Origin: Diplonema japonicum
Taxonomy: Eukaryota > Protista > Euglenozoa: Diplonemea
Assembly: GCA_964019335.1 (NCBI GenBank)
Contig: OZ025652.1
Location: 806,001 to 870,000 of the forward strand
Reading direction: 5' to 3'
Length of the DNA stretch: 64,000 nucleotides
Position 1 is the stretch's first letter, and each line of letters opens with the position of its first letter. Position numbers and translations under genes: made by a program. This document shows, one piece after another, positions 1 through 64,000 of the stretch. The notes beneath the pieces were generated by a model. The model was not told where the DNA came from. It saw only the letters and a program-made list of their open reading frames with translations, and made no database searches.

Positions 1-3000
1 TGGGACAAACGCTACTCTGCCGAATCCTTTAAGCGGCCAGTGCCCGCAGGCAAAGTATGATGACGTGCTCACAGAGCTCAAATATGGACTTCACAGCGCC
101 ACAGAAAAGTGGAGCACGTTGACATATTCGCTTACAAAGCTTGACCCTAACGACACGCATGTACTCATCGACACAGTTTCCAAGATGCGCACCATGTACC
201 GGCCCCTCATGACAGGGCTGGCGCGCAGCACAGAACTGTACCACTCTGACGTGATCAGCACGATCGACACCAACGTCCTCACTGTCATTATGGCTGTATT
301 TGTAGCTGTCATAGCCATGTTGTTTGATTTCTTCGCCATCTTCCGACCCATCATGGAAGAGCTAAGGAGTGATGAGCGCACCACAAAGCTCATCCTACGC
401 TTGCTGCCTACATCTGTCACAGACATGCCTGAGGTTGCGGCGATGCTGGAGAATGGTCAATCAAGTAAGTCTGACAAGGACCTGGAAGTAAGTGACACTG
501 TGGTGCAGATGTCGCCCATTCCCCTCATTGCCATCGACCACAACGGCATCATCATGAAGTTCTCCTCCGACGCCGTGAAGAAGTACTTCGGATATTCCAC
601 TATAGAACTAACTGGATCGAACGTTAGAGTATGAGAAGTAAAAACCCCACAACCTCTACAGGTGTTGATGCCTAGTGAGCACGCAGACAAGCACGATCAA
701 TATCTTGCAAACTACAGACGCACGGGAATCAAGCACGTGATCAACTCCACACGACAAGTGAGTGCAAGGAAGAAAGTATGCTTGCAATATATGAAACGAG
801 TGCCCACACAGAATGGCGACACGTTCCCAGCGGAGATACTTGTGAGGCAGTTCAAGTGTTCTGGAGAGAATATGTTCATCGGTGTTATCAAGCCACTGAT
901 GAAGGCGCTGCACTTCCAGGCTATAGCAGCGAGGAATAAAAACATCCAAGAGATGAACATTGACGGCATGCTGTCTATTGACCTGCAAGGCACAATACAG
1001 ACAGCCAACGATGCTGTGTGTAAAATGTTCGAGTTCTCAATGGAAGAGCTGATCGGCGAGAATGTAAAGCTACTTATGCCTATCGAGATCTCTCAAAACC
1101 ACGACGACTACCTTTCTAGATATTTGGAGACACGTAAAAGGGCGATGATCGGAACGATCAGGAGGTCCAGGGGGCAGCGCAAGTCAGGGAAGATTTTCCA
1201 GCTTGAGGCTAAAGTGGAAGAAGTTAACACTGACCCTCCTGTCTACATTGGATACCTGAGAGACGTGTCTCTCCTGGCACAGCTGGAAAACCAGCACAAA
1301 ATGTCTGACGCCATCACTAAACTCTCCATCACCCCTGTGATTATTCTGGACAGCAAAGGCATCATACTGACATTCTCACAAGCAGCCGAGAAGCTCTTCG
1401 GGTATACACGCGAGCAGGTTGTGAGCAAGAACGTCAAAATCTTGATGCCTCCTCAAATAGCAAGCCAGCATGATGACTATCTCTCAACCTACATGGAAAC
1501 GGGCGTGAAACATGTGATAGGGTCGAGCAGAAACGTCGAGGGCAAGGCCAAGGATGGGACCCCTCTTCCTTTGAACTTATTTGTGGAGGAGGTGATACAT
1601 GTGAACAGGGGCACCACCTTTGTGGCCTTTGTTACGGATCTAGCGCTCATTAAGAAGTCGGAGGCTGACACGTTCTTATACTCGGAAATCGACCGCCAGT
1701 CTCCCAACGGCACGATCACAGCAACACCTGACGGGACCATCATCTCCGCGAACCCCAAGACACTCTCCATGTTTGCTTACGACTCTCTAGACCAGCTCAA
1801 AGGGAAAAACCTTACTATGTTGATGCCTAAACAGTACGCTGACCATCACCCGGAGACCCTGGCAACTTACGCACGGACAAGGATCAAGAAGGCTATCGAC
1901 TCAACGCGGTGTGTGACAGGCTTGCGCTCCGACCGCATGACATTCCCTATCGAGCTGCGTGTTTGTGAGATCGAAAATGGCGATGACACATTCTTCTTGG
2001 GTTTTTTGAAAGACCAAACGAGGGAGCAGCAACTGGAGGTGACGAACGGTGTCAACCAGATGGCGATGCGTGTGTCTGCAGAGGCAGTCATCCTCATAAA
2101 TGAATATGGGCTCATCCAGCAGTTTTCGCCTGCAGCTGAGAAAGCGTGGGGGTACACCCCTGAGGAAGTTATTGGTAGGAATATTAAAATGCTGACACCG
2201 CCAGACATTGCTGCAAAACACGATGGGTATCTGAAGACCTACATGAAGACGCGTGTGAAACACATCATTGACTCGAAGAGGACGCTCGCTACTGTTTCGA
2301 AGGATGGAATGGAGTTCACAGCAGAAATACGGGTCGCAGAGGTGGAGATCCATGGTGAGTCGGTGTTCGTTGGATTTGCCAAGAACTGCACAAATGAGAA
2401 AGAGTGCAATGCAAAGTCTATACTCGTGAAGACCCTCGACGTGATGACACTTTTGGTGGTCGTCATCTGCAACAAGATGGGCACCATTGTGAGCTTCAAC
2501 GACAATGCAGTGAAGCTCTTCGGCTACGAGGCAAATGAGGCAATCGGGAAAAACGTAAACATGCTGATGTTGGATGAAACAAAAGCCGTGCACGATGGAT
2601 ACTTAGAGGACTACAGAAGGAAAGGGCCCACGAGAATCCTTGACAAGAATGTTAAGGTGGAGGCGAGGCATGCTTCTGGGAAGACGTTGCAGCTGGAGAT
2701 CCTCCTCACAGAGCTGGAACTGTACAAAACGGGTGCTGTGCCTGAGCAGCTTGTGGCGGGCACTATGACTGATATCTCAGAACTTATCTCGTACGAAGAG
2801 ATATCACGCGGTGTGAACACAGTCACTGATCTGTCTACCACAGCTGTTATTGTGATCGACAGCAATGGCATTGTTGGGAAATTCTCTAAGGCTGCCGAGA
2901 AGCTCTTGCACTATGAGTCATCGGAGGTCTTAGGATACAATGTCTCTACATTTATGCCAGAACCGCACAAAAGCCAGCACGACAGGTACCTGTCGACCTA

Positions 3001-5564
3001 CAGGAAAACAGGTGTCAAGAAAATCATCGACAGCACCCTTAACGTCGAGGCGATAACCAAGGAAGGCAACCCTTTACCTTGTCTCCTCAAGGTGGTCGAG
3101 GTTGTGACAAATGGGCAGTGTGCTTTCATCGGTTTTGCTGTAGACTACTCTGCCTTCTGGCAGGCAGAGCAAGCTTGCAAGTGCAACGATGTCATCACAC
3201 AGTTATCAGAGACGCCTTTCATCAAGATGGATATGAATTGCATCATGCTCAGTATCAGCGAGACAGCATACACCACGTTTGGCTACCCGTCTGGGTCACT
3301 GTTAGGGAAGAACGTAAAGATACTGATGGTATGGTAATATGGTGCACAGTGCGGTATTTTCTTTTTTCTCTTTCTCCACAGCCCAAAGAGATCGGGGATA
3401 TCCACGACGGCTTCATCAAAAAATACATAGAAACAGGTGTTAAGAAGGTCATCGGGAGGGTATGACGCAAAACCTTAGCATCTCACGTTATAACACAGCC
3501 GCAAGAGCTCTACGCTGTTTCAAGGAAGGGCGAGAGGATACCTATTACGCTGATGGTGGCAGAGACCATTGGGAGCAACGGACAGAAGATCTTCTGGGGG
3601 AACCTGGCCGACAAACGGGAACGCCTGCTGATAGAGAAACAGCAGAAAATCAACGATAACATCGCCTTGAACTCCATGCAGCCACTGATTTTGATCACAC
3701 GGACTGGCACTATCGAAATGGGTTCAAACAGTCTATTCAAAACCTTCGGGTACGCCCAGGAAGAAGTGATCGGTTCTAACGTCAAGATGCTGATGCCTCC
3801 TGAAGTGGCGGAGAAGCACGACGGGTACCTTGCTAGTTACTTGAAAACCGGTAAGAAAGTAGTTTTGGACGCCAAGATACGTCTAGACGGGATGACCAAG
3901 TCAGGTGAGAAGGTGCCGTTGTACTCATTTGTGAAAGAAATCAGCATCGGTGAGGGATGCTACTTCGGGTACCTGCTGCATGCCGGGCAAGGCTCGTCGC
4001 TGCATGCTGAGCAGAAGGTCACGCAGGCCATTCTGAACAAATCAATCCACCCCATCATCACTACCGATACCATTGGAATCATACAATTTTTCAACTTGGC
4101 CGCTCAAACAGAGTTCGGGTACGACGCAAGCGTGGTGGTGGGAAAGAACATTAAGATGTTGATGATTCCAGAGACAGCCAAGAGACACGATGAATACCTC
4201 TCCAACTACCTCAAGACAGGGAAGAAGACGGCACTAGGAAATACCTTGGAGGTGTGTTGTTATTTGTCTTCTCAAAACACGCGCAGCAAATCGGAGTGTC
4301 GTCGACAGGCGCAAAGATACCTATCGAACTGATGGCGGAAGAGTTCGGAGAAGGTGAAAACAAGGTATGTCCACCAGCACCCGCACCACACACTGCACAG
4401 ATCTACTCGGCTTACATAAAAAACCTGACTGAGAGCGAGACCTTGAAGCACACATTAAGGATCATCGACACCATGATAGACCTGTCGCCTGTGACCATCA
4501 TCCTCATCAACGAGAAATGCATCGTTACGAAATTCTCAAAAGCAGGTGAGACCTTGTTTGGCTACACTGAGTCGCAGATTTGCGGGAAGAACGTTTCCCT
4601 GCTAATGGAGGAAGAGCTGGCCAAGAAGCACGACGGGTTCATCAAGAAGTACCTCATACGAGGGGTGAAAACGGTCATCGGGAAAACGACAACAGGTCTG
4701 AAAGGGAAGAAAAAGGATGGATCGCTGTTCCCTCTCGAGATCACCATTCAAGAGGTGCGAAAGGAGGGGATGGTACCTGTCTTCATCGGGTGTCTTAGGG
4801 ACTACACGGAGGACTTGGAGACAAACGATATCGTCGAGACAGGGAAGACCATCCTTCGTGCATCGATGTACCCACTCATCGCCATTACAGAGGTGGGCAC
4901 CGTCATACGGTTCTCAGGCTCTGCGGAGGACTTGTTCGAGTTCAAAGAAACAGAGGTCATGAGGAAGAACATCAAGATGATCATGCCGCCTGAGATCGCA
5001 AGTGTGCACGACGGATACCTGAAGCGGTACGTAGACACACGTGTGAAGAGGGTCGTCGACACGACACGTGTGGTGGAGGCCATGTCGAAGAGTGGGAAGA
5101 GATTCGAACTGCAACTGATGGTGAAGGAGATCCTCATAGGGGACAAACAGATGTTTGTGTCGTATGTGCGAGACTTGTCCGCAGAGAGGAACCACGCGTG
5201 GGAGTCACAGCTGTCAGAGGTCATCACCTTCGAGTTTGACGAACCGCTGGTGACGATAGACAGCGTGGGCATCGTCACCAAGTTCAACAGAGCTGCCGAG
5301 ACCATGTTCCAGTTCAATGCGGACCAGATCGTTGCACGCAATGTACGTGTTCTGATGCCTGATGATGTCTCCTCACAACATGACAGCTACATCACTAGCT
5401 ATCTCCGATCCTCTAACACCGCACCTCTTGAAGTCACCCGATCCGTCACAGCCGAGCGCAAAGATGGCACCCAATTCACCTGTCCACTCTCTGTGCGGGA
5501 AGTACGCCTTCAAGGACAGGAGTCTACCTTCACCGCCCGCTTCCACATCAAGGAAAGCAGCTAA
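1..5564 (+). CDS. 5'-partial membrane-anchored protein with 13 tandem FixL-like heme-PAS domains
   Basis: ORFs 65..634, 662..3337, 3553..4332 and 4254..5564 join through GT-AG introns at 629-661, 776-811, 3329-3381, 3460-3498, 4252-4286 and 4365-4400. A TM helix (VLTVIMAVFVAVIAMLFDFFAIF) precedes 13 repeats of NV.xLMP....HD.YL..Y..TG.K..I. The frame is open from position 2. Confidence 0.9.
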
Positions 5565-5726
5565 CAAACAAAATACTTTTCCAACGACACCTTTCAAAGA
5601 ACTCTCATTTCTATGAGAGTTGCTTAACTAAACTGTTTCTTCTTTTTTTTATTTTTATGTGTCACCTTCAGTTGGCCCCATAACTAAGTCTGTAGTCTGA
5701 GGTATCCTGCATTGTTCCCATTGCTG

Positions 5727-5786
5727 AGTATTTATGTTTTCCCTTCTTTCTTTCTCTCCATGATCTCTTGTTAATCTCTCGCACAG
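5727..5786 (+). promoter_or_regulatory. Polypyrimidine tract + AG, putative spliced-leader trans-splice acceptor of the kinase gene (example; similar tracts precede most genes)
   Basis: ttttcccttctttctttctctcc...ctctcgcacAG lies about 50 nt before ATG 5835. Confidence 0.55.
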
Positions 5787-5834
5787 GGAACGGGGTTCTT
5801 CAAAATCGTCGTTCAGTAGAAGTAGTCAGGAGGC

Positions 5835-7544
5835 ATGGGTGTGTGGGAATGGGGAAGATTCCTGGGGAAGGGTAGTTATGGCAGTGTTTATTTAGCGTTT
5901 GAGAAAGGGAAAGATAAACCAATGGCGGTGAAGGTGTTTGATCTGACTGGTGACATGAATGAGTGTGTTACATTGCTGAAGGAAGTGAAAGCGATGAAAA
6001 GGGTATCGGGACATCCAAACATTGTTCATTGCCACGACAGCATGTTTGACAAGAGGGGGAAATTGTGCATCGTGATGGAGTTCATGAGTGGTGGCACCCT
6101 CAGTTCCCTCCTCAAGGCACGTGATGTCCTCAGCGATGACATTGCCCCCATCTGCGTGAAGCAGATCCTCGAGGGGGTTGCTCACCTCCACTCCCAGAAC
6201 ATCTTTCACAGGGACCTAAAGGGCGAGAATATTCTCGTGAAGACCGCCTCTGCAAAAATTCCGCACCTCAAACTCGCGGATTTCGGGAACTCTAAAATGA
6301 AAGCCGAAACCATCTCAGCATCCCTCACAGCACCCACAGCAGCCAAAACCCTCGCAGGTACCGCACTATGGATGGCACCGGAAGTCATAAAAGCCGCCCA
6401 ACAAGCACAAGAATATTCAGCTCAGAAGGCAGACATCTGGTCTCTTGGCATCGTGTCTTGCGAAGTCCTCCAACGAGGAAAGACTCCGTGGGGCGACTTC
6501 GACAACCCCGTACAGGCCTTGTTCACCATCGGGCAATGGGCAGGGGGTGAGAAGGGCAAGTCTCTCCCCCCCGGGTCGCCTAAGAATATCAGTCAAAACG
6601 GAAAGGATTTCCTGAAGAAGTGCATGTACGTGGACCCGCAGGACCGTCCGACAGCATCCCAGCTCCTCAAACACAAATGGATGAACGTCACTGTTCCGGC
6701 ACCCACCCCCCTCACCCTGGCAGACCTGGGCGACATCACCATCCAAGAGACTAGCGAGTTCTTCCCAGTCAACAACGCGAAGATGCTGCACGAGCTGTGC
6801 ACTGCAGCAAGCATAACGAGACCGGCGCACAAGCCTATGAAGAGCGAACCCGACTTCATCAGAACGGCGACGTGGACGGAGGCACCACCAACGGAGGCAC
6901 CACCAACGGAGTCGGACCAATCGGAGTCGGACGAGTCAGTCTTGTGTGAGGAAGAAGAGGAAGCCGAGGACGAAGAATACGAGCAGGAAGAAGAAGAGGA
7001 AGAAGACGAGGAGGACGCGGAGAGCAGCGACGAAGGAGGTGTGCACATCAGCGCGTTGAATAACGGACTTGTTGAGTTTCAGGAAGTGAGCCCACTTCAG
7101 GCGATGCCCGAGAAGCAGTTCACGGTGCCTGGGGCGCAGGTGTCGCCTATCGCGAAGAGCCCTGTGGTGAATGCGCATGTGCGGCAGAGAAGGTCGGTGC
7201 CTGTGGTGACGACGTCCCCGCTGACCTCTTCGCTCACACGCTCGAGGGGTGCGAGTCTTAGTTCCGAGATGAGTCAGAATTCGAGGATGCGTCCACTGCC
7301 AGACGACAACACTTCAGTGTGCTCGGGGAGTTTCAGCATGCCTTCTGTGAGGGACAGGCGCAATATGTTTGAAGGGCAGCCTGGCACACCTCTGGGGGGT
7401 GCCTCGCGTGCATCTACCAATGCCATCTCTCCTACAACCCCCCCTCCACGGTCGCCTGGTGCTTCTGTCAAGTCGCCAGGCGGTGCCTCGTCTGCAAGCA
7501 GAGTCTCGTACCTAACCAGGCAGTTCGAAGATATCAACATCTAG
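5835..7544 (+). CDS. Ser/Thr protein kinase, STE11/MAP3K-like, with acidic and Ser/Pro-rich tail
   Basis: GKGSYGSV, MAVK, HRDLKGENIL, DFG, GTALWMAPE and DIWSLG motifs are all intact. Confidence 0.9.
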   Translation: MGVWEWGRFLGKGSYGSVYLAFEKGKDKPMAVKVFDLTGDMNECVTLLKEVKAMKRVSGHPNIVHCHDSMFDKRGKLCIVMEFMSGGTLSSLLKARDVLSDDIAPICVKQILEGVAHLHSQNIFHRDLKGENILVKTASAKIPHLKLADFGNSKMKAETISASLTAPTAAKTLAGTALWMAPEVIKAAQQAQEYSAQKADIWSLGIVSCEVLQRGKTPWGDFDNPVQALFTIGQWAGGEKGKSLPPGSPKNISQNGKDFLKKCMYVDPQDRPTASQLLKHKWMNVTVPAPTPLTLADLGDITIQETSEFFPVNNAKMLHELCTAASITRPAHKPMKSEPDFIRTATWTEAPPTEAPPTESDQSESDESVLCEEEEEAEDEEYEQEEEEEEDEEDAESSDEGGVHISALNNGLVEFQEVSPLQAMPEKQFTVPGAQVSPIAKSPVVNAHVRQRRSVPVVTTSPLTSSLTRSRGASLSSEMSQNSRMRPLPDDNTSVCSGSFSMPSVRDRRNMFEGQPGTPLGGASRASTNAISPTTPPPRSPGASVKSPGGASSASRVSYLTRQFEDINI

Positions 7545-9589
7545 CACACCTCCTTCCTTCCTTTCATGCGACGAAATAATAGAACAACACACGTGCACCG
7601 TGCATGCATGAGGACGCTGTCCGTGCATGACGACGCTGTACCATATGGTTTTGGCTAGCAATGTCGGGCGGCATCCCTGTCCTGCTGGTCCCTTCGGCTT
7701 CGAAGAGACAGACTCCTCTTTTCTTTTCTCCCCCGCCTCCGCCGTTTTCATAATTTAAACTAAGAATCCCGAAGAATAATCATAGCCCTTTATGTACTTT
7801 TAATTAATACACTTCATTCTAGGGCTTTGCGCCGTCTCCCCTGGAGGGGACAGGGCGTGCGCTATCTCCCCTCTCTTTTTTGTTTGTTTTTCGGCCGGCG
7901 AGCGCAAAAACGCATACCTTTTAAAAGAATAGTTTTTGTTTTTTTTCTCCTTTTTCTGTTCCCCCCCCCCTTTTTTTTGCTTTTGTAAAAATCTCAAAAA
8001 CAAAAAAAAAAACAAAAATGTTGATAGGCGATAAAGGTGGCAAGGTGGTAAAGAGGGTGCCACTGGTGCCACTCTCTTTTTTATGGGGAGGTGCTGTTTG
8101 ATATTCCAAACTCAAAAAAAAAAAAAAAACGGTGAAGCAAAGAAAAAAAGAAACTGAAAAGAAAGTAAATATAAAACCCCCCTGCCTATGCCAACCGTGA
8201 CAATAGAAAGTCGACTTTTTTTCCTCAGGGAACTCGCGCACGCGCCGCTTTGATATCTTTCAAAAGAGGTGAGAGTTCGATTTTCTGTGCCTCTTTCAGA
8301 GACTTCAAGTCTTAAGTCAGGGTTCACAAGAAAAGCTAGAGTCCTACACCCATTTTGCGAGGAGCAATTCTACTGGTGTCAAGTTCAATGTTTACGGGCA
8401 GGAGTTTCCCCCCCCTCTTTTTTTTCCTCAATATAGGTTTTCGGGATTGAGACACAGGAGATGTGAGACGTTACCTATTCTTCCTTTTCTTTAAAAAAAA
8501 AAAAGAAACTACCACCCAAGGGGGTGACGCAAGGTAGGGCAGTTTTTTGCTAAACGTGAATAAAGAAATTAACTCTAGTTGTTCGGGTAGGGTTATTTCC
8601 TGGTTGTCCACGGGGATGCAATGGAACAGCGAACTCTATTCATGACTTCCTTCTGGTCTGATTTTTTTAAGTTTAGGGTCCCCCCCCCCCCCCCCGCTTT
8701 TTTCGGCCTGTCCCCCTCCTCCGTCCTTAAAGGGGTTGAAATATTATTGCGCATCGGATTTCTAATGTGAAGTCTTCCCTTCTCTTCGTTGGAGCCCCCC
8801 CCCCCCGGAAAAATACCCTTTTTGAAAAAATAAGTCCTTGAGGAAAGTGGCTTAAAATGAGAAATCCAAGGGTTATCACTTCAGGTTAGAGGCCCCCTGC
8901 CTGTTCCTGCTCCGCCCGCTTGCTTGGGCTTTATCAAGAAATATGAAAGACATGGGGGGGGGGGGGGGGGGGGGGTGTTGATTGGGGTTTATTCTTTCTT
9001 GGAGGGTTCAATGGTTTCCCCCCCCCCCCCCCCCTTCTCTCTTTCCCGAAGGGTTCAATTGAAGCTTAAACAAACTTAAAAACTGGAAAAGCAGCAGAAT
9101 CAATGGGTAAGGCAAAAGTCTTATTTTAAAAAAATGGCTGACCAGCGTGTTAAAAAGACTAGGAGGAGGGGGGGGGGGGGGGGGGGATCTTCTTCGGGAC
9201 GCATGATTCGAAGGAAATTCTAGTAAATAATTGAAAGCGAACACTTGGTAGTGGTTAAATAGTCGTTCATACATTTAACCCAATTAACTTCCGCTCCCCC
9301 TCCTCTTTTTTTTTTTTTTTTTCCCCTTCTACGATTCTTCGAAACCGAAAAGATTTTTTTTTTAATATTAGGGGAAAGGGGGTAAGAGAAGGGTGTTGTA
9401 AATTATCTATGAGGTCTCTAAGAGGGCTGGTTGTTACGGCGGCCTGCGTGCGTACCTTGTTGGTGATTCTCCAAAGGAACTTTTTTTTTTTTCTTTTTTT
9501 TTTTCCTTTTGTAACTTCAGAGACTGGAGAACGACCCTGTTAATTCGCAAGAAGAAAGTGCTCCGGGCCTAAAAGAGAAAAAATATATG

Positions 9590-9684
9590 TAAGGAGGTCG
9601 CGTTCGTGGCGCCCGGCACAAACGCGGTCTACTTGATTACAGGGGGCGCACCTCCGCCGAGCTGTAGCTTCTTTTGCATTACGC
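9590..9684 (+). repeat. Partial copy of dispersed repeat family A
   Basis: The 26-nt core gtctacttgattacagggggcgcacc at 9627-9652 is identical to 29342-29367. Confidence 0.75.
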
Positions 9685-10067
9685 ACACGAGTGAGATGCC
9701 TCGCTGATCGCAAGGCTGAAAGCTTGTGGTTGCCTGAATTTCTTAGGCAGTAGTGGTCTTCAAAGAAACAGACCTCTAGTGTGTCACTCTAGGAAATTTA
9801 GGATTTTCTTTTTCATCCATTTCTTTTTTATTTCGAACATTTTTCTTCTCTTTTCGTCCCCCCTTCTCCTTCTTGCCCTACCCCTGCGTCACACACACTT
9901 TTTCTTTCTCCCCCCCCCCCTTTTTTTTGCTGCTTATTTATCCCCTCTTCATCTTTGTTCGGTTTTCTTCTCTATTTTCTTCACGTTATTCTGCCTACAT
10001 ATTTATTTTGTGTTTTTCTTCTTCTTCTTCCATTTAACACCTTTTGTCTGCAGCAGATTGGGTTGTG

Positions 10068-11972
10068 ATGGTAAAGCTGCCTAATGTCGACAGCGTGACG
10101 TGCACTGAAGCGGTGGGGCGGCTGTTGTGGTGTGGGCATGATGACGGGAGTGTGTCGGTGCGTGAACCGAGGAGTGGTGTGGTAGTGGAAGTGAGACAGT
10201 TCAGGAACACAGACAAGCCGCACTACCCAAGCTGCCTTATCTGTGTGGACGAACACATGTGGATAGGGTACAGTGACGGACGTGTCCTCATCGTGGACAC
10301 GCAGACCCTCACAAGCATCGGGCACACCAATGCTCATGTGGACCGCGTCAACGACATCGTGCACCACTCTGGCTGGATCTTCACTGCCAGCGATGACACC
10401 TTCATCCACAAGTTCTCAGTCGACGAGGACGGCAAGCCTTACAAGGAGAGCAGCCTCGCCGGGCACACAGCCCCCGTCAAGGCCCTCTGCTGTGCAGGCG
10501 ATGTTCTCGTCTCCGCTGCCCTCGACCAGACGGCTATCATCTGGTCCCTCTCTGGCACTGTCGTCTTCTCTCTCTCCTTCATGATCACCAAGGCCCAGGG
10601 CTACAGCTCCATCAAAGAGAAGCTCCACGACCTCGCCGATAAGATCACTGATCTGCACCTCAGTGAAGGCTCCCGCCATTACCACCATCTCCTTCCCGAC
10701 ATCATGACGGTGCCGGGGCCCATGTCCCCTACTAGACAGAACTACAGAAAGGCGGCGTTGCAGAGCCAAAAACGAAGGTTGGTTGGAACACCGAAAGGGA
10801 AGCCTCCACTTCCAGGAACTCCTAAAAGCGGGAAGACAATCACGAAACCCATGCCCAAGGTAGACAGGCAGGTTAGAGAAACAACCGAAACGAATAAAGT
10901 GGTGCGGCAGCCTGTTGCGAGGAAGAAGCAGCCCCCGAAGCCAACAGCGCAGCGAGCAAAAATCAAGAACCCCAAAAAACCGATGTCCATGCCAGTCCCT
11001 ATATCTGTTCCGCTTCCTTTGGGCAGGTTAGGCAGAGACGTGAGTCCTCCTGTGCTCATGATGGGCAACCCCGAATTGATAATGCAACCCTTGAGCCCTG
11101 AAAGCCCCTACCCCCAAGCTCATGCCCAAGTCCAAGCTCAAGGGTACTCCATGAACCTTCGCACCAACCCCACCGACAGGGACGTGGTGGTTAATGTTGA
11201 CGATGAGGACTCAACCAGTACATATGGGCGGGCAGTTCGCAGTGTGAAGCGAGGCAGGGACACATCATGGATGCTGCAATTCAGGACAGAAGTGAGGCTC
11301 GCGCGTGTTGCCTTCAAAAAATGGAAGCAAATCACGCATACGAAACGGAGGGGGTCGCTCTACGAACTAGCAGAGCTGATGGAAGGAGTGTCCAATGCCG
11401 GCGTGATTACAGGGTACTACTGCAAGTGGAAGGAGTGGCTGGGGATCCCTAAGGGGAATGTGGACAGCCACGAGGAGGCGGAGGTGGAGGTAGAGGAGGA
11501 GGTGATACTACCTGAGCGGGAGGAGGGGGATGACAGACTGTGCTTGGTGGTGGATGTGGGGTGCCTTGTTGATTTGGAAGATGGAATGACGCCATACTCG
11601 AATATCGTGGACTTCTTCAACACATGTCACGAGTACTGCTGCGAGCTTATTGTGTGGCTGCCTGACGCGAACGAGGACCTCATCGTTACCCTGCGGCGGT
11701 ACGATACCATGCACGTCGTGTCACATTGTATTATACGCGAAAACCCTGCTGCCACACCCACCATCAACCGTCCGTACTCAAGGCTGCTCTTCATCCAGCC
11801 CATCACAAACCCCAACCCCGCAATACGAAACACTGTTTGCGTTTACCCCTCCTCCCTCCGCATGATTTCCACCCTCCTTGTCTCTATCCACCAGAGCCCG
11901 ATTCCTGACGTCCCCCACACTCTGCAGGCTGTGCTTCAGCGAACTCCTGATCCAGTCCACATCCTAATGTAG
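10068..11972 (+). CDS. WD40-repeat protein with a degenerate FCP1/NIF (HAD)-like C-terminal domain
   Basis: WD40-like repeats (AHVDRVNDI..FTASDD; GHTAPVKAL..VSAALDQTAIIW). The C-terminal CLVVDVGCLV...PYSNIVDFF...ELIVW segment resembles the FCP1 fold. Confidence 0.7.
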   Translation: MVKLPNVDSVTCTEAVGRLLWCGHDDGSVSVREPRSGVVVEVRQFRNTDKPHYPSCLICVDEHMWIGYSDGRVLIVDTQTLTSIGHTNAHVDRVNDIVHHSGWIFTASDDTFIHKFSVDEDGKPYKESSLAGHTAPVKALCCAGDVLVSAALDQTAIIWSLSGTVVFSLSFMITKAQGYSSIKEKLHDLADKITDLHLSEGSRHYHHLLPDIMTVPGPMSPTRQNYRKAALQSQKRRLVGTPKGKPPLPGTPKSGKTITKPMPKVDRQVRETTETNKVVRQPVARKKQPPKPTAQRAKIKNPKKPMSMPVPISVPLPLGRLGRDVSPPVLMMGNPELIMQPLSPESPYPQAHAQVQAQGYSMNLRTNPTDRDVVVNVDDEDSTSTYGRAVRSVKRGRDTSWMLQFRTEVRLARVAFKKWKQITHTKRRGSLYELAELMEGVSNAGVITGYYCKWKEWLGIPKGNVDSHEEAEVEVEEEVILPEREEGDDRLCLVVDVGCLVDLEDGMTPYSNIVDFFNTCHEYCCELIVWLPDANEDLIVTLRRYDTMHVVSHCIIRENPAATPTINRPYSRLLFIQPITNPNPAIRNTVCVYPSSLRMISTLLVSIHQSPIPDVPHTLQAVLQRTPDPVHILM

Positions 11973-12094
11973 TCCATCGTAGACCTTTTAAGTTATGTAG
12001 AAATTTTAGTTTCCCGCTGTATTACCTCAAAACATCTTCTTCTTTTACTGTAACTCTTCTACAGAACCTCTTTTCTCGTTAAAACTTACTCAAA

Positions 12095-13028
12095 ATGGCC
12101 CGTGGTCCCAAGAAGCACATGAAGAGGCTTGCCGCCCCCAAGCACTGGATGGTTGACAAGCTGCTCGGTGTGTTCGCCCCCAAGGCCAGGCCCGGTGCGC
12201 ACAAGGGCAGGGAGTCGATCCCTCTTATCCTCGTCCTGAGGAACCGTTTGAGGGTATGTTTAATATCACACATTGCTTACACACATTCGCACAGTACGCC
12301 CTCACCAGGGGTGAGTCTATGATGATCACGAAGCAGAGGCTCATCGAGGTCGACGGGAGGGTGAAGACCGACCCCAAGTACCCCGTTGGTTTCATGGACG
12401 CCATCAACATCCCCAAGACCAAGGAGTGCTTCAGGGTGCTGTACGACGTTAAGGGCCGTTTCGTGCTCCAGCCCGAGGAGGATGGCTCCAGCAAGATCTG
12501 CAAGGTCATGAAGGCCTACACCGCCCCCAACGGTGTCCCCGTGTTGTCGACCCACGACGGCAGGACCCTCAGGTACCCGGACCCCCTTATCAAGTCTGGT
12601 GACTCCGTCGTGATCGACCTTGAGACCTCCAAGATCACTGACTTCGTGAAGTTCAAGGCTGGCACTTGGTGCATGGTGACTGGTATGTTTACAATCCAAA
12701 TTACACCACCCAACAGGCGGAGCCAACACTGGCCGTGTGGGTGAGGTCGTCGACGTTGAGCGTCACCCTGGTTCCTTCGACATTGTCCACGTTAAGGACA
12801 GCAACGGCAACACCTTCGCCACCCGTATTGCTAACATCTTCGTGATCGGCAGGAGGGAGAGCGACCTCCTCGTCAAGCTGCCCAAGTCCAAGGGTGTCCG
12901 TGTGCCCCTCGTCCAGGGTATGTACCAAAAGAAAAAGTGGTGAGGGAATCAAAACCATTCACACAGACCGTGAGACCAAGATCACCAGCTACGCCAAGTC
13001 CAAGCAGGGCGGTAAGCGCAAGCACTGA
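12095..13028 (+). CDS. RPS4: 40S ribosomal protein S4 (eS4)
   Basis: N-terminus [18 protein letters not shown]. Introns 12254-12294, 12683-12716 and 12918-12966 restore a continuous eS4 ending in TGA at 13026-13028. Confidence 0.97.
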
Positions 13029-13167
13029 GTGCATTCGCCACTTTAAAGACCAACAACTGCCCCCGACCATATCAGTAAGAACAGAAAAGAGTCCCAACCC
13101 ATCCGTACTTTTTTTTCATATTCTCCTTCCCAAAAGAAATGCAAATCACAACCTCTTGACAGACACA

Positions 13168-14142
13168 ATGAAATCTTTCATCCTAACGCTGCTGTTGGTC
13201 TGCCATGTGGGCAGCACGTTTGGTAGGAAGCCGCATGTGAAGTTCACTCCGCTGACTCCGAAGAAGGCGATACCTAGGGATCTTGAGAACGAGGCGATCA
13301 GCGAGGAGGAAAGCAAGCATTGGCTGGGTACGCTGCATCACAAGGAGCACGATATGGGGGTCACAATGCATTTGCAATGCGATGGATGCTGGGAGCTTAT
13401 AAACAGGCTGAAACAGCAGTTAGAGGCTGTGGGCAGCAGTGACCTGAAGGCAAACACGCGTGTGGTGTACGATACCTTCTGCACGAAGCAGACGGCAGTG
13501 TTGCGGCTGGTGCTTGACGACGACAATGTGGCAATGCCGAAGTACGGTGTTGGGAAGAAAACCGCCGTGTTTGGCGGATGGCCGCACAAGTACCTCACGA
13601 AGCTGTGCACAGCGATCTTCAAGCAGCACCCCATCGAGGACATCATCTACGCGGCACAGGTCACCAAGAAGATCCCTGTCCCGTACTCTGAGGTGAACGC
13701 ATTGGACATCTGTGCGCAGAAGTACAGATGCCCAAGGTATTCATACGAACGTCGGCTGAACATCTCTCAAATGATGAAGACCACGAACTACACGATCCAT
13801 GGTTCGTCAGCCACAGACTACCACCTGCGCAACATGCCTGATGAGGAACCACCCAAGATGCAGTCCGAAGTCATGAACTCACTGAGAACTAGGTACGAAG
13901 GCATCAAGAAAAACCCTTCCGACCAAGAAGTGCTGCAGTTCCACAGGGAGGTGGAAGAGGAGGAGCGCAAGAAGACAGAGCTAGAGAAACAGTCCAAAGC
14001 GGCTTCTAAGCGTGTCGATCGCGAGCGTGCAATGCACGAAAGACTCCAAAGGAGGAAGAAGGCAGCCGAAGACAAGTTGCACAAAAAAGAAAGCGATGAG
14101 CCACCTCTTATAACCCTCAAGCAAGACCAGGAACAGCAGTAA
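13168..14142 (+). CDS. Secretory-pathway protein with saposin-B/Canopy-like Cys pattern and charged coiled-coil tail
   Basis: Signal peptide MKSFILTLLLVCHVGSTFG, followed by CDGC...C...C...IC....C spacing. Confidence 0.65.
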   Translation: MKSFILTLLLVCHVGSTFGRKPHVKFTPLTPKKAIPRDLENEAISEEESKHWLGTLHHKEHDMGVTMHLQCDGCWELINRLKQQLEAVGSSDLKANTRVVYDTFCTKQTAVLRLVLDDDNVAMPKYGVGKKTAVFGGWPHKYLTKLCTAIFKQHPIEDIIYAAQVTKKIPVPYSEVNALDICAQKYRCPRYSYERRLNISQMMKTTNYTIHGSSATDYHLRNMPDEEPPKMQSEVMNSLRTRYEGIKKNPSDQEVLQFHREVEEEERKKTELEKQSKAASKRVDRERAMHERLQRRKKAAEDKLHKKESDEPPLITLKQDQEQQ

Positions 14143-14596
14143 GCAGTCTTCAGTTACACAGTTGTCGATATCTTCAAACTTCGTAGAAAGAAGGGGAATA
14201 CGGGAACACGCATACTTGACGCGAAGGAGAAGTTTCGTTTTTCTATTGACTCAGAATCCAAGAATTGTGCAGGTTATACCAGAAGGTGTCGGCTGCCTTC
14301 GACGAACCTCTGAATCGATACGTTCATTGAACACCTTATCCCTGGAGCCTGTTGATGTTGTATTAAAAATTCTGAGTCCATTTCTTTCTTCTCTTTTTGG
14401 TAGCGTGTCAGACGGGTCGTGAGACGCGTTTCATGTCATTTTTTTTTCTTAACTCCCTCTTCTTTTTATTTCCCTTAGTTACACAGCCCTTTTCCTTGCC
14501 TTCTAATTTAAAGTTCATTGTCTGACACGCTTCGTTGTTTCTCTTCAAGGCACACAGGGAAGGAGGGTGGGGAGCGCCCAAAAAAGCGGGCGTAGC

Positions 14597-15988
14597 ATGC
14601 TGCTCCCGAAGGCGATATATTTTGTGAACACATGTGCGGCAGTTCCCTGGGGGAGGTTTAAGGTTGTGTACTTCAGCACCTTGGGGATGACAGGAGCACA
14701 GGTGGGGGCGGTGAGGAGTGCTACCCACGTTGCGAAGCTGGTAGCGTGGCCGCTGTGGGGTCTGATCAGCGATATCACGGGTAGCATCAAGTTAACACTG
14801 ATAGCATCGCTGATATTAGCCACATTGGCACTAGAGATGCTGCGAAGGGTAGGAAGTGCACCAGAGCTCTCGTTTGGTCTGATGTTGTGTTGTGCTGTTT
14901 GTAGATCGGCGATGAACGCCGAATGGCCACTGGTCGACGCAGCGACACTTGCAATGGTGCAAAAGCATCAACTCTCTTCCCCAACCGCGCAGCCCGAGTC
15001 CTACGGTAAACAGCGTCTCTGGGCAGCCATTGCCTGGGGCCTCTCCTCTCTCCTAGTCGGCCTCAGTATCGATAGCAACGGTCTGCAGATTGTCTTCCTC
15101 TTAACATATATAGCTGTGGCTGCAGAGCTCATGCTCGTAATGGCATGGTTACCCAACGATCTTCGCCACACGAAGCAAGACGACCCTGCCCCGCAATCAA
15201 AGGCACCATGGCTCTCTATGAAGATGGGGCTCTTCTTCTGCAACCTTCTCATGATCTCAGTTGTGCACGCCATACCTGAGCAGGTCATCTTCCTCCATTT
15301 GGAAAAGATTGGTGCTAGCCGCACACTGCAGGGTGCTGCCACGGCTGCCACTGTTATCTTCGAGATCCCTGTTTTCTATCATTCTGATGCGCTGATCAAG
15401 AAGTGGGGTACTCAAGGCATGATCGCACGCGCGCAAGTCGCACTTGCCATAAGGATGTTCCTCTACTACATAGTGCCTTTTGACCAACCGTGGCTGGTGG
15501 TTGCTGCGCAAAGTCTACACGGGTTTTCTTTTGGGATGATGTGGTCTGCTGCTGTTCCTTATGCACAGTCCTTGGCACCTGCGGGACGTGAAGTCTTCAT
15601 CCAGTCACTGCTATGCACCATATGGGGCACAGTGGGCCAGGCTATAGGCTCTATCTCGTGGGGTGTTGTTTGCGACATGTACGGCCCGCAGGTCACATAC
15701 CTGTGGGGTGGTGTGGTCACACTGACGCTGCTCTTCGTCCTCACACTACCGCCATGGAGCTGGGAAACTCCAATCCTCGCCTCCTCTTCTACTACTTCGG
15801 CACTTGCCACCCCCCTGTGCTTGCCACTAGATCAAGAACTCGCCAGCAGCTGGAAGCTGTCCCCGCGATTGAGTCTTTTGTATGTTATCTACATGGGAGG
15901 GCATGCGAGGAAACAATAACACAGAGAGCTGATGGATGAGACACCTGTGTCGCCTAAAGGGCACTCGAGAACAAAATATCCCCAGTGA
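14597..15988 (+). CDS. Major facilitator superfamily transporter (MFSD6/MFS_1_like)
   Basis: About 12 hydrophobic helices with PLWGLISD, YGKQRLW, FEIP and QSLHG motifs. A likely terminal intron at 15880-15924 gives the C-terminus LELMDETPVSPKGHSRTKYPQ. Confidence 0.85.
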
Positions 15989-16237
15989 GGTTCCGGTTAT
16001 GTTTAGTTTACTTGGAGTCAGATTGCTGGCATCTGCCCTTCGTGTTTCTTACATGTACACCCAATCCGCCGAGCTAGGCTTACATGCGTGCGATGCTGTT
16101 CTTGCATTGTTGAAGGATCTTTCGCTTGTAATGCATCTTGCGTGCTGAATAACAGACACATTGGGCTTTCCAATCACTTTTCCGGACTTGTGTAACTTTT
16201 GTTACATCGTACCATGACATACACCACCGCAGGACAC

Positions 16238-17484
16238 ATGAAAACAATGGGCGCTAACGACACGTATCAAAAGGTTGCGTTTAAGGTCCCTCTGCTGCAT
16301 AGAGAAAAGGAGTTACGGTTCATGGTGGGTAGAACATTGGAAGAAGAGGAAGGATGTATTAAAGTAAAAGAGGCTCACGACGAGGCAGGAAACAGATACC
16401 TGCTGAAACTAGTTTTGAGAGGAACCATGGAGGGCCTCAAACATAGCGCGGCGGTGATGCGCAGACTGAACACAGACATGGGCATCATGAAGTTATTGGA
16501 CTCCAGGTACATCACGAAGCTGTACCAGGTGTTCATCAGCGATGATGTGGTTTACATTCTGCTGGAGTACACACCCACTAGCCTCAAAGACTTCATCGCG
16601 GAGTACCCCAACGGCCTTCCCGTCGAGATGGCCAAGGATTACTTCCAGCAGCTGTGCAAGTCTGTCGAGTTCCTCCACGACCGCGCCCTTGCCCACAGGA
16701 ATATCACGTCAAGCGCAGTCAAGCTGGATGAAACAAAGGAAATGCTGAAACTTGGTGGCTTCGGTTGTGCGTGCTTACAGAACAGCAAGGAACACCTTTA
16801 CGATCACCCTGTGGTATGGTTGTGGCAAAGAGTTACACACGACAGGTGGACGATACCTACGCCTCACCAGAGATGAGGGGTGACAACAGCTACAATGGGA
16901 AACAAACTGACATATGGTCTTTGGGGTGCGTACTGTACGAGATGCTTACAGGGGAGCCCTACACAAAGGGCTGCGATCTAGAGGCTGGTTTAGTTGGGGG
17001 TGCTAGTGAAGTGCTACACATGATGCTTGAGACAGATCCCTCGGCAAGAGGCACGCTGCAGGAAGTGATGGGGAACGAGTGGGTGCACATTAGGGACATT
17101 GGAGTTGTTGGAAAGGAGCTGCTGGCAAGACATGGTAGCATTGAGGATTTGGAAGCGTACACCGACTCAGAGCTGAAAGCAAACTTCAAGCGCATTGGGA
17201 CGGGCTTGGGGTTGGATATGATGTGCCAGTCGCCTGACCTGATGGACTCGTCCTTTTCACCCCTCATGCACAGGTCGGGGTTCACGCTTCTTGAGACCCC
17301 AGCAGACCCAGACCTGGCACCCACGTGGTCCGAGCAGCACAAGCCGCCTTCCTTTGAGCTTTCCCCGCACTCCTCGTCTCCGGCATCGAAGCTGAAGAGC
17401 CGGCTCACAGTCGACATTCTCGCCAACGCTACCCAGACGGACACGAAGGTGGACTTCTCCCCCATGCACCGCACGAGAGACTAG
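16238..17484 (+). CDS. CAMK-like pseudokinase
   Basis: ORFs 16199..16876 and 16765..17484 join by intron 16814-16845. HRD is replaced by HRN and DFG by GFG; YASPE and DIWSLG are retained. Confidence 0.8.
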
Positions 17485-19182
17485 GCACTCCGACGCCTGA
17501 GAACCTGTTCCATATACATCACGCTTCTTTGTTCTTTCCTCCCACAGTCCACGGTGCTGTAGCCTGGTATTCTATTCCCAATTTTCTGTGACTCGGAGGT
17601 GAGGAACCCCGTCCCAGCCATCCTGACTGGACGTGAGCCGGTGCTGATTACCTCGTGCCATTGGTCCCTCGTCACACCTATATATCCACTACACCTTTCT
17701 AGTCCCTGCGTGCCTTGTGATCTGCCCTTCTGCTCTGACGTACATTAAGCGAAGAAGGCAGACGAACCGAACCGTCTTCCCCTCCCCGTCCTTTTCTTTT
17801 TGCATGCTACGCTTTCTTGCAGTAGCTTTGTTTTATAATTTTAGTTAGCAACGTTTGACAAGAGTTCACGATTCTGGAGCAGGCGGTTGTTTAAGACATG
17901 CAAAGGAGAAAGAAAAAAAAATGAAAAAGAACCATTATCCCACAGATCCCCAAACACAATACCAGCCAACTGCCTGTATGCAGTACGGCCCTGAGGCTGG
18001 TAGTTGAGGTAAAACTGATCGCACCTCCTTCCCCCTTCTTTTTTCTTCTTCTCTTTCTCAGATCGATCGGAGGTCTTGTTACAATGGCCTTTCGACAGAT
18101 GGCATGTTGGTGAGGGAGTTATGTCCCCTCCCCTTGTCCATGCTGAATGTTCTTTCGCTTGCTTGGGAGCGTTCTTTAGTTGCATGCCGAGCTTAAATTA
18201 TTCTGTGTTTTTTTTCTTCTTTTTTTTTTTTTTTCCTTGTTGTGCTATTCTCCCCACTTCCGCTTTTTTTTTTTCTCCTCCTCTCTCTCTCTCTCTCCCT
18301 CTTTGGCGTTGGTTTGAAGGTTTGAAAAGAGAAAAAAAAAGCCGACGAGTTTAAAAAAAAAAGGATATGACTCCACATAAAAAGATAAAAAGAAATTGCA
18401 AAAAAAAAAAAAAAAAAAAAAAATGAACTCGGGTCGATCCAGGCCTAGGAGTGATTTTATGTTGGAACGACTGCAGGGGGGGGAATCCCGAAAAGTTTCG
18501 TCATAGTCGTTTAAACAGGCGGGGGGGTGTTTCGATCCCTGATGTGGGCACAGCCTTTTATTATTATTATTATTATTATTAAACAGGGCGTTGCTATCTT
18601 GAAGAAGAAGAAAAATGACTCGAATATTTGTTTGGAGAGGGGGGTTCTTTTTTTTGTTTCTTCCTTCTTTTCCTTCTTCAGTTCAATGACACAACGCGCC
18701 ATCTCAAAAGAATCCGTTTTTTTTTGTTTTGTTTTTGTTTCCCCCCTAATAATCTCTACGTTTTTTTTAAGGAGAAAAGAAAGGGGGGGGGGGGGGGGGG
18801 GGGGGCAGTGTCTACTTTCTCATGCTGAAAAGAATACCTAATCATACATAATTAAAAGCTGCTCAGCCACCCACTTCACAAAAAAAAGGGGAAAAAAAAA
18901 AGAGAAAAAAAAACTGTGGCAACCTTACTGTAAAAATTGGAGTACTGGGTTAGATCTAGGCTGAGAGAGGTGCATTTTCCACAAGTTTGAGCATTTTATG
19001 AAAATATATGGGTATTCATTGACCTCCCCCTCTTTCTTTCTCTCTTATTCGTCTCTCTTCGAGCACCTGCTGCAGCCACCTGCAGCGAGGGGTGCGTACC
19101 TCATCGTATATTTCTCTTATTTTTAGGGGAACAAAAAAAAATATTTATACAAAATACTTTAAGGGCTTCATTTTCTTTTTTT

Positions 19183-19270
19183 TAGGCCGAAGCGCGCCCC
19201 CTGTACTCAAGTAGACGATACTTGTGCAGGGCGCCCTGCCACATACTGCAGGCACCCTTAAATAGTCTCT
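19183..19270 (-). repeat. Terminal fragment of dispersed repeat family A
   Basis: caagtagacgat...ccctgccacatactgcaggcacccttaaat is nearly identical to 41015-41068. Confidence 0.8.
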
Positions 19271-19856
19271 TTTTTTTTCTTTTTTTTTCCCCCTTCCCCG
19301 CTACCTTTAGGGAGTCATGTTACTCCTGCCGTCACCTCCCCTTGGTCGTTGTCATTCCTTCGATTTTTTAATACCAAAATGTAAAGAGAGAAAAAAAAAG
19401 AGGGGGGGTATACGGGAGAGCCCCTTTTCTACAGGCTAGTCTGTTCCTCTTTTTTTTGGGGTAGAGAAGAAGAAAAAAAGAGAGATTTGCAGTACTGTGG
19501 AGCCACAAGGATTTCGGAAACGGTTTCTGTTAAGGAGGGCCTTTTTTTTCTTCTTTTTTTTCCCTTGTTCTTTTCTTTTTCTCCCCTGCTCCCCCCTCCA
19601 CACCACCATTGCCCCTTCGCAACAACAACGAATGCTTAATCACGTCGTTTTCCTTTGCATGTCTATGTCGTGGTTCTTCTTCTTCTTTTTTTTTTTTTTC
19701 TCCACAAAACTTGTTGTCGCAGTAACATTTTATTTTTCTTTTGACAACACATTATTTTGAAAAAACCGTGTTCTATTTAAATTTATTTTGTTGTTTTTTT
19801 TTTTTTTTTTATATCCCCCCTCTTCCAATTTGAAAGTACTGCAGTGGGGTGTGGGA

Positions 19857-21842
19857 ATGTGTAGTAACAAAACACCTCCGGTCTTGCTGGTACTGCTGAT
19901 ATGGGGCATGGGCTCTGAGGGAAGTAATGAGTGTGTTGTTGGAGGCACCTGCGGCAAGCTTCAAACCTGCCACGACCCTGACGAAACGGTTGATGGTAAC
20001 TATGTGTGCTCCTGTGAGTCCAACCCAAGTAAAGCTATAACTGGCCGTCAGCTACCCCCCAACTTGTGTGAAATGTCTAGTTTCAACTATTCTGTAGGCA
20101 TTCCTGTGATCCTTGTGCTCTCACTCATAGCCCTCCTCACGATCTACGCTAGGTTCAAAGTGAGGTGGAAGTCTAGAGATATTTCTCTTTCAAAATATGG
20201 TATGACTTAAAATGCCATTCAGGAGGGAGGGGGGAGGGGGGATAAGGCCAAAAAAGTTCCAGGGACCGTCTATTTATGCCTCACTTGCTTTTTTCTTAAC
20301 AGATGTCGATCCGATGCAACATGGGGTCCCAGGGACGGTGGAACCTTTGAGGGGGGTTTTTTTTTTCCCAGCGTCCCCGGAATTGTCGGGATTTTATCAT
20401 GTCAGAGTAGTCATATTTTTATATGAAAAATCTCAAAGCACTCAGGGCAACATTGAACGTTTTGCAGGTGTAAAATTGTTTCTTAATTTTCAATCTTTCT
20501 TGAAGTTTGGCACAGCCCTGAGGTGGATTTCATACTACAGGCAAAGCCGAAAAGCTTCCGGCCGTGCCACAAGAGGAACTGGATGCTGTCCGAACTCTGT
20601 CGCATGACACTGTCATGACGTGAGATTTGTTTGCTGGCCTCCTTTCTCGGTTTCCTGCCCACTGTCGTCTTCCGGAGTTGAACCGTGCCCACGGGGATGT
20701 ATTTTCTGTTGCGCCGAACCTCCGATCGCATGCATCCCGTACTCAAAAGAGTGCAGCAGAGCTGGTAATTAGAATAAAAATTATCCATCGCAACCCAGTG
20801 ACCACGATGATCGAACTGCCAGCACCATGTCCTTCGGGTCCCCACCAGAGTAAATTCTAATGTAAGCGCGCACCCCGTGCATGAATGCGACGGTGTACAC
20901 CTTAAACCATAGCGCTTGCGTTTTGCTGGTTGAAAAGCGCGGTGCTTATGGTGGGAGAACTATATGGCGAGCGAATCAATGTTCAGCCCTCTACCGGGGT
21001 GGTACGCAGCTTTCCAGCGGGGCAATCCGGAATGCAGCATCTCCACTTTTGATAGTGTCCCGTTGCCCTGGGAGCCAAAGTGGACGCAACAAGATAGATA
21101 TGGAGAAGCGTGGCGCGGCCCATGACACGGCCTATGTAAGGCGTTGCATGATCTCCTCTCATGCATCCTCCTTTGTAGACCAGTAGTCCTTGGCTCCCGC
21201 CCTGCAGACTTCGTCCATCAAGGCGAGCAGAACCCAGACGGCGATCCAGGTGTTCAGTTGTACCACGTCTGCGTCGAATGTGGTGCCTTGGATGTGGCAT
21301 ACACCTCCCTGGTAATGGGCCTCAGCAAGCTGTTTGTGATAAACAAACTGAAAAGCTGTGGGTAATCCATGTCGCCGTTCGATGTTGCTGCACCCCTGTA
21401 CCCGTGCCATTTCTTGGCCGGTATACGGTTGATATTTGTCCCCAATGCACACCCTCATCTAAGGCGGCGCTGGAGTTGGAAGAAGCACTTGAAAACACTT
21501 TCAGAAGGTCCTGAGAAGCTGCTCTTAAATACTAAATACAAAAGTACATGGGGACGGGTTTTTTTGTTAGTTCTTCGCGCAAAAGGGTATTTCAGATAAA
21601 AAGAAATCGCGGGACAATGGGTCTTAATAAAGTCCAGAGGCTGTGGGACACAAAAAAAAGTGTCTCATAGAAAATATAAGTTTTCTTAAGGACACATATG
21701 TTCTCATGGTCCTGGTTTAATAAAAAAAGGAAAAAAAAAAAAAAAAAAAAAAAAAAAAGGTACGAACCCCTCGAAAGACATCCAGAGCCCTGAAGGTCCC
21801 TCCACCTCGCCGCCTCCCGAAGTTCCCGCAGTTTTCAGTTGA
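19857..21842 (+). CDS. Small single-pass membrane protein with an EGF-like Cys-rich ectodomain
   Basis: Hydrophobic N-terminus, NECVVGGTC...QTCHDPD...YVCSC, then a TM helix. The gtatga donor at 20200 and AG at 21758-21759 give the in-frame exon 2 GTNPSKDIQSPEGPSTSPPPEVPAVFS*. Confidence 0.65.
20480..21460 (-). mobile_element. Degenerate piggyBac transposase remnant within an intron
   Basis: Frameshifted motifs occur in canonical order on the minus strand: DYWST; YHPGRGLNID (cf. YTPG.HLTIDE); FQPAKRKRYGL(K) (cf. YIPNKPSKYGIK); GHWVAMDNFYS; VRRNRK. Confidence 0.85.
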
Positions 21843-22125
21843 GATTAGAACATAAAAGGATGTTTTTTAAAAGAGGGATTGCCCGCTGTCGCTTAGTTGG
21901 ATAGAAACCTGTCTCCCTTTTTGTAGGGCAGGCAAGTCAAAGACTCGTTCCTGCCATAAAAGAAAGAGGGAAGGTTTTTAAAAGAATGGAGAGTTTGTGT
22001 TTGTGACTAAACTATAAATACATGAAGAAGAGGGAACACACCTAGCATCCCCCTTGCCCCCCTCCCCGAAGACTTTTCGGTGTTTTCTGGTTCCACTGCC
22101 TGCCGCACAGCATAGTTAACAAGAG

Positions 22126-22716
22126 ATGGCTGTCACAGCGATTGAGTTCGCAGAGCACTGCAGGAGATACACAGCAGATCCCGTAAACAAGAGCAAAGGG
22201 TGGATCCTGATGGAATGGAAGGATGAGTACCAAGACCCCGGGAGGTGTTACGTGGGAATGGTGATCAAAGACGTGCGTGTGATAGGGATGGACGGTGTGA
22301 TGTGTGATGTGAGTGTGTGCTGGCACCAGGTGTATAGAGTGCCAGTGTTGTGCTTTGTGGCATACTATGAGGATGGTACTTTGGTCCCTTTCAGCAAGGT
22401 GGTCAATAAAATACGGATGCCCGACGGCGTCAGCAGCGAATCCCCCATTCTCGGGCAACAGCCCGAAGCAGTCATCTCGCAAGGCCCCCACCCCGTCACC
22501 GACACCTTTGTCCTCCATGTCCATCCATGTGAAACACAGTCCTCGCTGGAATGCATGGGCGTTGGTTCCTCCTCTCCCCACTACCTCATGAGTTTCCTCT
22601 CTATCGCAGGACCCATCCTCGGCCTCCCCATCGCACTCTGCCAACCAACGCCTGCTCCCGTACCTCAGACTCAGCCTGAGATCCCAGACACCGACTCTAT
22701 CCCAGTTATGGAGTAA
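22126..22716 (+). CDS. ATG10: Autophagy E2-like conjugating enzyme Atg10
   Basis: VYRVPVLCF motif and ISQGPHP...HVHPCET containing the catalytic Cys. Confidence 0.8.
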   Translation: MAVTAIEFAEHCRRYTADPVNKSKGWILMEWKDEYQDPGRCYVGMVIKDVRVIGMDGVMCDVSVCWHQVYRVPVLCFVAYYEDGTLVPFSKVVNKIRMPDGVSSESPILGQQPEAVISQGPHPVTDTFVLHVHPCETQSSLECMGVGSSSPHYLMSFLSIAGPILGLPIALCQPTPAPVPQTQPEIPDTDSIPVME

Positions 22717-22771
22717 ATATATTAATACACCTTTATTCCGAACTTCTCGCACACATCACTTTTAGGGAAAC

Positions 22772-25700
22772 ATGAAGCACGTGCCATGCTGCTTTGTGGT
22801 ATTGATGTTTGTAGCAAGCAGCAATGCTCAAGTAAGCATTAAAGCTGCTGGCAGCTCTTGGGTCTGCAGTTTAATGAATGACATGTTTACGTCGGGGGGA
22901 ACCGGTGAGTACAGCTGCAATGGGGCACAAGCTGCCGAGTCTCAGTTTGACAGCAACACCATTGACATGTGGGCAAGCGTCTCACACAAGAAGCAAGAAG
23001 GTGTCACAACGATTGGTTTGCTGGGGGTCCCTCTCGCCTTTGGTTTCAACATGCAGGGCATTAGTGCCATTGTGTTGGATCTCAACGTGCTGGTAAAGAT
23101 CTTCCTTGGAGATATCTCAAACTGGAAGCATCCTGACTTGGCAGCGCTGAACCCCTCGCAAGCCTTTCCCAACAGCACCATCAATCTGGTGTTCAGCAAC
23201 ACAAGCGACAGTCTGAACGACATCCGCAAGTACCTAGCAAGCTCTCCAGCCTGGCCACACGGTGCAGGCTCTGGCTGGCCTGCAGGCCTGCCTGGTACGT
23301 GGTACACAACAGAGCAACAGTTCCTTGATAGCCTGAGCAACACAGCCGGTTCTTTCGGGTTTTCTGCCTTCAACGACTTGTTGGTGAACAAGATCTCTTT
23401 TGCTGTGCTCAACACGGAAGACGGGACCGCACTGCCTGGGTGGGAGGACTTGAAAGAAGCGGTGGAGCACTACGAGTCGGAGGATGGCGTGGTCATTCAG
23501 GAAAACGACCACGGCTACCCTATCATTGGGATCACCTATTTGTTATACCGCACAGACAACCCAAAGCTGTGCGCAATCACCGATTTCATCTACAAAGCCC
23601 TCATATCTGGCAAGGGAACTGGCTTTGCCAGGCACTACATGACAGGGCTCTCGGATAACGTCCTGAACATGGGTTTTGCGATGCTGCATCACCCTTCATG
23701 CGTCGGATCTGCCTCTTCCTTGACGTCAGAAGTTAACCTCAGGCTGATGGACAACAACCTGATGGAGATCGTGAACAGCTTAGGCGTGCAGATGAACGAC
23801 AAAGACGAAAGCCTGTTCCTCACGCACGGTGTCAACCCGACAAATGATGGGACAATCTACCTGGGCTACAAGGACAGCCCCTGGAACAGCATGTCAACCT
23901 ATTTGTCGATCCCCCTTGCGATCCAAACCCTTGATTTGGTTGTCAACTTCCAGCTTGACGTGGTGTCGATGGAGCTCGAGATCAACCATGTGCGGGCCAT
24001 CCTCACGAAGAATATCACCACTTGGCTGGACCCACGCCTCTCAGAGAAAAGCACGTACGTGAAAAAACTCAACGTCCCAGTGGTGCTGGTTGCTGATGCT
24101 TCACTGACAAACCTTAATGCAGCTCTCAGAGAGCTCAGCCTCTCCAAGATCACACCTGACGTCATCCTCCCCAGCAATACAGACGTTGTGGCGTACATCA
24201 AGAGCACACCTGGTGCTGTGGCTTTTATCCCAACCTCTGTGTCGTCCGCCGCGGGTCTCACACGAGTGAATCCCTTGAATGAAGGCGAACTTTACGACAC
24301 CGCAGCAGCCATGGAGCACTCTCTAGAGGAGCTGCAGTTCGACGAAGAGTACCGAAGGGTGGTGCCAGGAGAGCATGACGATGTGTACCCGTTCTATGAT
24401 ATGATCTTTTTTTATGTGAAACTCGACGTCCTGGACCCCACCAATGCCTGCGGAAGGGGGCACGTCGCTTTGCTGGAAGGTTCAATCAACGAGGAAGGGC
24501 AGGAGCTGCTTAACCACCACTTTGGGTTGGTTTCCGTCGCTACTTACGTTCCTGTGAAAACCCAGCTCAAGCTCTTGAAATGCAACGGTGCCCTCTACTT
24601 CCCGCCGCCCAGCAACGACGATGTGACAGAAGCCATTAAGCTTGCCTCGTACGTCATCTCGGGGGTGATCTTTGTGGGGATGCTATTGGGTGTCCTCACG
24701 TGGTGGAAAAAGTCGCTCATGGCAGAAAACATCTTTGCAGCAGAGAATATTGCTGCTGCCCTTGCAAGGTTCGATCTCGTCACCGCCGAGTCTGTGCTTG
24801 GGGAGTGCAAGAAACTACCCGTTGAGCTAAACGATGCCTTCCTGAAGCTTATCACAAACTTAGCGTCGTACAGGGCGTACCTTCCCGAGTCGTGTCTGCG
24901 GGGGGACAGCAGCAGTGAGGAAGAGGAGTCAGACACCGCAGAAAGCGAAAAACCTTGCAACAACGAGAACAACAATAATGTGGTTAAGCGGAAGTCAGGA
25001 ATGACTTCATGTGCAGGCAGTTCGGATTCAAAGGCCAATCGTAGGCTCGCAGAGATTATCCGGACAAAGAAGGTGACGCTCGGCTTGGTCAACCTGTTAG
25101 GGCTGCACAAGAACTCCCAGAATCTGTTCGAGAAGCTTGAAAAATATGCGTCAATCATCTCGAAGATAAGCACTGAGAACAAAGCTATCCGTGATGTGAT
25201 GCTGGGTGACAGGATGTACTTATCATGGAACGGGGCACGGCACTTGGCGAACCACGTGCTGGCCGCCGGCACAACAGCACTTCAGATCGCGAGCGAAATG
25301 AAGAATCATGGAGTGCAGACATCGATGGGGCTGGTGGCGGGCACCGTGAAGTGTGGCGTGGTTGGTGCGGAACAGATAAAGAGGTTCACTTTTATCGGGG
25401 CAATGGTGCCGTGGGTGTGTGTGATGGAGAGGTTGAACAAAATCTGTTACACTTCAATTATGGTATCAGGCATCGAGTTTCTGAACTCATTCTACACACG
25501 CAAGCTGGCATTCGTGGACTACAAGAAACTATGCAGCGAGCCGATAATGGTGCACGAGCTCCTGCACGAGAAGGAGGAAACCAACGAGGAGTGGATGTAC
25601 GCCATGCAGGATGCAGAATCGAAGAACCCCTGCGCTGACTTTAACTCGGCTATGGAGAACTACTTCTCAGGCAACTACGGTGTCTGTGGTAACTATATGA

Positions 25701-25822
25701 GACAGCAAGCACCGGAGGTAACTGCAGCAAGATGGGTCCTTGAGTCTATTGAGGAAATGGAACGCAACGGCCATGCCAAGCCACCCCCTATAACCTCCGT
25801 CAGTTTGTCAGAAGTTATGTAA
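22772..25822 (+). CDS. Receptor-type protein: two PstS-like periplasmic-binding domains, TM helix, divergent class III nucleotide cyclase domain
   Basis: Signal peptide. PstS-like motifs occur twice (KIFLGDISNWKHPDLAALNP; AILTKNITTWLDPRL; GYPI / VYPF). After the TM helix come cyclase-like VTLGLVNLLG...LGDRMYLSWN...CGVVG...FTFIG and a NEEWMY tail. Confidence 0.8.
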   Translation: MKHVPCCFVVLMFVASSNAQVSIKAAGSSWVCSLMNDMFTSGGTGEYSCNGAQAAESQFDSNTIDMWASVSHKKQEGVTTIGLLGVPLAFGFNMQGISAIVLDLNVLVKIFLGDISNWKHPDLAALNPSQAFPNSTINLVFSNTSDSLNDIRKYLASSPAWPHGAGSGWPAGLPGTWYTTEQQFLDSLSNTAGSFGFSAFNDLLVNKISFAVLNTEDGTALPGWEDLKEAVEHYESEDGVVIQENDHGYPIIGITYLLYRTDNPKLCAITDFIYKALISGKGTGFARHYMTGLSDNVLNMGFAMLHHPSCVGSASSLTSEVNLRLMDNNLMEIVNSLGVQMNDKDESLFLTHGVNPTNDGTIYLGYKDSPWNSMSTYLSIPLAIQTLDLVVNFQLDVVSMELEINHVRAILTKNITTWLDPRLSEKSTYVKKLNVPVVLVADASLTNLNAALRELSLSKITPDVILPSNTDVVAYIKSTPGAVAFIPTSVSSAAGLTRVNPLNEGELYDTAAAMEHSLEELQFDEEYRRVVPGEHDDVYPFYDMIFFYVKLDVLDPTNACGRGHVALLEGSINEEGQELLNHHFGLVSVATYVPVKTQLKLLKCNGALYFPPPSNDDVTEAIKLASYVISGVIFVGMLLGVLTWWKKSLMAENIFAAENIAAALARFDLVTAESVLGECKKLPVELNDAFLKLITNLASYRAYLPESCLRGDSSSEEEESDTAESEKPCNNENNNNVVKRKSGMTSCAGSSDSKANRRLAEIIRTKKVTLGLVNLLGLHKNSQNLFEKLEKYASIISKISTENKAIRDVMLGDRMYLSWNGARHLANHVLAAGTTALQIASEMKNHGVQTSMGLVAGTVKCGVVGAEQIKRFTFIGAMVPWVCVMERLNKICYTSIMVSGIEFLNSFYTRKLAFVDYKKLCSEPIMVHELLHEKEETNEEWMYAMQDAESKNPCADFNSAMENYFSGNYGVCGNYMRQQAPEVTAARWVLESIEEMERNGHAKPPPITSVSLSEVM

Positions 25823-26625
25823 AGCAGGTGCTCGGTTTGAATTGAGATTTTTTTGTGTTTGAAAAATGCTGAAGAAAGCGATCATGGGTCGCATTCCATC
25901 TGCCGAGGCCTGTGGAGTAACAATGAGAAATGTGATGAGAAAAGGAAGAAAAAGATGTAATTAGTACCCCCCCCCCCCCCCCCTGCTGTCTCTCAGTAGA
26001 CAATCAAGTTCGAGTTCCCCTTTTTTTTCTACCATTCTATTTTCTATTTTATTTTTTAAGTTACGATTCAAGTCAAATATTATATTGCTATTACTCTCGC
26101 TCTTGCTATTTACTATTGTACTATTATTTCCCCCCAAAAAAAAATTAAAAAGGGACCCCCATTGCTTCACCTGAGGCAGGAAGGCATGGCCGGATATGTG
26201 TTTTTTTAAAGTTTGGTAACGTGTATGTGTATCTCTGTCTGCCTAAAACCTGAAAAAAATGGTGTTTTTGTTTTCACCATCTTCAAAAACTCTATCAGAC
26301 CATCTCTTGACCCTCTCGGGTGAAGGCGGGGGAAAAAAAGAGGAGGAAGCGGGGGGAAAAAAAAACCTAGAAGGAACAACTTCCAGTAAACCGAAGCGTC
26401 TGAGTGTTTTCCCTTCCAGACAGTGAGGAGCTTGAGCATGAGGGATGCAGTGCTTGGCCCCTGTACATCTTTGCTGATTCAGGACAGACTTTCTATTCAC
26501 ATCAGATTAACGGAATATTCTTCCGGCAAGGCTATCCCTATCTAAGGATTTTAAAACACCCGGAAAAAGAATGCAAAAAAAAAAAAAAAAAGTGCCCGGG
26601 TGAGAATAGTTTTACAATACCCCCC

Positions 26626-27599
26626 TAGGGCTATGCTGGCATGGAAACGCGTTTCCATGCATTTTTTGAAAAAAAAGGGAAACGGAAACGTTTCCTTATT
26701 TTGGGGGCTTTAGAGACTTATTTTTTTGGGGGCAAAGCACTCGGAAGAAATAAACGAGACAAAGGGGGCCAGTGTTGGTGGCGCCCTGGGGAAATCTTCT
26801 GGGTTTCGATGAAGGATGCGATTGTGGCATCCATTTTTTGAACAGCGTCGTCAACCAGCCTTCCGCTCAGAGCTTTCCTGTCCGGTAGCTCGTACGTGGC
26901 CCCGAGCGGAAGGCGCTTCACCTTCTCAAACAGTGCCTTGAATGTTCTGTGAACAGAAAATATGAGAGGACACGAAATAGATAAACATCATACCGATGTT
27001 CGACCCTCAAAAATGGGGTCCCAGTTTCGAGAAAGAAATCCCGAACAGCCCTGTCCACGTCGTCTGGCGTGCTTGTAGCAGTTAAAAATGGCGTCATTGG
27101 CCTGTTCTCCACTTTACGCTTCTTCGTTCCCTCTGCCTCAGCCTTCGCCTCCGCTGTTGCTTTCTCCAACAGCTTCTTGTGGGGCTCCACACTATCCCCT
27201 TTGGGGACACACGTCGCTACTCCTTGGCCTTTTGTTTGGAACATGTGGGCGCGGAGTCTGCTGGTTGACGCTACTGTGAAGACCATATCACATATCACAG
27301 AAGCGACATTTTACTGTCTTCTTCCCATCCTCCGCCTGAACCTCCATCCCACAAGCGCCTCCCAGGGGGTGCTTTCTCTGGACCATGTTTACTTTCGTTT
27401 TTGTAGAGACCGACGTGCGCTTTCCTTGTAAAACCCCAAAAGTAAGTATCTTCAAAAACCCCAAATAAATAAGGACCTTCTAAACAGTGTTTACCGAAAT
27501 ATACATAGCCGTTTCCATAACCATGGAAACGCGTTTCCATGAGAATTTTGAAAACATGGAAACGGAAACGTTTCCACGTTTCCTGCCAGCATAGCCCTA
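26626..27599 (-). mobile_element. Internally deleted hAT DNA transposon with intron-containing transposase N-terminus
   Basis: 16-bp TIRs tagggctatgctggca (26626-26641) and tgccagcatagcccta (27584-27599), plus subterminal atggaaacgcgtttccat palindromes. The minus strand encodes BED-finger-like CDMVF...SRLRAHM...GQGVATC and DRAVRDFFLETGTPF...YELPDRKALSGRL, joined by intron 26993-26947. Confidence 0.88.
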
Positions 27600-28041
27600 G
27601 GGGGGGTTATATGGTCCTTAAAAAGGGCTATTTTTTGCCCTTTTTCAGGCTCTTCGCCAAGGGCATTTTGGACCCTTAAAAAAACTGTAACCACCCCAAA
27701 AGTGCCCACAAATCACCCAAACCCCCGTTTCCCAATGGTTTCCGGCCCCAGAAGTGCCCAGAATCATGTTCTAATTTTGGGGCCCCCATTTGGTACTTTC
27801 CCTATGTAATCCTAGGGGCCCCTATTTTATGTTCCCTAGGATTACATAGGGAAAGTACCAAATGGGGGCCACAAAATTAGAACATGATTCTGGGCACTTC
27901 TGGGGCCGGAAACCATTGGGAAACGGGGGTTTGGGTGATTTGTGGGCACTTTTGGGGTGGTTACAGTTTTTTTAAGGGTCCAAAATGCCCTTGGCGAAGA
28001 GCCTGAAAAGGGCAAATAACGACCCCCTTATGACCCCCCCC
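27600..28041. mobile_element. Foldback / long-TIR MITE (near-perfect palindrome)
   Basis: Arms of about 180 bp (~27635-27817 and 27834-~28016) are near-perfect reverse complements around a 16-nt spacer. The termini are a G-run and a C-run. Confidence 0.85.
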
Positions 28042-28356
28042 TACCCCCCTCTTTTCTTTCTTACGTTCTCTTGTAAGAAGTGGTGGTAGCATGCAGTACT
28101 TTATCTCAGTATTTTGTACCATGTGTACGCATATCTTAGGATAACGTTTTTTTCCTCTCTTTTTTTTCTTCTCTTTTTTTTAAATGTCTCTCTCTAAAAG
28201 GGAAAAAAAAGAAGAAGAAAAAAAAGTAATGATAGCATGCAGTATCGACTCCTACCTTCAAACCCCAGTCATTATCAACTCTCAAACTTTTCAAGGCTTT
28301 GAAAAACCCTTCAAAACCTGAAACAACTCCCTCCTTTCTTTTCTTTCTTCTTTTTT

Positions 28357-28396
28357 CAGGCGTCCTGTCACATACCGCAGGTACCCTTAAATGTCT

Positions 28397-28400
<4 letters not shown>
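28357..28400 (-). repeat. Short terminal fragment of dispersed repeat family A
   Basis: cctgtcacataccgcaggtacccttaaatgtctc resembles the ends at 19236-19270 and 41040-41074. Confidence 0.65.
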
Positions 28401-28433
<33 letters not shown>

Positions 28434-29311
28434 GGTCTTGTATTACTCGAGTATTCCCCCCCCCCCCCCCCCATCCATAGGTCTGGCCGGAAAAAAAAAG
28501 AGTAAATTTTGATAAAAAAGAGAGAAGAAATAGAAAAACCTCTGTATTATTTTTAACGGGGGCACCTTTTTAACGTTTAAAAAAAGTGAGAATATCCCCC
28601 TCCACGCACCCTTTTCTTTTAGAACGAAGGTTATGCTCCTAAGGGGAAGCACTAGTGTTACTAAAAACTTTCAGTTTTTTTTTTGTGGTCGCAGCACTAT
28701 CATGTGCCATGTTCGGCCTATAAATGGTTGCGTTTGTTTTGTTGTTGGTTTTCTCCCCCCCCCCCCCCCCCCGATGCGGGTACTGAAAAAAAAAAAAAAA
28801 ACCCCAACAAATTACGAGTCATAGCTAAACTCGTTTTCGAGGTTTATACCCGAAGACCCCTGTTCATCATTTGAGCTACATTTCATCTTTCTTTTTTTTT
28901 TTTTTTTTTTTTTTTTTGCGGGCCGTTGCTAACCACTGCGTTCCTATCATAGTGAATTTTTTTTTTGTCGTAGGTATGCCGAACCACATATTCCCAGATA
29001 AAAGTTACCTCATATCTTATAATATTTAAGTTATTTCGAATAGACAACAAAAAAAAAAGAAAAAAGAAAAAAAAAAAGCTCGGCTTTTTAGCATTCGTGT
29101 GCACACACGGTATAAATCCTGTGGCGTGCTACCTCTTACAAGAACTGAAATCGGGTACTTGTTAAAAGGGAATTTCTTTTTAAAAAAGGAAGCGGGGTGT
29201 TGGTGTGTATTCTGGAACAACGGGGGTGCCTCTACTTCGCAAGGGATGGGGTCCTTGTTGCACAGCTACCTTACCAAACATAGAATCAAAAAAAAATATA
29301 TATAATAAGAG

Positions 29312-29623
29312 TTAAAGGAGACCAGTGCGGCGCCAAGAACTGTCTACTTGATTACAGGGGGCGCACCGCAGCCGAGTTGTAGCTTCTTCTGCGTTCCGCG
29401 TTGTGTCCTTAATGTGTGCGGTGTACAGCTCAACCCCAGCTGGGTAACCAAGATTCGGCGCTCGTGCAGTTTGCTGCTTGTTCATCACCCTGAGCATCTG
29501 CGTTACGTTCTTCCACTCGGGCGCTACCGGTGATGACCGACGTGGAGGTCAACAGCGAACAACACATCTGATGTACTTCTTATATTTCCATGTTATCCCA
29601 AACAATTATTCCCTGCACCCACC
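29312..29623 (+). repeat. ~310 bp copy of dispersed repeat family A
   Basis: Reverse-complement match to 40743-41066, e.g. ccggtgatgaccgacgtggaggtcaacagcgaacaacacatctgatgtac. Confidence 0.85.
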
Positions 29624-30890
29624 CATTGTGATGTGACCCACCCCGGTGCGAATAGGCCATACTTTGCGTTAAAACTAAGAATTCGGCTTGCCATGTACTC
29701 TTCCTTTCTTTTTTTTTTTTGTTGTTTTAATATGTAGTGAAATTTCCATTTCTTTGACAGGATTTTTAGGTTTTCTCACTATTTTGCCCCCCCCCTCCCC
29801 TCCCTCCTCTACCGCCGGGGGGCGAAAGCCTGCAAACCAATCATTTGCGATACGCCGTGGCTTGTGTGTGCCAAGGCAAAGAAAGCTGAAGGAAAGGGGA
29901 AATTACAAGGGAAAAAAAAGGGGGGGGTTGACGTTTCCTCGAAATTATGAACGCACACTGCACGCTTTTCTTTTGTTGCCGAAAAAAAAAAAAGAAGAAA
30001 GAAGAAAGAAATCGGAAAGAAGAGAAGAAAAGAGAAAAAGAGTTGAGATGTCTTGAAGCTGCACCAGTCCGGCAAATAGAGACTGTCTGATCCCAATCTG
30101 GTTTTAAAAGGAATTACCTATATTGGCCTACTGGGGCATATTATTTATTGGAAACCCCTATTACTTCACGGAAATAGGCTATTACTTCACCGTGGAGTAT
30201 ACAGCCCCGAGAGCGTGAAGTAATTTCAGAAGAGTGAAATAAGATTTTAATTACTGTTTACCATTTTCTGTTCTGGCCTTGTTGCTATGCACAGGTTGCA
30301 TGCGTTAAATAAGGTTTTCCTCTTTTATTCTTTGGAAACAAACAGTTCAGTTTTTTTCAATACTCGCAGAAAAAGTTTTGGCTTAACACTTTTCAAGAAA
30401 ACGTAAACGTAAAAACAATACTACAAATTAAGGTACCCCATCCTTCTTGCATTTCGATATCAAGTCGCCCATGCAAGAATCTACAGCTTAACTCTTTTTC
30501 GAAGAAAAAAGAAACTTGTCATTGGCATTCTTCTTCGAAATAAATTCACCTCTTTCCCCCTGTTTGTTCTTGCTTCACACCCAATGATCAAGTTCACCCT
30601 GTCTCTCTCTCTTTTTTCACACCTCAGAACCAAAAATTTTGATTTGCATTAATTGGAACCTGGTTGTGGCTCTGATAACTTCTAGTGTCTTGAGTTCAGG
30701 CAATGTACCCATATCATTTGATGACTAGTAAGACACAAGCACAGGGTGTTGAAGACCAGCTGCTACGAACTAAGATTTTACACTATTTCGCGTCTTTCCC
30801 CTTTTACCTCTTGTTTACTTGTTGTGACTTCTTTTGTGAGCTTCTTACTGCAATTGAAAGCACCTTCTACAGTCCCTTCATCCACACAAA

Positions 30891-31868
30891 ATGCGTTGCG
30901 GTACTGCAGTGATGATCGCCCTGCTGGCGGGGTGCGCGCAGGGTCTGTCTGAGGACTACATCAGGATGAACTCGAGGACGATGTTCAGGACCTTCAAGGC
31001 TGACTACAACAAGGCCTACAGCAGCGCTGCCGAGGAGGAGAGGAGGTTTCAGATCTTCACCAAGAATCTTTTGAAGGGAGCCCAGTACGAGAAGGAGCAG
31101 GCGATGGGGGCAACCTTCGGGGTGAACAGGTTCTCTGACCTGTCTTCTGAGGAGTTCAAGGTGTACCACAACCTGAAGGTTGTTGAGAAGGAGGGACCGG
31201 CCTACACCCCTTCCTTCTCTGAGATCGCTGCCCCCACAGAGGTGGACTGGAGGACAAAGGGAGCTGTGACCCACGTGAAGAACCAGGCTCAGTGCGGGAG
31301 CTGCTGGGCTTTCTCCACGACTGGAGGGATCGAAGGCCAGTGGTTCCTTGCAGGGAACACCCTGACCTCGCTGTCGGAGCAGGAGCTGGTGTCGTGCGAC
31401 AAGATCGACGACGGCTGCAACGGTGGTCTCATGGACAACGCCTTCAAGTGGCTGCAGCAGACACACAACGGGCAGATCGTGACGGAGGCCTCGTACCACT
31501 ACACCTCTGGCGACGGGTTCAGCGGGGTGTGCCACGACGTGTCCGGGAAGGCGGTGGGGGCCACCATCAAAGGCCACAAGGACATCGCACACAACGAGAA
31601 CGCGATGGCCGAGTTCGTCGGTCCCAGCGGGCCCCTCTCCATCGCTGTGGACGCCACCAAGTGGCAGACCTACAACGGAGGCATCCTCACCAACTGCTGT
31701 GAGGTCTGCACCCTTGACCACGGTGTCCTCATCGTTGGCTACGCCGCCGACTACTGGATCATCAAGAACTCCTGGGGGGCATCTTGGGGCGAGAACGGCT
31801 ACATCAGGGTCAAGAGGGGTGCCAACGAGTGCGGCCTCAACAAGTCCCCCTGCACCTCCGAGATCTGA
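30891..31868 (+). CDS. Cathepsin L-like cysteine peptidase (papain family C1A) with I29 prodomain
   Basis: ERFNIN-like EEERRFQIFTKN, plus QAQCGSCWAFS, DHGVLIVGY and WIIKNSWG. Confidence 0.95.
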   Translation: MRCGTAVMIALLAGCAQGLSEDYIRMNSRTMFRTFKADYNKAYSSAAEEERRFQIFTKNLLKGAQYEKEQAMGATFGVNRFSDLSSEEFKVYHNLKVVEKEGPAYTPSFSEIAAPTEVDWRTKGAVTHVKNQAQCGSCWAFSTTGGIEGQWFLAGNTLTSLSEQELVSCDKIDDGCNGGLMDNAFKWLQQTHNGQIVTEASYHYTSGDGFSGVCHDVSGKAVGATIKGHKDIAHNENAMAEFVGPSGPLSIAVDATKWQTYNGGILTNCCEVCTLDHGVLIVGYAADYWIIKNSWGASWGENGYIRVKRGANECGLNKSPCTSEI

Positions 31869-32195
31869 AAGCGTTGTTGTTGATGATGACGATGAAACAA
31901 CAGCAGATGCTATTTTCAAATGTGCTTCTTCTTTTTCTTCTTTTTGCCCACTACCAACGTCCAATTAATGGTAAATAACATGAAGGGGGCCTCTTCATGT
32001 GTATGTTTTCTTTTTTTGTTTCATACTGCAGATGTCTGTCCCGTGCGGCAGGCACGAAACAGCGTGCACTGACTTGTCGTTTCCTTTCTTTACCCTATGC
32101 AGTTACTATGCTTCATACGGACAAGATCGGCTTTTATTTCTTTCTTGCTTTGTGTTCGAAATAGAACCCCTTCAGACAGACAGAACTCAACAAAG

Positions 32196-35100
32196 ATGGC
32201 CGACCCGTCTGGAGAGGTGACGCTGGAGGCAGCGAGGAAGCAGAAGATCCACAACCTGAAGCTGAAGACAGCATGCCTGGAGAACGAGGAGTTCATCCAG
32301 GAGCTGCACGTATCGGACTGGAGCGAGAACCAGAGGCAGAAGCTGTCTGGGGCGCACGAGAAGGCGCACGAGCTGCTGACTGCTGTGGAGGTGGGGACGA
32401 AGTGGAACCTTACTGAGGCGTACGACCTGGCGAAGCTGATGAGGGTGTGCGGGCTGGAGATGTCGCAGCGGGAGCTGTACAAGCCTGAGGACAAGCCGCA
32501 GTTCATGGACGTGATCGGGTTGAGGAAGCAGCTGGCGGAGTTGAAAAACAACAGGAACAAGACGAGGATCGTGTCCTTCACTGGGGTCATCGACAACGCC
32601 ATCACCAAAGTGGAGAAGGTGGAGGAGGAGCTCAGGAGGTCGCAGCTCGATGCAACCCAGCTCGCACAGGTCCCCGCCACCACCCTGAAGCAGATGGAGG
32701 ACATCATGAACGTCACGCAGATCCAGGCAGCCCTTACCTCTACGAACGAGCAGGTAAAAAAATAATAATAATGAAACTCACAAGGTGGCAACGCAAGTGT
32801 CGCAGCTGGACAGGGTGAACGAGATCCAGAACGTGGCGATGAGCGACGGTGAGATGCAGGTTGCAGAGGAGCAGTTCTGGACGAAGATCCAGCTTCAGGA
32901 GAGACTCATCGAGCTCATCAAGGACAAGTTCCGTTTGATCCAGAAGACAGAGGACGAGAACGCTCCCTTCAAGAAGGTGTGTGGGTTGTGAAAGGGAGGG
33001 AGGGAAGAACAATGTGCAAACATCAATGGTTGGGGCACTTTTTTCTTTTTTTTTACATGATGAGACCAATCACCCATTCTTCTTTCCCCAAATGAACAGG
33101 CACAAGTGTCTGTTGTGCTTCTACCCCTGGATTTGACAGTTTCTATTTTGTCTGAAATATTTTGAAAGGAACCATTGACACGCCTTCGGCAAGTGGTAAA
33201 CAAGTGATCAACAGGAGCGAACAACAGGAGTTGATTACCACTTCACTCAATTGCTGGTTTGTTTGTTGATGCTGTTGGCCATTGTGCTGGCAGCAAGTGA
33301 ACGTACTTCTGAGTCATGATTTACTGTTGTGTTGTCCTGTTTCTTTCCTTTTTCCGAAAAGGCTGTGATGACCAACAACAAACTCCAATGGCATTCCTCA
33401 TTTCTGACGAGGGAGGAGGCTGAGGGTGATGCTTCTGCTGTCCTCCTCCCGCCGAATGAGATGTGAGTACCTTTTCTGAGCCTTTTAGAAACGATAAGAG
33501 AAGGGTGGGGGATGGGGAAATGGAAGAGCGAAGTCTTTTGGCGACCAGCAGCAGAAGGGCAGGCTTGCTTCCTCGTAGCCATCGTGTTCTCATTACTGTT
33601 TGGGAGATGTGGAAAAAAGAAAGGCAACGAATGGTAAAAACCTGTGTTCTCTGAGAATGATGACAAACCACAGCTACTATCTGGACATCGCCCCTATACC
33701 TATACGATGCCTTCGGGCAAGTGGTAAACAACTCGTCCACACCTGACCATAGAAGAGAGAATAAAATAAAAAAAGATCCTTACCAACACAAGGCACAGGG
33801 GTGAATTAAACGCAGCTGATGTTCTTCGCGACAAACTGGTAAGCTCGGCTGTACCTGTCTCACCCAAGATGTACTTTGTGCTTTTGTAATACCTCACATG
33901 ATGAGACCAATCACCCATTCTTCTTTCCCCAAATGAACAGGCACAAGTGTCTGTTGTGCTTCTACCCCTGGATTTGACAGTTTCTATTTTGTCTGAAGAT
34001 CACATTTCCTCTTTTTTGCCCGACGTGCCTTCTCATTCGTGCACGAGTGCTGACAGCCCGCCCTCCCTCTCTGTTACTGCTTGCTTGATAAAACCCTTGG
34101 TTTTTGTGAATCCATTCAAGCCCTTGTATTCATGTCAAGCTTCACCCCTAAGTTGGACCTTGCTTATTTCCCTGATGCATCGCCCCACTTGAGTGACCCC
34201 TTTGGGCGACCAGCAGCAGAAGGGCACGCTTGCTTCCTCGTAACTGTCGTGTTCTCATTACTGTTTGGGAGAGATATGTGGAAAAAGACAGAAAAAGAGG
34301 AAGGAAGGGGTCTATCTGAGTCAAGTGGTAACAACTCGTGCATATCACATATGTTCGGCCAAAGGGAAGTAGCTTTTGTGGAATCAAGTATCTTTTCCTG
34401 AAATCGCCCACTTACACCACAATGAATCACTACCAACACAAACCACACCACTCACACAGATCTATGAAGTGCAGAAGAAGGCTAATCAGGAGACCTCGCA
34501 GATGAAGGACGCGAAGCGCAGGTTGAAGCAGAGGTGCGAGACTGACCTGAAGCACATCCACGATGCGATCCAGAAGGCAGACTTGGAGGACGCAGAGTCG
34601 ATGAAGAGGTTTGCGGCGATGAAGGTGTGAAAAAAGAAGGGAAAGTAAACAAAGAAAATCAAAAAAACAGGACAAGAGTGAGAGGTTCGTGAAGGAGAAC
34701 CTCGAGAAGCAGGAGGAGTGCTGGAGGAAGATCCAGGACCTCGAGAGACAGCTGCAGAAGCAGGGAACAGAGAGGTTCGAGGAGGTGAAGAGGAGGATCG
34801 AAGAGAACGACAGGGAGGAGAAGAGGAGGGTGGAGTACGCACAGTTCTTGGAGGTGGCTTCTCAGCACAAGAAGCTGTTGGAGCTGACTGTGTACAACTG
34901 CGACCTCGCGATCAGGTGCACGGGGTTGATCGAGGAGCTTGTGGCTGAGGGGTGCAGCGCGGTGAAGGCGAGGTACGACAAGACGAACCAGGAGCTATCG
35001 GACCTGAGGATCAGGGTGCACAAGGAGCACCTGGAGTACTTCAGGATGCTGTACCTCACGCTCGGGTCCCTCATCTACAAGAAGGAGAAGAGGTTGGAGG

Positions 35101-35561
35101 AGATCGACAGGACCATCAGGAGCACGCACATCCAGCTGGAGTTCTGCATCGAGACCTTCGACCCGAACGCGAAGAAGCACTCCGACCAGAAGAAGGAGCT
35201 GTACAACCTGCGGCACTCTGTGGAGGAGGAGCTGGGCCTCCTGAAGGAGAAGCAGGCAAAGGCGATGGACGACTTCAAGGAGTCCGAAGAGGCCCTCGAC
35301 GCTGCGGGGCACGAGTTCCAGCACCCTGTCGACGAGAACAACGAAGAGGTCCTCTCCAGGAGGTCAAAGATGGTCGAGTACAAGGTACAATATTACATTA
35401 AAATAGATTTAAAAAAACAAAAACAGGCACACTTGTCGAAGCAAGAAGAGGTTAAAATCGCGGCAGAGCGTGAGGAGATCAAGAGGGCGAAAGCTTTAAA
35501 AACTACACAGCAGTCGACCATCGCCTCCAATCCGAACGACCTTGTGAAGCCCTTGGAGTAA
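32196..35561 (+). CDS. PFR1: Paraflagellar rod protein 1
   Basis: LEAARKQKIHNLKLKTACLENEE...DWSE...TKWNLTE matches euglenozoan PFR1. Introns at 32754-32784, 32977-34459, 34625-34670 and 35385-35426. Confidence 0.95.
33057..33155 (+). ncRNA. Intronic box C/D snoRNA, copy 1; predicted target LSU G equivalent to yeast 25S G2395
   Basis: Box C atgatga (33057) and box D ctga (33152). D' atga (33092) is followed by hairpin acaggcac/gtgtctgt. Guide tcttctttcccc is complementary to conserved LSU GGGGAAAGAAGA, and the +5 rule points to the third G. Confidence 0.82.
33230..33313 (+). ncRNA. Possible additional box C/D snoRNA (degenerate C box)
   Basis: ttgatta ... D' ttga, 10-bp hairpin tgctgttggc/gctggcagca, C'-like agtgaac ... 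ctga (33309). No target recognised. Confidence 0.35.
33357..33486 (+). ncRNA. Intronic box C/D snoRNA; predicted target SSU G equivalent to yeast 18S Gm1572
   Basis: A 7-bp terminal stem aaaaggc/gcctttt closes box C gtgatga (33365) and box D ctga (33476). D' ctga (33404) is preceded by ggcattcctc, complementary to SSU GAGGAAUGCC; the +5 rule hits the first G of GAGGAAU. Confidence 0.85.
33545..33610 (+). ncRNA. Single-hairpin box-AGA (H/ACA-like) pseudouridylation guide, copy 1
   Basis: Lower stem ccagcag/ctgtttgg. Pocket gcaga...tcatt is complementary to the flanks of conserved LSU UGA-UU-UCUGC. AGA lies at 33605, 15 nt from the pocket. Confidence 0.7.
33657..33746 (+). ncRNA. Intronic box C/D snoRNA targeting the LSU GGUAUAGGGGCGA region
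   Basis: Box C atgatga (33657), box D ctga (33743). The 13-nt tcgcccctatacc is antisense to conserved LSU GGUAUAGGGGCGA, and cagctacta is antisense to nearby UAGUAGCUG. Internal tgcc-TTCG-ggca hairpin. Confidence 0.8.
33799..33872 (+). ncRNA. Single-hairpin box-AGA guide; predicted target LSU U equivalent to yeast 25S Psi2975
   Basis: Stems gggtga/tcaccc and gcagctga/tcggctgt. Pocket aaac + acctgtc pairs GACAGGU-[UA]-GUUU. AGA lies at 33867, 14 nt from the pocket. Confidence 0.85.
33898..33996 (+). ncRNA. Intronic box C/D snoRNA, copy 2 (duplicate of 33057-33155)
   Basis: About 100-nt apparently identical duplicate whose similarity ends essentially at the C and D boxes. Confidence 0.82.
34210..34275 (+). 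ncRNA. Single-hairpin box-AGA guide, copy 2 (paralog of 33545-33610)
   Basis: Same pocket and lower stem as copy 1; upper stem gggcacg/cgtgttc; AGA at 34270. Confidence 0.7.
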
Positions 35562-35758
35562 AAGTCATTGTTCCACTGTGTAAATACAGACAGACCGGTG
35601 CCTTGGAAGGACAGGCACTCGTGTACAGCACACTTAACTATTCGTACTAGGCCATGGCGATGTGGCCTGGTGTTATTACTCTCTTTTATGTTTCTACATA
35701 ATTAAAATCCTATTTATTTAATCTTTATTAAAGACAGCGCTGAGTGCACGCAGGCAAG

Positions 35759-36691
35759 ATGGTGACAGAAGAATCAAAGGAGGAGACGAAGCTCTCGAAT
35801 GAACACTTCTCAGCAGTGGGTTTGAGCAGCATGCTGCAGTCATTGGACTGTGTTGACAAAAGGCACGAGGTGGCGGAGCTGATTAGATATCATAGCAATC
35901 ACGAGAGTGTGATCTTGCAAGTGTGGAAGAGGGAGGTGCTAAAGGCGCCGTGCGAGAAGGTCCCGCAACTGCTGTTCCTGGGTGGCGATGTTATGATGAT
36001 GTGCTGTAAGGACGTGCCGTCGCTGGCAGCAGGCGTAGGAAGGCTCCTCCCACGACTCATCGCCACACTGCTGCACCAGACACATGCTGACAAAGCGCAG
36101 ATCCTGCACACCACACTGTACAACCTGGTGCGGAAGCTCTCGACGAACACATACATTCCAAAAGAGTGGGTGCAGTCTATCCAGACAGCACTCCATCACA
36201 AGATAGAGGTCACCGAGTACGGGTGGGTGCACGAGGGGTTGGGGGAGGTTGACAAGCTGTGGGTGTCAGCAAGAAGTTGTTTCGCCAAGGCGACAAAGGA
36301 ACGGGAGAAGCTGAAAGGGTTGCACAAGAGGATGCGTGAGTTCCAGATCGAGAAATCCAAGCTGCCTGGCACACTAGAAAACATGAAAGCGCTAGCGGAG
36401 AGCCACTTAAAGCACTGCGAGAGGTACGATGAGGACATCAAAATGATTAAGAAGATCCTAGACGAGAAGGTCATGAATAACACCGCTTCAGAACTGGTGC
36501 AGCTGTCAGCAAAGAGACGTAAAACAGAACAATTGCAGCAGCAACCAAAACTGCCCCCGCAGCAGGGTACTCCTGTGAAGCCCGCACCCGACGCGCCAGC
36601 ACAGAGCCCAGGGGACGATAACAGCGATATGTACAGCAGTGCGGACGATGATAGTGGCTCCGAGGATTCAGTGAAGTTCCACTTGGGTTAG
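35759..36691 (+). CDS. CID (RNA Pol II CTD-interacting domain)-like protein, RPRD/Rtt103-like, with coiled coil
   Basis: IRYHSNHESVILQVWKRE...KVPQLLFLGGDVMM resembles the CID helices. Confidence 0.55.
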   Translation: MVTEESKEETKLSNEHFSAVGLSSMLQSLDCVDKRHEVAELIRYHSNHESVILQVWKREVLKAPCEKVPQLLFLGGDVMMMCCKDVPSLAAGVGRLLPRLIATLLHQTHADKAQILHTTLYNLVRKLSTNTYIPKEWVQSIQTALHHKIEVTEYGWVHEGLGEVDKLWVSARSCFAKATKEREKLKGLHKRMREFQIEKSKLPGTLENMKALAESHLKHCERYDEDIKMIKKILDEKVMNNTASELVQLSAKRRKTEQLQQQPKLPPQQGTPVKPAPDAPAQSPGDDNSDMYSSADDDSGSEDSVKFHLG

Positions 36692-36739
36692 TGTTTTAGT
36701 GTTTACTTTGCGCTCTTTTTTAAACATTACAGGTTGGCC

Positions 36740-37174
36740 ATGTGTCCAGCCACGTTGGCTTACACAGAACTCCGAGACGCACTTCGAAGGTGGTGTGACA
36801 AAGAGTGCAATGACAACTGTATCCCAGTTGTGAAAGACATAGTTAAAAGGTTCCAGCAAATGGGGCACAAAGCTGGCGCGAAAATTGACTGGTGCGAAGC
36901 CAGGTATCCTTGGGCACTGCACGGAGCACACAACTCATGCATTGGCAAGGTGCTGCTGAAGTGGTATGCCTTCGAGGAAAACGTCCTGACGGGCTTCACC
37001 ATCAGGAAGTCATTTCTGGTGTGTGACAGCTCGTTCAAAAGGGCCAGTGTGTTGAAGCATTGGTCGCAGGCGTTGGACGACAACTTCGAGTTACGAAAAA
37101 AGGTGATATTACTGATGGCACTGTGTCGCCACCATGTGTGTGATGATGTCAAAAAGTGCATCTTTTCTTACTAA
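36740..37174 (+). CDS. Hypothetical protein (~144 aa)
   Basis: ORF follows a pyrimidine-rich tract and AG and fills the space between two genes. No motif recognised. Confidence 0.6.
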   Translation: MCPATLAYTELRDALRRWCDKECNDNCIPVVKDIVKRFQQMGHKAGAKIDWCEARYPWALHGAHNSCIGKVLLKWYAFEENVLTGFTIRKSFLVCDSSFKRASVLKHWSQALDDNFELRKKVILLMALCRHHVCDDVKKCIFSY

Positions 37175-37220
37175 CTTGATTATTGATTGCCTTTGTTATG
37201 GTCTTTAAGCTACCACAGGA

Positions 37221-38855
37221 ATGTCGGATGCACGGGATCAGTTGGTGAATGACTCCTTCGTCTCCACGCAGTCGCAGGTGTCGAACAAGTCGTCGATGGT
37301 GCCGAAGTCCATGCCCAAGGTGTACGAGGGCGATGTAGGCCTTGCAAGGATAGGGTGCTTCATGGGTGGTGTCATTGATGACTACAAGAGGCGGTTGCCC
37401 CACTACGCCAGCGACATCTTCGATGGGTTCGACAAGAAAACTATCAGCAGTGCTTTGTTCATGTTCTTTGCTACATTCTTCTCCACTGTGGCTCTGGGAG
37501 TTCTCATTCAGGACAACACCAACAAGGCCATTGGAACAGAGGAGTACCTTCTCATGAACTCTATTGCTGGCATGCTGCACGCCCTTTTAGGATGCCAGCC
37601 TTTGCTGGTACTGCGACCCACAGGGCCCATCACGGCTATCATCACAACGCTCCACTCGCTTGCTTCAACTTTCGACCTGGACTTCCATCAGTACCTTGCG
37701 GCAACTGGCATCTTTGTAGGTATCTACATGATCCTCGTAGCGGGCTTGGAGCTATCACGGTGGATAGCGTACCTTACCAGGTACACGCACGAAATCTTCG
37801 CCTTCTTTGTATGCAGCATCTATATACACGACGGCATAGCCGACATAGTGAAGCACTTCCATGTGGACACTGACGAGGCCTTTGGAAAGTCCATCTTCTT
37901 GCTGGTGCTAGCAGGCACCACCTTCGTCCTGAGCATGTTCTTGAACTTTGCACCAAGATGGTCCGTCTTCACACCCAGCACCCGTGAGTTCCTCTCCGAC
38001 TACGCAGTCACTATCTCCGTCTTTATCACGATAGGCATGAGTTACGTGTTTGGCTCGCATGCTGAGGTCGATAGGGTGGAGATGCCTGCTGATAGATTCA
38101 CCCCGACGCTGCAGGGAAGGTCATGGGTGACAGACTTCTCAGATGCCCCTTTCAGGTTGTGGCCCCTCGCTGCGGGGTCGGCTCTTCCTATTGTTTTCTT
38201 CTTTTTCATGGACCAGAACGTGTCATCGCTTTACACGCAGCTCCCATCTATGCAGCTAACTAAAGGCAGCTACTACCATTCGAGCTTCTTATGCATGGGG
38301 CTCTTCAACATTATCTCGCCTTCCTTCGGGCTGCCCTTCGTGACAGGCTCGCTGCCCCACTCGCCGCAGTTTGTTAAGGCGCTGACTTGCACGGAACAGT
38401 GTGCAGAAGACAGTGATGCTGATGCAGAGAAGAAGAACATCTACGTTAGCGAGAACAGGATAGCACCCTTTTTGATGTACTTGATGATCGGGGTACCCGT
38501 CACGATTCCCTCTGTGCTGGAGAAGATCCCGAAGGCATGTATCGACGGCATCCTTGTCTACGTCGGTGTCGCGGGGCTGCTTGACACACAGCTGTGGGAA
38601 CGGGCGGTGTGCTTTCTTCGGTCGCATGTCATGTTCCCTAGTCCCTACAACGAGCTCCCGTTGCGCACTGTTCATAAGTATACTGCAATACAGCTGCTAC
38701 TGCTAGCCGTGTGCTGGGGTGTCAACCTCTCACCTGCCTCACTGCTGTTCTCTGTCATCGTGGTATCGATCGTGCCCTTCAGGTCGCATGTCATCCCCAG
38801 ACTGTTCCCCGACCCTTTGGTCCTGCACATCCTCGACTCTGAACACCAATCGTAG
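37221..38855 (+). CDS. SLC4-family anion exchanger / borate transporter (HCO3- cotransporter domain)
   Basis: DYKRRLPHYASD, GCQPLLVLRPTGP, TRYTHEIF, FFMDQNVS and ENRI motifs. Confidence 0.9.
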   Translation: MSDARDQLVNDSFVSTQSQVSNKSSMVPKSMPKVYEGDVGLARIGCFMGGVIDDYKRRLPHYASDIFDGFDKKTISSALFMFFATFFSTVALGVLIQDNTNKAIGTEEYLLMNSIAGMLHALLGCQPLLVLRPTGPITAIITTLHSLASTFDLDFHQYLAATGIFVGIYMILVAGLELSRWIAYLTRYTHEIFAFFVCSIYIHDGIADIVKHFHVDTDEAFGKSIFLLVLAGTTFVLSMFLNFAPRWSVFTPSTREFLSDYAVTISVFITIGMSYVFGSHAEVDRVEMPADRFTPTLQGRSWVTDFSDAPFRLWPLAAGSALPIVFFFFMDQNVSSLYTQLPSMQLTKGSYYHSSFLCMGLFNIISPSFGLPFVTGSLPHSPQFVKALTCTEQCAEDSDADAEKKNIYVSENRIAPFLMYLMIGVPVTIPSVLEKIPKACIDGILVYVGVAGLLDTQLWERAVCFLRSHVMFPSPYNELPLRTVHKYTAIQLLLLAVCWGVNLSPASLLFSVIVVSIVPFRSHVIPRLFPDPLVLHILDSEHQS

Positions 38856-39132
38856 TCGTTCCAATCTTTCGACATGTCGCAAACGCCGCGTCGGTGGCGT
38901 GTGTGTCTTTCTTTCCGTTGCCACAAGTTCCCCCTATCATGGTTGTTTTGTTTCTTTTTTCGCTCTCTCTCCTTTTGCGTTGGCTTTGTTTAGGGAAATT
39001 TATCGAGTCGCACAAAGCAAACACTACCTTACTTGTAAACGTTCATCTTTTCCTTTCCCACTACTGTAGTATACATTCCCCTTCACTATACGAAAGTGAA
39101 AATAATCCATTCACAGCACCTATTTGGTCAAC

Positions 39133-39576
39133 ATGCTCAGCAAGGAATGGGAGATCATCACAATTGTGTCCGCTGTGCTTGCAGTCATAGGCGCAGGGGT
39201 GATGTGCTTTTTGAAGAAAGAGAAAGAAGACATCAGAGACAGGTGTGAAATGGAGGCGAGGCGGAAGATGTTCAATGATGATCGTCAGCGCCAAACAAAA
39301 TTTGTAGCTACACCTTGTGCAGAACCACAGCTCCAGCAGCAGTACCATAAGCCGCAACAGCAGGCAATGTCAGCTGCTAGCGTGGACTCTATTGCTGTCT
39401 CTGTAGACATGCTCCCTACTTCCGATACGGCTAGCCATTCACCTCTTCCGGTGCTAAGCGAGCCCCCTTCACGTCCCACGACACCCATGTCGCCCCCAAG
39501 GAGGTTGAGGCCAAGCAGGTCCCTAACACCAACGCATACACTTTCCCAACCCACAATCGTTGTTGGTCACTTCTAG
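39133..39576 (+). CDS. Small single-pass membrane protein with Pro/Ser-rich tail
   Basis: N-terminal TM IITIVSAVLAVIGAGVMCFL followed by basic residues. Confidence 0.6.
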   Translation: MLSKEWEIITIVSAVLAVIGAGVMCFLKKEKEDIRDRCEMEARRKMFNDDRQRQTKFVATPCAEPQLQQQYHKPQQQAMSAASVDSIAVSVDMLPTSDTASHSPLPVLSEPPSRPTTPMSPPRRLRPSRSLTPTHTLSQPTIVVGHF

Positions 39577-40070
39577 CTGCCTTAATTCCTATTATGTTCA
39601 GGTTTGTTTTCTTTTTTTTCCTTGCTTTTGTTTCTCCCTTTTTTTGAACCTATTTCTCTTTGGTCTTGCTTCCATTTTGTTATACACCGTTATGTCTGAC
39701 TTCCTTTTTTTGAATGTTGCAGCCTATGCTGATAGAGCGCAAAGCCGCAAGAACATTTATTTCTGTCTGCTCATGTCCTTTTATTAGGAAGGCATTGCAA
39801 TCCGCACTGATGGCCTTTGCCAGTTATCATTTGTGCAGCCTTAACCCCCCCCCCCCCCCCCCCTTGTCTCCTAGCATGTGCGAACAACTTACACATGTCT
39901 GCGACCGTGATATGGCTAGATACATATCTTTTTATATGCGAACCTGCAGTTCCAACCCATGCTTTTCTTCTTCTTTTCTTTCGTGCATTTTTCTTTTTCT
40001 GCCCGGCTATTGTTATTGTTGAGCATCCCAATAGACATGCAAGCTTCTAAGTTCACATTGCAGAGCCGTC

Positions 40071-41808
40071 ATGACCCGAATAGTGCAATGGGGCACCCTC
40101 AGGAGGTTCAGGAGGTACCAGTCGACGAAGGAGGGAAAGGATGTGAAACAAGAAGAGAAGACGAAGGTGGCGCAGGGTAACAAAACACCTGTAGCGGGGT
40201 TGAAGCCAGTTCGGCGGAAAACACGAGGTGAGGTCCAAACAGGACCCAGGTTTCAGGCTTTGTATGGAGAGAAAGGGTGGACAGAAGATACAGTAGATAG
40301 AATGGATGAAGTAGCGAAGGAGGTGAGAGGGGGTTACGTGTCATCCGACCCAAACACGAAAGACATAGGAAGAGGACCCAAGCCGCAGTGGACGTTTCTT
40401 GATGCCCCACCCAAAGGGTGGTGGCCTGTTGGTGAGTGGCAAATAGGAGCACCTCCCGACGACACTGGGCGGCCTGCTACGCCCTCCAACATGATGCACT
40501 GCCCTTCGAAAGTGGTGAAACATGGGAAAAGTTCAACCGATCGGTCGAAAGAAGCCCGCGACGTGTGGCTTGCAGACATGGGCCCCCATATGCGGCTTGC
40601 AATGGCGATATCGAGGCGCCTTACAAAGAAAGAACGCGACAAGGTGCGATTTGTTCAATCGATCTCTCTGCTTCTCATCATCTTGTTTTCCTGTATTCTC
40701 GCAAGTCAGCTGTATGTTCTTTTTAAATGTCTCCTTTTTTTTGGGTGGTGGGGATAATACAGAAATATGGAAATATAAAGAAGTACATCAGATGTGTACA
40801 TCAGATGTGTTGTTCGCTGTTGACCTCCACGTCGGTCATCACCGGTAACGCCCGAGTGGAAGAACGTATTGAAGATGCTCAGGGTGACGAACAGGCAGCA
40901 AACTGCACGGGCTACCAGGGAGGGTTGAGTTGCCACCGCACGCATTTGGAACAGAAGGACACGACGCGGAACGCAGAAGAAGCTACAGCTAGGCCGAGGC
41001 GCGCCTCCTGAAATCAAGTAGACGATGCTTGAGCAGGGCCCTGCCACATACTGCAGGCACCCTTAAATCGTCTCTTTTTTTAATTTAATTCCGCAAAGTT
41101 ACATGAGAGAAATTCTGCAGAACCATAAAAATCAGAAATCATGACTAGTAAATGCAAAGTGCAGAATAAATGCAAAGTAATAGGCTAAATTTGGCTTTAA
41201 AAAAGTGCCGTAAATGCAAAGTAAATCTGATTTTTACTCTGAGCAATTTTCGGAGTTTTTCAGTATCCGTCTTCATTTTTTGAATCTGGCGGCCGCTGAC
41301 ACTGCCGTAGGTCAGTGGTCAGGACCCTCGGTCGTGGGTTCAAGCCCCGAAGGTCCGATTTGTTGACCCCGATTTTCCAAAAAAAAGTTCGCTCATATAA
41401 ATCAGTGCCCGTCGGGAAGTAAACAATAAATATAAACACAGTTACGTTCTCTACAAGCGTTGGGTGTTCCTCACCAACACGGCCCTCAACTCCGAAGACT
41501 ACAAGCTGCGCCTCATAGCCAACCAACTGAAGACCGTCGAGTCTGTGCGAGGGAAAGAATTCACAGTGTTTCTTACAGAACTCTGGGTATGCCATCACGT
41601 AGTACGTTGTCACATTTTACAGGAAACCTTCCCTGTCCCGAATGAGTTGGAAGCAGAGATGGAGCTCGTCTGGCGGGAGTGCATCAAGAAGGGTTGGATC
41701 AAACTCGGTGAGGATGAGGAGCATTTCATTGCAGAACCGTTTAAAATGAAGTACATCCAACCAAAGGGGGTGAACGTTACTAACGAGTTGTTAACAGGAA
41801 TACAGTAG
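40071..41808 (+). CDS. Hypothetical single-TM protein, possibly mitochondrial
   Basis: Arg-rich presequence-like N-terminus. Intron 40712-41441 (gtatgt...cacag) joins ORF 40071 in frame to ORF 41464..41808. Confidence 0.75.
40743..41081 (-). repeat. Longest copy of dispersed repeat family A (intronic)
   Basis: Reverse-complement match to 29312-29623; ends in hairpin-cccttaaat-gtctc-poly(T). Confidence 0.85.
41301..41357 (+). other. tRNA-like Pol III A-box/B-box element lacking an anticodon arm
   Basis: D-arm-like ta-ggtc-agtggtcag-gacc and T-arm-like gtggg-ttcaagc-ccc are separated by only about 7 nt. No acceptor stem. Confidence 0.45.
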
Positions 41809-41896
41809 ATTAGTGAGGTTCGTACAGTAAATTATTACATTTTGCGCAACCAGAGTATCACAGGGCACAAGGATGCTGGACTGCCAACTACGGTAG

Positions 41897-44800
41897 ATGG
41901 AGGAAAGTGCTAAGATGATGACGGAAGGCTCATGGCGCAGAAGCGGCATGGCTGCTGTCAGCTTGCAGCGCAACCCGGAAAGGTCGCTGGCTCAGCTGAA
42001 GGGGCTGATCGCAGCGTTGAAGACGAGGAACGATGAAGTGAGACAAGAGATCACATTAAAGATAAAGTCCATAGTAGAGGAGCTGAAGAAGGGTTCCCCT
42101 GATGAATTCAGCAGGCTCATGCAAGAAGTGAACCAAACTATTTTCAAATTGGTGCAAGAAGATCCTATTGACTTGTGGGCGGGCATAGGTGCTATTGGAG
42201 CCCTTTTAGATGTGGTCGATCCCACAGCAGCACAACTCGCACAGCTGGGCAACTACACGAGACTTGCACTACGCAACTCAGACAAATCAACTGTCACAGC
42301 AGCCACACGCACTTTGGGTAGGCTCGCAAAGAAGGGCGGTGTTCTCACAGCAGAACACATCGAACGTGAAGCGAAGAAGGCGCTTGAAGCACTGTCAGAA
42401 AGGGACGTGAAGGATATCAAGCTTTACACAGCAGTGTTGGTGGTCAAAGAGCTTGCTCTTAACGTGCCTGCATTGTTCTTTCCATACGTCGAGAAGTGCA
42501 TCAAGCCCATCTGGACCGCTATCAGAGACAGCAGTCTGCATATACGCGAAGCTGGCTGTGCTGCCTTGAGGGCTTTACTCGACATATTAAGCACACACGC
42601 CGACTCTCACTCCCATGCGGCCTGGTACACGTATGTCTGGGAGCAGTGCAAGATAGGTCTTAAATCTCGCGACTCTTCACTCAACCATGGTGCTCTGCTT
42701 TGTGTAGGTGATGTGTTCCACAACACAGGCCCTTTTCTTTATGATAAGTACCCTGAGACGTACCGCGCTGTTGCTGCCCATCGCGACAATTCCAATATCA
42801 TGATCAGGCTTGCCGTGCTGCGTGCCATCCCCGCTTTGGCATGGTATGCCCGGATTGACTTTCGTGCTCTCTTCTTGTCTGACACACTGGTGCACTTGTA
42901 TGCTTCTGTCAAAAAAGACAACAAAGAGGAACGTGTCGCAACACTAGCAGCTATCGCCGAGCTCAGTGCAGCGGTAGGGACTAATGCTTGGAAACCACAC
43001 TCGAGCACAGCTTTACAAGCTGTGAAAGGCGTCATCGAAAGGAAGAGCAAATTCACCCCCGAGGCCCTCCCCACATACGCAACACTGGCGGCAATGGTAC
43101 CACCTGGGGTCGAAAAGCAGGTGGCTGACTTCATCGACCCGCTCTACGCAGGAGGCGTGTCGTACTCGTTGGCCGAAGCCCTCGAGACCTTGGTGATGGC
43201 ATTCCCTTCTTTGAAAAACAAAATACAGTCCAAGCTGCTGGATTCGTTGTCCAAAGCTCTTACAGGGCAGTCCCACACAACGAGTGCAAGCATCTCTGAC
43301 ACCTCACCGCCACGGTTTGAGGACATACACCGTGCTTTGAGGATTCTGCGCACGTTTGACTTCCACCCAAGAGATCTCGGGCCTTTTGTTAGGGATTGCA
43401 TCATCAAGTTCCTCGATGACGAGTCTGCTGTTGTGCGAAAGGAAGCAGCTCTCACATGTGCTGCAATAGCGGTGCCCCGGAAGCATGCAATGATAGTTAC
43501 GAGGGGAGGGAACATGTCTCCTGACAGAAGTCGAGCACGCTCGAGGTCGCCCTCTTCGCACGTGCAGCCGTCAAGGGCTTTGACAAAAATAAGCGAAGTC
43601 GCTTTAGACTGGACTAAAGATGCTGCCACAACCAGAGGACACAAGGGTATCTTGGTCTCAGATGTTGTAGAAAGACTTCTCTCAATTGCTGTTGCAGACC
43701 CCGACCCTCAAATACGCCTCGCCATCTTCAGCAGTCTGGACGGAAGGTTTGCGAACCATTTGGCCACTGTAGACAGCCTTCGATTCCTGTTCATGTCCAT
43801 CAGCGACGAGGAGTTCGAGATCCGCATGCTCGTTACAGGTATTGTAGCAAAGCTTGCACCGCTGAACCCAAGCCATGTCCTGCCGTGCATACGTAAGCAG
43901 CTTCTGCAACTGCTAACGGTGCTTGAGCACTCGGTTGACTACCACACGCAAAACGAGTCGCTAAAGTTGCTCACAATCCTTACGAGGTCTGCACCCAAGG
44001 TCATGGCGACTTACACGCAGTCTGTAGTCGACACACTCAAACTACGAATGAACGAGTTGATGAGTGACGCGGATGTTGCCATCTCCCTTTTGAACACCGT
44101 ATCGGCTACGGCGGAAGCAGTGGGCGAGGATATGTTACAATATTTACGTTCCTTTTTGCCCCTAATCATCAAGGTCCTCAAGGGTCGGTCTTCGGCTCCG
44201 AAGCTTGATGCGGCATTGCGTGCATTAGGGAGCCTTGTGCAGTTCACGGGGCATGCAATTAAGCCCTATGAGCAGTACCCCGACCTGTTGCCAGTGCTCT
44301 TCTCCATCCTGAAGTGCGACACTTCTGACGTTACACTCCGTGAGACAATTAAAGTACTGGGCATTATTGGAGCACTCGATCCGTTTAGGAAGAAAATCTT
44401 AGATATTGAGAGAACTGAAGCTACGCACATGGAAGCACTGAACATGAAATCCGAGGGCTACTTCACCAAGGTGGTGCTGAAGAGCTTGGTTGTTATCATG
44501 AACGACGCCACTCTGCAAACGTACCACAAAAGCGTTGTGCAAACAATTGTGAACACATGTAAGAGCACCCATGGGAACCTGTCGCAGGTACTGTCCATTG
44601 TACTTCCCCCATTCATCTCAATACTGCGCAAGAGGGGCCCTGACACCGATCTCACTACAACAAAGTATTTGCTGGGACAGCTCTCGGTATTAGTCCCCCT
44701 ATGTGGTGTCAGCATCAACCAGTACTTGTCATCTCTGCATTTACTCGTTACGACATTTTTCAACAAAGAAGCGACTCTTGGTGTGGTGCTTCACCTGATA

Positions 44801-47800
44801 GCTGAGCTTGCGACAGCATGCCCTGCCGACTTCAAGGCCTATCTACCACCTTTGCTCCCACGTGTCTTGATCATCCTGAAAAACGATTCCCTCCCTGATG
44901 AGACCATCTCACTGAGGTGCCTCAAGATCCTATCGTGCTTGGGTGATCACCTCAACGAGTTCCTGCACCAAGTGATACCCACCATCATGGAGCTCGTGTC
45001 ACATGAAGGGTCTGACCTACCCCCTTATTACCAAGGGCTGCAGAGTGCAGCATTGAAGACGCTTCGCAGAATAGGGAAGGTACTCAGGCTCGAGGACCAC
45101 GCCTCCGCCATCATCCATCCCCTCTTACGCGTAATGACGAAGCCAGAGAGCATACCTTTACGAGGTGATATTATGGGCGTGCTGTGCATGATGGTCCATC
45201 AGTTGGGATCCGACTATGCTGTCTTCATCCCTATAGTGCACAAGGCAGTCACTGCCGTACATTACACACATAGGAAGTACAGCGCCCTCATTGAGAGGCT
45301 GCTCAAGAACCAAGTGCTCCCTGCCTATAACACGTTGGACATGGACACTGCTGAGATACGATACTTGAACGAGCTGCTGAACGTTCCTTTGGAAGAAGTA
45401 CCTACCCTTACTGACGAGGAGGTCAAGCTGCGTGAGAACAGTACAAAGCTTCAGGTGAATCAGAAGGCGGTGCTCAAAGCATTGTGGGAAGCAGCTAACG
45501 TGGTTACCAAGGATGGTTGGGTGAAATGGTTGAGGTCTTTCTCATTGGAATTGTTGCAGCAGTCACCACACATTGCTTTCAAACTATCTGCGAACTTGGC
45601 ATCTCAGTTGCAGCCTTTCACAAGGGGGCTTTTCAACGCGGCCTTCGTGTCTGTCTGGTGCAATATACGTGATACGACTCAAGAACAACTGTGCGTAGAG
45701 CTAGAGAGTATTTTAACAAATAGCACTCTTCCACCTGAGGTGTTGGGGATGCTCCTCAACCTCATTGAGTTCATGGACGCCAATGACATGGCAATGCCCA
45801 TCGATCCCCAGTTGCTGTCGAACCTGGCAACAAAGACATCTGCATTGGCGAAAACTTTGAGATGGAAAGAAATTGCATTTCAAATCGCACCACAAGTGAC
45901 AATCGAGAGGTTGGTGACAATTTACAACCAGCTAGGGCACACACACAGTGCGCTGGGTCTGCTGCACGTTGCAGAGAAATCAATCGACTCAACAAACAAA
46001 GAAAGCTGGTACGAGAGGCTGGAAAAGTGGGAACTTGCCCTCGAGGCACTTGAAAAGGAACGAGACAAGCTGAATGAACTGAAAGTACCTGATGGTGGCG
46101 CAAGGATGAGCATTGGCAGCAACAGTAGTAACGGTGACGATACATATGCCTATTTCCAGAAGGTCACCGAGATCGAGATGCGAATGATGAGGTGCCTGAA
46201 CGCTCTGGGGGAGTGGAAGCAGCTGCACAGCATGACAAAAGCGTCGTGGAACACTCTCTCGGCTACCCAGCGCAGTGACCACGAACAGGATGAAGAAGAT
46301 GAAGGCGACACACTGCAACATGCCATAGCTCCTTTGGCAACCGCTGCCGCCTGGCGCATGGGGGACTGGACGTTCATGGTTGACACCGTTGAGAAGGTAT
46401 GCACTATTTTACCCAATTTTACAAACGATCTGCAGTTGCCTGCCCATAGCTACGACTACTTCTTCCACAAGGCCATTCTTTCGCTCAAGTCTAAAGACGA
46501 CAAAACCTGCCAGTGGGCGATAGACATGGCGCGTGATAGTCTTGCACAGGTATGTAAGGAAATGCATAACAGTCAAACAGGAGCTGACTACCTTGGTGCC
46601 GGAGGGCTACGAAAGAAGCTACAAATGTATTGTGCAAGCGCAGCAGCTTGCGGAGATTGAGGAAATACAGTATGCAGTGCACACTAACATAAGCACAACA
46701 GGTTGATGCGCAACGACCCATCCCCGGAAAGGGGCAGGCTTCTCAAGAATGGGTGGATGACGAGGCTCAAGGGATGCACTAACAGCGTGCAGCATTGGGA
46801 CGGTATTCTGCAGGTCCGCTCGTTGTTCTTGGACCCCGTTGATGATTGTGGAACATGGCTGAAGTTCACAAGCTTGTGTCGCAACCAAGGGAAACACAAA
46901 CTGGAGAAAAAGACACTCCAAATGTTGCTTGGATGCCACCGCGAGGAAGGTTTTGACCCAGACCTGCTCACAAGAGATGTCGGAAAGTACAACCCCAGAG
47001 TGAGCTTTGCCTACTTCAAGCACTTGTGGGCTATAGGCGAGAAGAAGCCTGCGTACAGCGCGTTGAGTCAACTTGTATCGTTCTTGAAAGCAAGGAGGTC
47101 TCGCTCTGATGATGAGCTGCTTGCACGATGCTGTTTGAAACTAGGGGACTGGTCACCAGAGACTGGCAACCGCACGTCACAGAAGGCCATGGACTACTAC
47201 CGGGAAGCAATGTTTTATGATCAGAAATGGTACCGTGCATGGCACGCTTGGGCTCTTGCTAACCAAAAACAAGGACATGTGACTGCAGAAGGCAGCCCTG
47301 ACCATGTTGAGTACATAACATCTGCCATCAACGGCTATATCAAGAGCATCACGTTGGGCCCTAGCCATGCCTCTGTGCTGCAGGATATCTTGAGGTTGCT
47401 AACATTGTGGTTCTTGCACGGCACCCACCAGAGCGTGGAGACGGCTGTTAGCGAAGGCTTCAATCTCATCAAGCTCGACGTGTGGCTTCTGGTCATTCCA
47501 CAGATAATCGCAAGAGTGCACACAAAGGACAACAGAATAGCCGGCCTTGTAGGGCAACTCCTGCGTAGGATAGGAAAGGAGTTCCCGCAGTCCCTCGTCT
47601 ACCCCCTTACTGTGTGCGCGAAGAGCACTCATGCCGATCGGAAACAGGCAGCCTCAAAGATACTGGAAATCATGCGCGAAGACTCTGCTGCGCTCGTTGA
47701 GCAGTGCGAGTTCGTGAGCAACGAACTCATCAGAGTGGCTATCATCTGGCATGAGATGTGGCACTTGGGGATAGAAGAGGCCTCAAAGCTTTTTTTCGGT

Positions 47801-49419
47801 TCCAAAGACGTGGAAGGCATGCTGCGTTCACTGTTCCCGCTCCACAACATGATGAAGAAAACAGAGACGCTGCGAGAAGTGTCCTTCGTGCAGGCGCACG
47901 GGAGGGACTTAGAAGAGGCCTTTGAGTGGTGTCAGAACTACTTGCGCACGGGCGATGAACAGGCCATCCACCAGGCTTGGGAGCTGTACTACTCGACTTA
48001 CAAGAAGCTCAGGAAGGTGATCCCTGTGGACTACACGACTCTCGAGCTACAATATTGCAGCCCGCGTCTTGTAATGGCCAAGAATCTGGATATTACAGTG
48101 CCTGGCTTGCCACATGCACGCACAGCCATCAGAATCCAGTCATTCCACCCGCAGATGGACGTCATGCTCAGCAAGCAACGTCCCAGAAAGATGTCCATAC
48201 ACGGCAGTGACGGCAAGGAGTACAAGTTCCTGTTGAAAGGTCATGAGGACCTCCGTCTGGATGAACGTGTCATGCAGCTCTTCGGTTTGGTGAACGCTTT
48301 GCTGCAGTCGGACACAGCGACCGCTATGAAGACAGCTCTTCAGATCCAGCGTTACCCTGTGATCCCTCTGAACAGCAACGTAGGGCTGATAGGGTGGGTG
48401 GATAACACAGACACGTTGCACACGCTTGTGAAAGAGTTCAGAGAACGAAAGAAAATGCGCATCAATGTTGAGTACCAGCACATGGTGCAGCTGTGCTACC
48501 AGCAGGACCAGGCCTACGAGCATCTGCCCCTGATCAACAAGGTGGAACTGTTCGAGTACATGATGGAAAATACTACTGGGCAGGATCTGTACAAAGTTCT
48601 GTGGTTACAATCAGGTACAGCAGAAGTATGGGTAGAGAGGCGCACCACTTACACACTGTCATTGGCAACCATGTCTATGGTGGGATATATTCTTGGACTG
48701 GGGGACAGGCACCCCAACAACCTGATGCTGCAGCGTGTGACCGGCAAAGTGGTTCACATTGACTTCGGTGATTGCTTTGAAGTAGCGATGCTGAGGGAGA
48801 AGTTTCCTGAGAAGATCCCATTCAGGCTCACCAGAATGCTGCGGGGTGCGATGGAGGTCAGCGGTATCGAAGGAAACTTCCGCCATGCCTGTCACGACGT
48901 CATGCGAGTGCAGAGGGAGCACAAGGGGTCCGTCATGGCCATGCTCGAGGCTTTTGTGCATGATCCTCTGCTGCAGTGGAGGATCTTGCGTGCTGACAAA
49001 GGTAAAGACAAGGTGCAAGACGCCGAAGCGAAAAACGCGACTATGCGAAAGAACATGATAACCGAATACCTTGAGCAGCAACTGGAGCTCGAGAAGCCGG
49101 AAGACGCTATGCCTCCAAGGAAGGACCGGGCAGAAGACGAAAAAGAGTTGATGGCTGCATCCGTGAGGGGTGATGAGGGTGTGATCGCAAACCAAGAGCC
49201 CACTGGGTCCCACAAGGGTGTTCAGCTTCTCAAGAGAATCGATGATAAACTGAATGGAAAGGACTTCGAGCGCGTGGCACCTGAAGAAGGGTTAGATATT
49301 ACCAAGCAGGTATGCTTAGCAACTTCAACCACCCCCTGCAGGTCGACAGACTTATCAACCAAGCTTCGAGTGTTGAGAACCTCTGCCAGTGCTACATTGG
49401 GTGGTGTCCATTCTGGTGA
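41897..49419 (+). CDS. TOR: Target of rapamycin kinase (HEAT, FAT, FRB, PIKK kinase, FATC)
   Basis: [20 protein letters not shown]; [13 protein letters not shown]; GLGDRHPNN; HIDFGD. Introns at 46397-46435, 46550-46580, 46670-46701 and 49310-49341; the last restores [18 protein letters not shown]. Confidence 0.97.
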
Positions 49420-49622
49420 TTTGGTGTCTGTTTTGTTGTGCAATATTTAAAAGTTAGTGTCTTAAATGGCTGTCAGTGTGCTCCATGTGTTTTGTACTGA
49501 TGTTGGGTTGCTTTTATGTGAGCCTTAGGATACGTACCGACAATAGGCAGCCTTGCGGGCTGGCGAGTCTTTCTTCACTTTCCCATTTATTTTAGCACGT
49601 ACCATACCAAGCCGCACTACAG

Positions 49623-50360
49623 ATGGCGGACATCGAGTACTATGAGGATCCAGATGCGACGCTTGAGTTGATTAATGTGGGGAGCAGCTGTGCAGCTGTA
49701 CGGCTGCTGCAGATCAGGTTGTTTGGGCTTGAGGTGTTGCGGAACAGCGTGAGGGATAAGGTGCGACGAGTGGCAAAAGAAGAAAGAGAAGCGGCTGAAA
49801 TGTATAAGCTGAAAGAAAGGTGCATCGATTGGTTGGGTGACAAGTGGTTTGTTATGATGCACATCTTCAGAAGAGTAAAGGGCACACCGGGACACGAAAC
49901 GGAATGCAACGTCCACAGGTGCCTTGTATTCTGCGATTCTTCCACAAAGTGTTGGCTGGTTGTCGAATGCGATCCGAAACTGGAGATCAAGAGCGTCGAC
50001 TATGCACGCCAGGCTGCCCACGACTTGCACGCAATACTGTCACACATTGAGTTCCCCATCTCTGACATATCATTCTTGGTCTATGCGCAATGCTCCACTG
50101 GCCTTCCTGAAGAAAAGGGTAGAGGGCGCCTTGATCTATCCTCACCGGCGACCATCACTCCTTTGGAAAAGGCCCATGTGGAGGAGTTGGTTAACTGTGA
50201 TGCTGGTCAGAAAGCAGTACGGGATCTCAAACGACAACATAAAACCCGCAAAGGCTGTGACCCACCACCAGGGTCGCTTTTGAAAGAAGGCAGGACGGTA
50301 GTTCCGAACAAACAGTACATGATTTACCACCATACTGGCATCAAAACACTACAGGGTTAA
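49623..50360 (+). CDS. Hypothetical protein (~245 aa); 3' end uncertain
   Basis: ATG directly follows ctacAG. The stop is 1 nt before the next ATG, and a possible intron at 50315-50354 would change the end. Confidence 0.6.
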   Translation: MADIEYYEDPDATLELINVGSSCAAVRLLQIRLFGLEVLRNSVRDKVRRVAKEEREAAEMYKLKERCIDWLGDKWFVMMHIFRRVKGTPGHETECNVHRCLVFCDSSTKCWLVVECDPKLEIKSVDYARQAAHDLHAILSHIEFPISDISFLVYAQCSTGLPEEKGRGRLDLSSPATITPLEKAHVEELVNCDAGQKAVRDLKRQHKTRKGCDPPPGSLLKEGRTVVPNKQYMIYHHTGIKTLQG

Positions 50361-50361
50361 T

Positions 50362-53241
50362 ATGTTGCTTGTGCTGGCAACTGTGATGGCGACATGTCTC
50401 GAGCAGCTCAACAATATGGCTTGCGCGAACAACGTGACGTGCTTCACATGTGCTGATAGAATTGCATTCCTGGAGGATGTGCAGAATATGAAACGTGCTA
50501 ATGCAGAGGCGCAGATTGCGCAAGAATTCCCCACTGAGTGCGGGGCATGTACCGGCCGCGTTGTTACACCAGTGCTGACGCAGGAATGCGATGCGGTGGT
50601 GACAGTGCAGGCTTGTTCAAACGGCGAGTGTCACTCGTGTGGCTCGCGCATACAGTACCTGTACACTGTTCAGCAGTACTCCATCAATGGTGCAGTGCTT
50701 CAGATTGCGCGTGAGTTTCCTACCGAGTGCGGGGCATGTTTGCCACCCGATGTGACACCTCCGCACAGCTCCTATCCAGTGAAGAACCCAGTCAGGTTCG
50801 AACGCTTCATGCGGATAAACCTTGCGACCTCAGGCAACATGCCTCTCTCCTACCGCGTGGAGCCCGCCACTTACTTCAACGAAGTCCCTACCCACATGAA
50901 GACCCTGACGTACACCCAGAGCGAAACTGTTGCCGAGTGTTCGGCCAGCGCCACGAAAGGTGTTGCAACTGCTGACCAGCTCAACGAGTACACCTTCCAG
51001 ACGGAGCGGTACCTAACTACGTTGGGCCTTGACGTCTACGACGGGGCTGTGTGGTCGATGGCCATGAGTGTGCTGACAAATGAACAGCTGGTAAGGAAGT
51101 ATACAAGGAGCGTACTGGAAACGAGCACTACTGCAGGCCTCCAGAGTATCAGGTCCGACCTTGCTTGCAAAGGAAAGGATTGTGACCCGTTTAAAGAAAG
51201 CTGCGGTGTGTGCTACGGAGATGACTACACAACGCTTTCTAAGGACAACGCGCTGATGATTCGTCTCATTGGTGACCACTTCGCCGCACCTGGGTCTTCG
51301 GACGCGCGCTGCCCCGATATTTCAAAAGCCTGGCAATGGAATGACTTCAAACCCATATTGGGAGAGAATGCATGGTCCTTGCTGCTGGGGCCACTCGCAA
51401 CTGCTATTCAGAGGTACGGGTCGGCTGCTGCGATCCCCGAAACAAGCAAAGACTTCCTACTTGCCCTCAACATCATCCCAGCCCTTGAAGCCTTGAAAGT
51501 AAACGTCAGTGAAGGCTCTGACGGCTACGGGGCTTACTACTACACGGCAAACAACATTTTCACCTACGCAGGCTCCAACAACCTGAACGCAGGCTCCACA
51601 GTGAGTATTGAGAACCAAGCATCGTTGTACGCCGGGCTAAAGGGCTTGGAATACGTACTCTCGGAAATGAAATGCACGAACCTCGACTGCCGTGCAATCA
51701 GGTGCGATGTGGGGGTGCATGTGAACGCTGTAGAAAGCCTTTTGCTGTCGGCGTATAACGGACAGTACTTCCGCACCGACGGGGCTTATAATGCCACTAC
51801 ACGCGTATGGACTTGGCACGAGGATTCACCTTTTGCTGCGGACTGCCAGACCTGGGTGGGCACTGTGCTGGGGCCTGCAAAAATTGACGCACGTTATGGG
51901 ACAAACACAACGAGGAACTTGTGGCAAACCATCAAGGACAAGGCAGGTTATGGAAGATTTCAGAACGGCACTGTTCGCGGGGTAGGCTATGATGACATCA
52001 AGGACCCTGTCTACTACGCCAACAGCACAACTGTAGCCTCTCCCACATTCAAAATAAGCCTCAGCATCTTGTCGTCACTGTTTGACCCAACGACCTACAT
52101 GCCGCTACTAGACAGCTTCCTCAGCAATAACTCGATGGGAGTGAAGGCTGAGGTTGTCTCACACCAGAGGGAAACCAACGGCTTCGAGAGCGTCTCTGTT
52201 GCCTTCGTGGCACAGGAGGGAGTTGACTACACTACAGTGCGTGACGTGTGCTTCGCACTTGTGTACGATCTAAACACACCAGGGAACGCTATCAGGGACA
52301 CATTATCTGTCTCGCGTGTAAGCTACACTGAAGTCTTTTCTGCTGAGTGGACATTGGGTGCCGTCAATTTTGCACGCCTCATCGCAGCGGAGTCCAGCTA
52401 TCCTACCAACGAGGTGGAAGACATCCTGTGGGATGCGGACTTCATGCGTAGATCGTTAGAAGAAGAACAGCTCTTCAGTTTCACTCACTTGGGTTTAGCT
52501 ACCGAGGCTTTTACCTACGCCAATGCAAGGTACTACGTACCGTTTGGCTGGTGGGCAAATAACATACCTAGTACTGCATCCACCGGTTGGGGTGTTATGG
52601 TGGACATGGGCTGGAACCCTTTGCACGTGCTAGGCACGATGTCCTCCTCTTACCCAAAGCCTGCACAGTTCTGTGATACACCAGCACCTGCAACGACCGC
52701 CTCCCCCCCTGAGTTCAGTTCGAAGTACGTAGCACTCAGCATAGGGTCGGCACCGCTTGACAAGGTGGTTGGGGCTGTGAGCGAGATGCAGGCAAGCGTA
52801 GTAAAGTTGCTCTCTGCAACGACCAACGAGTGTGTCCAGATTTGTGCGATGAAGTTCATTAGTAATGTTTGGTTTTCGCAACAGTGCTATTCGTGTGACG
52901 GCACTGCTCAAAATAGACATAGTGAAACACTTGCAGTGCCTGAAAGGCACGACGTGTTGTTCACAATGACCACGCAGCACAGTTATGCAGACGCAGCGCA
53001 CGTTCTGACCCAGAATGGCCCCTCAATCATTCATCCCACTCGGGGGGCCTTTGATGGTGTCGCAGTAACGGCCTCAACACCAGCGCCAAAAAATACACCT
53101 TCCCCAGACACACCTTCTCCTGCACAACAACCAACCACGGTGGCACCTCCTGTCTCCCCAGGTACGCCGTCTTCAGCACAGAAGCTGCTCCCCCATACAT
53201 TTCTCGCTGCTTTCTGTATTATACTATTAGTTATTTACTGA
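50362..53241 (+). CDS. Secreted/GPI-anchored glycoprotein with two Cys-rich repeats and a conserved aromatic/acidic core (recalled as similar to trypanosomatid Golgi/lysosome glycoprotein-1)
   Basis: Hydrophobic N-terminus; two C..C..RI..L...QIA.EFPTECGAC repeats; motifs YDGAVW, KPILGENAW, SIENQAS, SAEWT and PFGWWAN; Pro/Thr stalk and hydrophobic C-terminus. Confidence 0.6.
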   Translation: MLLVLATVMATCLEQLNNMACANNVTCFTCADRIAFLEDVQNMKRANAEAQIAQEFPTECGACTGRVVTPVLTQECDAVVTVQACSNGECHSCGSRIQYLYTVQQYSINGAVLQIAREFPTECGACLPPDVTPPHSSYPVKNPVRFERFMRINLATSGNMPLSYRVEPATYFNEVPTHMKTLTYTQSETVAECSASATKGVATADQLNEYTFQTERYLTTLGLDVYDGAVWSMAMSVLTNEQLVRKYTRSVLETSTTAGLQSIRSDLACKGKDCDPFKESCGVCYGDDYTTLSKDNALMIRLIGDHFAAPGSSDARCPDISKAWQWNDFKPILGENAWSLLLGPLATAIQRYGSAAAIPETSKDFLLALNIIPALEALKVNVSEGSDGYGAYYYTANNIFTYAGSNNLNAGSTVSIENQASLYAGLKGLEYVLSEMKCTNLDCRAIRCDVGVHVNAVESLLLSAYNGQYFRTDGAYNATTRVWTWHEDSPFAADCQTWVGTVLGPAKIDARYGTNTTRNLWQTIKDKAGYGRFQNGTVRGVGYDDIKDPVYYANSTTVASPTFKISLSILSSLFDPTTYMPLLDSFLSNNSMGVKAEVVSHQRETNGFESVSVAFVAQEGVDYTTVRDVCFALVYDLNTPGNAIRDTLSVSRVSYTEVFSAEWTLGAVNFARLIAAESSYPTNEVEDILWDADFMRRSLEEEQLFSFTHLGLATEAFTYANARYYVPFGWWANNIPSTASTGWGVMVDMGWNPLHVLGTMSSSYPKPAQFCDTPAPATTASPPEFSSKYVALSIGSAPLDKVVGAVSEMQASVVKLLSATTNECVQICAMKFISNVWFSQQCYSCDGTAQNRHSETLAVPERHDVLFTMTTQHSYADAAHVLTQNGPSIIHPTRGAFDGVAVTASTPAPKNTPSPDTPSPAQQPTTVAPPVSPGTPSSAQKLLPHTFLAAFCIILLVIY

Positions 53242-53325
53242 TGACTGGTGTATCAACATGACACAACCATGCTCATTTCCTTTTTATAAACACCTCAGAC
53301 ATGACACATCTTGTGGCAGGCTACA

Positions 53326-54399
53326 ATGCGCAACGTGGCCCTTAGACAGCATGAAATCGTGTTGCATAGCCTCCTTCGGAGGCGGAGCTTCGACGAAAAG
53401 TGGCCAAGAAGGTTGGCACTCCTGTCGATGATTTTACTTGTCGTGTATGCCTCCTACGTGCTGCTGAAGGATGCTGAGCATCCCGAGGGGGGTGTTTGGG
53501 AGTCGCGAAAGGGCAATACTGCGGACCGAAGAGTAAGGAACACCCATCTGGGTTTGCCGGCTTCTGGGAGCGAAGTGCATCTATCGGAGCGTGACGACGT
53601 CGGCGACTCAGGGTTCGCCGTAAAGGGGGCTATCTATGCGGCTAAGATTATTGACTTTGTTAGTGAGCACGACGGTGTGGGTGAGTACAATATGTGGATC
53701 GACGCGGGCCTAGCAGTACACTACGGCACAAAAACAAAATGTAAAATAAAATCGCACAACTTGTTAGCAGTCGGCATGCTAAAGACCGATAACGACGTGG
53801 TGCTGGCTAGGTACGGGGAATTTCCAAAAGACAGAGACTGCTCGGTCCAGCGAACAGCAACGACTGTCTCCCCTGATGCCGGCTGGTTCATTGAATGCAA
53901 CACAGTAGAAATACGAGTCTTGCTGTACGAAGATTACAACAGAACCCACTTGTACCTTCCATGGCCCCGTGGCTACACGCGATGCCTGCACTGTACGACC
54001 GACGACTTGTACCTGTTGAAAGACGCTGTAAGCACCATTGTGGAATGCGGGGTCTGGAGCAAGAAGAGTACGCTTCACGGACACACATATTGCCCTTCTA
54101 ATATCGATGCTTACCTGTCGAACTGGACGGGCACCCCGGACTGGGCTGAGCTCCACACAGGTCACATGTTCAACCATGCCGCATTAACACGTGCGGTCCA
54201 GTATGTTGTGTACCTAGTATTCATATTAACACAGCTACACTTTTTATGCCGTACTACGTTTTGTGGTAGGGGCTGTCCTCCTGGTTGTCGCAGTTGTGAT
54301 TATCGTGCTACTAGCAACAAAGGCATCTATGGTAATGAAGAGAGATTAGTGATTAATGATAATATTGTCAGTAGCGGCATGCATTTGTCACAGGCTTAG
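53326..54399 (+). CDS. Membrane protein with a degenerate LicD/fukutin-like domain
   Basis: N-terminal TM. YNMWIDAG and CPSNIDAYLSNWTG.PDW resemble LicD motifs, but the DxD motif is absent. Confidence 0.5.
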   Translation: MRNVALRQHEIVLHSLLRRRSFDEKWPRRLALLSMILLVVYASYVLLKDAEHPEGGVWESRKGNTADRRVRNTHLGLPASGSEVHLSERDDVGDSGFAVKGAIYAAKIIDFVSEHDGVGEYNMWIDAGLAVHYGTKTKCKIKSHNLLAVGMLKTDNDVVLARYGEFPKDRDCSVQRTATTVSPDAGWFIECNTVEIRVLLYEDYNRTHLYLPWPRGYTRCLHCTTDDLYLLKDAVSTIVECGVWSKKSTLHGHTYCPSNIDAYLSNWTGTPDWAELHTGHMFNHAALTRAVQYVVYLVFILTQLHFLCRTTFCGRGCPPGCRSCDYRATSNKGIYGNEERLVINDNIVSSGMHLSQA

Positions 54400-54407
54400 G
54401 CTTTAAA

Positions 54408-55196
54408 ATGAAAGTAGTAATTGCGTGTGTGTTGAGCTTAAGTGCTGTCAGCAGCGGTATGCTGGTGGGGATGGCCCAAATCGAAGGCGCACAGGGCGTC
54501 GCACCCCAGCAGGAAGTGGAAAACAACATTAAAGGCGAGTACACGAAACTGACGCTTGAAGCGGGCGGTAAAGGTGTCAAGGCACTTGTTTACCCCGAGT
54601 TCGGTCTCATGAAGCATTCTTTTGAGCGTGGTGCCAGTGAAAACTGTACACATCTTGCGGAGTACTGTGATGTGGTGCCGCCTCTTGGTACTGCGAAATG
54701 CGGCGGTAGCACCCAAACCGACAAGCTTTCGTGTCTAGCTGGCCAGGCAGGGCTCACCCTATCTGTCAATGCATGCGAGAGGGACACGAACGGCGAGATT
54801 TGGAACGTGCAACTTATTTTCGATAAGACAGGCAACTTCACACATAAGTACAAGAAAACCCACCCCTTTGTGCACTGCTTCTCAGCACCTGCAACACCAG
54901 AACACGTTATTGTACCGGTTGAGGACTTTATCTTTGGAATTTTCACGTGCAAGGACATCCTGTATGAGACCCCAGGGGTGACCCTGAGGCACATGGGCAT
55001 CGACCACTTCCTGTACTGCGCTGACATTGCAATGGTTGGGGAGGACACTGTCAGTGAATGGTCTAAGGTGCACAACGCTACTATGGTGTATTCCGACATG
55101 AACAACCGTCAGGGAGGTGTGCTCAGAAGAGGTGAAAGGCTTACGCTTAAACCCCCTGCTGGGTCTCTGGTGATTACTTACGACCTTCAGAAATAG
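54408..55196 (+). CDS. Secreted carbon-nitrogen hydrolase, vanin/biotinidase-like
   Basis: Signal peptide; Glu-Lys-Cys triad motifs VYPEFG, YKKTH and IFTCKDIL. Confidence 0.85.
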   Translation: MKVVIACVLSLSAVSSGMLVGMAQIEGAQGVAPQQEVENNIKGEYTKLTLEAGGKGVKALVYPEFGLMKHSFERGASENCTHLAEYCDVVPPLGTAKCGGSTQTDKLSCLAGQAGLTLSVNACERDTNGEIWNVQLIFDKTGNFTHKYKKTHPFVHCFSAPATPEHVIVPVEDFIFGIFTCKDILYETPGVTLRHMGIDHFLYCADIAMVGEDTVSEWSKVHNATMVYSDMNNRQGGVLRRGERLTLKPPAGSLVITYDLQK

Positions 55197-55360
55197 CCAG
55201 CTTATCGTATTCGAATAACAGCTAACGTCTTCAGGCCCGTGTGCCCGCCGATTCCTATTCTTTTGCGCACAGGTTCACTGTGTATTATTTCGTGTTCTTT
55301 TGTGTGAGCTGTTTTTAATGTTAATTTCTTCCAATGATTTTTGACACTTTCTAGGTAATC

Positions 55361-57004
55361 ATGGTGTGGTTGCTGCTAGCTACTAGCGTAGTTTTAGCTC
55401 AGAGTGATTGCACAGGTGACCAACCGCTGGCTATTCCCACCGCACTGGGCAGCCAAGGTGACGTCTTGACTTCACTTTTATTCAAATACGGCATGGTGTA
55501 TAATCTGCAGCCACGAGAGACGATCACTTGCGAACAGCTTCTCAACTATGCACCTCTTGTTTGCGAAGATATCCAAGTGAGAGCCTTCTGTTGCTCCTCA
55601 TGCGAGACGACATACGAACAGTGCTGCAGCGACGAGAAATTGAGGTTCGCAATGTTAAATACATCATTTGATGCTGCGTGGACTTTCGATGAAAACGGAA
55701 TAGGAAACGCAAGATGGAAGGGTATGGTGCCCGACTACCTGGAAGAACTCTCGCTCCTCATGGGGTTTAATTACACTTATGTGCCCACTCCTTTTACCGC
55801 CTTCGTCAGCGGTACCACGCTATCCAACAACGATGTCGACCTGTCCTTCACACAAGTGCACTCCTTCTTCTACAACAGGCACGCGCTGTCGTACCCAGTC
55901 TCACGGCCCATCCTCGTCTTTCAGCACGGCATAGTGATTCGCAAGCTTTCACACGGAGGGGGTTACTGGAGGATCTTCTCCCCGTTCACCACGCAACTCT
56001 GGGTTCTCATCTGTGCTGGAATAATAACTTCTGGTGGGATTTTCTGGTTAGTAGAGAGTAGGTACGCAAACGACATGAAGCGCACCCCTGCGGGCGTCAT
56101 GGGCGCTGCCTACTTCGCCATCACAACCTTGCTTGTTGGGGGGGAAGGTTACGAAGTAGTGACGTGGTTAGGTAGGCTCCTTAGGATAGGCACACTATTC
56201 TTTGTACTTATCGTTAATAGCACGTACACAGCAGAGCTAGCTTCCATCCTCACTCAAGAATCACGCACTGTAGATGGACCGACAACACTGGAAGCCGCGA
56301 AACAGACCAGGGTATGCTGCCTCTTAGGCAGGAGCGAACCTTCTTGCATATCGGATATGTGGGTGGAGCCCCCGTTTTCAACGATCGGAACACCAGCTGC
56401 TTTGGAGTTCTGTGTGAACGCATTGAAAACGGATGTGGTGGACGGCATACAGGCAGATGAGTTCACGATTGCGGCAATCGTTGCGAAGAACTGCGACGAC
56501 TTCATGCTGTCTGGCGTGAACTTGCAGCCAAAAGAGTTCTCGTTCGTCGCATCTCCGAACAACACGCACTTCATACCACTCCTCAACGGTGCCATGGCGT
56601 TCATTCGCACCAGCGACAAATTTCGGGAAATCCAGGACCGCCACTACCCTCAGCCCTGCGTAGGTGGGGAGCAGGAAGAAGGCGAGTTAGTTGTCGATGT
56701 TACACACATGAGCGGACTGTTCATAATATTTGCATGTTTCTGTGTGCTCGTGATCTTATTGTTCCTGATACGCAGTACTTTAGAAACGCTTGGTGTCTGG
56801 GAAGGACGCACCCTGAAGGGTGAAGTGAAACAGAACGACATGTACGACTCCCCGACGTTGCCCAACGAGGAATCGAACGCGCCAGTCACCAAGGAAGAAA
56901 TAGCTATGATCTTTGCGAACCAGAGGAAAATAATGCAAACCCTCACTCAGCTTCAGAAAGATGTTATCCCTAAAGCACCCCCATCTCAACTCCATTTACA
57001 GTAG
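55361..57004 (+). CDS. Ionotropic glutamate receptor-like ligand-gated ion channel
   Basis: S1 (WKGMVPDYLEEL), pre-M1 IFSPFTTQLW, pore loop YFAITTLL, M3 STYTAELASILT (SYTANLAA-like), S2, and M4 MSGLFIIF. Confidence 0.85.
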   Translation: MVWLLLATSVVLAQSDCTGDQPLAIPTALGSQGDVLTSLLFKYGMVYNLQPRETITCEQLLNYAPLVCEDIQVRAFCCSSCETTYEQCCSDEKLRFAMLNTSFDAAWTFDENGIGNARWKGMVPDYLEELSLLMGFNYTYVPTPFTAFVSGTTLSNNDVDLSFTQVHSFFYNRHALSYPVSRPILVFQHGIVIRKLSHGGGYWRIFSPFTTQLWVLICAGIITSGGIFWLVESRYANDMKRTPAGVMGAAYFAITTLLVGGEGYEVVTWLGRLLRIGTLFFVLIVNSTYTAELASILTQESRTVDGPTTLEAAKQTRVCCLLGRSEPSCISDMWVEPPFSTIGTPAALEFCVNALKTDVVDGIQADEFTIAAIVAKNCDDFMLSGVNLQPKEFSFVASPNNTHFIPLLNGAMAFIRTSDKFREIQDRHYPQPCVGGEQEEGELVVDVTHMSGLFIIFACFCVLVILLFLIRSTLETLGVWEGRTLKGEVKQNDMYDSPTLPNEESNAPVTKEEIAMIFANQRKIMQTLTQLQKDVIPKAPPSQLHLQ

Positions 57005-57172
57005 AGGCACTCCTGCGTGCCATTATCCTCCTGTGGATTTACTTCCATGATTCTCTCTTCGTGGATCAATTCGTCACTTCCTTCATAGAAGCGTTCTGAT
57101 ATTCGGGTTTTATTTTTGTTCACACCACTCACGCCACGCAGGTACCATACACAATGAGATCCGAGCCACATC

Positions 57173-60100
57173 ATGGCACAGAATAAATTAAAAAATGGTA
57201 GCATCGTTAAAAGTCTACTCGGGGACATGAAAGTAAGGGATCGCGACTTGACACAGATAGAGAAAAAGCTTGGTGACCGCGATAGGGTTATTAGCAGAAG
57301 ACAAGAGGAACTCCGCAGTGTACTTGAAGTCTTGAAGGGAAGCGGGGACCTCAAGGCTGCGGTGGAAGCAGATGGCGTCCTCGACGAGAAGCTGGTGGAG
57401 CTATGCGAAGGTAAAAAGCGCGCTGCGAACCTGGAAGTCCTGCTAGAGAGCAAAACAAGTACAGTTGTCACAAAGCAGATGCACCTTCATGAATGGGAGA
57501 CGAGACTCGATTCGCTGGGCTCAGAGCATTCGTCACTGAAAACGTTACTTATAGAGCGAGAGGAGAGCGTTCGTGCAAGAGAAGAATGCTTACGCAAGAG
57601 GATAGCATCCGTTGACCAACATGAGCTGGCCTTAACACAGCGCGAGGCTAGGCTGCGAGAGAGGACAGCAGCGTCTGAAGTGCGTGAGGCGTCATGTTCT
57701 CAAAAGGAAAGCACACTCGCCAACAGGGAACAAGTCCTTACAGAGGAGAGTAGTACTGTCGAAGCTTTGAAGAGAAAGACAACTGCAACCAAGAACGAGG
57801 TAGAGAGGCTATCGGCAGAGATCAAAATGCGGCAGGCTTCGTTGGCGCAAGCAGAAGATGCGTTAAACAGAAAAAGAATAGCACACACCGCGCGAGAGCA
57901 ACAAAACCTTTCTCAAGAAGCAATAAATACTGCCATCACAAAAGAGCTGGCAATACTGAAGACGGACGCCGAAGAACGGGAGAGGGCTTTGAGAGAAGCC
58001 GAAGCTAACGTGAGGCGCAAGGATGTCTCGCTTGCTGGCGCGGAGCTGAAGGCAGAAGTAGTTACCAAACAGAAAATGACAAATGACGCTGCGGAAGCAG
58101 CCTTGAAAACACGCGAAGAGCACGTGTCCAAGATGGATCGGGAGCTGAAGTGCAGAGAGATATCGGTGCGTGATTACGAAGAAATGCACAATACTAGGAT
58201 GAGGGAGCTCCATGAGAGGCTGGAAGATGCAAAGGAGAAGCAGAACCTTCTCGATCAGCAACTAGAAGACTTGAACAACGAAAAGCAAGTGACAGAGCTG
58301 TCTTTTCAAAGCATAGACGTAGCCAATGCGACAACTGAGCAGCAGCGAGATGGTCTCAAGCAATACGAAGAGGAGCTGGAGAAAAGAAAAGATGACTTAG
58401 AAGCAAAGGAACAGCGGCTAGCAGAGCTAGAGAAGAAGAACCAAGACACGCTAGATCGTGCAACGCGCTTGGAGGAGGCGACCACTAGCAAAGACCGTCA
58501 CACCCGAGAACGAGAAAGGCTCTGTGACGACAGGGAGCGTAAACTCAATCAGAGAGAGTGCACAGTCACTAAGAAACTGGCAGAAGCCGAGAGTGTACTG
58601 GCCAATGTAAATGCGTCTAGCAGCACGTCAGAACGAGGACTTTTTCCACATTACGACGCAGAAGAAGCACGCTTGAAGAAACGAAGAGAACTCCTCTCTG
58701 CCCGGGAGTCTGAGGTTGTTGAACGTCAAAAGCGGAATACCGACAGGGAGTGGAACCTAAAGCAACGTGAGGGGCGTTTGCTGAAATTCTTTGAAGACAA
58801 AGTGGACATGATCAACATTATGCTGGGAGATGCCAGGAACAAGCAATATAGGATGGATGCTGACTACTACCAGCAAGGCAAGAGATTGATTGAGAAGAAA
58901 GAAGCCTTCAAGAAAAGGCTTGCTGATTGTGAGGCACGTGAACGCCATCTGCAACAGAGAGAGAAGAACACGACGAGGGGTAGATCTGTTTTGGAAGCGG
59001 AGCTTACGCTACTGAAGGAGGAGTCTCTCGCGAAGACAACACGGCTCACAAAACTAGAAGAAGAATCGGCAGCTACGAAGCTAGGTGTGAAAGAGCTGCA
59101 CAGTCAACAAAGGCTGCTCCGAATTGAAAGAGAAGAAGTAGGCAAACTGAAAGATGAATGCTCAAAGGAAAAGAAGCAGCTCGAGTACGAGCGTAGTGAA
59201 TGGGAAGTTGCGCTTGCTAACTGCAACGCAACACTTGCCTCTAAGGAAGAGGCTGTGGCACAGAAGGAAGTCGAACTGGAATGCAAGCTGGAAGAGGTCC
59301 GCGAAACAGAACACCTTCTCGTCAACAGGAAGACCACCTTAGACGACTTTGATCGTGAGTTGCAAAGCAAGTCACGCGCCATCGATGAGGAGGCAGCAGT
59401 CCAGGCCGAGCTGATCGAAGAGCAACAAAGTGTGTTCAAGCTCAAGTCCAAGACACTAGACGAGGACGAAGCAGAATTGCGATTGTCAAAAGAAGAAGTG
59501 GCAACGCTAGAAGCACAGCACGGGGAGTTGCACAAAAGGCTGAAGGACATAACAGCTAAAGAAACTAACCTGAAGCAGCAGCTCATGATGCTCGAACTCG
59601 ACCAAGCTGACGTTGCAGACAGGAAGAGTAGGCTGATCAAGGACGAAGCAGAGTTGCAGAGCCGGGAGGCTGAAGTTTCCAGAAGGGAGTCAGCGGCATG
59701 TTTCGCTGCTAGCCTCGAAAAACGGCTAGAAGATGAGAAGCAATCCCTCCAGCAGAGGGAAGCAGAATATACACTCAAAGAAGCAAGCATTAAGCAGCGG
59801 AAAGAAATACTTCACAGCCGAGAGGTGCAGCTGGAACACGAGCAACTGCTACTGCACACCCAGCAGCAAGATACGATCCACAAGACAGTCATTTTGGAGA
59901 CTCGAACAGAGAGCATTCAGCAACAAGAGAGCACTATCCAGGAGAAACAGAAGACGTTCGCAGCCAAAGAAAAGGAACTCAAAGCATACTCCAACCGTTT
60001 GGATGCCTCGTCAAGCGATCTATCTGCACGGGAGGAGCGCCTCGTTGCTGACGAGAAACAAAATAGAGCTGTCCTTCAGGCAGAGGAGAAGGCTTTGGAG

Positions 60101-63100
60101 CGCAAGAAGCAGCAGCTGGAGGAACGGGAAAAAAGCCAACTCGAGCTCGAGATGTCACTGCGGGAGAGGGGACAGGAAGTGCATGAACAAGAAATCAAGC
60201 TTAACCAAGAAAACATGATATCTAACAGTAGGAGAGAAGAAGTACAACACCAAGAAAATGTAATGCGTACGACAAAGGAAGGCCTAGACCGCCAGGAGCT
60301 ATTGTTGAATGCAAAACTGGAAGAAATCACAAAGAAGGAAGAGCAAATGCACTCGGAGCAAACAGCACTCAACGCGTTGAGGAAGAAATTTTCTTCTTTG
60401 AAGGAGTCCACAGAACGAGAGCTCTGCGAGAGAGAAGACATTGCATCAGAGAAGGAATCCCAACTGAAAATCTTGGATGAATCTTTGAATACCTTGAAAA
60501 TACAGCTGGGAACCTTGCAGGACGAGTTGCGGATGAAAGAAAAGGAATTCGAGAAGGTCACGCAATATGTAGAGCACACGAAAGTGGAGAACCAACAGGA
60601 AAGGTGTGCACTGGACGAGCAGATGTCTCTCTTGAGGCGTGAACAAGCTGATATCGAAACCTTTAAGACGGAATTGGAGCACAGGGATCACAAAGTAATC
60701 ACGTTGGCACGCGAGCTAGAAACTGCAAAATACAGCCTGCAAGCTAAGGAAGAGGCATTCCGTGCTTATGAGGAGCAGCATCACCTGGATGCGGAAACCG
60801 TTTTGTCTGATCAAAAGGAACGCGAGGCATGCCTGCAACAGAGGGAGCGAGACGTTACGGCCTTAGAAGCGAAGAATCAGATGTTGCAGGAAACCCTTTC
60901 CGCTAGTGAGACACACATTTCAAAGATGCAGGCAACGCTGACTTGCTCTCAGGCAGCATTTGAGAAGAGCCTTCAAGAAGTAGCAGCAAAACAACAAGAT
61001 GTTGAACGTAAAGAACAACGAATGCAAGAATCTCTTGCTGCGCTCGACGAGAACGAGCAGCGTCTCATAGCAGTTGACAAGGAGCTCAAAATAGCAAGAC
61101 GCGTTTTGGAGGAAGCCCAAGCATCGTGGAAGACAACGCAAGTGAAGCTTGACAGTGAACATTCAGCACGGGCACAAGCAATGGCAACCATGGAAGACGA
61201 TCTCAGGGTTAAGCTGGCGAATGTTGTGAAGCACGAGGCCGAGCTCTCTAGCAGCAACGAAGTAGCCAGTAAGCAACAGGCAAAGCTTGAGTCCCTGATT
61301 CAAACACACGAGACACAGCGGAGCGAGCTGCAACAGAAAGAGCTGGAACTGGCTCAGCTAACAATGGACCTGCAGATGAGAGAACGGACAGTGGCTGACG
61401 AGGTGCGCCAGAAAGTCAAAGAGCAGACTGACTCACTGAACGCGAGGTCGTCAAGACTTGACGCCATGGAAGCATCCCTCCAGCAAAAAGATGCCAATTT
61501 GGCCCGCACCACCTCCATCTTGGAGACAAGAGAAGCACACCACTCTGCAGATACAGAGGCCTTCAAAATGCAGCAAGCGACGCTGCTAACAATGCAAAAA
61601 GAGCTCAATGACAGGGGTGAGGAACTCGCGAGAAGGGAAGTTGCTTTGCGTGGTGCTGAGCAAAAGCTTATAGCCGTGACTAAGCGGGAAGAGGAGCTCA
61701 GAGATACGGAGACGCATGTTACAAATATCAAGCATGAAATAGAGAAGCGTGCAGCAAGCATCAAGCAGCAGCAGCAAGATACTGACAAGGCTCATAGAGA
61801 GGTAATGAACCAAAAGGAAGTGCTGCAGAGCAGAACAGCCCAGATTTCCAAGCACAGGACAGAATTGGACGAGCAGCAACGTGCCTTTAAAACCAACCAC
61901 GATGCCTTTATCAGGGAACAGAAGAAAATGCAGCACCTTGAAGAATCTCTGAAAGAGAGGGATGCTGCCCTGACATTGTCTCATGAAAAGCTGGTACGGA
62001 TGCAAGCAGAGTTGACTGCCAAGGAGGGCTCTGTCCGGGATGCCCTTGTCCAACATGAGAAGAAGAGCAGAGAGATGGAAACTCAAAAGGCAGCTTGCAA
62101 CGAAGCGCACAGAGTGCTGAATGAAAAAACAGAACTCCTGACACGAGAGAGCGCAGCGTTCCGTGCTGAAAAGGAAGCAGCATCCTACGATCTGCACACG
62201 TTGACTGCGCTGAAGCTCGAGATCGAGACACGGCAAGAACAGCTTAGTGACACGGAGAGCAAAGCGATAACCGTTCGTGCAAAGGAAGAAGAGTTGGCCA
62301 GGCACGAAAAGGAATTAAGTGGTGCACTGGATACCGCAAAAGTAGAGCAGCAACGCGTAAGTGAACTGAAATACGAATACGAGCTAAGGTTGAAAAATGT
62401 CGAGCAGCGAGACGTCGAACTTCGTGAGAAAGAGCACGGTATCGAGGCAGCACTTCAAAAGGCACGAGAGAAAGAAGCAGCTGCCGACGCCAAGAGTGTT
62501 GCAGCTTCGAAGTTGGAGAGCAGATCGATGGAACAGGAACTGGAGCTCAACGAGAAGGAAAGTAACCTAGGCGCGTTGACCAGTACGCTGCGAGAAGAGC
62601 AAGATGCCAATGTAGAAGCCGCAAGACGCTTGCGGGATGAGGTCCGTGCCTTCGAAGAAGACGTTGAGAAAAAGATGCTGCTGGTGGAGGAGAAGATCCA
62701 GAGAGCCGACAACGACGCGCTGAAGGCAGAAGTCTTGGAGAGAAAAGCGCAACAGATGTTGCTAGATGCACAAGCAGCCGAAAGCGAAGCCGCTGAAGCA
62801 GCGCTTGATCTTGAAAGGAGAAAAAACTACTTACAGCAACAAAATAAAGAAGAATCGGAGCGGGTGCACAAACTTGAAGTTGGCCTCCTGCAGTATGAGC
62901 AAACTCTCCATGTTAGAGAAGAACAAATACGAAAAGAAGAAGAAGCCCAGAAGAGACGAGAAAGTGATGCAAGGCAGACATTAGCAGCAAAGGAAAGTAC
63001 CGTGAGGGTTCTAGAGACAGATGTGAGACGTGGGAGAGAAGAGACAGCCAAGAGAAACAAGCAACAAAATTCTAGAGACCACGAACTAGAGGAAAAGGAA

Positions 63101-64000
63101 CGCCTACTAAACAGCAAGGAAGAAGCACTAGAAGAAAGGGAACAAGAGGTGACGAACAGATGGAAAACCCTCATGAGGGAAATGGAAACACATGGTAAGA
63201 AAGAACGAGATACTACTGTGTCTCTGAAGCGAGAGGAGCGCCGTCTCACCGCTTTGAAAGACAACCTGCAGCGCAAGGAAGGCCAATTGCTGGGAAGCAG
63301 GCACAGCTTGCGCAGGACGCTTGGTAGTGTTGATAGTGTCGTCTCATCGCCGTCGACCGTCCCTGCACGGCTGCATTCTCCTCGGTCTTTCCCCCCTACT
63401 TCTGTCTCTCCTTCGCCAGATTGTGACTTCCCAGAAATTAGAAAAGCATACTCTGCGAGTTCATCGCCGTCACTGCGTGAGCCTTCCTCCGGGGAAATGA
63501 ACATTGTACTGCTTACACGATGCTGGGGGAGGTGGGTGGCTGCCATGCACGTCGGAAGACTTGGAGACATGTTCTTCAGGCACAAGCAGGACATGAAGTT
63601 ACGCTCCGCCTTCTGCAAATGGTCACTACGGAGCCTGCAGGTGGTTAACAAAAAAGATGCTTCCGTTCGGAGGAGCCAGATAAGGCACGCGCAACGTGAG
63701 ATCGAAAGACTCGGAGAGAAGGTGTTAGAGAGCAGCGTAGAAAAACGAGGTCTTCTGCACGGCAACCGAAAGGCAACTGCAAAACTGCAGAAGCTTTGTG
63801 ATGCACTACACAAGGGCAGCGTGAGATACCTGCTCGCAAGGTGGATGCTCAGGTGGCTCAGCAAAGTGACAATGGTGGGACTTGTTGAGTATAGCAAAAT
63901 GGAAGGGCGTCTCGAGGCTCTGGAGTTGATGCAGACACCGGACAAGGTTCACACGGGCCACCATGCCTTTGCAAAGCTGGGGATGGATGTTGCTGATCGG
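57173..64000 (+). CDS. 3'-partial giant coiled-coil protein (>2270 aa)
   Basis: The frame from ATG 57173 is the same E/K/R/Q/L-rich frame read at the window end. It is absent from the ORF track, consistent with no stop inside the window. Trp-containing repeats occur near the end. Confidence 0.85.
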   Translation, partial: MAQNKLKNGSIVKSLLGDMKVRDRDLTQIEKKLGDRDRVISRRQEELRSVLEVLKGSGDLKAAVEADGVLDEKLVELCEGKKRAANLEVLLESKTSTVVTKQMHLHEWETRLDSLGSEHSSLKTLLIEREESVRAREECLRKRIASVDQHELALTQREARLRERTAASEVREASCSQKESTLANREQVLTEESSTVEALKRKTTATKNEVERLSAEIKMRQASLAQAEDALNRKRIAHTAREQQNLSQEAINTAITKELAILKTDAEERERALREAEANVRRKDVSLAGAELKAEVVTKQKMTNDAAEAALKTREEHVSKMDRELKCREISVRDYEEMHNTRMRELHERLEDAKEKQNLLDQQLEDLNNEKQVTELSFQSIDVANATTEQQRDGLKQYEEELEKRKDDLEAKEQRLAELEKKNQDTLDRATRLEEATTSKDRHTRERERLCDDRERKLNQRECTVTKKLAEAESVLANVNASSSTSERGLFPHYDAEEARLKKRRELLSARESEVVERQKRNTDREWNLKQREGRLLKFFEDKVDMINIMLGDARNKQYRMDADYYQQGKRLIEKKEAFKKRLADCEARERHLQQREKNTTRGRSVLEAELTLLKEESLAKTTRLTKLEEESAATKLGVKELHSQQRLLRIEREEVGKLKDECSKEKKQLEYERSEWEVALANCNATLASKEEAVAQKEVELECKLEEVRETEHLLVNRKTTLDDFDRELQSKSRAIDEEAAVQAELIEEQQSVFKLKSKTLDEDEAELRLSKEEVATLEAQHGELHKRLKDITAKETNLKQQLMMLELDQADVADRKSRLIKDEAELQSREAEVSRRESAACFAASLEKRLEDEKQSLQQREAEYTLKEASIKQRKEILHSREVQLEHEQLLLHTQQQDTIHKTVILETRTESIQQQESTIQEKQKTFAAKEKELKAYSNRLDASSSDLSAREERLVADEKQNRAVLQAEEKALERKKQQLEEREKSQLELEMSLRERGQEVHEQEIKLNQENMISNSRREEVQHQENVMRTTKEGLDRQELLLNAKLEEITKKEEQMHSEQTALNALRKKFSSLKESTERELCEREDIASEKESQLKILDESLNTLKIQLGTLQDELRMKEKEFEKVTQYVEHTKVENQQERCALDEQMSLLRREQADIETFKTELEHRDHKVITLARELETAKYSLQAKEEAFRAYEEQHHLDAETVLSDQKEREACLQQRERDVTALEAKNQMLQETLSASETHISKMQATLTCSQAAFEKSLQEVAAKQQDVERKEQRMQESLAALDENEQRLIAVDKELKIARRVLEEAQASWKTTQVKLDSEHSARAQAMATMEDDLRVKLANVVKHEAELSSSNEVASKQQAKLESLIQTHETQRSELQQKELELAQLTMDLQMRERTVADEVRQKVKEQTDSLNARSSRLDAMEASLQQKDANLARTTSILETREAHHSADTEAFKMQQATLLTMQKELNDRGEELARREVALRGAEQKLIAVTKREEELRDTETHVTNIKHEIEKRAASIKQQQQDTDKAHREVMNQKEVLQSRTAQISKHRTELDEQQRAFKTNHDAFIREQKKMQHLEESLKERDAALTLSHEKLVRMQAELTAKEGSVRDALVQHEKKSREMETQKAACNEAHRVLNEKTELLTRESAAFRAEKEAASYDLHTLTALKLEIETRQEQLSDTESKAITVRAKEEELARHEKELSGALDTAKVEQQRVSELKYEYELRLKNVEQRDVELREKEHGIEAALQKAREKEAAADAKSVAASKLESRSMEQELELNEKESNLGALTSTLREEQDANVEAARRLRDEVRAFEEDVEKKMLLVEEKIQRADNDALKAEVLERKAQQMLLDAQAAESEAAEAALDLERRKNYLQQQNKEESERVHKLEVGLLQYEQTLHVREEQIRKEEEAQKRRESDARQTLAAKESTVRVLETDVRRGREETAKRNKQQNSRDHELEEKERLLNSKEEALEEREQEVTNRWKTLMREMETHGKKERDTTVSLKREERRLTALKDNLQRKEGQLLGSRHSLRRTLGSVDSVVSSPSTVPARLHSPRSFPPTSVSPSPDCDFPEIRKAYSASSSPSLREPSSGEMNIVLLTRCWGRWVAAMHVGRLGDMFFRHKQDMKLRSAFCKWSLRSLQVVNKKDASVRRSQIRHAQREIERLGEKVLESSVEKRGLLHGNRKATAKLQKLCDALHKGSVRYLLARWMLRWLSKVTMVGLVEYSKMEGRLEALELMQTPDKVHTGHHAFAKLGMDVADR

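Follow-up and report, generated by a model that had tools for sequence, protein, structure and literature searches.

Polycistronic clusters of snoRNA genes within introns are known from plants (rice and Arabidopsis) and from Chlamydomonas. The snoRNA clusters of trypanosomatids and Euglena are stand-alone, tandemly repeated and polycistronic, and each of their pseudouridylation guides consists of one hairpin and an AGA box. In the AGA-box RNAs of Euglenozoa, the target uridine is positioned 14-16 nt upstream of the AGA, and roughly 3 nt separate the AGA from the 3' end; in box C/D guides, the target is the fifth paired nucleotide from box D or D'. Box C/D snoRNAs associate with fibrillarin, Nop56, Nop58 and Snu13 and accumulate as discrete small RNAs. 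Intronic polycistronic snoRNA clusters are also found in Ostreococcus (PMC7671301). Introns are so few in trypanosomatids, a mere handful (PMC11613528), that intronic hosting is almost unavailable to them. No published description of diplonemid snoRNAs was found in a literature search.

The window examined here, a stretch of 64,000 nt from Diplonema japonicum, was found to contain a mixed cluster of box C/D and single-hairpin AGA snoRNA genes within the second intron of the PFR1 gene, as follows.

32785-32976, plus strand: PFR1 exon 2, present in spliced contigs of runs X1 and X2
32977-34459, plus strand: PFR1 intron 2, host of the snoRNA cluster, 1483 nt, GT..AG, with the exons joined at 32976|34460
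34460-34624, plus strand: PFR1 exon 3, located by exon-level protein searches and spliced contigs

The interval 32977-34459 is confirmed as a truly spliced intron of a diplonemid PFR1 gene. In assembled contigs of X1 and X2, which derive from related organisms, position 32976 is joined exactly to 34460 and the 1483 nt are absent, as are the neighbouring PFR1 introns of 31 nt (32754-32784), 46 nt (34625-34670) and 42 nt (35385-35426). Both runs are RNA-like; that they are RNA libraries is a guess based on their intron-less contigs. Protein searches run exon by exon identified the host: exon 2 encodes a sequence 100% identical across three PFR1 paralogs, the Pfam domain PF05149 spans the region of the intron 2 junction, and exon 4 shares 97% identity with the 73 kDa PFR protein of Diplonema papillatum and 75% with trypanosomatid PFR1D, versus 59-61% with the 69 kDa PFR2.

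Intron 2 encodes eight modules representing six snoRNA species, every one on the plus (host) strand. There are four box C/D types, namely CD1 (two copies), X, CD2 and CD3, and two single-hairpin AGA types, HA_A (two copies) and HA_B, together with short relics of CD3.

33055-33157, plus strand: CD1, box C/D; C 33057-33063, D' guide 33078-33089, D' AUGA 33092-33095, accessory antisense element 33134-33143, D 33152-33155
33182-33203, plus strand: first relic, 3' half of CD3 with its boxes lost; 22/23 identity to 33709-33731 by local alignment
33231-33313, plus strand: X, C/D-like; C-like box 33231-33237, antisense element 33252-33265, UUGA 33266-33269 overlapping UGAUGC 33267-33272, D 33309-33312
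33357-33486, plus strand: CD2, canonical box C/D; terminal stem 33357-33363/33480-33486, C 33365-33371, D' guide 33390-33403, D' CUGA 33404-33407, D 33476-33479
33409-33419/33442-33450, plus strand: internal stem of CD2, with C' UGAUGC at 33427-33432
33537-33610, plus strand: HA_A, single-hairpin AGA-box (H/ACA-like); lower stem 33545-33551/33596-33603, pocket 33552-33558 and 33588-33595, AGA 33605-33607
33652-33750, plus strand: CD3, box C/D; C 33657-33663, element a 33671-33679 followed by CUGG 33681-33684, element b 33688-33702 followed by ACGA 33704-33707, D 33743-33746
33799-33872, plus strand: HA_B, single-hairpin AGA-box; lower stem 33799-33804/33860-33865, pocket 33805-33811 and 33853-33859, AGA 33867-33869
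33896-33998, plus strand: second copy of CD1; C 33898-33904, guide 33919-33930, D' 33933-33936, D 33993-33996
34201-34275, plus strand: HA_A', a diverged second copy of HA_A; 89% identity, pocket intact, AGA 34270-34272
34322-34342, plus strand: second relic of the 3' half of CD3, surrounded by sequence without paralogs

The presence of the mixed cluster is confirmed. The original prediction had placed in a long intron at least four C/D units and three hairpins ending in AGA; the intron is spliced out as proposed, the C/D units (RUGAUGA...CUGA) are found on the plus strand at 33057-33155, 33365-33479, 33657-33746 and 33898-33996, and the hairpins, also on the plus strand, at 33545-33607, 33799-33869 and 34210-34272. 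Module X, at approximately 33231-33312, is an eighth module that had been overlooked. At least two sense-strand snoRNA genes in a spliced intron make an intron-hosted cluster, and here there are eight such modules with the exon joint present in two runs.

The modules stand out as sharp islands of 96-100% identity over 9-18 paralogous copies, covering 873 of the 1483 intron bases; the spacers between them are unique, and intron 2 as a whole is just 82-84% identical to the paralogous introns. Conservation begins and ends no more than 1-3 nt from the boxes, and the differences in contigs of organism A fall within spacers. Contigs from RNA-like runs span X with CD2, HA_A to CD3, and CD3 through HA_B to CD1. 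The paralogs resemble one another too closely to provide compensatory base changes. The place of the first relic, just upstream of X, is occupied by an intact CD3 in five paralogous clusters. Neither 34000-34204 nor 34273-34459, together approximately 390 nt of the intron, has a paralog in the genome, and both contain relics only. The segments 34000-34190 and 34287-34425 were considered as further snoRNAs and ruled out, being without paralogs and without convincing boxes.

Exact C boxes (AUGAUGA or GUGAUGA) and CUGA boxes are present in CD1, CD2 and CD3, and not cleanly in X. CD1 is present in 11 copies of 99-100% identity, conserved from 1-2 nt before the C box to the D box; the two copies in this intron form a 102-nt direct repeat of 100% identity with a spacing of 841 nt. 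Its D' guide forms 12 Watson-Crick pairs with LSU 2466-2477, lies 2 nt from AUGA and aims at G2468 (0/200 shuffles equal), and its accessory 10-mer pairs with the adjoining LSU 2454-2463 (5/3000 shuffles equal). CD2 has 9 full copies of 98-100% identity, all on contig C5, and its guide pairs with SSU 1841-1854 through 13 Watson-Crick pairs and one G-U pair, ending at CUGA and aiming at G1845 (1/200 shuffles equal); the pattern of CD2 C box, guide and D' had no match in a metagenome scan. CD3 has 18 copies of 98-100% identity. Its element b forms 15 bp with LSU 966-980 (0/200 shuffles equal), followed only by a weak ACGA that leaves the D' box ambiguous; a short distance away, LSU 999-1007 pairs with element a over 9 bp (37/3000 shuffles equal). 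X, with 10 copies of 96-99% identity, has a degenerate C box (AUGAUUA in 8 paralogs, mutated further to UUGAUUA in this copy), and its antisense element pairs with SSU 888-901 over 14 bp, of which 3 are G-U and 11 Watson-Crick, ending at UUGA and aiming at C892 (9/200 shuffles equal). X is the weakest module, because its box architecture is non-canonical, the candidates for D' and C' overlapping. Antisense elements of at least 10 nt end next to D or D' in CD1, CD2 and X, and pair better than shuffled sequences. The four D-box guides are orphans, with no significant target in SSU, 5.8S or LSU rRNA, the rDNA spacers, or U2, U4, U5 and U6.

Both AGA types have a pocket and an AGA right after the lower stem, and conservation among paralogs ceases 0-5 nt past the AGA. 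HA_B, with 10 copies of 99-100% identity, pairs on both sides of LSU U3097 (7+4 bp; 5/1000 shuffles equal), and 15 nt separate its AGA from the pocket top. The 18 copies of HA_A are invariant in pocket and lower stem, with changes restricted to the apical stem; the pocket forms 7+7(8) bp around LSU U2400, equalled by 0/1000 shuffles at fixed register and by 1/60 with registers scanned. The AGA of HA_A is 17 nt from the pocket top (16 without a bulged U), and the two-sided pairing of HA_A is borderline in spacing because this distance exceeds the 14-16 nt of the rule. Variants of HA_A in this intron are found at 33561 (an A) and at 34226-34247; the apical-stem variant of HA_A' is unique to that copy, and comparison of paralogs did not reveal clean covariation among the apical-stem variants. 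No matches to Rfam were found in the whole window at gathering thresholds. In a permissive search of 1.8 kb, HA_B matched the trypanosomatid family TB6Cs1H1 (RF01546) with E=0.0054 and 25.9 bits, which is below the gathering score of 40 bits that defines membership; HA_B has the same pocket letters and predicted target as that family and would function like it, but is not classed as one of its members. The remaining permissive matches (E above 2) were treated as noise.

Against rRNA of the organism itself, the guide elements achieve much better pairing than shuffled guides. The LSU rRNA of this organism is contiguous, as reported for diplonemids (PMC9082867). By position, SSU G1845 corresponds to yeast Gm1572, LSU G2468 to G2395 (the site of snR190) and LSU U3097 to Psi2975, which are the three yeast sites named beforehand; with yeast positions taken from the literature (PMC8307265, PMC8536666, PMC2275143), the same numbering offsets gave the expected base letters at 20 known yeast sites (8/8, 9/9 and 3/3). 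In yeast, snR57 directs Gm1572 and snR42 directs Psi2975 (PMC2275143, PMC8307265), and G2395 is not methylated (PMC8536666). Thus, CD2 resembles snR57 and HA_B resembles snR42 in having equivalent predicted target nucleotides, a functional equivalence only, and HA_B is a single AGA hairpin, unlike snR42, which is a two-hairpin H/ACA RNA. U2400, the predicted target of HA_A, corresponds to yeast U2327, which is absent from the listed yeast modifications, and the targets of CD3 and X could not be placed in yeast numbering by the letter tests.

The genome contains nine clusters of the same snoRNAs: four in PFR1, and five outside PFR1 on the same contig, of which four are directly upstream of cathepsin-L paralogs. 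All four PFR1 copies hold a cluster at the same site, intron 2, and the order of modules is shuffled between loci. With five clusters outside PFR1, most copies of CD2, CD3, HA_A and HA_B are non-intronic, the intronic share being 4/9 for CD2, 3/10 for HA_B, 6/18 for CD3, 7/18 for HA_A and 7/11 for CD1. Since the intron is one of nine sites of a shuffled cluster, PFR1 appears to be one of several interchangeable hosts that are polymerase II units. Intron 2 of PFR1 is thus very probably a host of polycistronic sense-strand snoRNA genes, and one interchangeable site among the nine. RNA polymerase II would transcribe the intron within the PFR1 pre-mRNA, from which it is removed by the splicing seen in the contigs of X1 and X2; snoRNP proteins may bind the C/D and hairpin-AGA motifs, and cuts in the unconserved spacers, for which endonucleolytic release is plausible, followed by exonuclease trimming, would free snoRNAs of approximately 75-125 nt. 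As judged from pairing, CD2 would guide 2'-O-methylation of SSU G1845, HA_B and HA_A would guide pseudouridylation of LSU U3097 and U2400, respectively, X may pair with SSU 888-901, CD3 may pair with LSU 966-980 and 999-1007, and CD1 may pair with the root of LSU helix 73 at G2468 while its second element clamps the adjacent rRNA segment.

The PFR1-intron cluster is an ordinary, newly seen example of the plant and algal layout, and reveals no new mechanism. As in the clusters of plants and green algae, C/D and H/ACA genes are mixed, head to tail, on the host strand of one spliceosomal intron of a protein gene, and the same clusters occur outside introns too. Unlike those clusters, this one belongs to a diplonemid (Euglenozoa), its H/ACA RNAs have the one-hairpin, AGA-box form, and the flagellar structural gene that hosts it exists as four tandem-like copies. 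With trypanosomatids and Euglena it shares the mixture of reiterated C/D and single-hairpin AGA modules and the bounding of C/D conservation by the boxes; the five clusters outside PFR1 resemble their stand-alone type, whereas four of the nine clusters are, unlike those of trypanosomatids, inside a cis-spliced intron. Thus, an intron-rich euglenozoan places trypanosome-style mixed clusters both between genes and in spliced introns, and the PFR1 locus bridges two known arrangements, the free-standing one of trypanosomatids and Euglena and the intronic one of plants and algae. It supplies six concrete snoRNA species, for each of which an rRNA target is predicted.

One alternative, rather improbable, accepts the snoRNAs as real but treats the copies in the PFR1 introns as passengers: the clusters outside PFR1, five in number, would yield most of the mature RNA, and those in the introns would be neutral segmental duplicates, decaying in this instance. 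The existence of those five clusters is compatible with such a history, as are the two CD3 relics, the mutated C box of X, the diverged HA_A' and the approximately 390 nt without paralogs in this intron; however, its CD1, CD2, CD3 and HA_B are identical or nearly identical to copies elsewhere and are located within a transcribed, spliced intron, so that the same RNAs would result if it were processed, and the cluster has been kept at one site in all four copies of PFR1.

The original prediction went further, proposing that the intronic location couples rRNA modification to PFR expression, such that snoRNA supply tracks the activity of a flagellar-rod gene. The occupation of intron 2 in every PFR1 copy and the predominantly intronic location of CD1 could be read in this way, but the five clusters of the same snoRNAs outside PFR1 (four of them by cathepsin-L genes), which account for most copies of CD2, CD3, HA_A, HA_B and X, and the PFR2-like genes on contig C63, which have no intron at the position of PFR1 intron 2, make it very unlikely. 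A dedicated regulatory link of rRNA modification to the flagellum is not supported, and the PFR1 cluster reveals no connection between ribosome modification and this organelle.

The prospect of a repeated non-coding or mobile element with box-like motifs and rRNA matches due to chance is negligible: the modules are indeed multicopy and shuffled in order, and a plain count of rRNA-complementary oligomers of at least 10 nt (sense 16, opposite strand 10, shuffle mean 5.6) is only about twice the shuffle mean, with the opposite strand above the mean too, which is weak evidence and led to reliance on the box-anchored tests, but the guide matches abut box motifs exactly and surpass shuffles, three guides reach conserved sites of which two are modified in yeast and the third is a yeast snoRNA binding site, a covariance model of a trypanosomatid snoRNA family matches HA_B, and conservation stops at the snoRNA boxes with neither terminal repeats nor open reading frames.

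Within the reading of intron 2 as one of several interchangeable snoRNA hosts, a more tentative and on balance doubtful suggestion is that CD1 and CD3 are two-element 'clamp' snoRNAs, CD1 being the diplonemid equivalent of yeast snR190, a box C/D snoRNA that chaperones early pre-60S particles (PMC8536666). RNAs of the snR190 type have a second rRNA-binding element that 60S assembly requires. Like snR190, CD1 has a D'-linked antisense element predicted to pair with the root of helix 73, directed at the same nucleotide (G2468 = G2395), and a second antisense element; unlike that of snR190, the second element would pair right beside the first site (LSU 2454-2463) and not with domain I. If the suggestion were true, chaperoning of the helix 73 root would be ancient and no peculiarity of yeast, and CD1 and CD3 would serve rRNA folding no less than methylation. 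In both RNAs, the two elements address neighbouring LSU segments in collinear antiparallel order, 2454-2463 with 2466-2477 for CD1 and 966-980 with 999-1007 for CD3.

The PFR1 product was compared one exon at a time. The largest exon 3' of the long intron (34689-35558) matches the Pfam profile Flagellar_rod (PF05149) at 1.3e-87, and the short exon immediately 3' of this intron corresponds to the beginning of the profile. Among named relatives, the "73 kDa paraflagellar rod protein" of Diplonema papillatum is closest (97% identity), compared with 75% identity to trypanosomatid PFR1D proteins and 59-61% to 69 kDa PFR2 proteins; thus, the gene is a diplonemid PFR1. The rDNA, on contig C119 of the organism's own genome assembly (G000), is a tandem unit of 6825 bp with a contiguous LSU rRNA of 3480 nt. 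Such an arrangement is reported in diplonemids and not in kinetoplastids or euglenids (PMC9082867), and it supports diplonemid identity. Partial SSU rRNA-like matches (28-300 bits) outside this array, on contigs C37, C78, C80, C18, C34 and C22, are either dispersed rDNA fragments or lookalikes.

PFR1 intron 2 (32977-34459) starts with GT, ends with AG and is spliced: two public runs of related organisms, X1 and X2 (exons about 97-99% identical; presumed to be RNA), have contigs in which position 32976 is joined to 34460 and exactly 1483 nt are missing. Three further PFR1 introns, all GT..AG, are absent from the same contigs, and the loss of all four gives these contigs the look of cDNA.

Further PFR1 introns absent from X1 and X2 contigs
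32754-32784, 31 nt
34625-34670, 46 nt
35385-35426, 42 nt

The original prediction had contrasted short introns with a single long one, correctly for PFR1 (31, 46 and 42 nt versus 1483 nt). Contigs of two other runs, X5 and X6, contain the intron sequence itself at about 100% identity. The ORF finder runs on in frame across the short fourth intron (35385-35426), which is nevertheless removed in X1 and X2 contigs.

All seven snoRNA units predicted in intron 2 were recovered, and a C/D-like module, X (about 33231-33313), is an addition to them. With the entire intron as query, paralogous stretches (82-93% identity) were found on the same contig only, and module-level searches of the whole genome found no module copies outside that contig, C5.

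Genomic copies of the six snoRNA species
CD1 (box C/D): 11 copies, 99-100% identity; 7/11 intronic
X (C/D-like): 10 copies, 96-99% identity; 4/10 intronic
CD2 (box C/D): 9 copies and a fragment, 98-100% identity; 4/9 intronic
CD3 (box C/D): 18 copies, 98-100% identity; 6/18 intronic
HA_A (AGA-box hairpin): 18 copies, 89-99% identity; 7/18 intronic
HA_B (AGA-box hairpin): 10 copies, 99-100% identity; 3/10 intronic

Inter-module spacers gave no alignment to paralogous clusters in module-by-module searches, and a 14-mer footprint resolved eight conserved islands set apart by unique sequence.

Conserved islands in PFR1 intron 2
33038-33156
33232-33332
33360-33486
33535-33620
33639-33761
33773-33872
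33895-33999
34205-34272

Conserved sequence begins 1-2 nt 5' of C boxes and ends at D boxes or just past AGA boxes; such sharp edges are the pattern that should be expected of discrete small-RNA genes in neutral spacer. Differences between the genome and contigs of organism A, a relative among the public runs, lie in spacers, at 33348, 33359, 33761-33774 and 33882-33894. Constraint on the modules is demonstrably much stronger than on the spacers. No paralog was found for 34000-34204 or 34273-34459. Short relics of the CD3 3' half occur at 33182-33203 and 34322-34342, the place of the former being taken by an intact CD3 in other clusters. The 3' part of CD3 (AAGUGGUAAACAACUC, 33718-33734) and the 5' part of X (33228-33243) show 94% complementarity over 16 nt; since CD3 lies only about 35 nt 5' of X in five clusters, the two could pair in the precursor.

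In their predicted pairings, the guides are shown to fit the organism's own rRNA (shuffle figures give the fraction of shuffled guides or pockets pairing as well as the real one). CD2 is canonical: its ends close in a terminal stem of 7 bp, its boxes are GUGAUGA and CUGA, and UGAUGC lies in an internal stem-loop. Flush with the D' CUGA, the guide pairs with SSU 1841-1854 (13 Watson-Crick pairs plus one G-U; 1/200), the fifth paired position being G1845. CD1 (AUGAUGA...CUGA, D' AUGA) pairs with LSU 2466-2477 through 12 Watson-Crick pairs (0/200), with G2468 as predicted target, and its second element (10 nt, 33134-33143) pairs with LSU 2454-2463, 2 nt off on the rRNA (5/3000). In CD3 both the C and the D box are perfect, and there are two antisense elements: one of 15 bp with LSU 966-980 (0/200), followed by a weak ACGA, would indicate G969, and one of 9 bp with LSU 999-1007, followed by CUGG, would indicate U1002, a nearby second match as good arising in 37/3000 shuffles. 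Both elements of CD1 and of CD3 are collinear with and antiparallel to their two rRNA segments, a layout with the geometry of accessory pairing. A stretch of 11 nt in CD3 (33674-33684), overlapping the element antisense to LSU 999-1007, is sense-identical to LSU 2416-2426, which may be chance. X is the weakest of the modules: it pairs with SSU 888-901 over 14 bp including 3 G-U, adjoining UUGA (9/200), the candidates for its D' and C' boxes overlap each other, and its C box is AUGAUUA in paralogs and UUGAUUA in the present copy. The four D-box guides had no significant target in rRNA, rDNA spacers, U2, U4, U5 or U6.

The HA_B fold comprises lower and upper stems separated by a 7/7-nt pocket and is followed by A-AGA, with 15 nt from pocket top to AGA box; the pocket pairs 7+4 bp around LSU U3097 (5/1000). 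HA_B gave the sole small-E Rfam match, to the trypanosomatid AGA-box snoRNA TB6Cs1H1 (RF01546; E=0.0054; 25.9 bits, the gathering score being 40), whose consensus pocket letters are those of HA_B, so that a common target is probable. In HA_A the lower stem and pocket are invariant in all 18 copies, the apical stem alone varying; the pocket pairs 7+7(8) bp around LSU U2400 (0/1000 at fixed register, 1/60 with registers scanned), and the box distance of 17 nt (16 without a bulged U) is slightly beyond the usual 14-16 nt.

Positions were converted to yeast numbering by fixed offsets, verified by letters at published yeast sites (the table of PMC8307265; C2392, G2395, U2417 and U2421 in PMC8536666; the 1566-1571 motif, G1572 and G1575 in PMC2275143), and the three rRNA assignments made earlier (SSU G1572, LSU G2395, LSU U2975) all hold.

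Yeast equivalents of predicted targets
SSU G1845: yeast Gm1572 (snR57), letters 3/3
LSU G2468: yeast G2395, letters 9/9
LSU U3097: yeast Psi2975 (snR42), letters 8/8

The HA_A target corresponds to yeast U2327, absent from the listed yeast modifications, and letter tests yielded no yeast position for the CD3 and X sites. Yeast G2395 is a predicted target of snR190, yet it is not methylated by snR190, which serves at that site as a chaperone of folding and carries another antisense element (PMC8536666). CD1 is like snR190 both in site and in having such an element.

PFR1 is present in exactly four genomic copies, all on contig C5, and intron 2 of each holds a shuffled form of the snoRNA cluster. 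Two PFR2-like genes (L036 and L037, G000:C63:262858-276570) are 57-82% identical to PFR1 exons; their exons 2 and 3 are fused, and thus they have no intron at the position of the cluster. The same six snoRNA species also form five clusters outside PFR1.

Non-PFR1 snoRNA clusters on contig C5
570.9-572.2 kb
577.4-579.3 kb
599.4-600.8 kb
603.0-604.5 kb
643.2-644.1 kb

Four of them have a cathepsin-L paralog downstream in the same orientation, with a gap of about 170 nt, and one sits after a ybiA-like fragment. The mixed cluster in a spliced PFR1 intron, with its modules and rRNA pairing, stands as originally described, but the proposed coupling of rRNA modification to PFR expression is not supported: with five clusters elsewhere and many copies non-intronic, snoRNA supply is not tied to PFR1, and the PFR1 intron represents one among several interchangeable sites within transcribed regions. 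The gene immediately upstream of PFR1 encodes a cathepsin-L-like cysteine protease (30891-31868, + strand). Paralogs of this protease gene (C5 569.8, 576.3, 601.9, 642.0 and 663.5 kb) each adjoin a snoRNA cluster or a PFR1 copy, indicating that cathepsin, PFR1 and cluster were duplicated together.

Plant intronic clusters and trypanosomatid polycistrons are released by spacer cuts and exonucleolytic trimming, and by analogy release from the diplonemid intron may be similar. snoRNP proteins would assemble on the boxes while these still belong to the intron or pre-mRNA, spacers would be cut endonucleolytically, and exonucleases would trim to the protein-bound boxes, freeing the mature RNAs. For non-intronic clusters, processing would be the same, with the intergenic portions of long polymerase II transcripts as precursor. 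One metagenome scan for the CD2 pattern (C box, guide and D') gave no match, and a search of the available literature found no paper on diplonemid snoRNAs. The PFR1 arrangement belongs to a known class, intron-hosted polycistronic snoRNA clusters; what is new is their presence in a lineage without earlier description of them.

Linkage was also seen among snRNA genes, three loci having U6 and U4 0.2-1.5 kb apart and another having U5 and U6 at most 1 kb apart.

Linked snRNA genes in G000
C52:445913-446308
C51:52299-53734
C8:558073-559750
C109:29229-30312
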